From Podarcis cretensis (Eukaryota): 64,000 nucleotides of DNA. Below are positions 1 through 64,000 of this stretch, piece after piece. Location of the stretch: the NCBI GenBank assembly GCA_951804945.1, contig OX638153.1, forward strand, positions 80,104,001 to 80,168,000. Direction: 5' to 3'. A program made the position numbers and the translations under genes. Below the pieces are notes generated by a model. It was given only the letters and a program-made list of their open reading frames with translations. It had not been told where the DNA came from and made no database searches. Every line of letters starts with the position of its first letter. Within the stretch, counting starts at the first letter, position 1.

Positions 1-810
1 AGTAATCCTTGCTCACCCTACCCTCGTCCCTCGGGATGGGGCGCAGATTGGAAGGGGTACGAGCATATCCGTATCTCAATCCCCTTCGCCTATGACATCT
101 GCCCCCACCGCCATACCTTCCTCGCCCCTCCACAGTAGCAATCCCAAGCCCCATACTAGCCTCCATTTACAAAACAGAAAAACAAAACAAACCAAAAACA
201 ATTATACCAAAGCAAACCAATCCCCACCCCATTCAACATCCATCCCACCCCAAACCAAAATAAAACAAAACAAAATAAAAATACATGAATAAAAACCACC
301 ATTCATAGTGGTACAACAAAGTAAAAAGTAAAAACACTTTTAAAACACTTTAAAATATATAAAAACATTTTTGACATTTGCCACAGCGGCACCAGTGTCC
401 TTAATGCTATGACGGTGGTGAGTCTGGGGCCCGCCCCCTGGGTCTGATGGAGTGGGCCTGCAGGAGGGAGCGGCCTTCCCCAGCACTCACAGTTAAGGAT
501 CCGGTCTACTGTCCTGATTCAGTTGCTTGGCCCTGTTTTAGAGTGTAAGCCCCTCAGGGCATCAGGGCTTGCCAGACATTTATATGAATAGTGATATCTA
601 TATAGCATCTGCATTTGAACTGTTGATTAGGTTTTAGTAGTGCCATCTGTAAACACAGGAATGATTGGTGCTGTATTTTTAAACTGCTATTGCATGTCAC
701 CTATCCTGGGTGGATCCTTCTGATCACAGGAACCAAGTATTATTCTTTCAAAGGAAGGTTAGCTATCACTATCAATTGAGACAGGAGTTTTATTAAAAGC
801 ATCAAGGCTG

Positions 811-930
811 GTTGTTGTTGTTGTTTAGTCGTTTAGTCGTGTCCGACTCTTCGCGACCCCATGGACCAGAGAACGCCAGGCACTCCTGTCCTCCACTGCC
901 CCCCGCAGCTTGGTCAGACTCATGCTGGTA
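811..930 (-). mobile_element. BovB (RTE-clade LINE) 3' end
   Basis: agtcgtgtccgactcttcgcgaccccatggac is the BovB/Bov-A 3' signature; (CAA)n/CTAAA tail. Confidence 0.85.
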
Positions 931-1901
931 CACATGACTTACTGGGCGAAGTGGCTGCAGTGTACAAGACTTGCAACTTCCGGGGGAAAGTGTATCAGAG
1001 AAAAAAAGACTACAAAGTGTGACTTATTTCCCCACCCATGCCTTTACAACATATTCAGATTGAAAGATAATTTTGAAATTGCTACCAGCAGATGGCAATC
1101 AAGGACCTCATATTCACCGCAAATGGTAAGTTGGGGGAAATGTCAGTGCTTTGCTGCTTAGGTTTTTCTTTTTCAATCAGTATGTTGAACTAGACAGCTG
1201 AAATGCTGGGGGGCGGGCATTTAAAAAAAGGCACATTACGACGATCACAGGAACACAGGAAGCTGATTTTATACCGAATCATTCCATTGGTCCATCTAGC
1301 TCCATATTATCTACACTGACCAGTAGCTGCTCTCCATGGTTTCAGGCAGGGTTCTCTCCTAGCCTGGAGCCCGTGAAACACAGGAGCTAAGACCATAGAG
1401 AAGAAGAGGAGAATGTGTCAGCATAAAGGTGTCAATGCACATTTAGGAACAATGGCTGTGATATAAATAGTAATGCAATACATCTGAGCATGGTGGGAAT
1501 GACTGAGCAGGCAACTTCAAGGTCCCTGCGGCTCTCCCTACTTGGGGTTCCTTATCTTTAAACCAAATTGGAACTGGACAGCCCTTCAGATAAAGAAGCC
1601 CTTCGAAAAGAGGGTTTGCACTATACAGGAAGGCATATGGCCGCCATGATTGATATAGAGGCTGGCACTGTCTTTTGTTTCTTTCTCGCAGGATGCTGTA
1701 TTCCACTGAGTATTCCACAGTTTACAGGACTGCAGCCAGTCCCATTTGCCTTGTTCTCATGTAGACGTTGGAGCAATTCAGGTGGGTTGTCAGTGAATGA
1801 TTTTGGCAGTGTATGGCTATTCGCTTTGGCAGCAAGAGGTGTAGGGCTACCCACCTCTGATCTCTCAACCACACATGCAGAGCACATTTTTATACGTGAT
1901 G

Positions 1902-2094
1902 CAGTGGTACCTCGGTTTTCAAACGCTTCCATTTTTGAACGTGCCTCAGAAGTTGAATAGCTTCTGTCGAGTTCCCCCCCCCCCAATTTTCTCTATTGAA
2001 TTTGCAGACCGCCCTTTGCACCTCGGTTTTCGAACGTTTTGGAACTCAAGCAGTCTTCTGGATCAGATTGCGTTCAAAAACTGAGGTACCACTG
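1902..2094. mobile_element. Tc1/mariner-pogo MITE (family B)
   Basis: TIR CAGTGGTACCTCgGTTTT...AAAAcTGAGGTACCACTG-TA; interior differs from family A. Confidence 0.8.
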
Positions 2095-2129
2095 TAACCA
2101 TCTCTGGATCAGTGCTAGAGTGAATTTGA

Positions 2130-2420
2130 CTTATAAAGCCTTAAACAGCTCAGGACCGCAATACCTCATCTTTCCATATGAACCTACCCAGACCCTGAGA
2201 TCATCTTCTGAGGTCCTCCTTCGTGTGCCTCCTCCTCGAGTGGTGCAGAAGGTGGGAACATGAGAACAGGCCTTCTCTGCAGTGGCTCCACGTCTGTGGG
2301 ATGCTCTCCCCAGGGAAGTTTGCCTGGCGCCTTCATTATACACCTTTAGGCGCCTGGCAAAAACGTTCCTTTTTAACCAGGCCTTTGGTTGATCTGTTTG
2401 ACATCCTATACCCTTTTAAA
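2130..2420 (+). mobile_element. L2-clade LINE 3' fragment
   Basis: YKALN..GPQYL..YEPTQTLRSS and RAFSAVAPRLWDALP. Confidence 0.8.
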
Positions 2421-2708
2421 ATGTGGCTCTTTTCGGGAGGGGGGGGTATTCGTTAAATAATAATTTCAAATAGCAATATTATTAGGCGTTCCCCAAGTTG
2501 TTCAGAATGGCTTTTCCCCTCCTTAGCTATTTTTAAACCCATAGCCCTCGAAGTTCAAATGCTACAAATGCCAAAGGATGTTTCCTTCCAGATGAATACT
2601 AATTGAATTAGTGATGCATGTGATTAAGCTGGCGGAGGGATTAATACTGAATACAGCATGTAAAATACAACTGAGAGGTAATGTGCATGTGATGTCAGAT
2701 GCAACTTT

Positions 2709-2711
<3 letters not shown>

Positions 2712-2755
<44 letters not shown>
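2712..2755. repeat. (TA)n microsatellite
   Basis: Read directly; others are (CA)n at about 44456, 46953 and 61436, (TG)n at about 50646 and (GATA)n at about 62187. Confidence 0.98.
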
Positions 2756-2758
<3 letters not shown>

Positions 2759-4656
2759 CTCTGAAATATTAATGCATTTCATTATTTAATGATTTATAAA
2801 CCCGACCATTGTTGACATTTTCTATAGCACTTAACACATCTGCTTTGAAATTTCATGCTAAGAGGGTTTGTATCTTTTCAAGTCTTGGCCTAACAACACA
2901 ATCCTAACCATGCCTACTCATAAGTAGGTCTTGTTGAGTTCAATGGGGCTTACTCCCAGAGGTCCTTTACCTTTACCTTTACTCCCAGGTAAGTGCGGTC
3001 AGTATTGTGGTCTAAGATGCTGTTTGCATTTGAGTCGTCTGCCATCACAATAAATACTCAGAAGGAGAACAGGAAAGATACTGTCCTATAGGACTCAAAT
3101 GGACTTAAAAATACTTAAACACATTACCAATCAAAGACATGGTTTTAGGACTAGGATATTTTATTATTTATCCCCACACCCAAGCTAATGAAAGGATTTT
3201 CATATAGAAATTGTGCTCGGAAACGCACTGGGAGCTAATGCAGATCTTTCAGGACTGGTGTTATATGGTCTCAGCCGCCACTCCCAGTCACCAGTCTAGC
3301 TGCCGCATTCTGGATTAGTTGTAGTTTCCACGTAGCCCCACGTAAAGCACACTGCAGTAGTCCAAGAGGGAGATAACCAGAGCAGGCACCACTCTGGCGA
3401 GACAGTGCACAGGCAGGTAGGGTCTCAGCCGGTGTACTCCTTGAGCCACAGCTGTTATTGGAGCTATTGAGATATTGTGTGTGACGTCAGTGGAAAAGGG
3501 TGTCTATTTACAGCGCCAGCTGGTTTGCAAGTTGTGGCCATTCCTGGATCAGAATAGCCTGCTATCAGTTACCCAGGCCTTCGGGATCCCATGTTTGGAT
3601 TGTTGCAATGTGCTTTTACATGGGGCTGCACTTGAAAACAATCTGAAAGCCACCCCTAGTGAAGATAGCAAGATGGGATCATGTATCACCTGTCCTAAAA
3701 GGCCTGCACTGGACTTGATTCAAGGTGTTGGGTTACTAAGCTGTATAGAGGCATGACCCACATATATCTGTAGGAACAGCTCCTCTGATACCTGGCAACT
3801 TTATTCTTAAGATCTACAGGGGAGGCGGGGTCTGATTTCAGTCCCCATCAGGATTCAGGGTAAGGGGATGCATAGAATGTCCATCTGCTTGGGTCAGCTT
3901 TGGGATTTTATTTTTATCTATTTTATTTCAATATGTGTATATCACAGAAATTTCATAGAAATGCAGCAAGGCAGTACAAAATATAGAAAATTACAGTAAC
4001 TTTGATTAAAAACAACAACTATAAAGACATCAAAACATTAGAAAAGCACCCATAAAAGTTGGCTGGGAAGAAAGAGAAATATAGATTTCCAAGACCTGTC
4101 TGAATAATACAGTTTTCACCAGATGGCTGAAAGTAAGCAGGGGTGATTGCTGCCAAAGCTCTGCTAGCAGGGAGTTCCACAGGGCAGGTGGAACCCTTTG
4201 AAATTTGCACTTCTCTGAGTTTTGCAATGCAGATCCCCAGCCAAACAATATGAGCAAAAAAATGCACATACTAGGGTAAAGTGTGCATAAAAATACATAT
4301 ATTAGTGAAAATAACATACAAGAATCCGTTATGCTAGGCAAAATTGCTTTGCAGAAATGTGTATATTAAGAGAAATCTGCACTGAAGTGTAGATGAATTT
4401 TCAGGATTTTTAAAAATAATAATTCAGTAAGCCCACAACTTACTTGCATTTAACTTTTGTTCATTCAGCTTTATGTGGCTGGCAAAATGGGAAAAAGAGA
4501 AAAATTAAGAAAGGGTGGAAAGGGGGTGACATTCTGGGAAAAATGACTTTGACACTCCCATCCACCATTGAACCTAATGTAGAGCTGCCATATGTCCGGA
4601 TTTTTCCCAGACATTACTGGGATTTCAAAAGCAGAATTGACATCCAGGGGGAAATT

Positions 4657-4788
4657 NNNNNNNNNNNNNNNNNNNNNNNNNNNNNNNNNNNNNNNNNNNN
4701 NNNNNNNNNNNNNNNNNNNNNNNNNNNNNNNNNNNNNNNNNNNNNNNNNNNNNNNNNNNNNNNNNNNNNNNNNNNNNNNNNNNNNNNN
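4657..4788. other. Assembly gap (132 N)
   Basis: Run of N. Confidence 1.
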
Positions 4789-5277
4789 CCTCTGGGCAGC
4801 TTCCAACAAAAGATTAAAAATACATTAAAACATCAGACATTAAAAACTTCCCTAAACAGGCCTGCTTTCAGATGTCTTCTAAGCGTCAGAAAGTTGTTTA
4901 TTTCCTTGACATCTGGTGGGAGGGTGTTCCACAGGGCGGCTGCCACTACCAAGAAGGCCCTCTGCCTGGTTCCCTGTAACCTCACTTTGCACAGTGAGGG
5001 AACTGCCAGAAGGCCCTCAGTGCTGGACCTCAGTGCCCATGCTGAACAATGGGAGTGGAGATGCTCCTTCAGGTACACCGTTTAGGGCTTTAAAGGTCAG
5101 CACCAACACTTTGAATTGTGCTCGGAAACGTACTGGGAGCCAATGTAGGTCTTTCAGGACCGGTGTTATGTCGTCTTGGCGCCCGCTCCCAGTCACCAGT
5201 CTAGCTTCCGCATTCTGGATTAGTTGTAGTTTCTGGGTCACCTTCAAAGGTAGCCCCACATAGAGTGCATTGCAGTT
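4789..5277 (-). mobile_element. L2-clade LINE 3' fragment
   Basis: KLQLIQNAEARLVTG...ITPVLKDLHWLPVRFRAQFK and RAFLVVAAALWNTLP are L2 ORF2 C-terminal motifs. Confidence 0.88.
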
Positions 5278-5748
5278 TGTCCAACAACTTTCAGCTTTTA
5301 TCCAAAAAGAAGCTGAACAATTTTAGTGCCCCCCCAAAAAAGTTCAACGATTTTGGGGTCCTCAGGGTGTCCTGGTTTTTACTTTTTGAAATATGGCAAC
5401 CCTACCTAATGGATTTTGACTTTATGCAATTTTGGCTTTGGGAACAGTCATCAGAACATAACCCTGCGTAAGCTGCGAACGTACTATAGTCAAACACTGA
5501 TGTGGAAATGTGGAGACCCAAATTTAAGATTGGAAAAATGAGAAACTAAGAGAAACCACAATTAAGAGATGCACCCATCCCTAACTAGGACCCACCAAGG
5601 TTTAGTCTCCCACAACCTGCTTTCGGTGCCTGCAGCCAACAATGGAATGTTAATAAAATGGGTTCTGAGCATGTGCAGAGTTCCATACATGATAACAGGA
5701 AAATTATTCTGCCCATTAACAAGCAACAAAGTATAGAGAATGCTCATA

Positions 5749-5990
5749 CAGTGGTACCTCAGGTTACATACACTTCAGGTTACATACGCTTCAGGTTACA
5801 CACTCCGCTAACCCAGAAATAGTGCTTCAGGTTAAGAACTTTGCTTCAGGATAAGAACAGAAATCAGGCTCCGGCGGCGCGGCAGCAGCAAGAGGCCCCA
5901 TTAGCTAAAGTGGTGCTTCAGGTTAAGAACAGTTTCATGTTAGGAACGGACCTCCGGAACGAATTAAGTACTTAACCCGAGGTACTACTG
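5749..5990. mobile_element. Tc1/mariner-pogo MITE (family A)
   Basis: TIR CAGTGGTACCTC; TA TSD; internal cttcaggtta repeats. Confidence 0.9.
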
Positions 5991-8418
5991 TATAAGACAT
6001 CTACAAAGACACAGTTGTTGTTGTTGTAAATCGTGCTCATGCATTTATCCAAATTTAGCAAGACTAGATAATAGGAACAAATTTCTCGCACTGGACTTAT
6101 CCCAATTTAAAAAGGCTTAAGGATATATTATATCCCCCCCCCCCCTTCTCATTGTATAAACCAATACGAGTTATATAATGTACATAGATTCACTTACAAC
6201 TGGATTCCAGATGGTAATAGGGTATTAAGCCAAAGCTATACAATTGCAATCGGGCAGAAAGGAGGTCAGGATTTTATTTTGGTTTGAATTATCCAGAACC
6301 TTGTAAGTGAAAAGCATGCAGAAAGCAAGTCCAGGACAGCACTTAAAGGGAGAGATGACTTTCCTGTGATTAGCCTTTTCCTTAGATAGGTGATAGGCAA
6401 TGAATACACATCAATAAAAGTAGGAGACTATTTCTTTATTATACTTGTTCTATACAAGTCTCCTTTCCGGAATCCAACATGTACAGAATCAGGTAATATA
6501 GCGTTACAAGTTTGTGCAGAGGTAGGCTATATGCCTGAGCCCCCTTCTAATTCCTGGATCCAGCACAGATTCAATTGCTGGAATAGCCAGGCTAGCTTCC
6601 TGGTGAGGTAATGGCCCTATAAGTATGTCATGTGACAAAGGTCATTTGAGAGCAGAAGCAGTAAAGTGTTGGAAAATGCTGAAAAGTGCAGATTCATTCT
6701 TCTAGCTGATTCACTCTGACTCATTCCTTATACAAATATTGTTTCATTTACAGGAAGTCACACGGAGCCAGGAAGGATAAATACATGGGCTCAATGGGCT
6801 CCTTATTTATTTTTGTTTGTATAGATTGTGTGAAGAAGCCGGTTTGCCTCAGTAAAGTTTTATTCATTTACTGTGAAGACTCTGCGTTTTGACTTCACTG
6901 CACGACAAAGTATGGGGCCTTAAGATAACAAAGGAAGTGGCTCTGTGCCAGATAGCAAATGGGTGGGTCCCCTCTGTCAGGAGTTCAGCCTACACTCGAG
7001 TAGGACCCTGGCAGAGACACATGCCCGACTGGCATGTTCCCTCCCTCCTGGTCGATCGTTCGGCAGCTTCAAAAGCTTTCTTCAGCCTGAACATCACAGC
7101 GACCGATGCCAATAGACACCAGCATACTTAGGGATCCACAGAGTGTTCGCAGTTTGCGTAACAGACCTCAGCAACTCAGCATTTTGGCTAATCTACTTTA
7201 TTTACATATAAACACACACGGAGCACTGCAACATGCCTCCCTCTCTCTCTAGCATCAGACAGCAAAGAGAACAAGGACAAAGGACAATAGCCCCACGGAA
7301 CACAGTAACACAACTCACAAAGGCTAGAGTTGGGAGTTATATGAGTGAGCTAGAAGCTGGCAGGCCGCAAGCTGGGTAGCTGAGAGACAGAGCCATGCCT
7401 GATTGCTGCTGGAATCTACGGCTGTGGCTATGGAAGAAGCAAGACCCTCTTGGGGTCTTAATGCTCCACTGTAGGCTTAGGTTGTATATGTGTGTCAATA
7501 AACTATATACCATATTTCATAAAGACATCACAGTCTCGGCTGTCTCTCATTCCAAAGAAACGAAAACCCCTGGAAAACCCTGGAATCTTGTGCCACTCAG
7601 AGGTTGGGGTGGCATGCAACAATATATATTTCCTTTAGCTCTCCTTCTAATGCAAGCGTGGGCGACATTCAGGATAGCTCTATGCATTCCAGGAGACTCG
7701 GCACTGCACCATTTCGTAGCTAGCGGGCCATTTAATCAACATAAATTGCTTGCACTGGATACTTAAGTCCCAGGGACTACTCAGCACATCACCATATATC
7801 AAAACTGAATAGATAAAACACATAAAGTCAAAGTCATCTTGCTTTTTTCTTCCTTTCTCTGCATTTATACAATGATATTTTTCCCCTGCAGTTTTACCCA
7901 GGGCAACATCAGTCAATTTATTTCACCATATTTTTTCAGTTTTGTTTTTGTTCTTAACCTCTCAATGAACATTTTCTACAGCTCTTTCGGAAGCTACCTG
8001 TACCCAATGAAAGCAAGCATTTTAGAGAATCACACACACCTCTTTCTTGCTCACAAGGTCACGTGCTCTCCTTGCAAAAATTTGTATGCACTTTTGATTT
8101 TTGATGGGGGTGGGGTTACATTTTTTCTGGACTGTTCTTCCAGCAACTTATTAATTTCATATCTAGAGGTGTGAAGGCACAGCAGGAGGACAGCGCTGGA
8201 GAGAAACATTTCTTTGCCCTCCCCTGCCATAATATATTGGAAACAATTTGGAAAAACCAAGGGGGAAATCAACCTGCCCAATTTGTCGATTTTTTTATGG
8301 GCCTTCACACCTCTATTCATATTATTTAGGATCCCTGTAAAGATTCTGCAGTAATGAAGAAGTCAACAGTTTGTTTGGCAATCAAACATAATGAATGTAA
8401 GGTAGAATTAAACCAATA

Positions 8419-8660
8419 CAGTGGTACCTCAGGTTACATACGCTTCAGGTTACATACGCTTCAGGTTACAGACTCCGCTAACCCAGAAATAGTGCTTCAG
8501 GTTAAGAACTTTGCTTCAGGATGAGAACAGAAATCGTGCTTCGGCAGCGTGGCGACAGCAGGAGGCCCCATTAGCTAAAGTGGTTCTTCAGGTTAAGAAC
8601 AGTTTCAGGTTAAGAACGGACCTCCGGAACAAATTAAGTACCTAACCCGAGGTACCACTG
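8419..8660. mobile_element. Tc1/mariner-pogo MITE (family A)
   Basis: Same TIR and TA TSD; aligns with 5749-5990. Confidence 0.9.
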
Positions 8661-8895
8661 TACTGCACTTGCTTCCTCTGCCAACCCAACAGAAGTCCCC
8701 AAATCCGTCTTGCTTGCTCCCTTCCATCTCTGTGTGGACAACTGCTTTTTCATAGCTTTGCTCTTTCAAGTGCCACAGTGGTGGAGCATGGGCTTCCCAG
8801 GCAGTAGTAGGTCCCAGTTCATCTTCCAACATCTCCTGGTTGCGCCGGTCAACTCTCCCTGTCCAAAAACCTGGAGTACAGCTGTCCATCCAGTG

Positions 8896-9145
8896 CAAGG
8901 GTCAGCAGACTTTTTTAGCAGGGGGCTGGTCCACTGTCCCTCTGAGCTTGTGAGGGGCCGGACTATAGTTTTTTGGGGAAAATGAACGAATTCCTATGCC
9001 CCACAAATAACCCAGAGATGCATTTTAAATAAAAGTACACATTCTACACATGTAGAAACACGCTGATTCCCGGACCGTCTGTGGGCCGGATTTAGAAGGC
9101 GATTGGGCCGCATCTGGCCCCTGGGCCTTAGTTTGCCTACCCCTG
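8896..9145. mobile_element. hAT MITE
   Basis: CA(A/G)GGGT termini; 8-bp TSD atccagtg. Confidence 0.88.
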
Positions 9146-12100
9146 ATCCAGTGTATGCAATACTGTACTCCAGAAAAATGGTCTGACTTGCCATAAGGCA
9201 TTCAGCTCTGGTACCTGTTTTGAGGAAATCCAAGTACTCTCTGCTGCTGCTGCCTCCTTGAGCTTACTAGATGGTAGAAAGGTGCTGATGTGCCTGGCTG
9301 TGCTATTCTTTAAAAAAAAAAAAAAATCCACTTGGGCCTAGCCCTGAGTCAGGAGTGACTTCCACTCTCTCCTTTCCTCCAAGGGCCAATTGCCTCCAAC
9401 CCCAACGTAACATCCCTATGCAATGCAATGCCAGATACCACAGGTTCTTAAGGGGAAGGAGAGGTGTTGCAGCCTCTCAGCGGCGAGTTTCTCTATTCAG
9501 CACCAGTGTCATCCGCAGTGGCCCCAGGCCCTGGTTCTTATCCAACCATTCTGATACCAGGCCTGATGAGAAGGTCCTTTGTGTTCCTAACTAGGCTACT
9601 GACCTGAGGCTGGCTTGACTTTTCAATCCATATCTCTGGGGTAGAGAACTTGTTGCCCTCTGGTAGTTGTTGGAATACAACTCCCATCAGCGTGAGATAA
9701 CATAGCCAATGGTTAGAGGTGATGGGAGTTGTAGTCCAACAACATCTGGAAGGTCACCTTGCCTTACTGAGAAGTGAAAAATGGTCAAAACCTTCAAATA
9801 TGGTCAAAACCTCCAAAAATTACAACCGCATACCACTCTGCGCCGTTCTCCAAACTCGGCGATGAGAAACTTAAAAACCCCTCTTTATAAAAACATATTT
9901 AGACATTCCTATTGCACGACCCCAATTCAATTTAAACTGTCAAATCTTTGTCTCAAAGCCACCTTTCTATATGTGCAAGACTGACTGATTTGCATGCAAA
10001 GGCTGTGTAGCTGAACAGATGGATTTGACAGCTAGCGCATATTATTTCACACCCAATGGCAGCATTGTTAAGTGGAAATCTTGTAAACCTGGCTACTGTT
10101 ATCTTAGCCCCTTGTTTAGTAATATTGGCAGCTTGTCTAAGGCTCATTACGCACACGCAAGATTAGCTTTGCGAGCGAGACAGGAGTGTCTGGAGACAGA
10201 AGTGTCGAAACAGCACCTTTATTTGTTACGAAGCAGGGTTTATATCCAGGATATCAGCATTCTGAGGGAAATCAGTATCTTTCCTGAGTTTTGCAGGCAG
10301 GAAACAAGGAACCCAAACCAGGGTTGTCCTCCAAACATTTCTGGTCACAGATAAATTTCTAAGGCCAATCCACAAGATGGGATTGGATATTCCATACTTG
10401 ACACTTGCATTGCTAATGAAAATAGAATGTGTAAGAGACTGATGCTAAAGCACATGGGAATCAGTAACTGGAAAGTGGACTCCTTTACATTACTGCTCTG
10501 CCATCTTCAGTTGAAGGGCGGTATATAAATTTAATAAATAATAATTATAATAATGACATTCCTAGGTCTGGTTGGTTTATTACTTACTCTGGAGAAAAGA
10601 GGATGTTGTGGGACATATTGCAGAGCCAAAGATGGGATATCTAAGGGTAAGGGAGGGGTGGGTGAATTTGTCCATTTCAGTTCCTCATTTTTTTCCACTC
10701 CAGTTTTCAACATTTCCACATCAGTTTGTGAGCTGTTGTTGTTGTTTTTATATAAAAAGTCCTCATGAAAATTCAGCAGCATTTCAGTGCTAATTCTCCT
10801 AATATACAGATCTTTGCATACTATTTGGCTTAATGTGCACATTTTTACAAACCAATTTCTCCTAAAGTAATACATTTATGTAGGTTATTTTCACTAATAT
10901 GTACACTTCACTCCAGTACATGCATTTTTTAAAACATTACTTGGCTGTTTCAGAAAGATTGAATCAGGTAGGTTCACCTTTAAATGTGAATGTAATCAAT
11001 CCCCCCCCCCCATCCCTAACTAAGAGCAAGTTACTATCTACCTTCAGCATCACCACACATTTCAATTGAAAGCACCGGCAATGATGGACCATGCCTGCAA
11101 AGCAACTGAGCAGTGGCGCCTGGATTTCCATTGACAAATAATCCAAGTCTATGAACCTTAGATTTCAGCTCCGCTTGGGAATAGCACAGCTCGACTGGCT
11201 GAAAGTGAAACAGCACCCAAGCTTGCCATTTACAAAGCCTTTAGTGGATTTACACAACACACAAACCATCTTAGTTACACGTCATATTGAACTATTGGGT
11301 TCTGCTTTGCCTAGCATTTTTACAGCTATCGTAACCTTTTACTTTCTGCAATAAACTGATGTGCTTCATAAACAGCGATGCCCCCAGAGCAAATCTTTGT
11401 CTCCTGGTGTCCTTGAGTGTTGGAAAATTAAGACAAGAGCTCTCAAGCCCCCGAGATCCTTCTCATTGAGAAGAATTTCCTGCAATCTGCAGATAGACGT
11501 GGAATAGCTCTACAGAATATGCATCCCTCCAGCATCTTCCTTCCTGCAATCAGGGTAGCACACTGTGGAAGTATGATTTTAAAAAACCATAACTGTACAA
11601 TCAGTCTAGAAATTCGCCCCGTTCATGCCTCTGCTTTCAACCTTTGAAGTCAACCAAGCCTGTGCAACTGGATTATCCTGAATAGCTAATCAATTGTTTG
11701 TGCTGTGCTACAATGTTGGCCTGCATCTGTTGTTATTCTGGCCATCACTATTACGTGGGCTGAAAACTGTTGCTCACCTTGCTTTTGCTTTATGGACAAA
11801 ATTAGAATGCTTTCCTGATATTATATTATATCCTCCCCCCCCCCCAATCAAATCTCAAGACAAAAACCTATGGATAGGGCTATTTGCCTGCAATTTATCC
11901 AGCTTCTTTCCTAGGGACAGTTCTCTCAATTTTCAGAACAATTGCTCATGTACACTCATATCCATTTGTAGCACAGAAAATGTAGCTTTTCTTCATCTGG
12001 AATCTTTCAAGCTAATCCTCAACATGCTGCTTTCAATCTTGATTTACCCTAGATCCTGCCATCAGAATAGGTGCAGTTGTTTGATCCACGCTTGAAAGCC

Positions 12101-12810
12101 TTCCCTTTGATTTGAAAGCCTTCCCCCAAAGGAGAAAGTGGTGGTGGCAATCTTGGCATATGCCCACCCACAATGTTATTGGGCAGGTCAGCCCACACCT
12201 CATTGCCAGGACTGTCGCGAAATTCCTCGCGGCGCTTTCAGCAGAAACGCTAAGAGTCCCAGGTTTTTCCCAGTGCAGTCTTTTAATGTGAGGTATATAC
12301 AGGTATTTACAAAAGAGACAGTCCATACAGAGTACTTACAAACGAATACTCTCCACCACAGCACCACCACACTACAGCACAACCACTACAGCAACCACAC
12401 CCACTGTTAAACAGGCTTTCCTTTTTAAAACAGGTGATTGCTAATCACATTAATCACACTCCTGCTGAGTCACTCTGACTCAGCACTTCACAGAGTATTG
12501 CATCATCCTGTTGAAGCCTGCAGACTTATTCAGTATCCTGCGAATCCCAACAAGGACCTCGCCTATTTTGGTTTCCATCTGTTTTAAAATGGACATACTG
12601 TAGGGAAAAGGCAGAATCAATCTGCAACGAACTCCTATCTTTGGAATTAAACCAGTTTCTCAAGAAGGGCTTCAGGGACAAGAAAATATGCTGTAGATGG
12701 TATGTATGTGAACTACATAGAAAAAGCAAGTGATTCTAAAACAGCAGGTGAGAAGTTTGGGGATTCCTATTTTACCCACCTCTGTCATAATTGCCATGTT
12801 TACTATTTTC

Positions 12811-13813
12811 TGTCATGAACTGAACTGGCAGAATTACAAGGAGGAGGAGGAGCATCATGGCAAGGGGTGTAACCAGGACTGGGACACACCAGGGCAAGCT
12901 GAGGATGAGGAAAGAGGTCGGTGTAGGAAGTACTCACAGGGTGAGAGAAGGTGACAAGGGGATGGAGATCAGTGTCACGGTCCGGTTCACGGGAGATCGA
13001 AGTCCCGGCAGGGGACATCAGGACCAGGGGCAAGATGGCAGGATGGGAGCAGGAACGGGGGTCCAGAAGCCAGGAATCCAAGGGTCAGAAAGCAAGGAGT
13101 CACGAGGGCAAGGATCAAGAAGCAGGGAGTCAAAGAGCCAAGGTTCAAGGATCAGGAAGCAAGAAGCCAAATGTAGCAATGTAGGGAGCATGTTGCTGTA
13201 GCAAAGAAGCAAAGGGAAATGCTGACCTTATATCCCTTCCCAGCTCCTGCCACCAGGTGCTGTGAGTTACCAATTGGCCTCACCTGTAAGGCCACGCCTT
13301 GCCTCTTCAGAACAAACTTGGGAAGGCCCCAGTCCTAAAAAGTCCTATTGGTCACAGGGCCTGGCTCCTGCACGCACAACCTGACAGTCAGTACACAGCA
13401 ATCAAAAAAGCAGGACCATCACCAGATCCAGAGGGGCCCCTGTCTCCTCAAACATGTCAGGCTCTGAGGCGTAGGGAGCAGTGGGCTCTAGGAGGCTGTG
13501 GCAGGCAAAGGCTCACAGTCCAGCTTACTTGCCAGACAGGTGGGGCTCACTAGCTTTAAGAGGAGGGGTCCACTTCATGACCTGAAGTAGGCTTGGGACA
13601 GGTGAGGGTCACCTGTCTCATCAAGCCCAGATGCTGCAATCAGCATGCAAAGGGGCACCAGAGCTGAGGTGCTGTCTCTGCTCAACTGCTCATGTTGATG
13701 GACCTCAGCTTGGATACTCCAGGACTCCTGCAGGACTTTGGACACATGGATTGACCCTGGACTGGGGACTTGACATACTGACTTGCCACCAGGTAGGTCA
13801 GGGGTTCAGGACA
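12811..13813 (-). mobile_element. Solo LTR (about 1.0 kb), Gypsy-like
   Basis: Inverted termini TGTCATGAAC...GTTCAGGACA; TSD TTTTC; minus-strand CCAAT, CACCTG and GATATAAG near 13230-13280. Confidence 0.8.
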
Positions 13814-14043
13814 TTTTCTACAGTGGCAGAGCTCTCTGGAAGAAAAGGTGGGTTTATTGAGTTGGGGATATTGTTGATGAAAAGCAAAGCAAGATTATGA
13901 TGGCAGCAATGCAAGATCGTTGAACAGAAATGCAAATCAATATACTGTGTGTGTACAGCCTTTCTGTGCTAACTTAAAACTTGGTTCCTAGTACAGGACT
14001 GATATTTCTTAAGTCTAAAGGCTACTTACTTTGAAGGCAATTG

Positions 14044-14277
14044 CAGTGGTACCTCGGGTTAAGTATTTAATTCGTTCCAGAGGTCCGTTCTTAACCTGAA
14101 ACTGTTCTTAACCTGAAGCACCACTTTAGCTAATGGGGCCTCCTGCTGCCGCCGGAGCACGATTTCTGTTCTCATCCTGAAGCAAAGTTCTTAACCCAAG
14201 GTAATATTTCTGGGTTAGCAGAGTCTGTAACCTGAAGCGTACGTAACCTGAAGTGTATGTAACCTGAGGTACCACTG
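14044..14277. mobile_element. Tc1/mariner-pogo MITE (family A, opposite orientation)
   Basis: Same TIR; reverse complement of the other copies. Confidence 0.9.
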
Positions 14278-17200
14278 TATCTCCAAAGACATGGCTTTTT
14301 GCAGTCTCTTGTATTGTGTAAAAGGTACAGCGGCATGAACCAGAAGATAATACAAAAGTCCTTTGTGTGGTATTGTAAAGCTTAAGTTAGAGCAGCAAGA
14401 TAGAATGTGCAAGTAGGGCTGTTCAATGTAGTTTCTCCCCTCTTCCCAATATATTGTTGGGACTACAACTCCTGCTAGTCTCAGCATTGGTGGAGGAAGG
14501 GGGTGCAGTGGGTGCCCCACCCCCAGTTGCACATTATGTGTGCCACTCTGGGTGCCAAAGCAGCTAGCTCCGCCTCTGAGTATCAGCTGCCTCTGGCAAG
14601 GCCAGGCTTCAGGGATTTGGGGAGTTGTAGTGCAGCAACATGTTGAGGGTTTCACTACTGCCCCTTGCGAAAAGGAAGCGACTTCCTGGAAAATCCATGC
14701 ACAATCCAGACAATGGGACACAGCTCTAATTTAAGAACACCGTTTCATTTCCTCTGTGTTTACGTTTGTAGTTTTTGTTTTGTTTTCCAATATATTTTAC
14801 TATAACGTCAGAGAATATGAAGGATTTGCTGGTAGGAACCAAACCATTCCGGCTAGAACTGTTGTCAAAACCATAGTCAATTCAGCCGAGACATTTCCAG
14901 CAAACAAGGAACAGAAAAGACTACAGGAAGTTGTGTTGCTGACTGTAAAGTCTTTGGCTGAGCTAAGGCTAAAGAAGCAAAGCCTCTTCAATATAGGAGT
15001 TGCAAAAATATTACAAAATGATGTAGTCCAGAGGGATTTCTTGCATCTCCAAACATCCGGCAGATCGTAATCTTTTAATTCCGTTCAGTATAATGTGTGT
15101 GACACATTATTATGTGTGTCAAGAAGAGTCATCATGCCACTGTTTTTCAATACTTTTTGGTCTTAACCCAGGTACTCTGCTCAGAGGAAATGAAGAGCAA
15201 AGATTAGATTAGAGTTATTCTGAAACACTGAGGGGGAGGAAGCCTTCTTGTGCAATAAGTTACTGAGTCACAGAATTTCTGATTTCTAATTTGTCTCTCC
15301 ATCAGCAAAAGGACATTAAAGATAATCTGCCAAAGAAATTCAATTTATTGTTGCTTCCAGGTTTTGCACATTGAAGCAGAATAGTAATCAGTAAAATCAG
15401 TCACTCTATTGTCTTATACATACATAATGAAGGCCAGGGAGTTTTTCCTACCACATCTGTTATATGCACATGCAATGCTTCGTGCACAATTTGCTCGTGA
15501 TATCAAGGGTACTTGGGGGGTTTTCCATATAATTTTTATTTATGTTTTAAAATTATAAGAAAAAATGACAGAAGGAAAAATAAGAAAAGGGAGAGAAGAT
15601 GCCAGAAAACAAAGACAAAAAAATGAAGCATGGTGCAGCATTAATGCAGACATGCCACATGAGTACAGCAGAATATTGTTGAGATTTAACAAATACCTCT
15701 ATGTACTGGAAAAGGTAAATAGCACAGTAATTGTCAATATGTTGAATTCAAACAAAAATATTAATCTTAATTTCTTTGCTTTCTTATAAATTGTGTGCCA
15801 TATGAATAGAAATCGAATAAGAGTAAAATAAGACAAAATAAAAAGCATGGATGACTTGTATCTTGTTTGTACTGTCAAGCAACCCATGCTTTAGGATAGG
15901 TTGGAAGAACCATCCATCCACATGCCTCCTTATTCATAAATGATATGAAATCAGACAGTGCTGCAAAAACTAGAGCAGTCTTTCTCAACCTTGGGTCCGC
16001 AAACATCATTGGACTACAACTCCCATCATTCCTTGCTAGCAGGACCAGAATGCAGGAGCTACATAACTCAACAAAGCTCCCTGCCATGTCCACATAACAC
16101 CTTTGTGGAAGGAGCTAGCTGCTTTGGCTGCTGATTAGTTACCGGGCCATGTTTGGTTTGCTTTACAAAGCTCTAAATAGTTCCAGGACCATTTTAGCAA
16201 CACCAAAGTGATTTCTCCAGGGCACAAGCCTGGGCTATCCAGACAAGATCCCACCCCTCAGCCTCACTGATGTGGTCCAAAGGAAAGAAGAGCAATACAT
16301 TTGGCACCAACTTGGCTGCAGGAGTTGCCAGAAGTAGGTGTACAAGGTGTCCCGTCTTAGGGACTCCACTCCAGATTTGTGTAGTATTTACTCCCTGGCC
16401 TTTTCTTCTCCTGAAGATAACCCGCAAGGCGGCAGAGGTTTGGGATCAGAGTTTTCCTTCTCCTAGACAGGCTACCTTCTCAGGCTGATGAGCCCCATCT
16501 GCCTCTTTTTCCCCTGTAACACACGTTCAGAAACAGCCTTCTTGACAGTTGGACCCACTATTGGCCTTGTCCGCTCAATCTGCAGTAGCCTGTCTTTGCA
16601 TGCAGGGGAGGTCACTAACTTGCCAAGGGTTTAAGACCCATCAGATACCCTCACCTGGTTTAGCTGACCGTTCCTGGGTTCTGCCTGCTGTTTCATGCTG
16701 ACAACTTCTAGGAGCCACAGGTGAGGGCTGAGTGTAGGGTGGGGACCAAAAGTGAACAAACCACCCCAGAAATGCTATCCCCCCAACTGTACCCCTTCAG
16801 AAATGCATCCAGTGGGAGGTGGAGCACCCTACTTCCACCCATTGTTGCACACACTAGGTGGGATGCACTCCCAGATAAGATTAGGAAGGCTCCATTGTTG
16901 GGGTGCTTACACCAGGAAGTGAAAACCTATCTGTTCACCCAGGTATTTCCTGGCAGTGAGTACCAGTGCCTGACGTTCTGGTTACTATATTGTTGCTGCT
17001 GCTGCTGCTGTTATTTCACTCATCAATTTTAATAGATTTTGTATTTATTATGCTGGAACGCCCCTTGCATTTTCTACTAAATGGAAAGTGGTATATTAAT
17101 TTTAATAATATTGTTTTTTTAAAAATAGGACATTCTAGAATTAGTTAACAATGCTGGTACGCTCTCGTGCTGCTGGCATACTCTACCGATTTGTTAAGTA

Positions 17201-18486
17201 GATGGATAATACTTTGTTGAATAAATGCGCTCTTTCGGAGAGTGCAAACAAATCAATTTAGATTGCATCACATGGGGTGCAGACCACTATTTCCCATCAA
17301 ATTGGAATAATTGCCTATTCCACACTTGGGTGTGTGTGGTTTTTTTAGCCAGCAGACAGCAAACCTCTCCATTAAACGAGAAACTGGACCAATACATCAC
17401 TTGGCATTCTTTGCACACACCTCTTACAAATATATTTTGCAGGGTACCCTAGAAAGTCAGAGGTCTTCCAGGAAGGCAGCCTAATCTATGTCAACTTACA
17501 TACAGGAAGGAAAACGACAGAGAAGGGAGCAGTAGTGGGGAGGTATACTTCTTTTCAGTTGCTGTTAGTGGTACTTTGAGGCCATAATATGATCTTTCTA
17601 TGGGAAGCACTGGCAACACACTGATTTTCTTTCAGGACAGAAAGACCTTTAGGAAACCACATCTTTGTCTGGCTTTGTTTACTTCAGCGGGGGATGCCTC
17701 AGATGCTGAAAGCTACAGACAGCAAAAACTGTGCAACAGGCATAGGATCTGCTTTATCACCTTCCGTCTTCTTTCTGGCTTCTCATTCTCGCAAAGGTCA
17801 CCCATTCTTCTAAAGTGATGGGTAAATATCAACACTTTAAAAAATAAGTTCCAGGGCTATGGAAGAGGGTTCTTGTGTGGAGAGAGAAGACTTTTAAAAA
17901 ATATTTTTTTTTATTTTCATGTTCCTCACTGCTACCTTAGATACAATCCAGTGACCATGATTTAAATATCACCGCAATGGGGAAGACTGTGACCAAGTGA
18001 CCAAATGCCTGCTTCATGTCTAAGTGTTGATGGGCAACTTGAAGGCCTCTGTTCTCCCTTCTGAGGGTTCTTTATCTTTAGAAACTGGAAATGAACTGGT
18101 GGGTCCCTCAATCAGTGGATTCCTTCAAATGGAGGACTGTCATTTGTAATGTGGGATGCATGCCCACCCTAGAAGTCGCCCACATCTTATAAGTGTTTGT
18201 TTTTGCTGCTGCTGCCGCTGCTACAATTTCCATGGAGTGTGTCAAATAAGATGGGAGGCTCCATTTGCAGCACTGGCACAAATGAACACCTTGGTCCCTT
18301 TTCACGTATAGAAGAGTCAGGGACGACTGCACTCATTTCTAAGAAAACCAGCTGAGTTTTGCAGTGGTGGCTGGCAGAGGCAGATTTAGGGGAGTGCGGC
18401 CGGTTCACCTGCATCAAGCTGAGAGGGCTCTTCAAGGGGTGCCACAACAACTTGGAACAGAAGGCAAGAGGTGGGTGGCACCAAAT

Positions 18487-18671
18487 TCCTCCACATGCAA
18501 CTGCTGGGTGACCTTGAGCCAGTCACACTTCTTTGAAGTCTCTCAGCCCCACTCACTTCACAGAGTGTTTGTTGTGGGGGAGGAAGGGAAAGGAGAATGT
18601 TAGCCGCTTTGAGACTCCTTAAAGGGAGTGAAAGGCGGGATATCAAATCCAAACTCTTTTTCTTCTTCTTC
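18487..18671 (+). mobile_element. tRNA-derived SINE, 5'-truncated (same family)
   Basis: Aligns with the 3' 185 bp of 23482-23716; (TTC)n tail. Confidence 0.82.
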
Positions 18672-19330
18672 ACTGTGGTTGGTGTCCATTGGGCGGAAGC
18701 CAAGGAGGCCAACAGTAGGTGGAGGCACATTCAACAAGAGGCAGAGATGACTAATTCTCCTTCCTGTTGGGCAACATTGAGACTTGGGGGAAGGAAGCTG
18801 ACAGGCAGGGGTGTATCTTGGGCTGGTTTAAGGGGGGAGGGACTGTTGGGATTTTTGACTATGTGCTATTTGATGCAGCTTCCCATACAAGCAATTTAGG
18901 AGTTGTCTGAAGGCCAAGAAGACTGAGCAGAGGGAGTTATTCTGCCTAGAGATATGGAGCCTTGGATAAAACTCTGCTATTGGTCAAGGTCTCCACATGG
19001 GCATGATGACTCATGACCTTCCTTGCTAGTTAGTTAGTTGGTCGGTCAGTGTGTGTGTTCTGAGAGTCGTTTGGAGTTTGTTCAAGATAGAGTTAAGATC
19101 CGTGTCTGTATCCTGTACATAGTAACTTGTGAGTCTGCTGTAAATAATAAACACCTATAAGTAATCAAGTTACTGGTAGCAGCGTCTTGTTCCTGCTTCA
19201 TCCTACCCGCCTGCAACTGATTGCTTCTGGAAGTCAGCGTATGCTCTGCTATATTCAACTGGTTCTGGCTAAGATCCTGCAACAGGTTATAGTTGCGAAA
19301 CATCAATAGGGACTAGTTAAGGGCAGACTG

Positions 19331-19975
19331 AATCATAGAATCATAGAATCATAGAGTTGGAAGAGACCACAAGGGCCATCGAATCCAACCCCCTGCCAAG
19401 CAGGAAACACCATCAGAGCACTCCCGACATGTGGTTGTCAAGCCTCTGCTTAAAGACCTCCAAAGAAGGAGACTTTACCACACTCCTTGGCAGCAAATTC
19501 CACTGTCGAACAGCTCTTACTGTCAGGAAGTTCTTCCTAATGTTTAGGTGGAGTCTTCTTTCTTGTAGTTTGGAACCATTGCTCCGTGTCCGCTTCTCTG
19601 GAGCAGCAGAAAACAACCTTTCTCCCTCCTCTATGTGACATCCTTTTATATATTTGAACATGGCTATCATATCACCCCTTAACCTCCTCTTCTCCAGGCT
19701 AAACATGCCCAGCTTCCTTAGCCGTTCGTCATAAGGCATTGTTTCCAGGCCTTTGACCATTTTGGTTGCCCTCCTCTGGACACGTTCCAGTTTGTCAGTG
19801 TCCTTCTTGAACTGTGGTGCCCAGAAGTGGACACAGTACTCCAGGTGAGGTCTGACCAGAGCAGAATACAGTGGCACTATTACTTCCCTTGATCTAGATG
19901 CTATACTCCTATTGATGCAGCCCAGAATTGCATTGGCTTTTTTAGCTGCCGCGTCACACTGTTGGCTCATGTCAC
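19331..19975 (-). mobile_element. CR1 LINE 3' fragment
   Basis: ORF 19413..19970 is the CR1 ORF2 C-terminus ([33 protein letters not shown]); (ATTCTATG)n tail. Confidence 0.97.
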
Positions 19976-20042
19976 TGTTGGTGGGTTAGTGCCCCATTTG
20001 CTAATGAACCAGCCTCCACTGCTACATTATGACGTTTTCATT

Positions 20043-20294
20043 TGGACACGGAGCAATGGTTCCAAACTACAAGAAAGAAGATCAACCTAAACATTAGGAA
20101 GAACTTCCTGACAGTAAGAGCTGTTCGACAGTGGAATTTGCTGCCAAGGTGTGTGGTGGAGTCTCCTTCTTTGGAGGTCTTTAAGCAGAGGCTTGACAAC
20201 CATATGTCAGGAGTGCTCTGATGGTGTTTCCTGCTTGGCAGGGGGTTGGACTCGATGGCCCTTGTGGTCTCTTCCAACTCTATGATTCTATGAT
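20043..20294 (+). mobile_element. CR1 LINE 3' fragment, inverted relative to its neighbour
   Basis: Near-identical to the reverse complement of about 19341-19592; ends ctatgattctatgatt. Confidence 0.95.
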
Positions 20295-20691
20295 TTCCAA
20301 TGAAGCACTCCTTCCTTTCTTTTTTCTCATATCAGATAGGTAAAAATTAGACCGAATACTTAATACTCGCAGCCCCTTCAATATAAACTCCTGCTTCTCA
20401 GCAGTTGCACTACTTGTTGGTTTCTGTCGGTCAGACCAAATAATATAAATGCTTTCTGCATCGGTTTTGAAATCATTTTGTTCTTAAACTGGTTTTCAGT
20501 TTCACATCCCAGTATCATTATTGCAAAATGTATTACTTTCAAATTAGGTTTAGATGGCGATTTTCTCATTTTTGTCGTATTGTATTACAGCCAGATTTTA
20601 TAAAAATCAGCAGAGGGAAGAAAGGCCCCTTGTCCCTGACCCCCACAATAAAGAGGGAAGGCACTCATTTGGGTTTTTAAACAGGGATAAA

Positions 20692-20697
20692 TTTATT
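20692..20697 (-). terminator. Candidate distal polyadenylation signal of PLCH1
   Basis: Minus-strand AATAAA followed about 20 nt later by CA and a U/GU-rich tract (tctttattgtgggg); alternatives include ATTAAA at 24526-24531. Confidence 0.3.
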
Positions 20698-21176
20698 AAC
20701 TGCAACATTTTAAAAGAATGTGCAATAGCTTGAATATTAGGTACCCTTCCTACAGTCTGGGCCCCTATTAGTAAACAGTATTTGCTACCATCAATAGGTG
20801 CTAGAAGGAGGGGTGGATCAGCGTCACTACATATTTAAAATAGTATGTAATTTGCTTTACAGAAAAATTAAGAGTGCTCTGGGTGTATGTTTAAAGAAAC
20901 ACCACGTTTCCAGTTCTTAAGTCTGTGAAGTTATGGCTGAAAGTTTGGGTTGAGACTGAACATGATTTCCAGTACTCAGTGTTTGACTGCCAGGAAATGG
21001 ATGGGAGAAGTGAGAAACTGTATCCCTCTTGAGTTCTTTGCCCTCCCTATAAACAGCAGAAGCAGAAGAATGAAGTGTGTAAAATGAGAAAACCATGCCC
21101 ATTTGGTCGTTATCCATACTACAAGCCAGACTTAAATATAATGTGTTGTCATGGAGCCGAACTTTTACAAACAATG

Positions 21177-21455
21177 GCTCCTGCCAACCTAGTAGTTCGA
21201 AAGCACACCAGTGGAAGTAGATAAATAGATACCGCTGCGGCACGAAGGTAAACAGCATTTCCGTGCGCTCTGGTTTCTGTCACGGTGTCCCGTTGTGCCA
21301 GAAGCCGTTTAAGTCATGCTGACCACATGACCCGGAAAGCTGTCTGTGGACAAATGCTGGCTCCCTCGGCCTAAAAGTGAAATGAGCACTGCAACCCCAT
21401 AGTTGCCTTTGACTGGATTTAACCGCCCAGGGGTCCTTTACCTTTTTTTTACCTA
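21177..21455 (+). mobile_element. Sauria SINE, 5'-truncated
   Basis: ctgccaacctag..gttcgaaagcac core and ggggtcctttacc tail. Confidence 0.85.
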
Positions 21456-23481
21456 TGGGGGAATGAGAGATCTTAATATCATAGGTGCAAATGGAACAAA
21501 TGCATTTACTTTCCACCTTTAAAACCATTTATTCGAAGTAAAGAATAAATGTGTATGTGTGTGCACAGGATAAAGAGTGCCCTGGTTATTGTTAGGAATC
21601 AAAGCTTTCTCTACAGGTGTGGTTAAAGCTAATCTAATTCTGTTGCAGAAGTGTGTGCCAGGTCAAGAAAGATACAGCCTATGCAAGTTTTATTTCAAAG
21701 CCAGATACTTCCGCAGCCTCCACTGTGAAAAAGCACAGTCCTTCAGGCTACATTGAGTTAGACAGAATGACTGTCCATCTTGTGAATTGAGAAGTGGTTT
21801 TCCCCTTGAAAAGAGTGAATGTGAATGACAAGACAGAACAACTGCTGTTACAAACTGCCACTCACTTGACAGCGTCTTTCAACTTGGTTTCTTTTTTCAA
21901 AAACATGCATTTCGGTGCTTAAGGATTTCTTTTAATGTTTCTCTTCCATGAATACAAATAATATCTTGTATTACAAAAGAAAAAGAGGTATTACTTTTAC
22001 ACTGAACCAGAAATTCAGCTTACAATGAGAACAAACCCTCTAGGATAACGTTGCATTCTTCTAGTCTACAGGAAAGAACTTGGACAAGTTTTTTTCTTTT
22101 TCTTTTACAATCACTCTTCCTGAAAAAGCCCTTGTCTCAAAAGCGCATGATGAACAGCCTAGTTTTTCCTATTATAAGTGTGGAATAAGTGTGGCATAAT
22201 TGGCCATGTTTGCACAAAATACTGAGCTTGTTGTGCAGGAGCTGAGCCCTCCTGCTGTGTTCTTTTTTCATGAGTGGGTAACTAAACCACAAAGTGGCAA
22301 GCTTAGTGTGATATCTGAACCCAGAAGCATGGTTTGTTTCACCCTAGCAAACCATAATTGCTACCCAGGGTTAAACCAACTTTAGCTGTTAGCTTGGTGA
22401 TCATGGTTTACTAGGGTTTCTTTTGCCCCTCATATGAAAGGAGGTGCAAAAGATAGTGTTTCAGACAGTGTGTACCAGCCCATAACTTAAAAGTAAGTCT
22501 TTGTGGTTTGGCATTAGATCCTAATGTGGCTACTCTGCACCAATTTGCTACTGTGTTTCACTGCCAAATATACAGAACAAAATACATGGAAAGCAGGACT
22601 GGGCAAACAGGCCATACATTTAAACCACACAATCTCCACAAATAATCCAGGGAACTGCAGGTTCCCCTCACACAGCTACAGTTCCCATCACTCTTAAACG
22701 GTCCCCAGGATTCTTTGGGGGAAGTCATGTGATTTAAATGAATGGTGAGTATGCAGCCCAAGGTTTGCATCATCTTCACCTTTATGACCATCAGAGATGG
22801 GTATCTAATAGATCCCAGAGAAATGTGAAAAAGCTTCTGTTGGAAAAGAAAGGGAAGCTATGATAAATCTTATAAATCCTAGGTAGGTTTTAAATGACAA
22901 ACTTTTTTGGCTTCTGTTTTTCCTTTCAACCCTTCCCTCCCACCCCAAGAAAACCCCCCAAAACTTTACATAGTTGAGTAAAGCAACACAATTGTTGCAA
23001 TTGCATCAATTCAAACCATGGTTAACATGAGCTAGATTCCATTGAAACCTGGGTTTGGAAAACCCACCAACCCTGATTCCAAACACTGGTGACATGGGTA
23101 ATCTTGATATTAACCTTGGCTACCTGTGATGCAATTGTAATATCATGCCATGGTCAAAGGAAAACACAGAAGAGAAGGTGGGAAATCAGACAGAAAGGAA
23201 GAAAGTCTGTGACACACCATGATCAGAGGATCAGGAATGTCAAATCTGCACTGGGCCTCTGTGCTTGGATCACCCGAGTTTCAAGGAATGTTTGAATGGG
23301 ATGCAGCCCCTCCCCCTTTTCCTGATCATCCAGTGTTTGGTTTCTGTCACTAGATGCTGCTGCAGTACTGTTTATCTAGTCACAAATACAAGCACAATAT
23401 TTTGGAACTTGGTGTTACCCTTAGAAATACCCTAGTATTTAATTAACTATGTATGACTGGGCAGGATTAAAACACTACACC

Positions 23482-23716
23482 AGTGTGGTGTAGTGGTTAA
23501 GAGCGGTAGACTCATAATCTGGGGAACCGGGTTCGCTTCCTCGCTCCTCCACATGCAGCTGCTGGGTGACCTTGGGCTAGTCACACTTCTCTGAAGTCTC
23601 TCAGCCCCACTCACCTCACAGAGTGTTTGTTGTGGGGGAGGAAGGGAAAGGAGAATGTTAGCTGCTTTGAGACTCCTTCGGGTAGTGATAAAGTGGGATA
23701 TCAAATCCAAACTCTC
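23482..23716 (+). mobile_element. tRNA-derived SINE (second family, L2-like 3' end)
   Basis: A box tggtgtagtggtt, B box gggttcg; three copies in the window share the 3' part ending gatatcaaatccaaactc. Confidence 0.85.
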
Positions 23717-25013
23717 TAGTTCAATGAGATCAGATTCCACAGTCAGGCAACCAATGTGGGAAGACTCAACCTATATAATACTTAAGAGGATATGCACTCA
23801 AAGGGTAAGGAAGATGTTTTATCAACTGTTGGTTTCAAAACAGGCAGATATCCAATACTGATATATAGACATGTGAAACAAATCAACATGATTCTCGGTT
23901 CATGTAAAACAAAGATGGACAACCAGTAGCCTTCCAGATGTTGCTGAACTACCACTTGCATGAGTCTCAACCAGTATGGTCAATTATCAGGGATGATGGG
24001 AGTTGTAGTTCAGCAACAACAACTCCAGAAGTTAGCCACCCCAATGTAAAAAGTCACTCTTTAGAGCTACAACTCAGCAATGGCAGACAGATCTGAAGTG
24101 CAGATTGAAACAAAGATAGCAAACAAAACACATGATTCAAAAGACAAGTGAGAGTCTCAGCACAAGAGAAGCAGGCCAGTGCTTTGGAAGCACAAATGGT
24201 AGTATGACTGAGACCATTTTTCACACACCCCCCCCCCAAAAAAAACAAATCGAATTCTGAAACCCAAACTTCACATCCTAATACATATTTTAAGACATGC
24301 CACTGGCATGTCAGCTTTTTTTCCCTTCTGCCAATGAAGTGAGGCTTTCAAGTTTGCTACCTTTACTCCCCCCCCCCCAAAAAAATCTGAAATTTGTACT
24401 TGAAAATTCAAAATCTTTGTTTCAACATTTGGAATTCAAAATGTGTGTCCCTATCATCCCTTTCACTAGTGTAAAACAGCACTGCCTCGGCATGCCATGA
24501 TCACTCTCTAATAAATACAGGTGTATTTAATTTCTTTGATGAGAATGGTATCAATTAAAAAGCTGTGTGATTAGGTTCAAAGGAGGGAACATCGTGGAGA
24601 TAATAAACCACTCTAAAATTCCTTAGAAGCAGCAAAATGATAGAGACAAAAGAGGGAAGAAACGTTGTATTGAGTGCAGCATTTTGTGGTAATCAATAGC
24701 CATACCAAATTCTATTGTACAAGCATTTCAAATACAGGACATCAGGACCTCTTGCATTTTATGTCATGCAAACAACTTTTTTTGTGTATAATTTCTTTAA
24801 AAAATGAGGAAAACGACCAAGTACATAAAGTTTTACAACATCTATTTACATCAACTGTGATGGCAATGGACACATTAATTCATGACAAGGCTCAAACAGT
24901 AGCGAAAAGAATACATTTCTGAGTCATTTAAATGCTAATGGCTACGTTGCTTATGGATCATCCTTCATTCTGTGAGGAAGCTTGTAAACAATGGAGATGT
25001 ACATTTATACAAT

Positions 25014-27082
25014 TTACAGTCTCAGGAGAAAATAGATTTCTGGTTTATCGTCTTCGCTTGGCTTGGTCTCTAAAAGAGAATCATCTGTATAAAACCGGTC
25101 ATGGTACCCGTAGCGCAATGATGTGCATGCACCCTCCGGAACCCCTCGGTCCACCAGATTGTCCGTATTGAAGTTATCCAGATAGCTTGCTATATAAGAG
25201 CCAGTGGAATGTCTGTTGATAATGTGAGGAGGTACAAGAGGCTTATTTCTAAGGACTACCTCTGCTACATTACTGCTAGTGTTAGAAAGTTTCTGCTTAT
25301 TGGCTTCCTGTCGCTCCCTGGCACGACTAGCAATGTTTCTCACTCTGCTCTGACTCCTGGATGACAGTTTTCTCACCAACATTTTAGGGCAATCGTCGTC
25401 CTGCTTGTTACAAAATGACTGGCAGCTGTCTTCCTGATCAAAGGACACTAGCTTTCGTAACTGTTCCGTCAGGGAATCTGTAGCCTGTGGTTTCTTAGCC
25501 TTCAGAGCAGTCACCATCTTGTCTCTCATGCCAGATGTAATGAAACCTCTGCTGATATACTTGTACTTGCTTTCAAAATTGCACGAGATGTCTTCTGATG
25601 TTAAGTCTCCAAGGCTCTTGGATTTACAAGGACTTGGTTGTTTCTGAGCCGAGGGAGAAGGCAGAGAATTCTTAAGAGCAGGAGAGTTCTCCACGTTACC
25701 TGTTGGAGAGATGTTCAACAATTCATTTGGGGTGTCTGAAATGTGCAAATAATTATTGTACAAAAGATCAACACACTGATGTTCTGGGTAAGGAAGATGT
25801 TGGTTCTTCTTGCTCCTGAACTTGAAGTCTTCAAGTAGGTTGGTGGTGGAGAGATGCTCGCTGGTTAGGTTTCTGCAAATGGAACTGTCATAGCACAGAG
25901 TGTCCTGATTATGCTTAAGTTTCAGAGGAGAAGCAACTTGGCTCATATCTTCTCTCTTATATTCATAGGCAGTTATCAAGAGGTCCTGCAGCTCTCCATC
26001 AACTTCCATTAGGCTGCTGCCTGTAGAATTTACACAAGTGAAAGGGACAACGATTGTATGTTCCAAATCTGAGCTGTCTGAGATGCAAGAGTTGCTATTG
26101 CTAAGAGAGTTCCAGTTGGCTCCACACTTCCTTTTAGCGTTTGCACTTAGCCCAGGTGAAATGCAAGAAAACACTGGATAGGTATCTTCTGCAACATATT
26201 TTGCGTCCTTGCAAGGAGGTTTGCCAACTGATGCTTGGTGAGAGGCTGGAGTAAGAGAGGCCTCGTGGATAATTGTGTACAGCGAACACTCTGTTGTCTG
26301 AGGGGTTGATATCATAGTAATTTTGGGTGCTGATCCGATTGGCATTGCACTGGGAGACTTGTGGTCAAAAGATGTATTCTGATCACTTGGAGACATATGT
26401 GGTACATGTGCAGGCTTCCTATTGTCAATCTTTTTGCTAATTCCAGGAGGACTCGGAACAACAGTCAAATTAGTTTGGTCATTTGTGACATCAAACTGTC
26501 CTATCAATGCTGAGACAGAACTGCCCACATCACTCTCATCTGCTAAAGAGACCTCACTGATCAGATGAGAAATGTCACTATCTTGTATGGCTGGTATAGA
26601 ATGAAAGTCACGGACATCACTACAGGTAGGTGAAGATACATCAGGTAGTGGGGAATTGGCTATAGTACTATTTACTACTGCATGAGATCTAACGCTAGTT
26701 ACTTCTTGATGTCCTGGAGAAAGAGAATTTCCAGCTACTGGTTCTCTCTCTTTGCAAAACAGAGCATCATTCAACATCTTTTGACCCATGCAACATATAC
26801 CTTCATTCTTGTCCCTTTCAGGTTCCTCCTTTGGGTGAACAGATTCGCTGGAAAGATTACTTTTCCAATACTCTGTGGAAAAATAGGTTTCAGCGATCCC
26901 AATGGCAAAGTCTAGGCTTTCCAGCTTTTCATACACAGGTGAGCTCACATAAACGCCAGCTTCGATGGCCTCTCTTTTAAACGGAGATGAAAACTTTGCA
27001 AAAGAGAAATCTTTCTCAGGAGAAGAGGTGACCGCTTCTTTCAGGTGTGGTTGGTCCTCTTTGGTAGCTTTTTTACTTTTTG
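25014..27082 (-). CDS. PLCH1: PLCH1 terminal coding exon (Ser/Pro-rich tail ending DDKPEIYFLLRL*)
   Basis: attgatatAG acceptor at 27083, in frame (44 codons upstream) with ORF-track 25014..26948; conserved blocks KSKSLGDLTSED, LVRKLSSRSQSRVRNIASRA, NRHSTGSYIA. Confidence 0.96.
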
Positions 27083-27378
27083 CTATATCAATTTAAAAAC
27101 AAAACACAAAAACAGTAGTTAGGAAGATGCTCATCTACCTGTTTATGGCTACATTTTGTCTTGGAATAGGTAGATGGAGAATGTAAAAATCGATCACAAT
27201 TGTGAAAGGACTTAATTATGGGATTGTGCAAGTTTAGTACAAATTATTCATGTGATATGAGGAAATGAGAAAATATATAGCACTTCATTGAAGCTTTTTT
27301 TTAATGTTTCATTACATCACTGCGGGCGTGATGTAATATTTGTTGCAAAGAATGTCAATGAGGTACCATAACCATTAC

Positions 27379-27407
27379 CTTCAGCTGGGTTCCTATTCAG
27401 ATTTGTA
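27379..27407 (-). CDS. PLCH1: PLCH1 alternative 29-nt microexon adding V-Q-I-stop (short isoform)
   Basis: tttgccatgcttctgtatAG|TA CAA ATC TGA ATAGGAACCCAGCTGAAG|GTAATG; joined to the phase-1 G of the preceding exon gives GTA CAA ATC TGA; stop at 27397-27399. Confidence 0.85.
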
Positions 27408-28600
27408 CTATACAGAAGCATGGCAAACAAAGACAGAACAAAACAGCTCTGTTAAAACACCATCTGCAAACAAGAGGCATGCTTATCAAAATTCTTGAAT
27501 TACACGTCCAAATCCTGGACTCCCATGCATAGTGGCCTCAGACAAGCATCTGGCTTTCATGAAAAGAAAAGTGACTTTTCCTTTTCAGTTTCACTGGTAC
27601 ATTTTGTTTCTCGCTATTTCTGCATATATATAATTCTAGGAACTGAAGCGTGATGTCAGATTAAAACGCTTTCAAGACTGCCATGAAACAGGCTAATCTT
27701 CATCGCCATTGCATATTGACTTGGTGACACAGTAGGATCACAGATATTGGAACCTATTACCTCTAGAGTTAGTAAAGATATATAGGGACCTTTTCCAATT
27801 TCCTGTGTATGGATTTTTATTTTTTAAAAGCACCTGACTATTGGATAAGCAAAAAGAAGAGGGTTTGAACACAAGTTTGACCATGCCAAGGTTTACAAGG
27901 GTCAAGGCCTCCCTTTAATTATTTATATTTAGAAAAATATAAGCTGCTTAATTTTAAAAAAAATCTGCAAGCAATAAACATTAATATAAAATAATTATCA
28001 ACAGTAAATGGATAAAATCAGCAAAATGTAAAAGCAAATAATAAATTATATAGGCTTGTTTAAATAAAATCAAAGGTTTTAGCAGTTGTCTAAAACAATA
28101 CAGAGAAGTCACTGATGCCGCCACACTGAAATTTCAACACCTAGCAGATGCAGAATGGACATCATGTGGCACTTAGAATCATAGAATCTTAGCGCTGGAA
28201 GGGACCCATGGGTCATCCAGTCTAACCCCCTGCAATGCAGAAATCTCAGCTAAAGCTTCCTTGACAGATGGCCGTCCAACCTATGCTCAAAAACCTCCAA
28301 AGAAGTGCAAACTCCATAGATCAAAGTGGTTGAGTGGGCAAACTATTAAGGACTTTATGTACTAATAGCAAAATCTTGAGCCTGTTCCATTAACCAATGG
28401 GCAGCCTGTGCACACCTTTGAACAGAGGTATAATATGCTGGAGGTATCTCACTCCTGTCAACAATCATGTGGCAGCTTCCAGGCCAACGGCAAACGAAGC
28501 CTCACAGAGAGTGCATTTTTGCCATTTCGTCTTGAAGGTATGAATACCTGTGATCAAGCTATCTTGCTCCAGGAATGGTCATCACAGTGGCATACCCACT

Positions 28601-28988
28601 AAAGGTAAAGGTAAAGGACCCCTGACAGTTCAGTCCAGTCGCAGACGACTCTGGGGTTGCAGCGCTCATCTCGCCTTACAGGCCAAGGGAGCCGGCGTTT
28701 GTCCACAGACAGTTTTTCCAGGTCATATGGCCAGCATGACTAAGCTACTTCTGGCACAATGGAACACCAAAACCAGAACAGTGCACAGAAACACCATTTA
28801 CCTTCCCACCGGAGCGGTACCTATTTATCTACTTGCACTTTTTTGGCGTGCTTTTGAACTGCTAGGTTGGCAGAAGCTGGGACCAAGCAACAGGAGCTCA
28901 CCCCATCATGGGGATTCGAACCACCGACCTTCTGATTGGCAAGCCCAAGAGGCTCGCTGGTTTAGACCACAGCGCCACCCACGTCCCA
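28601..28988 (-). mobile_element. Sauria SINE
   Basis: tRNA-like head gggacgtgggtggcgctgtggtctaaacc, B-box ggttcgaatccc, (ACCTTT)n tail. Confidence 0.92.
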
Positions 28989-29465
28989 TAAAAACTAAAA
29001 ACCACTAAAGTTGATAGAAATGCTGGTGTATTCCCAAGATATTCCTTACTCTTGCGTTTGTTGTAACTTTAAATGAGTAAGAAATAAGCAGAATCTAATT
29101 ATTTATGGCTACTGTGGTTATCAGAGGTTAGATATACCAGGAAAGAAAAATAAATAAAGCCCATTTGCTGTCCTGCAGCCTGATACTGAATTTATTCTCG
29201 TATGGATAATTTAAGGCTCACCTATACCTATACCTATGCCTATGATATGTTGAAGATTTTCTCCCTGACACCACGGGCAATAGGATTTAACACTTTTACA
29301 TTAAATAAAAAAATAAAAACAACATTCATCAAGATTTCCTAGAAACTAGGTAAAAGTGCAACTATTACCAAAAAAATAATAATCAAGAGTCGGAATCCAT
29401 GAAAGCTTGAATACATGTATATGTTTTTAAGAAGCATTTATGAGGCCTCTATAGAAGGAACTTAC

Positions 29466-29832
29466 CAGAAGTATTTTCAGTTTTGGTGGTGTCATCAACA
29501 GGAGGTGCCTCCTGATCTGGTGATGGCAAGCCCACCAGATGGTATTTGTCAACCGGCATGGAGATGGGACGTGCCTGCAAGCTTCTACTCGTACGCCTCA
29601 GGATCTCTTCCTTCTCTTTCAAATTGGTTGCCTCAGACAAACTCTCCTTAAGCTCCGTCACTTCCTGAAACCCCATTTTGCTCTTCTTCCTGCCCTTTGC
29701 TGGCGCGCTGGCAGTGCGTCGGAGAATACGTTCCCCAATTGACCTTTTCCGAATATAATTAGCGCTGTTTTCCACAGAATTATGCTTGGGGTTCTTGTGA
29801 AAGAGCCCTCGGAGCCCTATCAGTTGCTTGTT
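29466..29832 (-). CDS. PLCH1: PLCH1 penultimate exon, NKQLIGLRGLFHKNPKHNSVENSANYIRKRSIGERILRRTASAPAKGRKKSKMGF...TENTS
   Basis: ttcttttttAG / GTAAGT; 367 nt, phase 0/1; PLC-eta RILRRTASAP motif. Confidence 0.96.
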
Positions 29833-30368
29833 CTAAAAAAGAAGAATAGAGAACGGAAAGGAGGAAAATACTACCTTTTTTGAAAATGTGGCCTATTCCA
29901 CACAAAAAACACATTTCTAAACAGCTGCTTGTGTACATCATCTGGGCGATGAATGGAGAAGAATGCCAAGCAAGCAAGCAGACAAAGTGATCAAGCCAAG
30001 CAAGTCCACACCTGGTCAACTGAGGAGAAAGCAGGCACTGCTCGCCATGAGTTCATGCATGTATGAAGGGATTTCTCTCTGTCAGGAAGGTAGCCTGCCA
30101 TGATAGCAGAGGAGTTTTACGAGAGGCCTCCTAATCACACATGACAAGCTTGCGAGAAATGTCCTGGGGTGAGAAGCTGCCCTGGGCCCAGGAGCATTTT
30201 ATGACATGGGCCACTTCGAAGCAGCAACAGCAGGCCAAGGTTTCAAACGCTTGATGGGAAATGAAGTGACACAGCAGTTAACAGATCATGCGGTTAGGGG
30301 TGTCTCCTTTAAAAAAAGGACGATCAGCGCCCAGCAAGTGCAGAAGTGGCATGCTAAATAAAAGCTAC

Positions 30369-30428
30369 CTTTGTGGCTCCTAGAAAGTGCATTATAGTAT
30401 AACTGGGGTTGAGGATTAAGGGACTCCA
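30369..30428 (-). CDS. PLCH1: PLCH1 60-nt cassette exon, WSPLILNPSYTIMHFLGATK
   Basis: cctttcAG / GTAGCT; phase 0/0; nearly identical to the recalled mammalian WSPLILNPSYTILHFLGATK; missed by the ORF track. Confidence 0.9.
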
Positions 30429-31843
30429 CTGAAAGGCAAAGAAAGGCACAGAATGATGGGCTAAATTTCCATTAATTTGGTCACATTGAAAACAACAGGA
30501 TACATCGTGTTTGTCATAGAATTATGGGTAGCCAACATGGCGCTCTCGGATGCTGTTGGATTCCATCAGACCTGAACATCTGGCTATAACCCCTGATCTT
30601 CCCGTTTTAACTCTGCACCCTACTCAGAACTAGAGGCTGGTAGATCTTTGGCTTCTGAACACCCATTTATACATCACCTATTTAAAATAAGCCCTGAGAC
30701 AACGTGCCAAAGTTCTGTGTCCATGCAGCAACAATAAAGGAATCTCCACCAAGCAAGGATGCGCCAGGGGAAAGAGAGTTACTCAAAGCCACAAGACTTG
30801 AGTAACAAGGAACAAAAAGCAGCAGCCTCAAGCTCTAGGTAGACAGGAGAGAAACATAAAAGGGAAGGAAGGGTGTGCCATAAATCAACAGCAGCCATAA
30901 ATTCACTGTACCAAACAAACACTGTTTTATTTGACAATAAACCACGTCAACCAAGCAAGGTGGATAAAGGGGTCTAACCTCAAAATTCCATTGTCTAAAA
31001 TCTGGTTTAATGAGAATAGAGCGGAACTATCTTGTAGTCCTGAAGGGCATCAAGTAATAGCTGGCAATTTTTATGGTTCCAATAGTAAACCTATAACAGG
31101 TACAGTAGGCCAGGCCCTCCAGATGTTGTTTGACACCAGCTTCCATCCACCCAAGCCAGAGGTTGTGGGAATTGTAGGCATCTATAATCATCAACAACAT
31201 CTGGAGGGATGTCTGCAGGAACTGCATGCCACAGTAAATCAAGTAATCTCTAGCTCTCCTTACCCACTGAGAGTGAAAGACAAATTTATGATTTCAGATT
31301 ATGAAGCTGGGAAGGTCAGAGATCACTTGTGCCTGACTCATAGCAGGTGTTCGGTTGTAACAATAAACCATGGTTATTGTTATAGGAATGAGCCTAGGTG
31401 AGCCTTGGGTTAACTCGTTTGCCCACCTCTTCCTATAATTTAACCACAGTTGAGAATTACATTCAAACCCTAAACTGTGCTTAACCTAGGATTCACTGAA
31501 ATAAGCCAGAACCATAAAACCAAGGTTCAAAGGAGACTTGTTTCAGTAAAACATAATCAAGATTTACCACAATTTGTGAAGGTTTTGATAAAATGAAGGG
31601 GGGAGGACTGTGGGAAAACAGAAGCAAAAGCTTCCAGTCTCCTCCTTGTGGTTCCACTCGAGAAGGTGGAGGTTGCAGATAAGCCTGAGGTTCACCTAGG
31701 CTCATCCCTGTAATAACAAACCATTGTTTATTGTTACATCTAAATGCAGCTATTGGAAGAAAGTCTATATAGGTGCTTGAGCAAAGGTACTTGTCTGGAG
31801 CTATTGGAAAAAGAGGATTTTGTCCTCTAATGTTGTAGCTAGA

Positions 31844-32300
31844 TGTCAGGGAACTGCCATCAGTACTGGAGGGAGAGTGCAAAAGCCAGAGGGATTCCAG
31901 AGAGCGTCCAGGGATCGGGAGAAGCAGCCCATCTTCTGGGGAAGAGAATCAGCGTAGCACCAGTGGAGAAGGGGGGCAGGTGGGGGAAGTGGTGAGGCGG
32001 TCCCATGACTCCTTGCCTGGGACCAGCGGGGAGAGTAGGGGTCCTCCGTTGCCCACGCCCTCCCTGCGCAGAAGGCTTTCGCGCAGAGAGGGTAGGCGGA
32101 GACTAGGCGTCAAAGTGCTTCTTTGCTGGAAGAAGTTTAAGAAACGCCCACTCACGGATTCTGCCAGCGACTGAGTCAGCCACGGGTGAGTGGCGGTCTG
32201 GACAGATAAGGTTCACTTTGGCAGCCCAGCCAGGTGTTTGCACCCAGCCAGGGAGATAGGTACCTGCTTATGCACGAGCAACCCCTTAGAAACCACTACA
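31844..32300. mobile_element. Solo LTR (457 bp) with embedded ORF
   Basis: TG...CA ends; 5-bp TSD CTAGA (31839-31843 / 32301-32305); homologous to 36618-37049. Confidence 0.88.
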
Positions 32301-33824
32301 CTAGATGACATGGTTTCCAGGCTTCTGTTACAGGCGTGCCCCCTCCTGTAAGGCAGACTAAGACTCTTAGTTTGACCTACCAGTGCTCACTAAATTGCAT
32401 CCAGTTATTAATGGTGTGGCCTTCATTAAAATATATGAGCTGAGCATAAAATATGCATTCAGCCTTCTGTCAAAAGAAACACTGCAACATTTAAGCAAGA
32501 AGATAATAGACACTGGTGGGTTTTACCAGACTGATGCCTAGTACCGGGAGGAAAAAATCAAGTCCCCAAATCCCAACTTACTGATATAGTAATTGGTATG
32601 AAAAATATTGACAGAAAAGCTCCCTTTTCTCATTTTAAAAATCCTTTCTGTTAATTCACCCCATTGCATTTCTCTGATTGTGTCACAATCTTATAAGGAT
32701 TCTCGAATTGCTAGTAGCAAGCTGCCTTATATTCAATCATGCCACTGGTCCACCTAGCTCAATATGGCATGCATGGACTGGCAGCAACTCTGCAGGCTTT
32801 GCCAGCCGAATCTAATTTGCCAGGGGTTGAACCTGGGACTTTCTGCATGAAAAGCGTTGGTTTTCCAGCTGAGCTACAGCCCCTCAGCTATAAAAAATAT
32901 TCATCCACATGAAAAAAACGAAAAAAAGACCCAAGGCAGAAATTATGAAAAAGCTTGATTCATGAAGATGACTTTTTGCCATTTTAAAACTTGGAGCAAG
33001 TTTGTAAATCTCCCATCTTCTGAAACAAAACGGAATAGCAGCAGCTTTTAATTAAGATGCATCCAAACTCAACCTCAAAAGAAAATCAATTACCTTTAAA
33101 AACTAAACCAAAACCCCAATTAAGACTGCTGCAATATATAACTATATCCAGTACTTAGATGAGAAGCAAATGCCATAGAACCCTCTTCTCTCAGGAAAAA
33201 AGTGAATTCCTGCTGAGGGTCGCTTCCCAGTCTTGCAAACCATTGAACTGGCTCCCCCAGTGGTCGCAAACAGAGATAAGGAAAATTAATTAATTTATTA
33301 GAGAAGCTGGAACATTACAGTTGGGGCAAGGCATGGGCCGACTTCAGACCCATGACACACAGCAGGATCTAGGGGATAGGGCTAACTAGCAAATTTTAGG
33401 TAAGCCCCTTATATATTAAAGCCCCTGGGTCCCCACAGCTGAAGAGGGGCTACAGACACTGACTTTTAAATAATAATGTATACTTTGGAAGCACAGTAGT
33501 GAACTAAGCAACTCATTCATGGGCGGTCAAAACAGGATATTGGACCAGATGGACTTTGAGCCTGATCCAGAAATACTGTTCTTATGTTTTTATGTTTGGG
33601 GTGGGAGTGGGAAGATATGGCAAACATTAGAGACAGGATCGCATACATTAAAAATGGGTAACTTGTTTTCTAATAATAAAAAAAACTCCTGACGTTCCGT
33701 TTACTGCTTGTTTTGTAATTTTACGCCATATTCTTTTAATATGCTACTCTTCTTCTGCCACCTGCGTGGAATAATGTTGGAAGTTGCCCTGAGGGCTCCT
33801 TTAGAGAAGAGGCATGGTATATTT

Positions 33825-33979
33825 CAGGGATGTCCAACAGGTCGATCGCGATCTACTGGTTGATCAGGGGGGCAGTCCATAGTTGATCACAGTTGATCAC
33901 TCAATCCAATGGGTAGATCACTCCCAGTTTTTTTTATAGTGGGAGTAGACCGCAGTGTCTTGAAAGTTGGACATGCCTG
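33825..33979. mobile_element. hAT MITE
   Basis: TIR CAGG(G/C)ATGTCCAAC; 8-bp TSD gtatattt. Confidence 0.88.
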
Positions 33980-34503
33980 GTATATTTTATTTCCCAGATT
34001 CATCACCGTTCATTATATGTTATGTTTCTCAACACAAGATTTTTAAAAATTATTATTTATTAAATTAGTATACTGCCCTTCATCTGAAGATCACAGGGTG
34101 GTTCACGACATAAAAATACAAAATGGGAATGCAAAATACATAATGAAACAAAAACAAACCGATAACTAACGCTGCCATAAGCATATTTAAAGGGTTATAG
34201 AACGCTAATCAGGCAAAGGCCTGGTTATAGAGAACCATTTTCACCTGGTGCCTAAACATATGTAATGAAGGTGCCAGGCCAACTTCCCTGGGGAGAGCAT
34301 TCCACAAATAGGGAGCCCGTTCTCATGTTGCCACCCTCTGGACCTCTCATGGAGGAGACACATGAAGAAGGGCCTCAGATGATGATTGCAGGGTCTGGGT
34401 TGGTTCATATGGAGAAAGGTGGCCCTTGGGGTCCTGAGAATAAAACCAACAAATCCAGAAGACCACACTGCAGGCTGCAAAATGGCAACAAAATCACCCT
34501 TAC

Positions 34504-34583
34504 CTTTCCATAAATTTCATTGATTGTTACATGAACAAATATAGAAGCTTCAGTCAGTCCCTCCAAATAAACATGACGGTAGC
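34504..34583 (-). CDS. PLCH1: PLCH1 exon (end of C2), YRHVYLEGLTEASIFVHVTINEIYGK
   Basis: ccaccAG / GTAAGG; 80 nt, phase 1/0; GYRHV.L motif. Confidence 0.97.
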
Positions 34584-35223
34584 CTGGTGGAAGTGGAAAC
34601 CAGCAATTAGTATTTGGTATGTCAAGATGCTACCTCACCAAGCTATGCATGTTAATATAGGATATACAGGCCTGCTTTAGGTGGCTGAGGATAAGACAAG
34701 AGAATGATGAGGCTTGGGCTTATTCTACCTTCCCCTTTGTACACATGAGACATTAGGCAGAAAATGTGAAGCCTGTGCTTTTCAAGGTTGTAAAGGCACA
34801 AGCAATAATGGCTATGTCCACATCCCAGGGAAAAAGACTGCACTCCAGTCTAGGCACAACTAGTCGAGGCGCAAACGTCTGCAGCATAGCCTGAATGTCC
34901 AGGGACAGAAGGACTAGGGAAATGGCCATCAAAGACATCAGTTGAAAGAATCCCCACTCAGTCCTGGTCACAAAGTCTGCCACACATAATGACTTGACTC
35001 GGCTTCCTACTCTGATGTAGACTGCTGTTTTTCCTTGTTTGCCCATGCATTTCCTTCTTTCCAACAAAACCCCACATCTCAAGCTTCATGAGCAGAAAAC
35101 AAACCTAGTTAGAGCCCCCTGCCTTCCAATCCCACAAATTTACAGGACCAGCACAAGCTGAGACATGTTGTAATTTCACCCATAGTGCCAGCCTATCAAA
35201 GATAGGTAAGCAGAGGCACTAAC

Positions 35224-35370
35224 CAGGCATAAGGCTGCTGAAGGCGACAGTCCTTTGTCCAACAAAGTCTCGGCCGATTGGATCATGATCCCAAACAAGA
35301 AACCGAACCAATGCTATCTCGGGCATGTGGATGTTGAAAGTGAGAGTTTCTTCCCACACAGGATTAAACC
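35224..35370 (-). CDS. PLCH1: PLCH1 exon (C2), FNPVWEETLTFNIHMPEIALVRFLVWDHDPIGRDFVGQRTVAFSSLMP
   Basis: cttacAG / GTTAGT; 147 nt, phase 1/1; GFNPVW...VWDHD..GRDFVGQ. Confidence 0.98.
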
Positions 35371-36329
35371 CTGTAAGGAGCAGAGAATACAAGTAGTCAA
35401 GTGCGGGAAGAGAAACAAGTCATTTAAGTACTCGCCCTGTTAACAAACCACCGAATGAGTCTACGCTGAAAGCCCAAGGGGTGTCTTACTTTGTGTTGGG
35501 TTATTCCAGCTCTGAGTCTAGTACCTGAAAATTACGGCATCCCCGAAGAATACAGAAATTGGCAATTCCTGTTATCCTGCCTTCCATTCAAAAATAGAGG
35601 TAATTTCACCCACCAGCTTAAAGCCTCATGAACACTGTAATAAAGTCTGTGCATTACAGTATATTCATCATCTTCTTTTTTTAAGTTTATAAGCATGTTC
35701 CTTGACCCTGGTGCATGGCCAAATTGAGGCAAAAAAACAGATGCAACGTGAGGCACTAAAGGTCAATTCACAAATTATACTACTTGCGAATTGTGTTCTC
35801 TTTTACACTATGCAATTTTTTGAAATATGCTGTTACCCCATAATTGCTGTCAGTACCTACCAAGTATTATCATGAAGCATCAGACACTGCTCTGGTGCTG
35901 TGCCTGAACAGGACACCTCGTCACACGTCAGACATTTCCCACTCAACATGAGAAGGTTGTTGATATGAGTGGGTTTGACAATGCGCACTCATACATTAGG
36001 AGTGGCGCTTGTGTGCACAACCCATGGACATTTTGGAGCATTTCTGAGCTCGGGCAAAAACCTGTGGTCTCAGGTCAATTCTAGCAATAGGAGCCAAGAT
36101 GAAAGTTCAACTAGTCCATTCCCACAATGCTCAAAAACACTCCAGTAGGTACCCAACTAACATAAAGAGGTTAAGTGCACAGTGTCAGTCTGCATGGAAT
36201 GAAAAGTTGCATCCCCTTTGCCCCACAAATACAAAGGGGACATGATTGGAACCACAGTGGGACAGGGCGCGGACCAAATTCTGGGGCCAAATAATGCCTA
36301 AGGCTGGCCCAGCCACAAGATACCCAGTA

Positions 36330-37200
36330 TTGACTATATGGAACTTGCCAAACTGACTGGGAGACTCCAAGACCAGAGAGAAGAGACGGTGGAAGATGAT
36401 TGGAAGAAGTTTAACGACTATTTGAAAAAAATATGTTAATATTTAAATCTTAGAATAGCTTTGGAAGTGGATATAGGCTGTAGGGTTAGAAGTAGAAGAT
36501 AGCGTGTTTTAAAATAGTATTTGTAAGTGATAAAATGTGAAGATTTTTATGGTAAAAGTAAGCGTGATAAAAAAAAATGGTTAGAAATTATGATATATGT
36601 AAACTGCTAAAGATGAGTGTCAGGGAACTGCCATCAGTGCAGGAGGGAGAGAGGAAAAGCCGGATGGATTACAGAGAGCCCCCAAAGATCGTGGAAAGCA
36701 GCTCCTCCTCGGCGGGGGAGAGTAACCATGCCTCCAGTGGAGAGGAGCTGCAGGGTTCGGAGGAGGCGAGGCGTTGCCAGGACACCTTGCCTGGGCAAAG
36801 CGGGGAGGGGAAAGGTCCACCGTTACCCATGCCCTACTTGTGCAGTAAGGTTTCGTGCAGAGAGGGGAGGCGCAGACTGGGCGTCAAGAAATTACTTTGT
36901 TGGGGAAAGTTTAAGCCCCGCCCACTCACAGACTCTGCCAGTGAATGAGTCAGCCACGGGAGAGTGGCACTCCGGACAGATAAAGTTTATTTTGCAGCAA
37001 AAACAAGGCTTCACAGCTGAGCAGGGAGCAACCCCTTGGAAACACAACAATGAGGTAAAATGAAAATCAGATAGGGGGACTTGGGGAAGCTCACCTAACA
37101 ATGTTTAGAAAAAAATAAGGATAAGACAAGAATTTGTTTGTATTGTTTGTTTTTCTGTTTGTGTTGTTTAGTTGTGTTATAAAATGAATAATATTTTTTT
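36330..37200 (+). mobile_element. L1 3' fragment (host of the LTR at 36618-37049)
   Basis: DYMELAKLTGRLQDQREETVEDDWKKFNDYLKK resembles the squamate L1 ORF2 C-terminus; AT-rich 3' UTR follows. Confidence 0.65.
36618..37049. mobile_element. Solo LTR (432 bp), same family, inserted in an L1 3' UTR
   Basis: TG...CA ends; TSD ATGAG (36613-36617 / 37050-37054). Confidence 0.88.
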
Positions 37201-37237
37201 TGGGGGGGGGAGAATGCCCACTATTGATGCTATAGAT

Positions 37238-37373
37238 CAGTGTTCCCCAACCTTGTGCCTCCAGCTGTTTTTGGACTACAATTCCCATCATCCCTTGCCA
37301 CTGGTCTTGCTAGTCAGGGATGATGGGAGTTGTAGTTCAAAAACAGCTGGAGGCACAAGGTTGGGAAACATTG
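37238..37373. mobile_element. Palindromic hAT MITE
   Basis: Arms of about 55 bp, near-perfectly complementary; 8-bp TSD ctatagat. Confidence 0.9.
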
Positions 37374-38597
37374 CTATAGATGACTTCAACTCAAACAAAC
37401 AAGAAATCCACTGACATGCTTCTTTCTCTCCTTTTTTTTAATGTTCCCTGATAAAATTCAATGATCAAGAAAAGGAGAAGTGACCTCTTTAAGTTGCTAT
37501 TCCAACAGAAAAGAGAAAGTTGAAAGTTCAGGGGTGAAAATAAGGCCATCTACCAAAAGGTAGCTCCAAAGCTTGATAGAGCAGGAGGACAAGCAATTAT
37601 TTCTTACCCTGACACTGGCAGTGATGAGGAAATCAATAGCCATTCAACGAATAACATGACATTTTTGTTAGCTCTTCTGAATGGCTGTTTCTGAGTATTG
37701 TGTTAGCTAACACAAATTTTCAGTGCTGTCGCTTCCTGTCCATTGTGACAGAAATTTAGTAATTGCTTGGCCCTGCCCTCTTCCATAACTCTCGATAAGA
37801 AGAATTTTTTTTTAACCCATTCTCTAACCTTCTCATTATCTACAGAATTTGAGCCTACCTTTTATAACAACTGTGGCTTGTCATTCATACTGATCATATC
37901 TGCTAAAACGAACATCAGATTCTGTCCACATAACTTGTACTTAGCGATATCTTAACCTTTGGGCAGTCCCTTTTGGAGGGCTCTGATGAATCTTCACGAA
38001 GCAACACATTCAATTGTTTAATATTAATTAGTGGTAGCATGGGATATATATGACTCCAACTCATACTGGAAAACTGTGATTGGTATTCTGATTTCAAAAG
38101 CGCTCATTGTTGCTGGCAGAAAGAACAAGCCAAATTTCACAAAAAGAAGTGCAAACTGTAGATTTGCAGATGGAGACTTAGCCAAGACAGGGGGCAAAGA
38201 AGAACCGATACCAGGGGGAGAAGAATATAGGCAAAATGGCAAGTGTCTTGAATAATGGAAAAGTACTGAGTTGATATAAAAATATTGCTAATCACATATG
38301 CCCAGTAGAAATGGGGAACTGGAATTGGCAGGAGAGGAGAAATTGAATACCTGAAGGAACATTATTAAGGCCACACTCATAACATTCATTTAAAACAATA
38401 TGATATCAGTTTAAACAGTCATCGCTTTACCCAAAGAATTCTGGGAGCTGTGGTTTGTAAAGGTTTTTGAGAGTTCTTAGGAGACCCCCATTCTCCTCAC
38501 AAAGCTACATTTTCCAGAGCAGTTTTACAATCAACCCCTCCTGACAACACTTACAGCTTGCATATAACAAACACACATACAGCTTGCAGCCTCTTAC

Positions 38598-38682
38598 CAT
38601 TGTCATCCACCACCCTGGTCTGGTCTTTGCAGCAGTCGACCGGTAGCCCAATAATTTCCACCTCAACAAATGGATCGATTAT
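38598..38682 (-). CDS. PLCH1: PLCH1 exon (C2), IIDPFVEVEIIGLPVDCCKDQTRVVDDN
   Basis: ctcaagcAG / GTAAGA; 85 nt, phase 0/1; C2 DPFVEVEI.G motif. Confidence 0.97.
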
Positions 38683-39227
38683 CTGCTTGAGACATTTTTG
38701 GAAACAGAAAATACATATTTCAAATAATTATTTCATCTTTCCAAAGCGTGCCCGCAAGACAGCAATTTTATAGACCTACCAGAATAATATATTAGGTTAC
38801 AATTTTCCATTATATTAGATCACAACCAAGTAATTAAAAGCAAAAGTTGAGGTTTGAATTTGTTCAGAAGCCAAAATGTGGATTTATCTGTTGCAGTCTT
38901 GATAATTCTTTTATAGCAAGGGGCTGAGAGAGATCATTAGGATTCTGGAGACAAGAATAGGCTGTTTTCAGGCAATTTTGGGCTCACGTCTAACACTCCC
39001 TCATAATGAGAATATTGTGGCCCACAGCTCTGTGCTTGAGCACATTCTTAACATCACTAGCATTTGGGGTGGCCCTGGTGTTGCTGGAACTACAACTCAC
39101 ACCATCCTTGACTGGCTGAGGTAGATGGGAGTTGGATCCAGATAGCATCTGAAGGGTCACAGGTTCCTTAAATAACCTGTAAAAAAAACCCTAGGGTAGA
39201 CTTCCGCTCCTGAGATCTTGCAGAGCC

Positions 39228-40288
39228 GGGGGGCCGCTGGGGCGCATTGGAAGATGGCCAACAATAACATCTCTCTGGCTCACACGAGGTAATTAAGAGG
39301 CTGATATGGGAGTATGCAGCCTCCCTTGTTGCCCCAAGGATATGGGGAACACTGCCTTGCCTGCTGTGGCCATAAATCACCCCCGGATTTGAAAGAAGGG
39401 GGTGAGGGCACTAGGCACAAAGCCCTTGTGTGGGTCCGGCTCTCCCAGACGCTGTCTCTGATCACGCACTAGTTGCAGCAACTCGAAATAAACAATTAGA
39501 GAGAGAAGCAAATGCACATATTTCAAGTGAAGAAAGGGAGTAAAGATTGCTAACTGAAGTGACCTCTGTGAAAGAAGAGCGACGGGTTGGAATTAACAGG
39601 AATATATCTGAAGAAGAAGATACATCAAAGGTTCGGTATGTCGGAGCGGGACTGGATGGGTGGGAAAAAACTTTTTTCTTTTCTTCTATGTGATTAACCA
39701 ATAACCCCTCCCCAAAAAAGAACCGTTGCATAACTGACCTAAGCAGGATGATTAAAAACTGTGTGGAAATGAATTACTAACCAAAAGTTTGACTTATGGA
39801 GATCGAGAAAAGAACAAGGGCTCTTGGAATGACACAGTAATAAAAAGGGAGTCGCCATCTTGGCAGGTTCTGTCGAAAGATTGATGATCAGGAGGAGGAA
39901 GCTATGGACTGGCAGAACCTCCTCAGAGGACTGAGAAAGGGAGTGACAGATCTGTGAAGATTAACGAGCAAAAACCCACACAGGATTACAATTTGTTTTA
40001 ACCCGCTTGTGGAGACTATCAGAGGTCACAAAGAGAAAGGAAAAATATATGAAAATAACAAAAAGAGATGTGGAAAATATCAAGAAAGGATTGGATAGAA
40101 TGGTGAACACCATTTGAACAGATTTGTGGACATTAAAGCAGCAGCAACAACAAGAGGATTGGATCCCTTTCAGAACTTAAAATATGGGTACCCCCAACAA
40201 AAAATTTAAAATTCGGCTTTGTAATTTGTAATTTATGTGATTTGATTTGATTGGTCTGTTAATAAAAATTATTATAAAAAAACCGAGA
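39228..40288 (+). mobile_element. Internally deleted L1-type element (5' UTR joined to 3' end)
   Basis: 16-bp TSD gagatcttgcagagcc (39212-39227 / 40289-40304); GC-rich start with AAGATGGC; AATAAA plus A-rich tail at 40261-40282. Confidence 0.75.
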
Positions 40289-41233
40289 GAGATCTTGCAG
40301 AGCCATAATCCAAGCTCTTATTTTTACTATTGGAAATTTGTTTCACTTGTCTGTTCTAAATATCAGCGTGTTGCTTAAAATGTTTATTTATGTTTGTTTG
40401 TTTTTCAAATTTCTATCTTGCCCTTCCTCCCAAAGGAGTCCAGGAGAGCAAGCAAGAAAGTAGTGCAATTAAACCTAAAATAAAAACATGTTTGGAACAT
40501 CTAAAAACATCGAAAACACCTGAACACATCTCTGAAGACATAGGCTCACAGCTGAACAAGGTTTGCAGGAACAGTTTCTCTCAGCCACCAAATGCCTGGG
40601 TGAGCGGAAATGTTTTTAAACTCCTCCTGAATGTTAATGAGGGAGACAGATGCCCCCCAACAGGGAGGGCAGTCCACCAATTTTCTAACATGTACTTCAC
40701 ATTAAAGAGTTAAGTAGCTGCTTCACTGCACCACGCTGTCAAGAGGACAAATTTTATTAACGAACCTTTCCGTCCCTCCAGGGTGCAATCCAATGTGTCA
40801 TGAAAGGTGAACAGAAAATGCAGTAATGAGACCAAGTGTTGAGTAAACAGAAAAGACGACTATGTGAGCAGGGTTCCTTCTCTAGCTGCATTAACGCTAT
40901 AGAGAAGAGATATGCCTGTACTCATAAGCCCCCACCCTTTGTATTTTGAACATTATGAAACCGTAAAGATACAAATTATTGCAAACTCCCAAGCCAGAAA
41001 CTTTCAGGGAATATGTCCCTAAATCATTAAACAGAAATGCATGGTGAATTTCACAATTTAGCCTTCAGCGCAGTGATAAATTAATAAGATGTTTATCCCA
41101 CACTAAGATAGCAGCTGCGGGTGAATAAAATTCAGGTGTGTGCCACACATATCCTTAAGAAGTGCTGTAGGCAATGTGCACATCCATACTCAGAGAATGG
41201 AAAACCACAAAAGCTATCATCAACGTTGTTTAC

Positions 41234-41358
41234 CTCTCCTCTGTCTCCTAACACTGAGTCCGGAGGTTTCGGTAGCTGCTGCCCACTGATGATTTTGAGG
41301 AGAAGTTGCTTCTTAGGGAAAGCAGGCAGTGGATCTGTAGAATAGGGATTGAATGTCC
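41234..41358 (-). CDS. PLCH1: PLCH1 exon (start of C2 domain), TFNPYSTDPLPAFPKKQLLLKIISGQQLPKPPDSVLGDRGE
   Basis: ccctctAG / GTAAAC; 125 nt, phase 1/0; C2 IISGQQLPKP motif. Confidence 0.97.
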
Positions 41359-41584
41359 CTAGAGGGGGCAAAGAGTACAGAAGGGTACAGTCCTTCAGAT
41401 AAGGAGTTATGCGTCTCTTACACACTTCTAAATAAAAGCAGGCAGTCAACAAGTAACATACAAATTCAACTATGCAATGATCCCCATACCCAGAATTTTC
41501 TTCTTCTTTTACTTTGGGGGATGTGTTTGCCTGCCAATCTGGATGACTGCAGGTACTTCACATACACAATTCATTGGCTCTGAC

Positions 41585-41938
41585 CAGGGCCGGATTTAGG
41601 TCTGACGAGGCCCTAAGCTACTGAAGGTAATGGGACCCTTTATATGTCCAGCTGTCCTTTGTCAACAACAAATTGTCACTGTTTTTTGTGTTGAATATAT
41701 GTGATATGGTAATTTATGGACCTAATAGGTATCTAAAGCCATTTGCACATAACGAATAGGAGCCTACACAACACAAAACAGTCTTGCTGTATGTAGGTTT
41801 TATTTTATTTGTTTCTTATCTTATATTTTGGAAATGTACATCCAGTTGTTGTTTTTTCCTTTAAATTTCTTGGGGGGGGGGCAAGAGACTGGGGCCCTAA
41901 GCAATAGCTTGTTTAGCTTATATGTAAATCCAGCACTG
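41585..41938. mobile_element. Probable hAT MITE
   Basis: CAGGGCCGGATTTA...TAAATCCAGCACTG termini; TSD not recognisable. Confidence 0.5.
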
Positions 41939-43196
41939 GCCATGGGATAAAAGGTCAGACCTGTGCTAATCAGTTAATGCAACGGTTCCACCACCATTCT
42001 ATTATTTAGTTCATTTATCCACCTCTGGTTATGCTTATTTTAGGCACTTCTACTCCACCCTTCAACAAGTCAGCTCTTTTATTTCTATCAGCTTTGCCTG
42101 GAAATTTATCACTGTCAAAGGACTGTCGTTCTTGCCATTAATGAACACATTGCAGCCTGATTGTTGACAATAGAGATGGTGAGCCTGCGGCTCTCAAGAT
42201 GTTGTTGGACTACATTTCCCAGCCAGTATGTTCAATAATCAAGTATAAAGGGAGTTGTAGTTCAACAGTGTCTGATAGGCATAGCTTCCTCAATTTATAA
42301 AGCTCTAATAACACTAGAATATGGCAATCTATTGTACACAGAACGCCATGGGAAGTGGACCTAGATGTGGAAATACCCAATGAAAACTTGATGGCTTTGT
42401 GGTCTGAGAGACTGTTGAAATCTGCTTCTGCAAAAATAAGGGAAGCCTCATTAAAACGTCTGCGTAGGTGGCATTATATGCCAGTGAGGTTATCCTGAAT
42501 ATCTAAGGAAGTCAATCCCAATTGTTGCAGGGGATGCACAGTCAAAAGGTACATATTTCCATAAGTGGTGGTGGTGTGATATCATCAAATGCTTCTGGAA
42601 TGCTGTCTTCAAATAAATAAGCTTGATTGAAATGTCCGCTGCACTAGCACTACTTGGGCTTAGGATCCCGTCTGCTCATGATTATCCTAAACATGACCTC
42701 TCATCCTTTCTATTAACTCCTGCTCATTTGGAGATAGCCTGATGTTGGAAAACTGGTCATGGGCTGAATGAACATTGATTCTTGGTGTGACAGTGTATGG
42801 TCAATAGCATTGGCTGAGAAACTAACATGCCAGGTGAGAGCGGCAAAGGGCAAGCACAGTCCATATTTCTTTTATAACATATGTCAAATGTTTATTGAAT
42901 ACATAAACAGATCAGGCTGTGGCAGGAATCCACCCAGCACTCATGGGGAAATGTGGTGTGATCTCTTAGAGTAATCAAACGAAACTTTAACACATGACAA
43001 GTTACTTGTTGTTTACTGTTGTAACAATTGTTTTCTCAAAATTTATCTTCTGTACCATGAAATAAATAAAAACAGTAGATATAGATTATATAGATATAGA
43101 TATTAAAAAATATATATCTGGTAGGCCACAGGCCTCCCATCCTTATAATGCATGTATAATAGCATTACAGGATTACAATGCATTGAATGGTACTAC

Positions 43197-43304
43197 CTTT
43201 GCACATCTGCTGGGGTTTCAGGACGTATCCACAGTTGCCATTCATCCTGAACTTGGCTTGGTTCAACTGCATCACGCGCCCATCAGACTGATAGTTTAAC
43301 GCCA
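43197..43304 (-). CDS. PLCH1: PLCH1 exon (end of Y box), [36 protein letters not shown]
   Basis: tttcacAG / GTAGTA; 108 nt, phase 1/1; VALNYQ...NG.CGYVLKP motif. Confidence 0.98.
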
Positions 43305-44174
43305 CTGTGAAATTAGCAATAGCTTGTGTTACTCATCAACTTCACATGCATCTAACAAAACCTTGTGTGGTTTCTGCTCATAAAGATAAACCCAAAGTTA
43401 AGTTAGTGGTGCTTCATCCCTACTGAAATCAAAGGGACCTAACGACTAACTTGGCTCGTTAATTTCAATGGAAACAAGATACAACTTACGATTTTAACCA
43501 TGTCTACTCAGAGGTTAAGTCCTATTGAATTCAATGGGGCTTACTCTCAGGCAAGTGGGGTTAAGACTGCGGCCTAAGTTAGCCTGGATCCTGCCCATAA
43601 AATAGTTTTGTATGCTTTCCCCCTCCCCATAATGCAATTGCCTTTGATTTTAAACAGATAACTGGGATTTAATGAACAAAGTATATATTTCTCTTGAAGG
43701 CTGCATTCCCTCTGGGGGGCAATCTGTTAGGAGCTGCATGCTGGTAGCATGTAGTGTCAAAGTCAAAAGTTGGTGAGATCTGAACCAAAAGTGGACATAC
43801 CCACCCCCCACCATTATTTCTATCCAACACCTCTTTTCTCTCTTTCCAACAGCTCTCTTCTTCCTTCTGACATCCCTATTCTTTTCTGACACCCCCCTCC
43901 CCTTCTCTCTTGCCAGTTTTAAAAAATGCTTTACTGCAGTTTGGTAAAACATCAGTATGGTGTAATTTCCTAACAATAGGGTTTTAAGCAACAGCGAATA
44001 TCATTTCCTAGCTTTCTGACACTCTTCTCCCTTCCCCTTCTGCTCTCCCTTATCTTCCTCCCCATCCAGCAGGCAGCTGGGATAGGGACATCTGAAAAAA
44101 TGGGGTGAAAGGAGATCAATGGGCACCTGGGTATTGTGTGCATATACCTCGCACGTGTACACTGCAGCACTCAC

Positions 44175-44354
44175 CTAGCTGGCAGCCCACGTTCCAATAT
44201 GCCAAAGGGTTGAAGTTGCTGGAGTCAATCCGATATGCAGATGGGTAGATTCTGGTGAGCTGCTTCTGGTTATACAGCATAAACTGCTCTGCCTTCTGTT
44301 GCACCACCTGGTGTGCTCTCGACTCGCTGAAGGATAACACATTCCCCACAGACC
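44175..44354 (-). CDS. PLCH1: PLCH1 exon (Y box), SVGNVLSFSESRAHQ...LTRIYPSAYRIDSSNFNPLAYWNVGCQL
   Basis: catgtAG / GTGAGT; 180 nt, phase 1/1; canonical Y-box RIYP..RIDSSN.NP...W..GCQ motif. Confidence 0.98.
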   Translation of the reverse strand, partial: GLWGMCYPSASREHTRWCNRRQSSLCCITRSSSPESTHLHIGLTPATSTLWHIGTWAAS

Positions 44355-44445
44355 CTACATGTTGAAAAGGAAAATAACCAAGAAAAAGAAGATATGGTCA
44401 AGTATGACACGAAATGTGTTGTGTACACACAAATATATATGCGTG

Positions 44446-44478
<33 letters not shown>

Positions 44479-44624
44479 ATATATACTAGTGTTGCGCCGA
44501 ACGTTTGCCTGAGGACAATTTGGAAATAAATGTGTTATGCTCAAAGCCTCCCCTCCCTTCTAAATGTGCATTTTTAAACAGCTGTTATTTCCTCTGATCT
44601 GTTGCTTCAGGGCCACTTTTTACT

Positions 44625-44970
44625 TGAAACACTTTCTTTTGGTGAAACAGCTTGGGGGCCGGCAGGAAATCAAAGCCCTCCAGGCTCATGAGAACACCTT
44701 TGTCTACCGAGCTGCCCTGGGCCTCATTGAGAAATATTTTCCTGACAATGAAGGTGAAAACTCAATTTCAGAAACAGGAGAAGGACCGACACCATCACCT
44801 TTCTTGCCGACTTTAAATTCTGAGTGAAAGACCAGCCCAAAACACACTTTCTTGACTTGGCAAAAGGCAGCATGTTTGACTTGACTATTTAAAGCTCTGC
44901 AAGTGGAAAGCATTCATTTGTAACAAATAGCTTTTTTTTTTGTAATGAATAACTAATTTTTTTAAAAAAG
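44625..44970 (+). pseudogene. 5'-truncated importin-alpha (KPNA2/KPNA7 subfamily) retrocopy fragment
   Basis: LVKQLGGRQEIKALQAHENTFVYRAALGLIEKYF matches the importin-alpha ARM10 motif GG..KIE.LQ.HEN..VY.A...IEKYF; followed by an acidic tail, a stop, a UTR-like AT-rich stretch, AATAAC (44948) and a short A run. Confidence 0.8.
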
Positions 44971-45058
44971 AAGTCATCTCAGACAGTCTGGGTCATGCTG
45001 CAAATGTAATGGTGCCATGCTATGTTATGCTTTCAGTGAGGGCAAATGAAGTCTATGG

Positions 45059-45148
45059 CATAGCTGGCAACTTTTCCCCTTTTTAAAGGGAAATTCCCTT
45101 ACTCCGAATAGGATTCCTCGTACGAAAAGGGGAAAGTTGACAGCTATG
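45059..45148. mobile_element. 90-bp hAT MITE
   Basis: TIR CATAGCTG(G/T)CAACTTT; 8-bp TSD gtctatgg. Confidence 0.88.
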
Positions 45149-46950
45149 GTCTATGGGTATGGGAAGAGAACACAGCTGCCATTTACCAAGGCAACATGAT
45201 CAAATACTCCCCCTTTTGTTACATAGTGGCTGTTTGCTATAGCCTCACTCACCAAATATAATGGGCATTGAAATAAGTTTAGTTTCATATACATAACCAT
45301 TCAAGTTGGCATTTTCGAACCATATCTACAACTGCATTATCAAACAGAACACATGTTCAGTGTCATGACTAGATCCTCCAAGATGTTCAAATACAAAACT
45401 ATTTATCTAAATGGAGTGTGTCTAATATTCAGATGATGAGCATGTTGAGGTGGGGGAAGGAAGGACCACAAGTGCTATTCTTTGCAAAGCACTGCATTCA
45501 AACAGGCTTTCCTGAGTCGAATATATATTAAGCACACATGGAGAATTCAAAAAAAGACAGGACCAAATCTCTCAAGGCATTTCTGGAAGAAATCGGTCTC
45601 AGTATCAAAGCTGCATGAAGCCTGCACTTTTAACAAAAAAGATATGTTCATAATTTTGAATCAAGATAACAAGTTTTGCAAAATAAAAAAAACCAGTCAA
45701 TTTCATGGCCTGTTGAAATGATTATAAAATTAAACACATTTGTTATATTTGCTGAAGTGGCAGGGAAGGGGCCAGAATACTGAGTCTCAGACCTTGGTCC
45801 CTCCTCACACTTCTGAGGTTTATCAGGTGATGCAAACTCAACTTGAAGCCTAATTTTGCAATCATAAGAACTAGAAATATGGGCTATAATTTCAGCTGAA
45901 AAAGAACTAAGCTTGGGTTTAACTCTCTCACTGCAATCATGTTTTTCTAGTATTGGCTCACGTCCCCTTTTTTTGTAGGGAGGGGAAAGGATGTCAAATT
46001 ATTTATTCACTCTCAGGTTTGATATTTCTGTTTTGCTTGTACCAAACTTTTTTTTAAAAAATGCAGGAAACACATAGCCCTGATTAGAGAATCGAGACAT
46101 TCCCGCTGTGTAATTCAGAAAACTCCAACTATTTTCACTAGATGGGATTGTTCCATGAAAGAGCTGTCAGCGTGTTCTGAAGCATCTTCTCTGAAGATGC
46201 TCATCAGGAATATGCAATAATTTCACCTCAATCTGCATTTGACATGCCAACCTTGGCTGAAATGTGCTTGAATCAAGAAAGGTGTCTCTCTGCGTAACAA
46301 AAAGCACACTGTGCGCAAAAACTACCCCTGGAGCTTAAAACCTCTTCTTCCCCCACAAATAATGCTTATAAAGGGACTGGTCCTCTTAATTAAAGTCTAT
46401 CCCCAAGCAGAAACTTGTCACTTGTCACATGCTGAAGGCTGCTTGCGGTGGAAAGAACATGTCACTTTTACATGTTGAAGGCGACACCACTTGTCACAGC
46501 TTTCGATTCTGAGGAAGGTGAGAAAAGCAATCCTGTTTTGTAATGCAGCTGTGCCAACTTCCAGTGGAGGAAGAGGGAAGCCATTGCAAGCAGGTGGGAT
46601 AAGCCCATAAAACAGAAAGAGGGAGAAGAGATAGGAGCCAAGCTGGAAAGAAAGGATGGGACTGAGAAACTCATACTACCAAAGTGGGCTGGGTTTTTGC
46701 ATGAACCAGGTGTATGTTTGGGATGGCACTTGAGCATCACTTTTAAGCTCAAAAATAAGAAGTGTGGAATTGCAATGCACGAAGCAGGTAAACCCACACC
46801 ACTCCCCCACTAAGATCCCACTGTTATAACCTCAAAGTCTACGGAAGGATCACAAATCAACAAGATTTGTGCAACAGCATAGTGGCAATATTAAGGGACT
46901 CATATTTACCTCAACTTGCACAGGAGAAATTCCCACATGCTCATCTACAC

Positions 46951-46981
<31 letters not shown>

Positions 46982-47447
46982 CACTACTATATATACTACT
47001 ACTTTGGGGAAGTAGTTTGCCTTCTTGCTTGTCTGTCTGTCTGTCTGTCCTTTATGGGTTCAGAGGTTTTGAGATATTGCTGCCATACTCAGCACAAGGG
47101 TTCCTGAGGTGGGGGCAGTGGTCTTCGTCTACATTTGGACACCAGGCACCATTTTGAATCAAGATGGCAGGCCCAAATGTGACTTGGGTGTAATTCCACC
47201 TTATTTGGCGTGGCAGTTAGGAACGAGGTTTCGCTAGGGGGAGGAGGTAGTTTCCGCCAATTTATTGCAAACGCCGTGTCCGCACACCCCCAAACTCACA
47301 AATTACTCTATCCATTTAAAAATCTTTGCTTGTTTCTTTGAATTACTAGGCAGTGCCTGGCACCCCCTGCTACTTCCTTATACAGGAGCAAATAATATAT
47401 TTGACAGCAGGAAAAGGATGTAACCCAGTATTCACCCACAGCCTTAC

Positions 47448-47545
47448 CATCATCAACTATGTCTTGAGCTGCTACCGAATTGGTGTACACCACTAAATCA
47501 GAAAGATCGCGACACAGCTTCATCGTTTTTCTCCGCCGACCCAAC
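47448..47545 (-). CDS. PLCH1: PLCH1 exon (start of Y box), LGRRRKTMKLCRDLSDLVVYTNSVAAQDIVDD
   Basis: ttcagcAG / GTAAGG; 98 nt, phase 2/1; PI-PLC Y-box start LSDLVVY. Confidence 0.96.
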
Positions 47546-48163
47546 CTGCTGAATAATGGTAAAAGAGGGGTATTTTTTTTCCTAAATGGCTAGATTTGTC
47601 AGCTTCTCTCTCTATCCTACTACTAAGTCCAGACGAATCCAATGCCTTTTCTTAAACAACAACAGTTGTTACTTGACTAGAAGGCATGCTACAAAATAAA
47701 AGACAACCTAACAGAGGAAAGAAATAGGCTGGCCAAGAGGTGAAGCCTTTTCCAAAACTCTAATTCATTTTTTTAACCCTGCCTCTGCCTCTCCGCCCCA
47801 CAACCCATCCTTCATACATATATGCCTTCCAGATACATCTCTCCAACAGAAGCAACGGGTTCTGGATAGAAATAAGTTCTCTTATTAAATGAAGGCAAGA
47901 TGTGCAGGACAATAGGAAGAGGGAGTTTTGGCTCTGCAGCAAATATATGCTTTGTTTATTACATTCAGTAGCATAATGAGTTTAGACAGGCAGTATTTTT
48001 GATTCTGCCTGTTTTCATCTAAAAATTGAATATGTCCACAAACACCCAGTATTGCTTTACTCATTCTAAAAAGCTAGTGCCAGTTACATTCCAGTGAAAA
48101 TGTACATTTGCAGATTGCCTGAATTGGCAGTAAAACAGCTGGGGGAAAGTGACAATTACTAAC

Positions 48164-48258
48164 CTGTATAGCTGTCCAGGTTCCTTCCCAGAACAATTTT
48201 GTTGAGAATCCTCATCATCAGATGCGCTATGAGATTTGGGCCTTGGTTTTGCAGCCTT
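48164..48258 (-). CDS. PLCH1: PLCH1 exon (X-Y linker), KAAKPRPKSHSASDDEDSQQNCSGKEPGQLYR
   Basis: tttctcaatcAG / GTTAGT; 95 nt, phase 0/2, compatible with the next exon. Confidence 0.9.
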
Positions 48259-48382
48259 CTGATTGAGAAAACAATATGTGATTTAACCGTGTGGTGAACT
48301 ATAAAAAGTTAACGTTCATTTCCAGTGTGGTCTGCCCAGGCTGCATTAGCACTGAAGTCCCCCCCCCCCTTTTTACCTCCCC

Positions 48383-48895
48383 ATTTTCACAATGTTTCCC
48401 TAACTGTTAATTTCTGCGTTCTGATTGAGATTTTACATGGCGTAAAAGCCACTTACAGAAATATAGTGGAATACAGAACAAGTTTAGTGCTCATTTTTCT
48501 GTGTTATTTGAAAACAAGTTTGTGTCTCCCCTCCCACCCGCCCCGCCCAGAAACAAGTACAGTGGTACCTCAGGTTACATACACTTCAGGTTACATACTC
48601 CGATAACCCAGAAATATTACCTCGGGTTAAGAACTTTGCTTCAGGATGAGAACAGAAATCGTGCAGCAGCAGCAGCGCAGCAGCCGCAGGAGGCCCCATT
48701 AGCTAAAGTGGTGCTTCAGGTTAAGAACAGTTTCAGGTTAAGAACAGACCTCCAGAACGAATTAAGTTCTTAACCCAAGGTACCACTGTACTCAACTTTT
48801 GCTAAATTCCACTGTATTTCTGGGTGTTGCTTTTATGTTGTGTAAAAGCTCAAACAGAATGCAGAAATGAAGAGTTGGGGAAATGACGTGAAAAT
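48383..48895. repeat. Old inverted repeat with 107-bp arms (48383-48489 / 48789-48895)
   Basis: Ungapped alignment, 82/107 complementary by hand count. Confidence 0.85.
48560..48788. mobile_element. Tc1/mariner-pogo MITE (family A)
   Basis: Same TIR and TA TSD. Confidence 0.9.
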
Positions 48896-49138
48896 AGAAT
48901 AAGCTGCCATGTGAATGCAGCCTCAGGCTAACAGGGGCCTCCCACGGTCCCAAAAGGAGATTTCCCTCACTCTTTCCTCCCTTGAGCATTTTAAATGGAA
49001 GGATCAGGATTGGACCTGGAACATTTGGCATGCAAATTCATGCACTCTTGTCACTGAGCTACTGCCCTAAGTACTATTGCCAAGAGTTATGTTCGATTTA
49101 CAAAGGTTTTGCTCCAGCCAAGATTAATAGCTGGTAAG

Positions 49139-49597
49139 AGTGACGTTAACATATATGAGAGAGTGCTGGAGGGGAAATAGTCAAATAGGTTGCACAGACA
49201 GGACCCAGGGGGGGTGGAGTCAGTGGGACTATAAAACCAGTTCTGGGAGGAGGTAATTGGGAGTAGTTGGTGGATAGTTGGTTGGATTTAGCAGGTTGGC
49301 TGGTTGGGAAAGGCAGTTGGTAATAGAGAGACCGTTAGGGTAGTGGGTTCTTGAGTGTGGGGAGGTAGAAGAGATAAAAAAGAGGAAAATAAGACTAAGA
49401 AAGTAAAGAGCAACAACGTTTGGAATGCTGTAAAAGTTTTGTTTGTGTCTGAAATAAAATACACTCTTCTTTATTAAGTGGGAAGCAGACTGAGACGGAA
49501 GTGATTTTACCAGGGAGGACCTGGTTGGTGGCAGCGGATTATTGGTGTACGGGTCAATAGTCCGTGAGACGACCGGGGGCTCCATACGAATGCCACA
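49139..49597 (+). mobile_element. Solo LTR (459 bp)
   Basis: TSD GTAAG on both sides; (A)GTGACG...TGCCACA ends with the first T mutated; TATAAAA at 49230 and AATAAA at 49453. Confidence 0.7.
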
Positions 49598-50645
49598 GTA
49601 AGTCCTGTTGATTTGACTGGGAAATAATTAATTTAATTGAGAAAGAATGAGCTCTCCCGCTGAATTTGATGGCAAACCACCTTACTACCTGCTAGGCACA
49701 TACCAAAAGGTGAGAGAACTGAACAAAACTTCAGTTGTAACAGCGATCGTAAACTGCTTGCAAAAGAGCAGCTAGTTTACAGAGAACTAGGTTTCTATAA
49801 AATCCTCAAACTTGCATAATTTAAAATTTTTTATGGGGGAGGGGTGGGAGAGTTATGCAGAGTGCTGAAACCCATTGTCACAATCATTTTATACCTACTT
49901 TCACAGACAGCAATGTATTTTGAAGGAAAGAAAGAAGAAAACAACCCAGGCATTTTTCTCCCCATGCGTCTATTTCTCTGTCGACCCTGAAATGTCAGTA
50001 TTTCAAGGATTTATTGAATGAATGACATGGGAAGGTCAAAGAAAAAGTATGGGACTCTGGTGAAGGACACTGGCGGGGACGTCCAGCAAAATGCAATGCC
50101 AACATCTGAAAGGGAATATATCAAAACCCTCCCACATATAGGGGTACAATTAAAGAAATACTTATGAGCTAAAAGAATTTTTGTGAAATTCATTCACATC
50201 TGCAGACTTTTAAATTTTGTAATTCAAAGGGAGAACGCTTCCAGTACAGCATCACTAAATATCTCTTATAGCCAGAAGTGCACAAAGTCAATTTCCACAA
50301 TGGTCATTAAGGAGAATATTCATTCTGTTTTTCATGTAGACATGAAAAAAAAATCAGGGGAAGCCTAATTAGGCTAATTAGCTGAAATCGTTGCATTATT
50401 GAAATATTTTGCGGTCTTCAAAGTAGTGAGTAATTGTAAGTTCTCCAGAGGCTGGTTTCTCTCACAAGCATTCTACTGTACAACATTTGTTCCCTTATCA
50501 GTGTGTTGGGAATGTCAATTGTCAATAGTCCCCATTAGCAAATATAAGCTGGAAGTTGTGGGACGCATCTGAAAATTGAATGAATAACAGCTCATTAATT
50601 GTCCTTTTTCAGTTTCTTGAAAGCCAAAGAACGTTACATATAGGA

Positions 50646-50677
<32 letters not shown>

Positions 50678-51104
50678 GTATGTGCTGCCAGCTAAAGTTT
50701 AAAGAAATAAATTATGTTTTACAGTGGCCTTACCATCTGCAGAAATAACTGGTGAAACAAAGCTGGGAGTCGGGAGTGGGACAGGGATCCTGCACTTAAG
50801 TCTTGTTTGCAGGCTTTGTATAAGCTGCCTGGTTGGCTACTGTGGAAACAGAATGCTGGACTAGATGTTTGGCTTGATCCATCAGGGCTCTTTTCTTGAT
50901 TCTGTGCCATGCGAGGGCTCTAATTATATCATGGCTGACCTTGGACCAGTCACATTCCCTCAGCTTAACCTACCTCGCAGGGTTGTTGTGAGGTCAAAAG
51001 GGGAAGAGCTCCTCGGAGGATACGTGGGACATAAATATAAAAATAAAAACTGCCTTTTCTTGCTGACCAGTGCCTCCATTTTCCCCAGCTTCTTCTGCTA
51101 TTTC

Positions 51105-52935
51105 ATAGAATCATAGAATCATAGAGTTGGAAGAGACCACAAGGGCCATCGAGTCCAACCCTCTGCCAAGCAGGAAACACCATCAGAGCACTCCTGACAT
51201 ATGGCTGTCAAGCCTCTGCTTAAAGACCTCCAAAGAAGGAGTGTTTGCTTAATGATCTGCTCCAGAATCTTCCCTGGTATTGATGTCAGACTGACTGGGC
51301 GGTAATTATTTGGGTCCTCTCTTTTCCCCTTTTTGAAAATAGGGACAACATTTGCCCTCCTCCAGTCTGCCGGACTTTGCCTGTTCTCCAGGAATTCTCA
51401 AAGATGACTGCCAGTGGTTCTGAGATCACATCTGCCAGTTCTTTTAATACTCTTGGATGCAGTTCATCTGGCCCTGGAGACTTGAATACATCTAAACTAG
51501 CCAAGTATTCTTGTACTATCTCCTTAGTTATTCTGGGCTGTGTTTCCTCTGCTGAATCATTTGCTCCAAATTCTTCAGGTCGGGCATTGTTTTCTTTATC
51601 GGAGAAGACTGAGGCAAAGAAGGCATTGAGGAGTTCAACCCTTTCTGTGTCCCCTGTTTGCATTTCACCATCTTCTCCTCTGAGTGACCCCACTGTTTCT
51701 TTGTTCTTCCTTTTGCTATGAACATACCCATAAAAGCCTTTTTTGTTGCTTTTAACCTCTCTAGCAAGCCCGAGTTCATTCTGTGCTTTAGCTTTTCTGA
51801 CTTTGTGTCTACACGTGCTGGCTATATGTTTGAATTCCTCTGTGGTGGTTTCCCCCCTTTTCCATTTTTTGTACACATCCTTTTTTAATCTTAACTCAGT
51901 TAAAAGTTCTTTAGATAGCCACCCTGGCTTCTTTAGGTACCTTCCATGTTTCCGTCTCATTGGTATTGCCTGAAGTTGTGCTTTTACTATCTCCCTCTTA
52001 ACAAACTCCCAACCATCATGAACTCCCTTTCCTTTTAGTATTACTGTCCATGGGATCTCAGCCAGCACTTCCCTAAGTTTTATGAAGTTGGCTTTCTTAA
52101 AGTCAAGAAATTGAGTCCTAGTATGCTTGGCTGCTCCTTTCCGCTGTATAGTAAACTTCAGAAGAGCATGATCACTTGCGCCTAATGATCCTTCCACTTC
52201 TACCCCACTAACCAGGTCATCAACATTGGTTAGGACCAGATCTAAAATGGCTGTTCCTCTTGTTGCTTCTCCCACTTTCTGGACAATCAAGTTGTCTGCA
52301 AGGCCAGTGAGGAATCTGTTTGACCTTATGCTCTTGGCTGAGTTTGACATCCAACAAATATCCGGGTTATTGAAGTCCCCCATTACTACTATCTCCCTTC
52401 CTTTTGCATGCTTGGCCATCTGTTCCAGGAAGGCATCATCTATGTCCTCCGTTTGGCTTGGGGATCTATAGTAAACTCCCACAATGAGGTCACTGTTATT
52501 CTTCTCTCCCTTAATTTTGACCCAAATGCTCTCACTTTGGCTTTGAGGTTCTAAATCTTGGATCTCTTCACAGGTATACACATCCCTGACATATAACGCC
52601 ACTCCTCCTCCTTTCTTGTCTGGTCTGTTTCTCTGAAATAGATTGTATCCCTCCATTATTACATTCCAATCGTGGGACTTATCCCACCAGGTTTCAGTGA
52701 TGCCTATTATGTCATATTTAGTTTCCTGTACCAAGAGCTCAAGCTCATCTTGTTTATTTGCCATGCTTTGCGCATTAGTGTACAGACACTGAAGTCCATT
52801 AATCATTCCCCCGTGTCTCTTATTTAAGGATTTTTTCCTCCCACCACTAGGTCTGCGTGCTGTTTGCTCCATTTGGTCTATGACATTTGGATGATCATCT
52901 TCATCAATTGATAGACTCCTACCTTCAGGAGCACG
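51105..52935 (-). mobile_element. Young CR1 LINE: ORF2 endonuclease plus start of RT, internally deleted, with 3' tail
   Basis: ORF 51286..52962 with CR1 APE motifs (LYTNAQSM, GITETWWD, VVMGDFN, LDLVLTN, SDH) and KSPGPDELHPRVLKEL; frameshift near 51375; ATTCTATG octamer tail at 51105-51124. Confidence 0.97.
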
Positions 52936-53095
52936 TTTCCCCACAAATGTTTCAGATTGCAAGCCCCTTGGAGGTTGGGACTTGTCATACCTGTTCTATG
53001 TAAAGCAATATGTACACAGAAGCCGCTCTAGAAATAAAATAATAATTATTATTATAATCATGCAAAACATAGGTGGAAGTTTTAGCTCTGCTTAC

Positions 53096-53164
53096 CTTAT
53101 GTTTACCAAAATTGCTCATTAGTCTACTGTGGGATTTCTTGCCAGTATCTTTTACATCCGAGTT
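53096..53164 (-). CDS. PLCH1: PLCH1 exon (X-Y linker), NSDVKDTGKKSHSRLMSNFGKHK
   Basis: ccatAG / GTAAGC; 69 nt, phase 0/0; similar to recalled mammalian DVKESGKKSHGRSLMTNFGKHK. Confidence 0.92.
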
Positions 53165-54548
53165 CTATGGAAGCAAAATAAGCAAATAACCCAACGACCA
53201 AGGAAATGGGGTTTTTTTATATAGTAAACACATGTATTGTATTTGCTCCCAGAAGAATGGGACTATATGTGAAAATCAGCCTTCCCCAAACTGAGGCTCC
53301 CCTCATGTTTCGGACCAGAACTCTCATCACAGAGTATAAGCTAAATATTATATATTTCAGCAAAGACTATAATATTTAGCTTGTGTCTGTACTCCCAATA
53401 ATTAAGTTCTTTGAAGGGGTCGCAGGAATGCAAATGAAGCAGATATCTGGTGCCCAGATAAAGAGAGGAAAAAGAAGAGTCAACTTAAGAGGAATCAAAA
53501 ATGAAAGTGTGATCCAAGTGAACAAACATATCAAACCTCACACTTCCAAAACCTGTAGATAAACAGGGAATAAATAAAAAAACATGCACACAACCCAAAG
53601 ACACAGAGACAGAAGCGATGTTTGCTAGGCCACCTGAGGTTTGCTGTGAGAGAGTTCCCCTGGGTCATCAGTTTGATGATCTGTGGCAGGACCCAGTGTT
53701 GCTGTCAGAACATCACATCCCTTTATCTCTTTGAAGAGCTGAAAAGAGGCACTGAAATACACCGCCTCAACTATTCACAGCACAAATCCTTCCAGTTACA
53801 TAAATGCGCAGCCTGTGGCAGAAATGTATTTTCCATTAGCTTTTTTTTTGTGAAGAACAAGTAATGGTTTCTCCTTTCTTTTCTTTTTTTGGCTAGTCAA
53901 GCTCGACAAACTCAAACCTACTTTTCCAAATATTTATTTCCAGTTCAGGATGCAGGATACAGCCCAAGGTATTTCTTCAGCACATGCAGGGAGGAGAGCA
54001 TAGTTCACTCACAGCTCTTCCACCCCTTCATCTTCATATGCACTAGCAAATGATGCCTATTTAACATTAAGCATCACTTTCAGTTTCCTCTTCCGGGGAC
54101 ATTACTCATCCCTGTGGGATGTAACATCACAGAAGCACTCAAATACAACATGTCCTGTTTGCCCAGAGTGGACACACAGGGGAATGTTGCTCCAGCCAGG
54201 AGGACTTCCTGTCACACCTGGTCTGGAGCATCCTCCCCCTGGGTGTGACCAGGTAGATGGGCGTGACCCTGGCAGACCCTTCAAAAGGGCCAGTCACACA
54301 GCCATCTCTCTCTCTTGATCCCTTCTCTCCATTTTGCCTTTTGCTGTCTGCTGGCTCTCGGCCAGCAGCACATGGGCTCATCCCTCACAGAGGATGAACC
54401 CACACTTTTTTGTGTAACGGTAACTACAAGATAAAGTCTGCCTTCAGGACCATACTGTGAACTGAATGTAAGTAAACCTTATTGTTACTTTTAAAAGAAG
54501 ACTGTTGTGTCATTATTGTTTTTAAGAGAGGACTAATGGGGATTTACA

Positions 54549-54925
54549 GGTGACGCAGGTGGCACTGCGGGTTAAAGCCTCAGCGCCTAGGGCTTGCCGA
54601 TCGAAAGGTCGGCGGTTCGAATCCCTGCGGCGGGGTGCGCTCCCACTGCTCGGTCCCAGCGCCTGCCAACCTAGCAGTTCGAAAGCACCTCCGGGTGCAA
54701 GTAGATAAATAGGGACCGCTTACCAGCGGGAAGGTAAACGGCGTTTCCGTGTGCGGCTCTGGCTCGGGCTCGGGCTCTGGCCAGAGCAGCGATGTCACGC
54801 TGGCCACGTGACCCGGAAGTGTCTCCGGACAGCGCTGGCCCCTGGCCTCTTAAGTGAGATGGGCGCACAACCCCAGAGTCTGTCAAGACTGGCCCGTATG
54901 GGCAGGGGTACCTTTACCTTTACCT
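54549..54925 (+). mobile_element. Sauria SINE, full length
   Basis: A/B boxes, (ACCTTT)n tail, 15-bp TSD taatggggatttaca (54534-54548 / 54926-54940). Confidence 0.95.
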
Positions 54926-54938
54926 TAATGGGGATTTA

Positions 54939-55407
54939 CAGTGGTGCCCGCAAGACGAATGCCTCGCAAGACGGAAAACCCGCTAGACGAAAGGGTTTTC
55001 CGTTTTGGAGGTGCTTCGCAAAACGAATTTCCTATGGGCTTGCTTCACAAGACGAAAATGTCTTGCGAGTTTCTGCAGTTTTTTTCCCTTTCACCCCCCT
55101 TTTTCTAAGCCGCTAAGCCGCTAATCAGCTGATCCGCTAAGCCACTAAGCAGCTTATCAGCTGATCTGCTAAGCTGCTTAACAGCTGATCCGCTAAGCCG
55201 CTTATCAGCTGATCTGCTAGGCTGCTTAACAGCTGATCCGCTAAGCCGCTTATCAGCTGATCCGCTAAGCCGCTTATCAGCTGATCCGCTAAGCCGCTAA
55301 TAGCGCTAATCCGCTAAGCCGCTAATGGGCTTGCTTCGCAAGACGAAAAAACCGCAAGACGAAGAGACTCTCGGAACGGATTCTTTTTGTCTTGCGAGGC
55401 ACCACTG
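54939..55407. mobile_element. Tc1/mariner-pogo MITE (family C) with internal minisatellite
   Basis: TIR CAGTGGTGCC(T)CGCAAGAC; TA TSD at 54937-54938 and 55408-55409. Confidence 0.9.
55105..55325. repeat. 24-bp minisatellite GCTAAGCCGCTTATCAGCTGATCC
   Basis: CAGCTG at 55126, 55158, 55182, 55206, 55230, 55254 and 55278. Confidence 0.95.
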
Positions 55408-55840
55408 TACCAGGAACAATCCACTCTGGACAAGCGAGACTGGATTGCTTAACTGAAATGATTCTCATGAATCCATCAACTAGCTTCCTGCAATGTATAA
55501 GGGAATGTGCTCTGCTACTAGCTCACTAGCATGAGTGAGGAAGGATCCTCTCCTACTATCCACAACATTCCCACAATCCCTAGTTTGACCTAGGCTTGCT
55601 GGGCTCCATGTAGTGGTCTTCTGTCAAATGGCAAAGGTCTTTGCCCACTGATTTGGCTGCTTGTTTTCACTAACTGGTTTGATTGGATTGTTTTGCTCTC
55701 TGCTTGGTTTTGATGTTTATGTCGCTGCTGCAATAATGAAAAGAAATAAGAAAAGCCAGTGTGGTATAGCAATTTATGTGACAGAAAAGGGTAGAGAAGG
55801 GTACAAATTGCAAATTCGCATTCAGCCATGGAGCTGAGTG

Positions 55841-56080
55841 GAGGAGGAGTTTGGATTTGATATCCCACCTTTCACTCCCCTTCAGGAGTCTCAAAGCGGC
55901 TAACATTCTCCTTTCCCTTCCTCCCCCACAACAAACACTCTGTGAGATGAGTGGGGCTGAGAGACTTCAAAGAAGTGTGACTGGCCCAAGGTCACCCAGC
56001 AGCTGCATGTGGAGGAGTGGAGACGCGAACCCGGTTCACCAGATTACGAGTCCACCGCTCTTAACCACTACACTACACTG
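55841..56080 (-). mobile_element. tRNA-derived SINE (same family as 23482-23716)
   Basis: Reverse complement aligns end to end with 23482-23716. Confidence 0.85.
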
Positions 56081-58134
56081 ACCTTCGGCCACCCACCGCC
56101 TCTCAAACTAATCCAACCTCACAGGGATGTTGTGGGGATAAAGAGTTCCCTGCACAGAGGGAAGGATTGTTAAATCACTCTGGAAATTGTAGCTCTGTGA
56201 GGAGACTAGGGATCTCCCAAGAACTCTCATCGTCTTTAACAAACAACAGTTCCCAGGAAGCCATGACCATTAAAGTGGCTTGATACTGCTTTAAACGTAA
56301 AGTGCAGATAGGGCCTCAGTTGCTCAAAAGATTTAAACCTCTCCATGTGAGCGGGCATGGAAGGAACAGAGGGAAAAGCTGGCACTTGGTGTGCAACTAT
56401 ATATTTCTTTATTTAAAAGTCGCTGACAAGAGTCTTTGAGCCGAACGCTTAGGGCTAAGAAAGGAGTGTTAGCTGCTGGCACCAGAGAAGAGAAGACATA
56501 TGGACTTTTTGACAGTCAAAGGAAATATTCCCCTTTGTATGTCCCTTAAAGGTCTATGCCTCCAACAGAAAAAAAATATTTTTAACATGACCCTGCAGGA
56601 CACCTTTCAGAACTTTTAAAGGAATAAGAATCAAATATTTAGCACACAATTTCAAAGTTGCTTCGAAAAGACTATAGGTTGTGAATGATTTCCCAAATGG
56701 TCTCGCAATCTCTTTTAGTACATCTTCTGCCATTCATTGCTTTTTTTAATGCTATATTTATTTAGGTTCATGATAAAATGTTTCTTGACCTGCTTCTTGA
56801 GACAATTTTAATGGGGGGGGGGGGTTCGCACAGTACCATTCCCATGACGGATGATTATACAGTCTAAGATGGCGATACTATTGATTAGTTAATCACCTTC
56901 CACATATATGTCTCAAGGCGATCTACACAATACAATAGAAACAGCTAAAAAATATCACAGAAAATAACAGCAAATAAATTAAAAAATGGTAAGAGTAAAC
57001 ACCAATGGCAGAGACCTATAATCCAGCTAGGTCAAGCTTGTCAGAACAAAAGATGTCTTCAGATGTTTCAAAAAGTGTAGATTGTGGGCACCTGTCATAT
57101 TCTGACAGGGGTCTTCCACAGAATAGGGGCAGCCACACTGAAATCTCTGCTCCAAGACAGATCAAGTTTCTGATCTCTTTGGAACCAACTGGGGATACAA
57201 GGGATCAGGCAGTCTCTCAATAACTTAGTCCCGAGCTGTATGATAGGGCAGGGAGAGTGGCGCTGTGGGGCAGATAAGATTCAAATTTGGTTTTAGGATG
57301 CCACATATAATTTTGTCATTATTATGTCTTTTGTCAGTATAATTTAATGTTATTCCATTGTGGAGGATACAAGCCACTGTATGGTAGATCGTGTGCAGCC
57401 TGGAAAGTGAAGCTGTGGATGTTTTCAAGCAGGCTTAGTGAACCACTGCTGAGAGACACTTAAAGTCCTGTCAGCACTATAACAATAACAACAACAATTT
57501 ATTATTTATACCCATCTGGCTGGATTCTATGGCAAGGCAGATTTCTGAGGCAAATCAATAGCTATTAACGATGGTTTCCTAATTCAGATACGGCAAATCA
57601 TAGTTAGTGTAGACAATGGTTTGCAAATCTGCTTCAAACCAATCATGGTTTGGCACAGCCATGGTTTGGCACAACTGCAAGTCATTCCACACAATACCAT
57701 TAGCCATGAGTCACATTGAATACCTTCCTAAATTAAAACACTTCTACTGTTTTTCCTAAACATCCTGGTAGGTCACATTATAGGTGATTCGGATGCATTT
57801 TCTGCAGCTCCTATTTTCCAGAAAAGAACCAAATGTGGAACTATCATTCTCACCCAGAACATCCACTGTAAATCTTTATTTGCAAATACATACATAAATA
57901 CAAAGGTATGCTGCGTCCTTATTTTATTTGGTTTTTGGAGGTGGGAAAGTAACTTCTGTTTAAAAGCAGCTCCTATACAATGGATTTTGCAAATTTCACT
58001 GAGAGACATTTCTTATATAAAATGAAGCATGACTATTTCTTTCTCATGGCAAACCTGCAATGAATGCTAACCTCATCTCAACAATGCTAGAAGAACTCAG
58101 TAGAAAGGGGGAGGGGAAGAAAGATAAATCTTAC

Positions 58135-58296
58135 CTGTTTGAAGTTTACATTTAAACCTTCGTGTGTTGCTTTTAAGAGTGCTCTCACCGTGTAGCTGTC
58201 AGGGTCTTCTTTGTCCCTGATCTGAGACTCTTTTAGCAAGGATTCAAGTTTCTTCCTTATAAAAGATTCCATCTGGTGCTCAGTGGTGCCATTACT
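58135..58296 (-). CDS. PLCH1: PLCH1 exon (X-Y linker), SNGTTEHQMESFIRKKLESLLKESQIRDKEDPDSYTVRALLKATHEGLNVNFKQ
   Basis: tttcAG / GTAAGA; 162 nt, phase 0/0; overlaps ORF-track 58087..58272; PLC-eta linker sequence. Confidence 0.95.
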
Positions 58297-58616
58297 CTGA
58301 AATAGATCAGTCAGACCAATGCAAAATGCTCAGTGGATATTTTTTTTCTTTTCTTAAGCAAACAGAGCAGGGTAGTTGTTTCCACTCCCAAGTAAACTGA
58401 TTCTCCCTACAGGTTCTTTGCAGTAGTAGTGAATTTGTGTAAAAAAGGAAAATAAAATCTCTTCAAGGTTTCATTCTAATATTCTGCCTGTTAGAACTCC
58501 TGGGGTGGCAATAAAAACCGGTGTCACTTTCCCTAAAGATTCAATCCTCCCTCAGCATTTCCCTTACAAATTTGGGGACTGCCTCACTCAATGGGCTGTC
58601 AGCCTTCACTAACCTA

Positions 58617-58970
58617 AAGGTAAAGGTACCCCTGACCATTAGGTCCAGTCGCGGACGACTCTGGGGTTGCGGCGCTCATCTCGCTCTATAGGCAGAGGGA
58701 GCCAGCATTTGTCCGCAGACAGCTTCCAGGTCATGTGGCCAGCATGACTGCTCTGGCGAACCAGAGCAGCGCAAGGAAATGCAGTTTACCTTTCCGCTGG
58801 AGTGGTACCTATTTATCTACTTGCACTCTGCCATGCTTTCGAACTGCTAGGTTGGCAGGAACTGGGACCGAACAACAGGAGCTCACCCCGTCGCGGAGAT
58901 TAGAACTGCTAACCTTCTGATTGGCAAGCCCTAGGCTCTGTGGTTTAGACCACAGCACCACCCGTGTCCC
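58617..58970 (-). mobile_element. Sauria SINE
   Basis: Same consensus as other copies; 12-bp TSD ttcactaaccta (58605-58616 / 58971-58982). Confidence 0.93.
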
Positions 58971-61434
58971 TTCACTAACCTAGGCCTCTCCATAAATTTT
59001 AGACTACAGACCCAGCTACTGGCCAAGGCTGATGAGAGTTCTTGTCCAATAGATCTTTGGGCCACCAGGTTTCCGACAGCTGGGGTACATTATCTTAGCA
59101 GTAAGATCTGTCACTTCTGTAGGACTGGTTGCTGGAGTGTGAATTCATGTCTGTCTATATAGGATTTTATGGATGGATTTTATCTATTGCTGGCTTAGCT
59201 TCAGCAAGGGTTTGCATTGTTGCTTTTAATTCTATCTATTTTACTGTGTCACCTAGATAACATTTTTTAATGAGATACATAAATTGGGAGTGGGGTGGGG
59301 AAAACCAACCACAGAGACAAAACAGATGAGCTCTTTTTTAGAACAACACAACCAAAGCTACCTGGAAATAAACTGATGAACATGAGGATCCCTCAGAAAT
59401 ACTTAGGATATACCTAGAGCCAATGTGGTTTAGAGGGCTTCTTATGGGGAAGTGGTCATGTGATGGCTTCATGGACATATGCGTAGAGCAGGGAAACACA
59501 AGAGGTGATCTGCAAGGCCTCTCCTTGGTTGCCAATGACACACCGAGCACCATTTCCCACTGGGAAGGGGAGGGCTCAACTAAACCGTTACAATGAATAT
59601 GCAGATGTTTGAGTAGACGAATGAAATTAACAGAGTGCTGTATCTGATGCTACAGGAGATGCAAGGAACTTCCCTGTGTGCAACTCATAGTCAGCTCTAG
59701 AGGGTTAGGGGAGCCTCTACAGCAGATTCAGAGAGTGCAAGAGTGAAGAAATGGAAATGTGATGCTATCCACAATGTTAGCCTGAAATATTCAGTAGCTT
59801 TATACTTAACCCGGGTTCCTTTTTAGAGCAGGACAAGAAAGTGGGATGCGGCAAACACACCCATGCTTCTGGCTAGGTATTATTATTTTTATTATCATCA
59901 CTTGATTTATTAATTGCCTTCTAAACAACCACCTCAATGAAAACCATACATAATAAATATTCATGGTAAAGACCCATTTATCTAGCTAGGAAAGTCTAAA
60001 ATGCCTCCAACTGCTTCCAGAAAGTGTGGGCAGTGGGCACCTGTCGTATTTTGACAGGAATGCTCTTCCATAGAACAGCCACACTAAAAGCCCTGCTCTG
60101 AGTCATCGATCTTGTTCCCTAAGTAGCATTTCCTGGTCTCCACTGTGGCTTTGGAGCTGTTGCTACAGGAAAATACAATGTGTTCGTGCAGAGGTGGCAC
60201 TGAGGGGATATAACTTCTTGGGTCACTGCGTGCATTTTCTCTGCCTTGTGCTTTGAGCACCCAAAGACAAATCATCTCTCTGCGGAAGACAATCTCACAG
60301 AGGGCACAAAAGGGGTGATTCAGTGTTGTGCAGCGTTCTGCGCTTCACCATTTGAAACAACCGTTTAGGAAACGGTTTATCAAAATGGGAATGCTCTCAA
60401 GGTTCCCTCATGTCTGTTAAGTATTAATGTGTTCATCTGATTTCAGTTTGGTCCCTTTTATGCATAAATGTAAGACAATGCTGCAGTGCCAGATAATCTT
60501 GAAGTACCCTGTGGTAAAAGTGCTTAAGAGAGGAACAGTATTATGAGCATCTGGTGCTCTCTCTCTGAACCAAATCTGATGGGGCCCTGTAATATCTAAA
60601 GCAGCAAAACAATTCCCAGCCTGCTTGCGAAATGTTTATGTCCCACTAGCTGATGCAAATTAGGAAAGAGGCAGGAAAGAGCTCATTTTGCAGGCATCTT
60701 GGTAAACATAAGTGCTCCACTGTGGGCAAGGTGGAGAATGAGAAACCAAAATCCACACCGTCACATGCTGACCTGCAAATCACTAGAGTCACCTTGCCAG
60801 TTGCCTAGACGAACCAACTCTCTACCAGACTGGTAAAAGATTATAAATACATGTGAAATATTTTGAGCCAGTCAAGTATGAACTCTTCTGAGCTGGAACA
60901 AACCATCTGTTCATGACTGAGCAGCCTTGCTGCATTGCCACCGAGCAAAAGATTTCATTTTTTCAAAAATCTACTTCCAGACAAGACACAAATGGAAAAC
61001 AGCAAGAGGAAAGAAGAGCAAGTGCATAAGAGAGTCTGTGTACTGGTCCAGTAAACGCTTCCGCTGCGCAACCAGCAACAGTTCTCTTTGCAGAGCATTG
61101 ATTAAGTCCAGTGCAGAGATTCTTGTTGCAGTACATGCTTCAGAGTCTCAGCAGCAAGGAAATAACGACACAGGGAAGCCTGTCTTTCCAAAGACAGGTT
61201 TATTGCAGAAAGATAACAGAAACACCTCCGGAGCTTTCAGACATTTTGCTTCATGCCCCACAGGCAGAGAAAACAAACACTCTTTATATACTGAGCAACT
61301 TAACAACTTAACGAGCTTGACTACTTAAAGTCACATGACATTGCTAACTTGCCAGCGTCTTATGTTTCACACCCTAACAGTGCAGACAGAAGAAACAAAC
61401 ATTCAATGTACAACATGGTGAAGAAACAAGGGAG

Positions 61435-61469
<35 letters not shown>

Positions 61470-61474
<5 letters not shown>

Positions 61475-61793
61475 AGGTGGCGCTGTGGTCTAAACCACTA
61501 AGCCTCCTGGGCTTGCTGATCAGAAGGTTGGCAGTTTGAATCTGTACGACAAGGTGAGCCTCCGTTGCTCTGTCCCTGCTTCTGCCAAACTAGCAGTTCA
61601 AAAGCACACAAGTGCAAGTAGATAAATAGGTACCACTCTGGCAGGAAGGTAAACAGCATTTCTTCCGTGCTCCAGAAGCAGTTTAGTCATGCTGGCCACA
61701 TGACCTGGAAAGCTGTCCCTTGGCCTGAAGTGAGATGAGTGCCACATCCCATAGTTGCCTTTGACTGGACCTAACCATCCAGGGGTCCTTTAC
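61470..61793 (+). mobile_element. Sauria SINE (older copy)
   Basis: caggtggcgctgtggtctaaacc head, caagtagataaataggtacc core, ggggtcctttac tail. Confidence 0.88.
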
Positions 61794-61863
61794 TCTGTGT
61801 GTGTGTGTGGTGTCTCATATGTGGAACTCTTCTCATGAGAACTGTGTGTGTACACACACACAC

Positions 61864-61900
<37 letters not shown>

Positions 61901-62167
61901 TTATTTATACCCCGCCCATCTCTGAGCGGCTTCCAACTGAATATTAAAAACAGCACAGCATCAGACATTAAAAACTTCCCTAAAGAGGGCTGCCTTCAGT
62001 TGTCTTCTAAAAGTAAAATAGTTGTTTATTGCTTTGACATCTGCTGGGAGGGCGTTCCACAGGGCAGGCGCCACTACCGAGAAGGCCCTCTGCCTGGTTC
62101 CCTGTAACCTTACTTCTCACAATGAGGGAACCGCCAGAAGGCCCTCGGTGCTGGATCTCAGTGTCCA
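61864..62167 (-). mobile_element. L2-clade LINE 3' fragment with (ATT)n tail
   Basis: Aligns with 4789-5040; (AAT)n on + strand at 61864-61900. Confidence 0.85.
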
Positions 62168-62185
62168 TATATAAATTATATACAG

Positions 62186-62226
<41 letters not shown>

Positions 62227-62877
62227 ATGAGAATGAATATAACTGGGTTGGATCCACAGTTTCCATGAGAAGAGTTCCACATATGGGACACCCGTACTGG
62301 AGAAAAGGGGAGTGCAATTTTCATTTATTCCCAATTTCCTATGTCTCTCAAAAGTCTAGAGAACTGAGGGAACCTACAAAGCAGTGCAGAAGGTGGTATA
62401 TGATGGATTGCAGTAGGAAGAGGTTTTTTTCCCTTTCCCCCAGAAGGAGTCTCTGCTGGATCTGCTGGTCCCTTCCACCAACAGAAGGAGTCTTTTCTCT
62501 TCACCAGAGGGCAATTTGGATCCAAGCCATGATTAATCATCCTCATTATCCCAGCAGCATCAACACACATCAAACTTTACAGAGTTTCAAAAGAGATAGG
62601 CCCCTTGCCTTAAGGACCTTAAAATCTATGTTAGTGGGAATATCAACGTATGGCTAAGAAGTTCTTGTACCCGGAAGCACACCTCAGCAGCATGGAGCCT
62701 CACCACAGGGATGTTCGGTACTCAGGCAAGTGAGAATAGGGCGATTAAAACATGGTTCAGATCCCTGAATGCGAAAACGTCACATGCAATTCACATTTCA
62801 ACTTAAGCTGTGTGTGAAATGCAGCTCTACGCAACTGCTGGGAAATTAGTTATAGGGAAGTTGCTAAGCACACTTAC

Positions 62878-62985
62878 GTAAGAAACCTTCAACTTGCAAT
62901 CATCTTCAATTTCATCAGCGCTGTCTTCATCAGAAACCTCTCCTTCTTCAGCATCTGCTCCAAGACTATACGGCAGCTTTTTACC
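62878..62985 (-). CDS. PLCH1: PLCH1 exon (end of X box / start of X-Y linker), GKKLPYSLGADAEEGEVSDEDSADEIEDDCKLKVSY
   Basis: ttttttcAG acceptor and GTAAGT donor; 108 nt, phase 0/0; peptide matches recalled vertebrate PLC-eta1 GKKLPY...EEGEVSDEDSADEIED. Confidence 0.95.
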
Positions 62986-64000
62986 CTGAAAAAATGAGCG
63001 TTACAGCACAAAATTGCTACAGTCATTTGAAATCCAAATCGAGTACATCTTTATTATGCAGCAGAAATATTTCCTTACGATAAAATATATTGAAATCATC
63101 TAAAGACCTCCGTGATGATTCTATAAAATATGCAGGCATCAAATAATTCTGTCTGCTTCTGATGTTCAGTCTGTGAATGCCCTCGCTTACGTAGTCAAAA
63201 TGGCAGGGAGCCCATCCATTTCTATTAAAGAAAGGTTGCAAAATATTCTTTAAAATCTTCCAAATTGTTTGCGGTCCCTCCAAGTTTCAAATGGCCTGCA
63301 CAGTTATTACACATACACTCTGCTCTTTCATTCAATGAATTTCTGAAATATTTGGACACACTGCTGGATCCTGCAGTGATCCCTGCAGAATATAGCCGAT
63401 ATATGTTTCTGATCTGGTGTGCATTCAGGAAATTACTATGTTTTTAGCATGAAGCGCTCTCTCTCCCTCCCTCCTTTTCTTTTTTTAAAAAACCCTAGCC
63501 ACTATTTCAATTTTAATTCTGAGCTACGCACTGTGTCACCCACAGAGAACCAAACTATGAGGATTTATTTCGAAGTTTACTGGGCAGTCCTAAATTAGAA
63601 GCTCAGCCTGGCTTCTGACAGATGTGCACTAAGGATTGCTGACATACTTGTAAATGAGTATCTTGAGCCTTTCAGACACTAATGGGTCAGAACAGGCCTG
63701 CAAGCACCAGATGTGGAGAATCATGCTTGTTCCACTTAGCGTAGTGCGATATCACTTTATATAATACAGTACGCAAGTGTCAGTGTTTTGGTACAAGCTT
63801 GTCATTATTACATAACAATGACAAGGAAGATGCTCTCCCTGCTACATGTTTTGCATTACTTTGCAGTCCATATCTGAAGTAGCCAATGGGGTGCCCCCCC
63901 CCAGATGTTGCTGCATCCCAGCTGCCATCAGCCCCAGCCAGGATAGCCAATGACCAGCAGCGATGGAAGATGGAGTCTGATAGCATACTGAGAGCACCAC

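Follow-up and report, generated by a model that had tools for sequence, protein, structure and literature searches.

A lizard LTR reading frame as the probable end of a Gypsy chromovirus pol gene

Two diverged solo LTRs in the genome of a lizard, Podarcis cretensis, share an open reading frame of 109 codons, and the question is what protein, if any, this frame encodes. The two LTRs lie in a 64,000-nucleotide stretch of contig OX638153.1 (hereafter, the window). An earlier note on this DNA proposed an accessory gene comparable to HIV nef, MMTV sag and foamy virus bet, retroviral accessory genes that extend into U3. The analysis described here indicates that the frame is almost certainly the C-terminus of pol, that is, the integrase tail, of a lacertid lizard Gypsy chromovirus.

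Two solo LTRs in the window

The features of the two LTRs and of the host exon located between them are as follows.

31844..32300, plus strand: LTR A, a Tf1/sushi-type Gypsy solo LTR, 457 bp, TGTCAGG...ACA
31839..31843 (left) and 32301-32305 (right): TSD of LTR A, CTAGA on both sides
31845..32039, plus strand: first 65 codons of the pol tail in LTR A, under weak constraint
32040..32174, plus strand: last 44 codons of the pol tail in LTR A and the stop, under purifying selection
32150..32160, plus strand: 11-nt self-primer of LTR A, within the final codons, with complementarity to the PBS in full-length copies; putative RNA 5' end
35224..35370, minus strand: host exon encoding a phospholipase C C2 domain, between LTRs A and B
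36618..37049, plus strand: solo LTR B, 432 bp, of an older sister subfamily
36613..36617 (left) and 37050-37054 (right): TSD of LTR B, ATGAG on both sides
36619..36948, plus strand: 109 codons and stop of LTR B, homologous to those of A; conserved part 36814-36945
36924-36934, plus strand: self-primer position of LTR B

Both LTRs occupy introns flanking the phospholipase C exon and are oriented antisense to the gene. LTR A is 95-96% identical to both LTRs of the two-LTR copy L031. Related families are represented in the lizard genome by numerous young insertions that are almost identical.

Most of what had been described in this pair was borne out. Each LTR is bounded by its own 5-bp TSD and is open for 109 codons from its second base to a TGA at the equivalent position. 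The peptides are identical at 69 of 109 positions, with no gap across the first 400 aligned columns; the last 29 codons contain nine synonymous and four non-synonymous codon differences; and inspection of the LTR frames revealed no start codon common to both. Two further observations stood in part. The 25-nt length difference 3' of the stop is real but reflects mostly a 23-nt deletion private to LTR B, the 23 nt near its 3' end being present in the relatives of B, so for these two LTRs little weight can be placed on the contrast between an indel-free frame and a downstream indel. The TGAGTCA (AP-1) sequence overlapping the stop is found in both window copies but is not a family-wide feature; the remaining copies have TGAGACA, TGAGGCA, TAACAGG, TGAACGG or other sequences at this site. 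An AP-1 site as the reason for the position of the stop was rejected, given that TGAGTCA occurs in just 1 of 24 other copies.

Continuity of the LTR frame with pol

The element had been taken for a squamate LTR retroelement, with the choice between Gypsy and ERV left to be checked; full-length copies identify it as a Gypsy chromovirus of the Tf1/sushi type. A PR-RT-RH-IN pol order with a CCHC gag was recovered in L093 and L031, and the whole element comprises, in this order, gag, protease, RT, RNase H, integrase, SH3, the chromodomain, approximately 100 acidic codons and the LTR part. Pol overlaps gag in the -1 frame and runs directly into the 3' LTR, leaving no space for env, and the PBS is of the self-priming type. 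Stop-free frames of 1269-1351 codons contain 14 of the 150 genome matches listed, and one such frame bears every pol domain recognized by Pfam. In L031, which has its own TSD, a single frame of 240 codons extends from the end of the chromodomain to the LTR stop. The same continuity was seen in every 3' LTR examined: the LTR frame continues upstream across the polypurine tract into pol. The earlier note was therefore right that the frame begins in the internal region and mistaken in treating it as part of an extra ORF, given that it is in frame with the pol chromodomain.

Two UniRef pol models of Podarcis muralis (P0003 and P0004) terminate in the same tail, and in a second family, 63% identical in the RT-SH3 region, pol enters the LTR by 210 codons in three of four copies. 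Searches of 30 loci, and of eight more, recovered no full-length subfamily B copy, and the frame of LTR B would belong to pol by homology only. A profile search of 1.84 billion representatives yielded five matches, all of this kind and two labelled Podarcis. Neither LTR peptide has a Pfam family, and the protein atlas gave no usable match, whether the whole tail or just its last 49 residues served as query. Motif profiles, tail profiles and the Anolis tail, when searched against PDB sequences, gave no meaningful match, and the sequencing-run search listed no RNA holder.

A separate accessory protein in U3 that resembles nef, sag or bet and is expressed through a start of its own or a spliced RNA would account for an open LTR frame with a conserved end but is very improbable, because the frame is continuous with pol in all 3' LTRs examined, the LTR has no shared start codon, and the putative RNA start sits at the end of the frame.

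The chromodomain at the integrase's C-terminus was identified with PF00385 (E 4e-10). Sites 1 and 3 of its aromatic cage are aromatic in one and none of six lizard chromodomains, respectively, compared with 24/24 and 23/24 of the others; the lacertid chromodomain has lost these two cage sites and is type II-like. A tree of 28 rows, built without the named sushi-ichi and Amn references, clusters the element with those from snake, Anolis and catfish (SH-aLRT 98).

Selection on the tail codons and a putative wholly coding U3

Substitution rates were compared between four subfamily groups represented by 24 natural copies, in 191 pairs; the choice of copies favored open frames, and the pairs cannot be treated as independent. 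In this set, dN/dS is 0.05 for integrase/SH3, 0.10 for the chromodomain, 0.11 and 0.05 for two FxGF motifs considered below (motifs 1 and 2, respectively), and 0.17 for the last 44 codons in the LTR (column bootstrap 0.08-0.29; dS 0.81 vs dN 0.14). The claim of purifying selection thus holds mainly for these 44 codons and much less for the first 65, which evolve nearly freely (0.56); for the window pair alone, the corresponding values are 0.28 and 0.96. The first 65 codons form a low-complexity Ser/Glu/Gly/Arg spacer of 55-65 codons, depending on the subfamily. The last 44 encode a Pro motif, an Arg/Lys block (14/44 K/R in L066), which agrees with the basic C-terminal block noticed earlier, an LLCW..F helix and PLTDS. 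PP1 (RVxF), HP1 (PxVxL) and BET-binding motifs showed no fit to these residues by eye. A DNA-level gap test, in which gaps came in threes in 59/102 cases in the coding part and in 32/113 after the stop, was set aside as noisy and as skewed by the preference for open frames.

The self-priming signal falls within the same codons. A perfect 11-nt self-priming pair was found in 10 of 14 two-LTR copies, a 10-nt pair in one and an imperfect pair in three, and the pair exists in three covarying versions. The self-primer overlaps the PLTDS codons, and in each of the two families a Trp codon lies 23 nt upstream of it. We infer from this arrangement that the RNA 5' end is located at the self-primer, within the last codons. 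With such a start, U3 would be wholly coding, solo LTRs could not produce the peptide, and an active element would translate only the copy of these codons in the 3' LTR. Such a U3, coding throughout and with the RNA start inside the last codons, would be a vertebrate example of compact dual coding.

This overlap bears on the possibility that pol merely reads through into a purine-rich LTR, with conservation imposed by promoter and self-priming signals and the peptide tolerated as an appendage. The near neutrality of the first 65 codons (0.56, and 0.96 in the window pair), the self-primer over the last codons, and the 4 of 22 invariant residues that are also invariant at the DNA level are compatible with it. 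So is the reduced dS in the LTR (0.6-0.8, compared with 1.0-2.1 in most of the internal region and 0.5 in the spacer to the PPT), which implies that DNA or RNA constraints are also at work there. We nevertheless consider simple read-through improbable. The excess of dS over dN in the last 44 codons is specific to this frame, the shifted plus frames having dN/dS of 1.56 and 1.75 and stops in 19/24 and 23/24 copies; 18 of the 22 invariant residues are encoded by more than one codon; and the last-44 motif persists in the far more diverged LTRs P0207 and P0209. Hence, the last 44 codons very likely have a function at the protein level. By analogy, the basic residues encoded there may act as a nuclear localisation signal or a DNA-binding helix, and the tail as a whole is likely a disordered arm for nuclear import and host docking. 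The overall explanation that we favor, with good though not full confidence, is that LTRs A and B are the solo remains of a chromovirus in which the LTR-encoded end of pol forms part of such an arm.

Candidate docking motifs and relationships to known systems

LEDGF is a chromatin reader that HIV uses for insertion-site choice. Upstream of the LTR, outside the window, the tail contains two conserved motifs, each consisting of F, an acidic linker and FxGF. With a pattern composed post hoc, after these sequences were seen, two matches were found in 11 of 13 tails, whereas among 100000 shuffles 17 gave one match and none gave two. Applied to the two CDCA7-family genes of the lizard, the same pattern finds three motifs, whereas a scan of the window in all six frames finds none. 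The motifs in the tail have the same spacing as the LEDGF-binding motifs of this host CDCA7 family. An acidic Ser/Thr linker of 8-16 residues precedes FxGF in 11/13 tails and in the host positive control. The codons of motif 1 are nearly invariant among the 24 copies, and the W/F anchor residues are kept in 23-24 of these; in three Podarcis models, motif 1 reads L/M-EGF. The strict published form [E/D]xExFxGF is present in 15/24 copies, in motif 1 only, and is absent from subfamily A, to which LTR A of the window belongs. In the low-confidence fold predicted for the isolated tail (pLDDT about 50), neither FxGF is preceded by a helix. Complex predictions for Podarcis LEDGF 400-497 with motif 1, with alignments unused, scored 0.26 and 0.25, the mark being 0.34, and are given no weight in either direction. 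In the second family, FxGF follows a Ser/Thr linker and falls outside the pattern.

The two motifs would bind the integrase-binding (TND) domain of LEDGF/HRP2, and such docking would replace a chromodomain lacking the methyl-lysine cage; from the sequence comparisons, we regard binding to LEDGF/HRP2 as evenly balanced. Alternatively, the tail is functional, but FxGF binds another TND protein (IWS1, TFIIS, Elongin A, MED26 or PNUTS) or serves protease processing or folding. This reading, which we hold to be somewhat unlikely, is consistent with the lack of the strict consensus in subfamily A, with the lack of a predicted helix and with the recognition of related motifs by several TND proteins (PMC9987994). 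Against it stand the special requirement of LEDGF and HRP2 for the FxGF part (PMC9987994) and the spacing shared with the host CDCA7-family motifs. If LEDGF/HRP2 is indeed the partner, a retroelement would be mimicking a cellular motif rather than relying on the lentiviral surface.

One Anolis family has a single FxGF motif and no chromodomain. In its model P0217, the motif block occurs at residues 28 and 1020, so the motif appears to lie in the LTR. We tentatively, and with more doubt than confidence, propose that squamate sushi-type elements exchanged the histone-reading cage of the chromodomain for host-mimicking FxGF hooks onto LEDGF/HRP2, reaching the tether of HIV by a peptide-mimic route, with the chromodomain gone and the motif apparently inside the LTR in the Anolis family.

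Among known elements, there is a close likeness to the Tf1/sushi V-clade Ty3/Gypsy chromoviruses, which share the domain order, the chromodomain at the integrase end, the 5-bp TSD, self-priming in place of tRNA priming and a -1 frame pol that overlaps gag. The lizard LTR ends also fit the Sushi end motifs TGTYANR..CNTNACA (PMC3601003, Table 3). In contrast to these relatives, the lizard family lacks cage sites 1 and 3, and where the fish and fungal relatives found stop within approximately 30 residues of the chromodomain, it adds approximately 200, half of them inside the LTR. The Podarcis muralis and Anolis carolinensis entries that UniRef names 'Gypsy retrotransposon integrase-like protein 1' represent the same pol and tail under automatic names only, with the tail, its LTR location and the motifs unannotated.

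The extension of pol into the 3' LTR has a precedent in group A of the plant CRM elements (with the CR motif), so the LTR frame represents a known type of layout, which corrects the accessory-gene reading. In CRM, however, the CR motif replaces the chromodomain, priming is by tRNA-Met and the host is a plant, whereas the lizard element retains a degenerate chromodomain, is self-priming and resides in a vertebrate. Given these differences and an LTR peptide without a Pfam match, the shared layout looks convergent.

The tail touches on the question of insertion-site choice by Gypsy elements in vertebrates. LEDGF is the tether for lentiviruses; HIV binds it via the folded integrase and is not known to do so through an FxGF mimic. 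The cellular TIM/LEDGF IBD-binding motifs of JPO2/CDCA7L, IWS1, KMT2A and JIL-1 share with the lizard motifs a hydrophobic end, a linker of 8-9 Asp/Glu/Ser/Thr residues and FxGF, and the tandem arrangement resembles that of a two-motif host gene; the lizard motifs differ in being part of a retrotransposon integrase, in conforming only partly to the strict acidic pattern and helix, and in that their binding is predicted. A long disordered C-terminal tail is likewise described for Ty1 integrase (PMC8487063), with a short host-binding segment reported within it (PMC10050235); the Ty1 tail differs in that it binds Pol III.

The LTR reading frame and the end of pol

The two LTRs (A, 31844–32300; B, 36618–37049), their 5-bp duplications and their 109-codon frames, as described in the earlier note, are all present in the sequence, and both the peptide identity (69/109) and the count of 9 synonymous versus 4 non-synonymous differences over the last 29 codons were reproduced. 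The 25-nt length difference after the stop is real, but a private deletion of 23 nt in copy B accounts for most of it. Both window copies have the AP-1 word at the stop codon, which only 1 of 24 other copies shares. Between the LTRs lies a phospholipase C exon on the minus strand; the exons of this gene, which we take to be eta-type, are:

25014–27092, minus strand, phospholipase C exon
29449–29832, minus strand, phospholipase C exon
35224–35370, minus strand, phospholipase C exon
41132–41557, minus strand, phospholipase C exon

The last phospholipase C exon comprises 692 codons, and Pfam gave no match for three of the four exons in the window. By eye, long minus-strand frames at 51286–52995 and 19413–19985 resemble CR1-type LINE endonuclease/RT remnants.

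In a first-pass genome search, LTR A had 2911 candidates and LTR B 1250, of which 40 each were scored. The search turned up a 6.1-kb two-LTR copy (L031), framed by two LTR A matches 5.6 kb apart, that encodes gag (capsid, CCHC), protease, RT, integrase and SH3. Its coding sequence is interrupted by frameshifts, by a LINE-like insert and, within the chromodomain, by a stop. The insert (L031:4000–4260, in RNase H) is on the opposite strand with a poly(A) end, like a LINE 3′ end; the sequence just left of LTR B (about 36340–36610) resembles it. In L031 a single 240-codon frame runs from the end of the chromodomain to the 3′ LTR stop. With these 240 residues as a query, 14 of the 150 genomic matches listed lay in stop-free frames of 1269–1351 codons; in one, Pfam identified protease, RT, RNase H, integrase, SH3_Tf2-1 and Chromo, and the frame ended in the LTR motif. 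UniRef Podarcis pol models share this C-terminal ending. The LTR frame is therefore the C-terminal end of pol. The accessory ORF proposed earlier does start in the internal region, but it is not a separate ORF: in full-length two-LTR copies the frame continues upstream through the chromodomain end into pol.

Among 30 A loci examined, five are 3′ LTRs after the same purine tract, two are 5′ LTRs and the others look solo; at least 100 open codons are kept in 26. None of 30 B loci had internal sequence, 19 had an open frame, and 8 further B loci with long frames are all solo. Two Podarcis muralis models, a phospholipid-transporting ATPase ending in the LTR peptide (P0008) and a Gla-domain protein beginning in it (P0208), are probably annotation artefacts, possibly exonisation.

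Selection on the pol tail

The comparison used 24 of 28 loci whose open frame spans at least 400 codons and ends at the LTR stop; one was dropped as too short and three as duplicates. Pairwise Nei-Gojobori dN/dS between four subfamily groups (191 non-independent pairs; intervals by column resampling) was 0.05 for the integrase end and SH3, 0.27 for the linker, 0.10 for the chromodomain, 0.11 for motif 1, the first of two FxGF motifs upstream of the LTR, 0.16 between the motifs, 0.05 for motif 2 and 0.43 for the spacer. The purifying selection suggested earlier holds for the last 44 LTR codons (0.17; 0.08–0.29) and is weaker in the first 65 (0.56; 0.37–0.83); masking codons seen once changed the values little. 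In the five remaining frames of these 44 codons, dN/dS was 1.56, 1.75, 0.98, 0.34 (the antisense frame that shares third positions) and 2.71. In 11 copies, 22 of these 44 residues are invariant, 18 of them using more than one codon, and the motif is also kept in the more distant LTRs P0207 and P0209. The 208-residue tail is predicted to be disordered except for a helix at 188–199 (mean pLDDT 51).

FxGF motifs and a candidate chromatin tether

Between the chromodomain and the LTR, the tail carries two motifs composed of F, 8–9 acidic residues and FxGF. As defined in PMC9987994, a TND-interacting motif has a helix, then an acidic linker of 8–16 residues and then FxGF, the part that LEDGF and HRP2 require; published forms are FxGF and [E/D]xExFxGF (10.1101/624023, 10.1101/2023.01.30.526367). 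With a pattern written from the PMC9987994 definition after seeing the tails, 11 of 13 tails gave two matches, one a single match and one none; among 100000 shuffles, one match occurred in 17 and two in none. Applied to 70 kb of sequence lying upstream of the two CDCA7-family zinc fingers in this lizard, the pattern picked out three coding-strand motifs (two in one gene, one in the other; linkers of 8–10 residues); the window, read in all six frames, gave none. Of 83 pol homologues, 9 have FxGF downstream of the GPF motif: eight lizard models and one close relative. The remaining 74, among them fungal and plant proteins, two from catfish and two snake models (one of these truncated), lack it there. 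Points against TND binding are that the strict form occurs in 15 of 24 copies and is absent from subfamily A, that three Podarcis models have a degenerate motif 1 and that the tail model predicts no helix before FxGF.

The integrase would be released with a disordered tail of 200 residues, in which acidic docking motifs come first, a free spacer next and a basic end last. Through the FxGF motifs the integrase would be anchored on LEDGF/HRP2 at gene bodies carrying H3K36 methylation, a tethering that, judged from motif resemblance, we consider possible but somewhat doubtful. By analogy with Ty1 (PMC8487063), we infer that the basic end may bring the complex into the nucleus or hold DNA. LTRs A and B sit in introns of a single gene with 4.3 kb between them; this fits LEDGF/HRP2 tethering but proves nothing. 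A host PSIP1 exon is 99% identical to its Podarcis muralis counterpart, which places the genome among lacertid lizards.

Priming, related families and known elements

There is no tRNA-type primer site downstream of the 5′ LTR; 10 of the 14 two-LTR copies have at that place 11 nt that are complementary to 11 nt within LTR codons P-L-T/A-D-S (10 nt in one further copy, imperfect in three); the pair exists in three versions, both sides changing together. Since the primer in self-priming is the RNA's own 5′ end, RNA would start at window position 32150, eight codons ahead of the stop; U3 would therefore be wholly coding, the promoter would have to overlap tail codons, and a solo LTR, which has no start codon for the tail peptide, would lack an upstream RNA start for it. 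In both families a Trp codon (32127–32129 in LTR A; likewise in the LTR of L157, a second-family copy) begins exactly 23 nt before the self-primer, and some subfamilies have an AT-rich word near −30; the LLCW/VLNW codons may be overlapped by a promoter element.

The second family is 63% identical to the first over RT-SH3:

G000:C5:341661–348220, example of the second family (L157–L160), 1563-codon pol frame

Its layout is alike: the LTR is 759 bp, pol runs 210 codons into it in 3 of 4 copies, and all 4 have the 11-nt self-primer pair. The tail ends in a basic block and V-L-x-W, the chromodomain is more degenerate, and there is a single FxGF with a Ser/Thr linker. With identical LTR pairs and many near-identical copies, this family looks very recently active.

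The Anolis family is 48% identical to the lacertid family over RT-SH3, and Pfam finds no chromodomain in it. Its one FxGF motif closely resembles that of the host's single-motif CDCA7-family gene and is near-textbook LEDGF-type (Anolis carolinensis pol models P0183, P0211, P0217). The motif block is present at both ends of P0217, which suggests that the motif lies inside the LTR. In this family pol extends about 140 residues beyond a likely purine-tract junction.

The family and its layout are of known kinds. Earlier work on vertebrate Tf1/sushi elements (Butler et al. 2001) and repeat-database entries may already note the entry of pol into the LTR. In a literature search covering few subscription papers, neither FxGF/TIM motifs in retrotransposons nor the lizard tail came up as a subject, and where PMC9987994 treats viral mimicry it names lentiviral integrases only. 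The interest of the finding rests on the LEDGF/HRP2 tethering lead, if true.

The 11-nt pair is the self-priming arrangement of Tf1/sushi elements, in which the 5′ end of the RNA itself serves as primer (10.1101/2022.12.06.519325, PMC6317226), and the element's gag/pol overlap in the −1 frame is usual for that group. Aromatic residues occupy cage site 1 in 1 of 6 lacertid chromodomains versus 24 of 24 other elements and cage site 3 in 0 of 6 versus 23 of 24 (30 of 46 rows aligned), a loss like that of type II chromodomains, described for plants (PMC6317226). The continuation of pol into the 3′ LTR likewise has a published precedent in plant CRM group A elements (PMC3059260).
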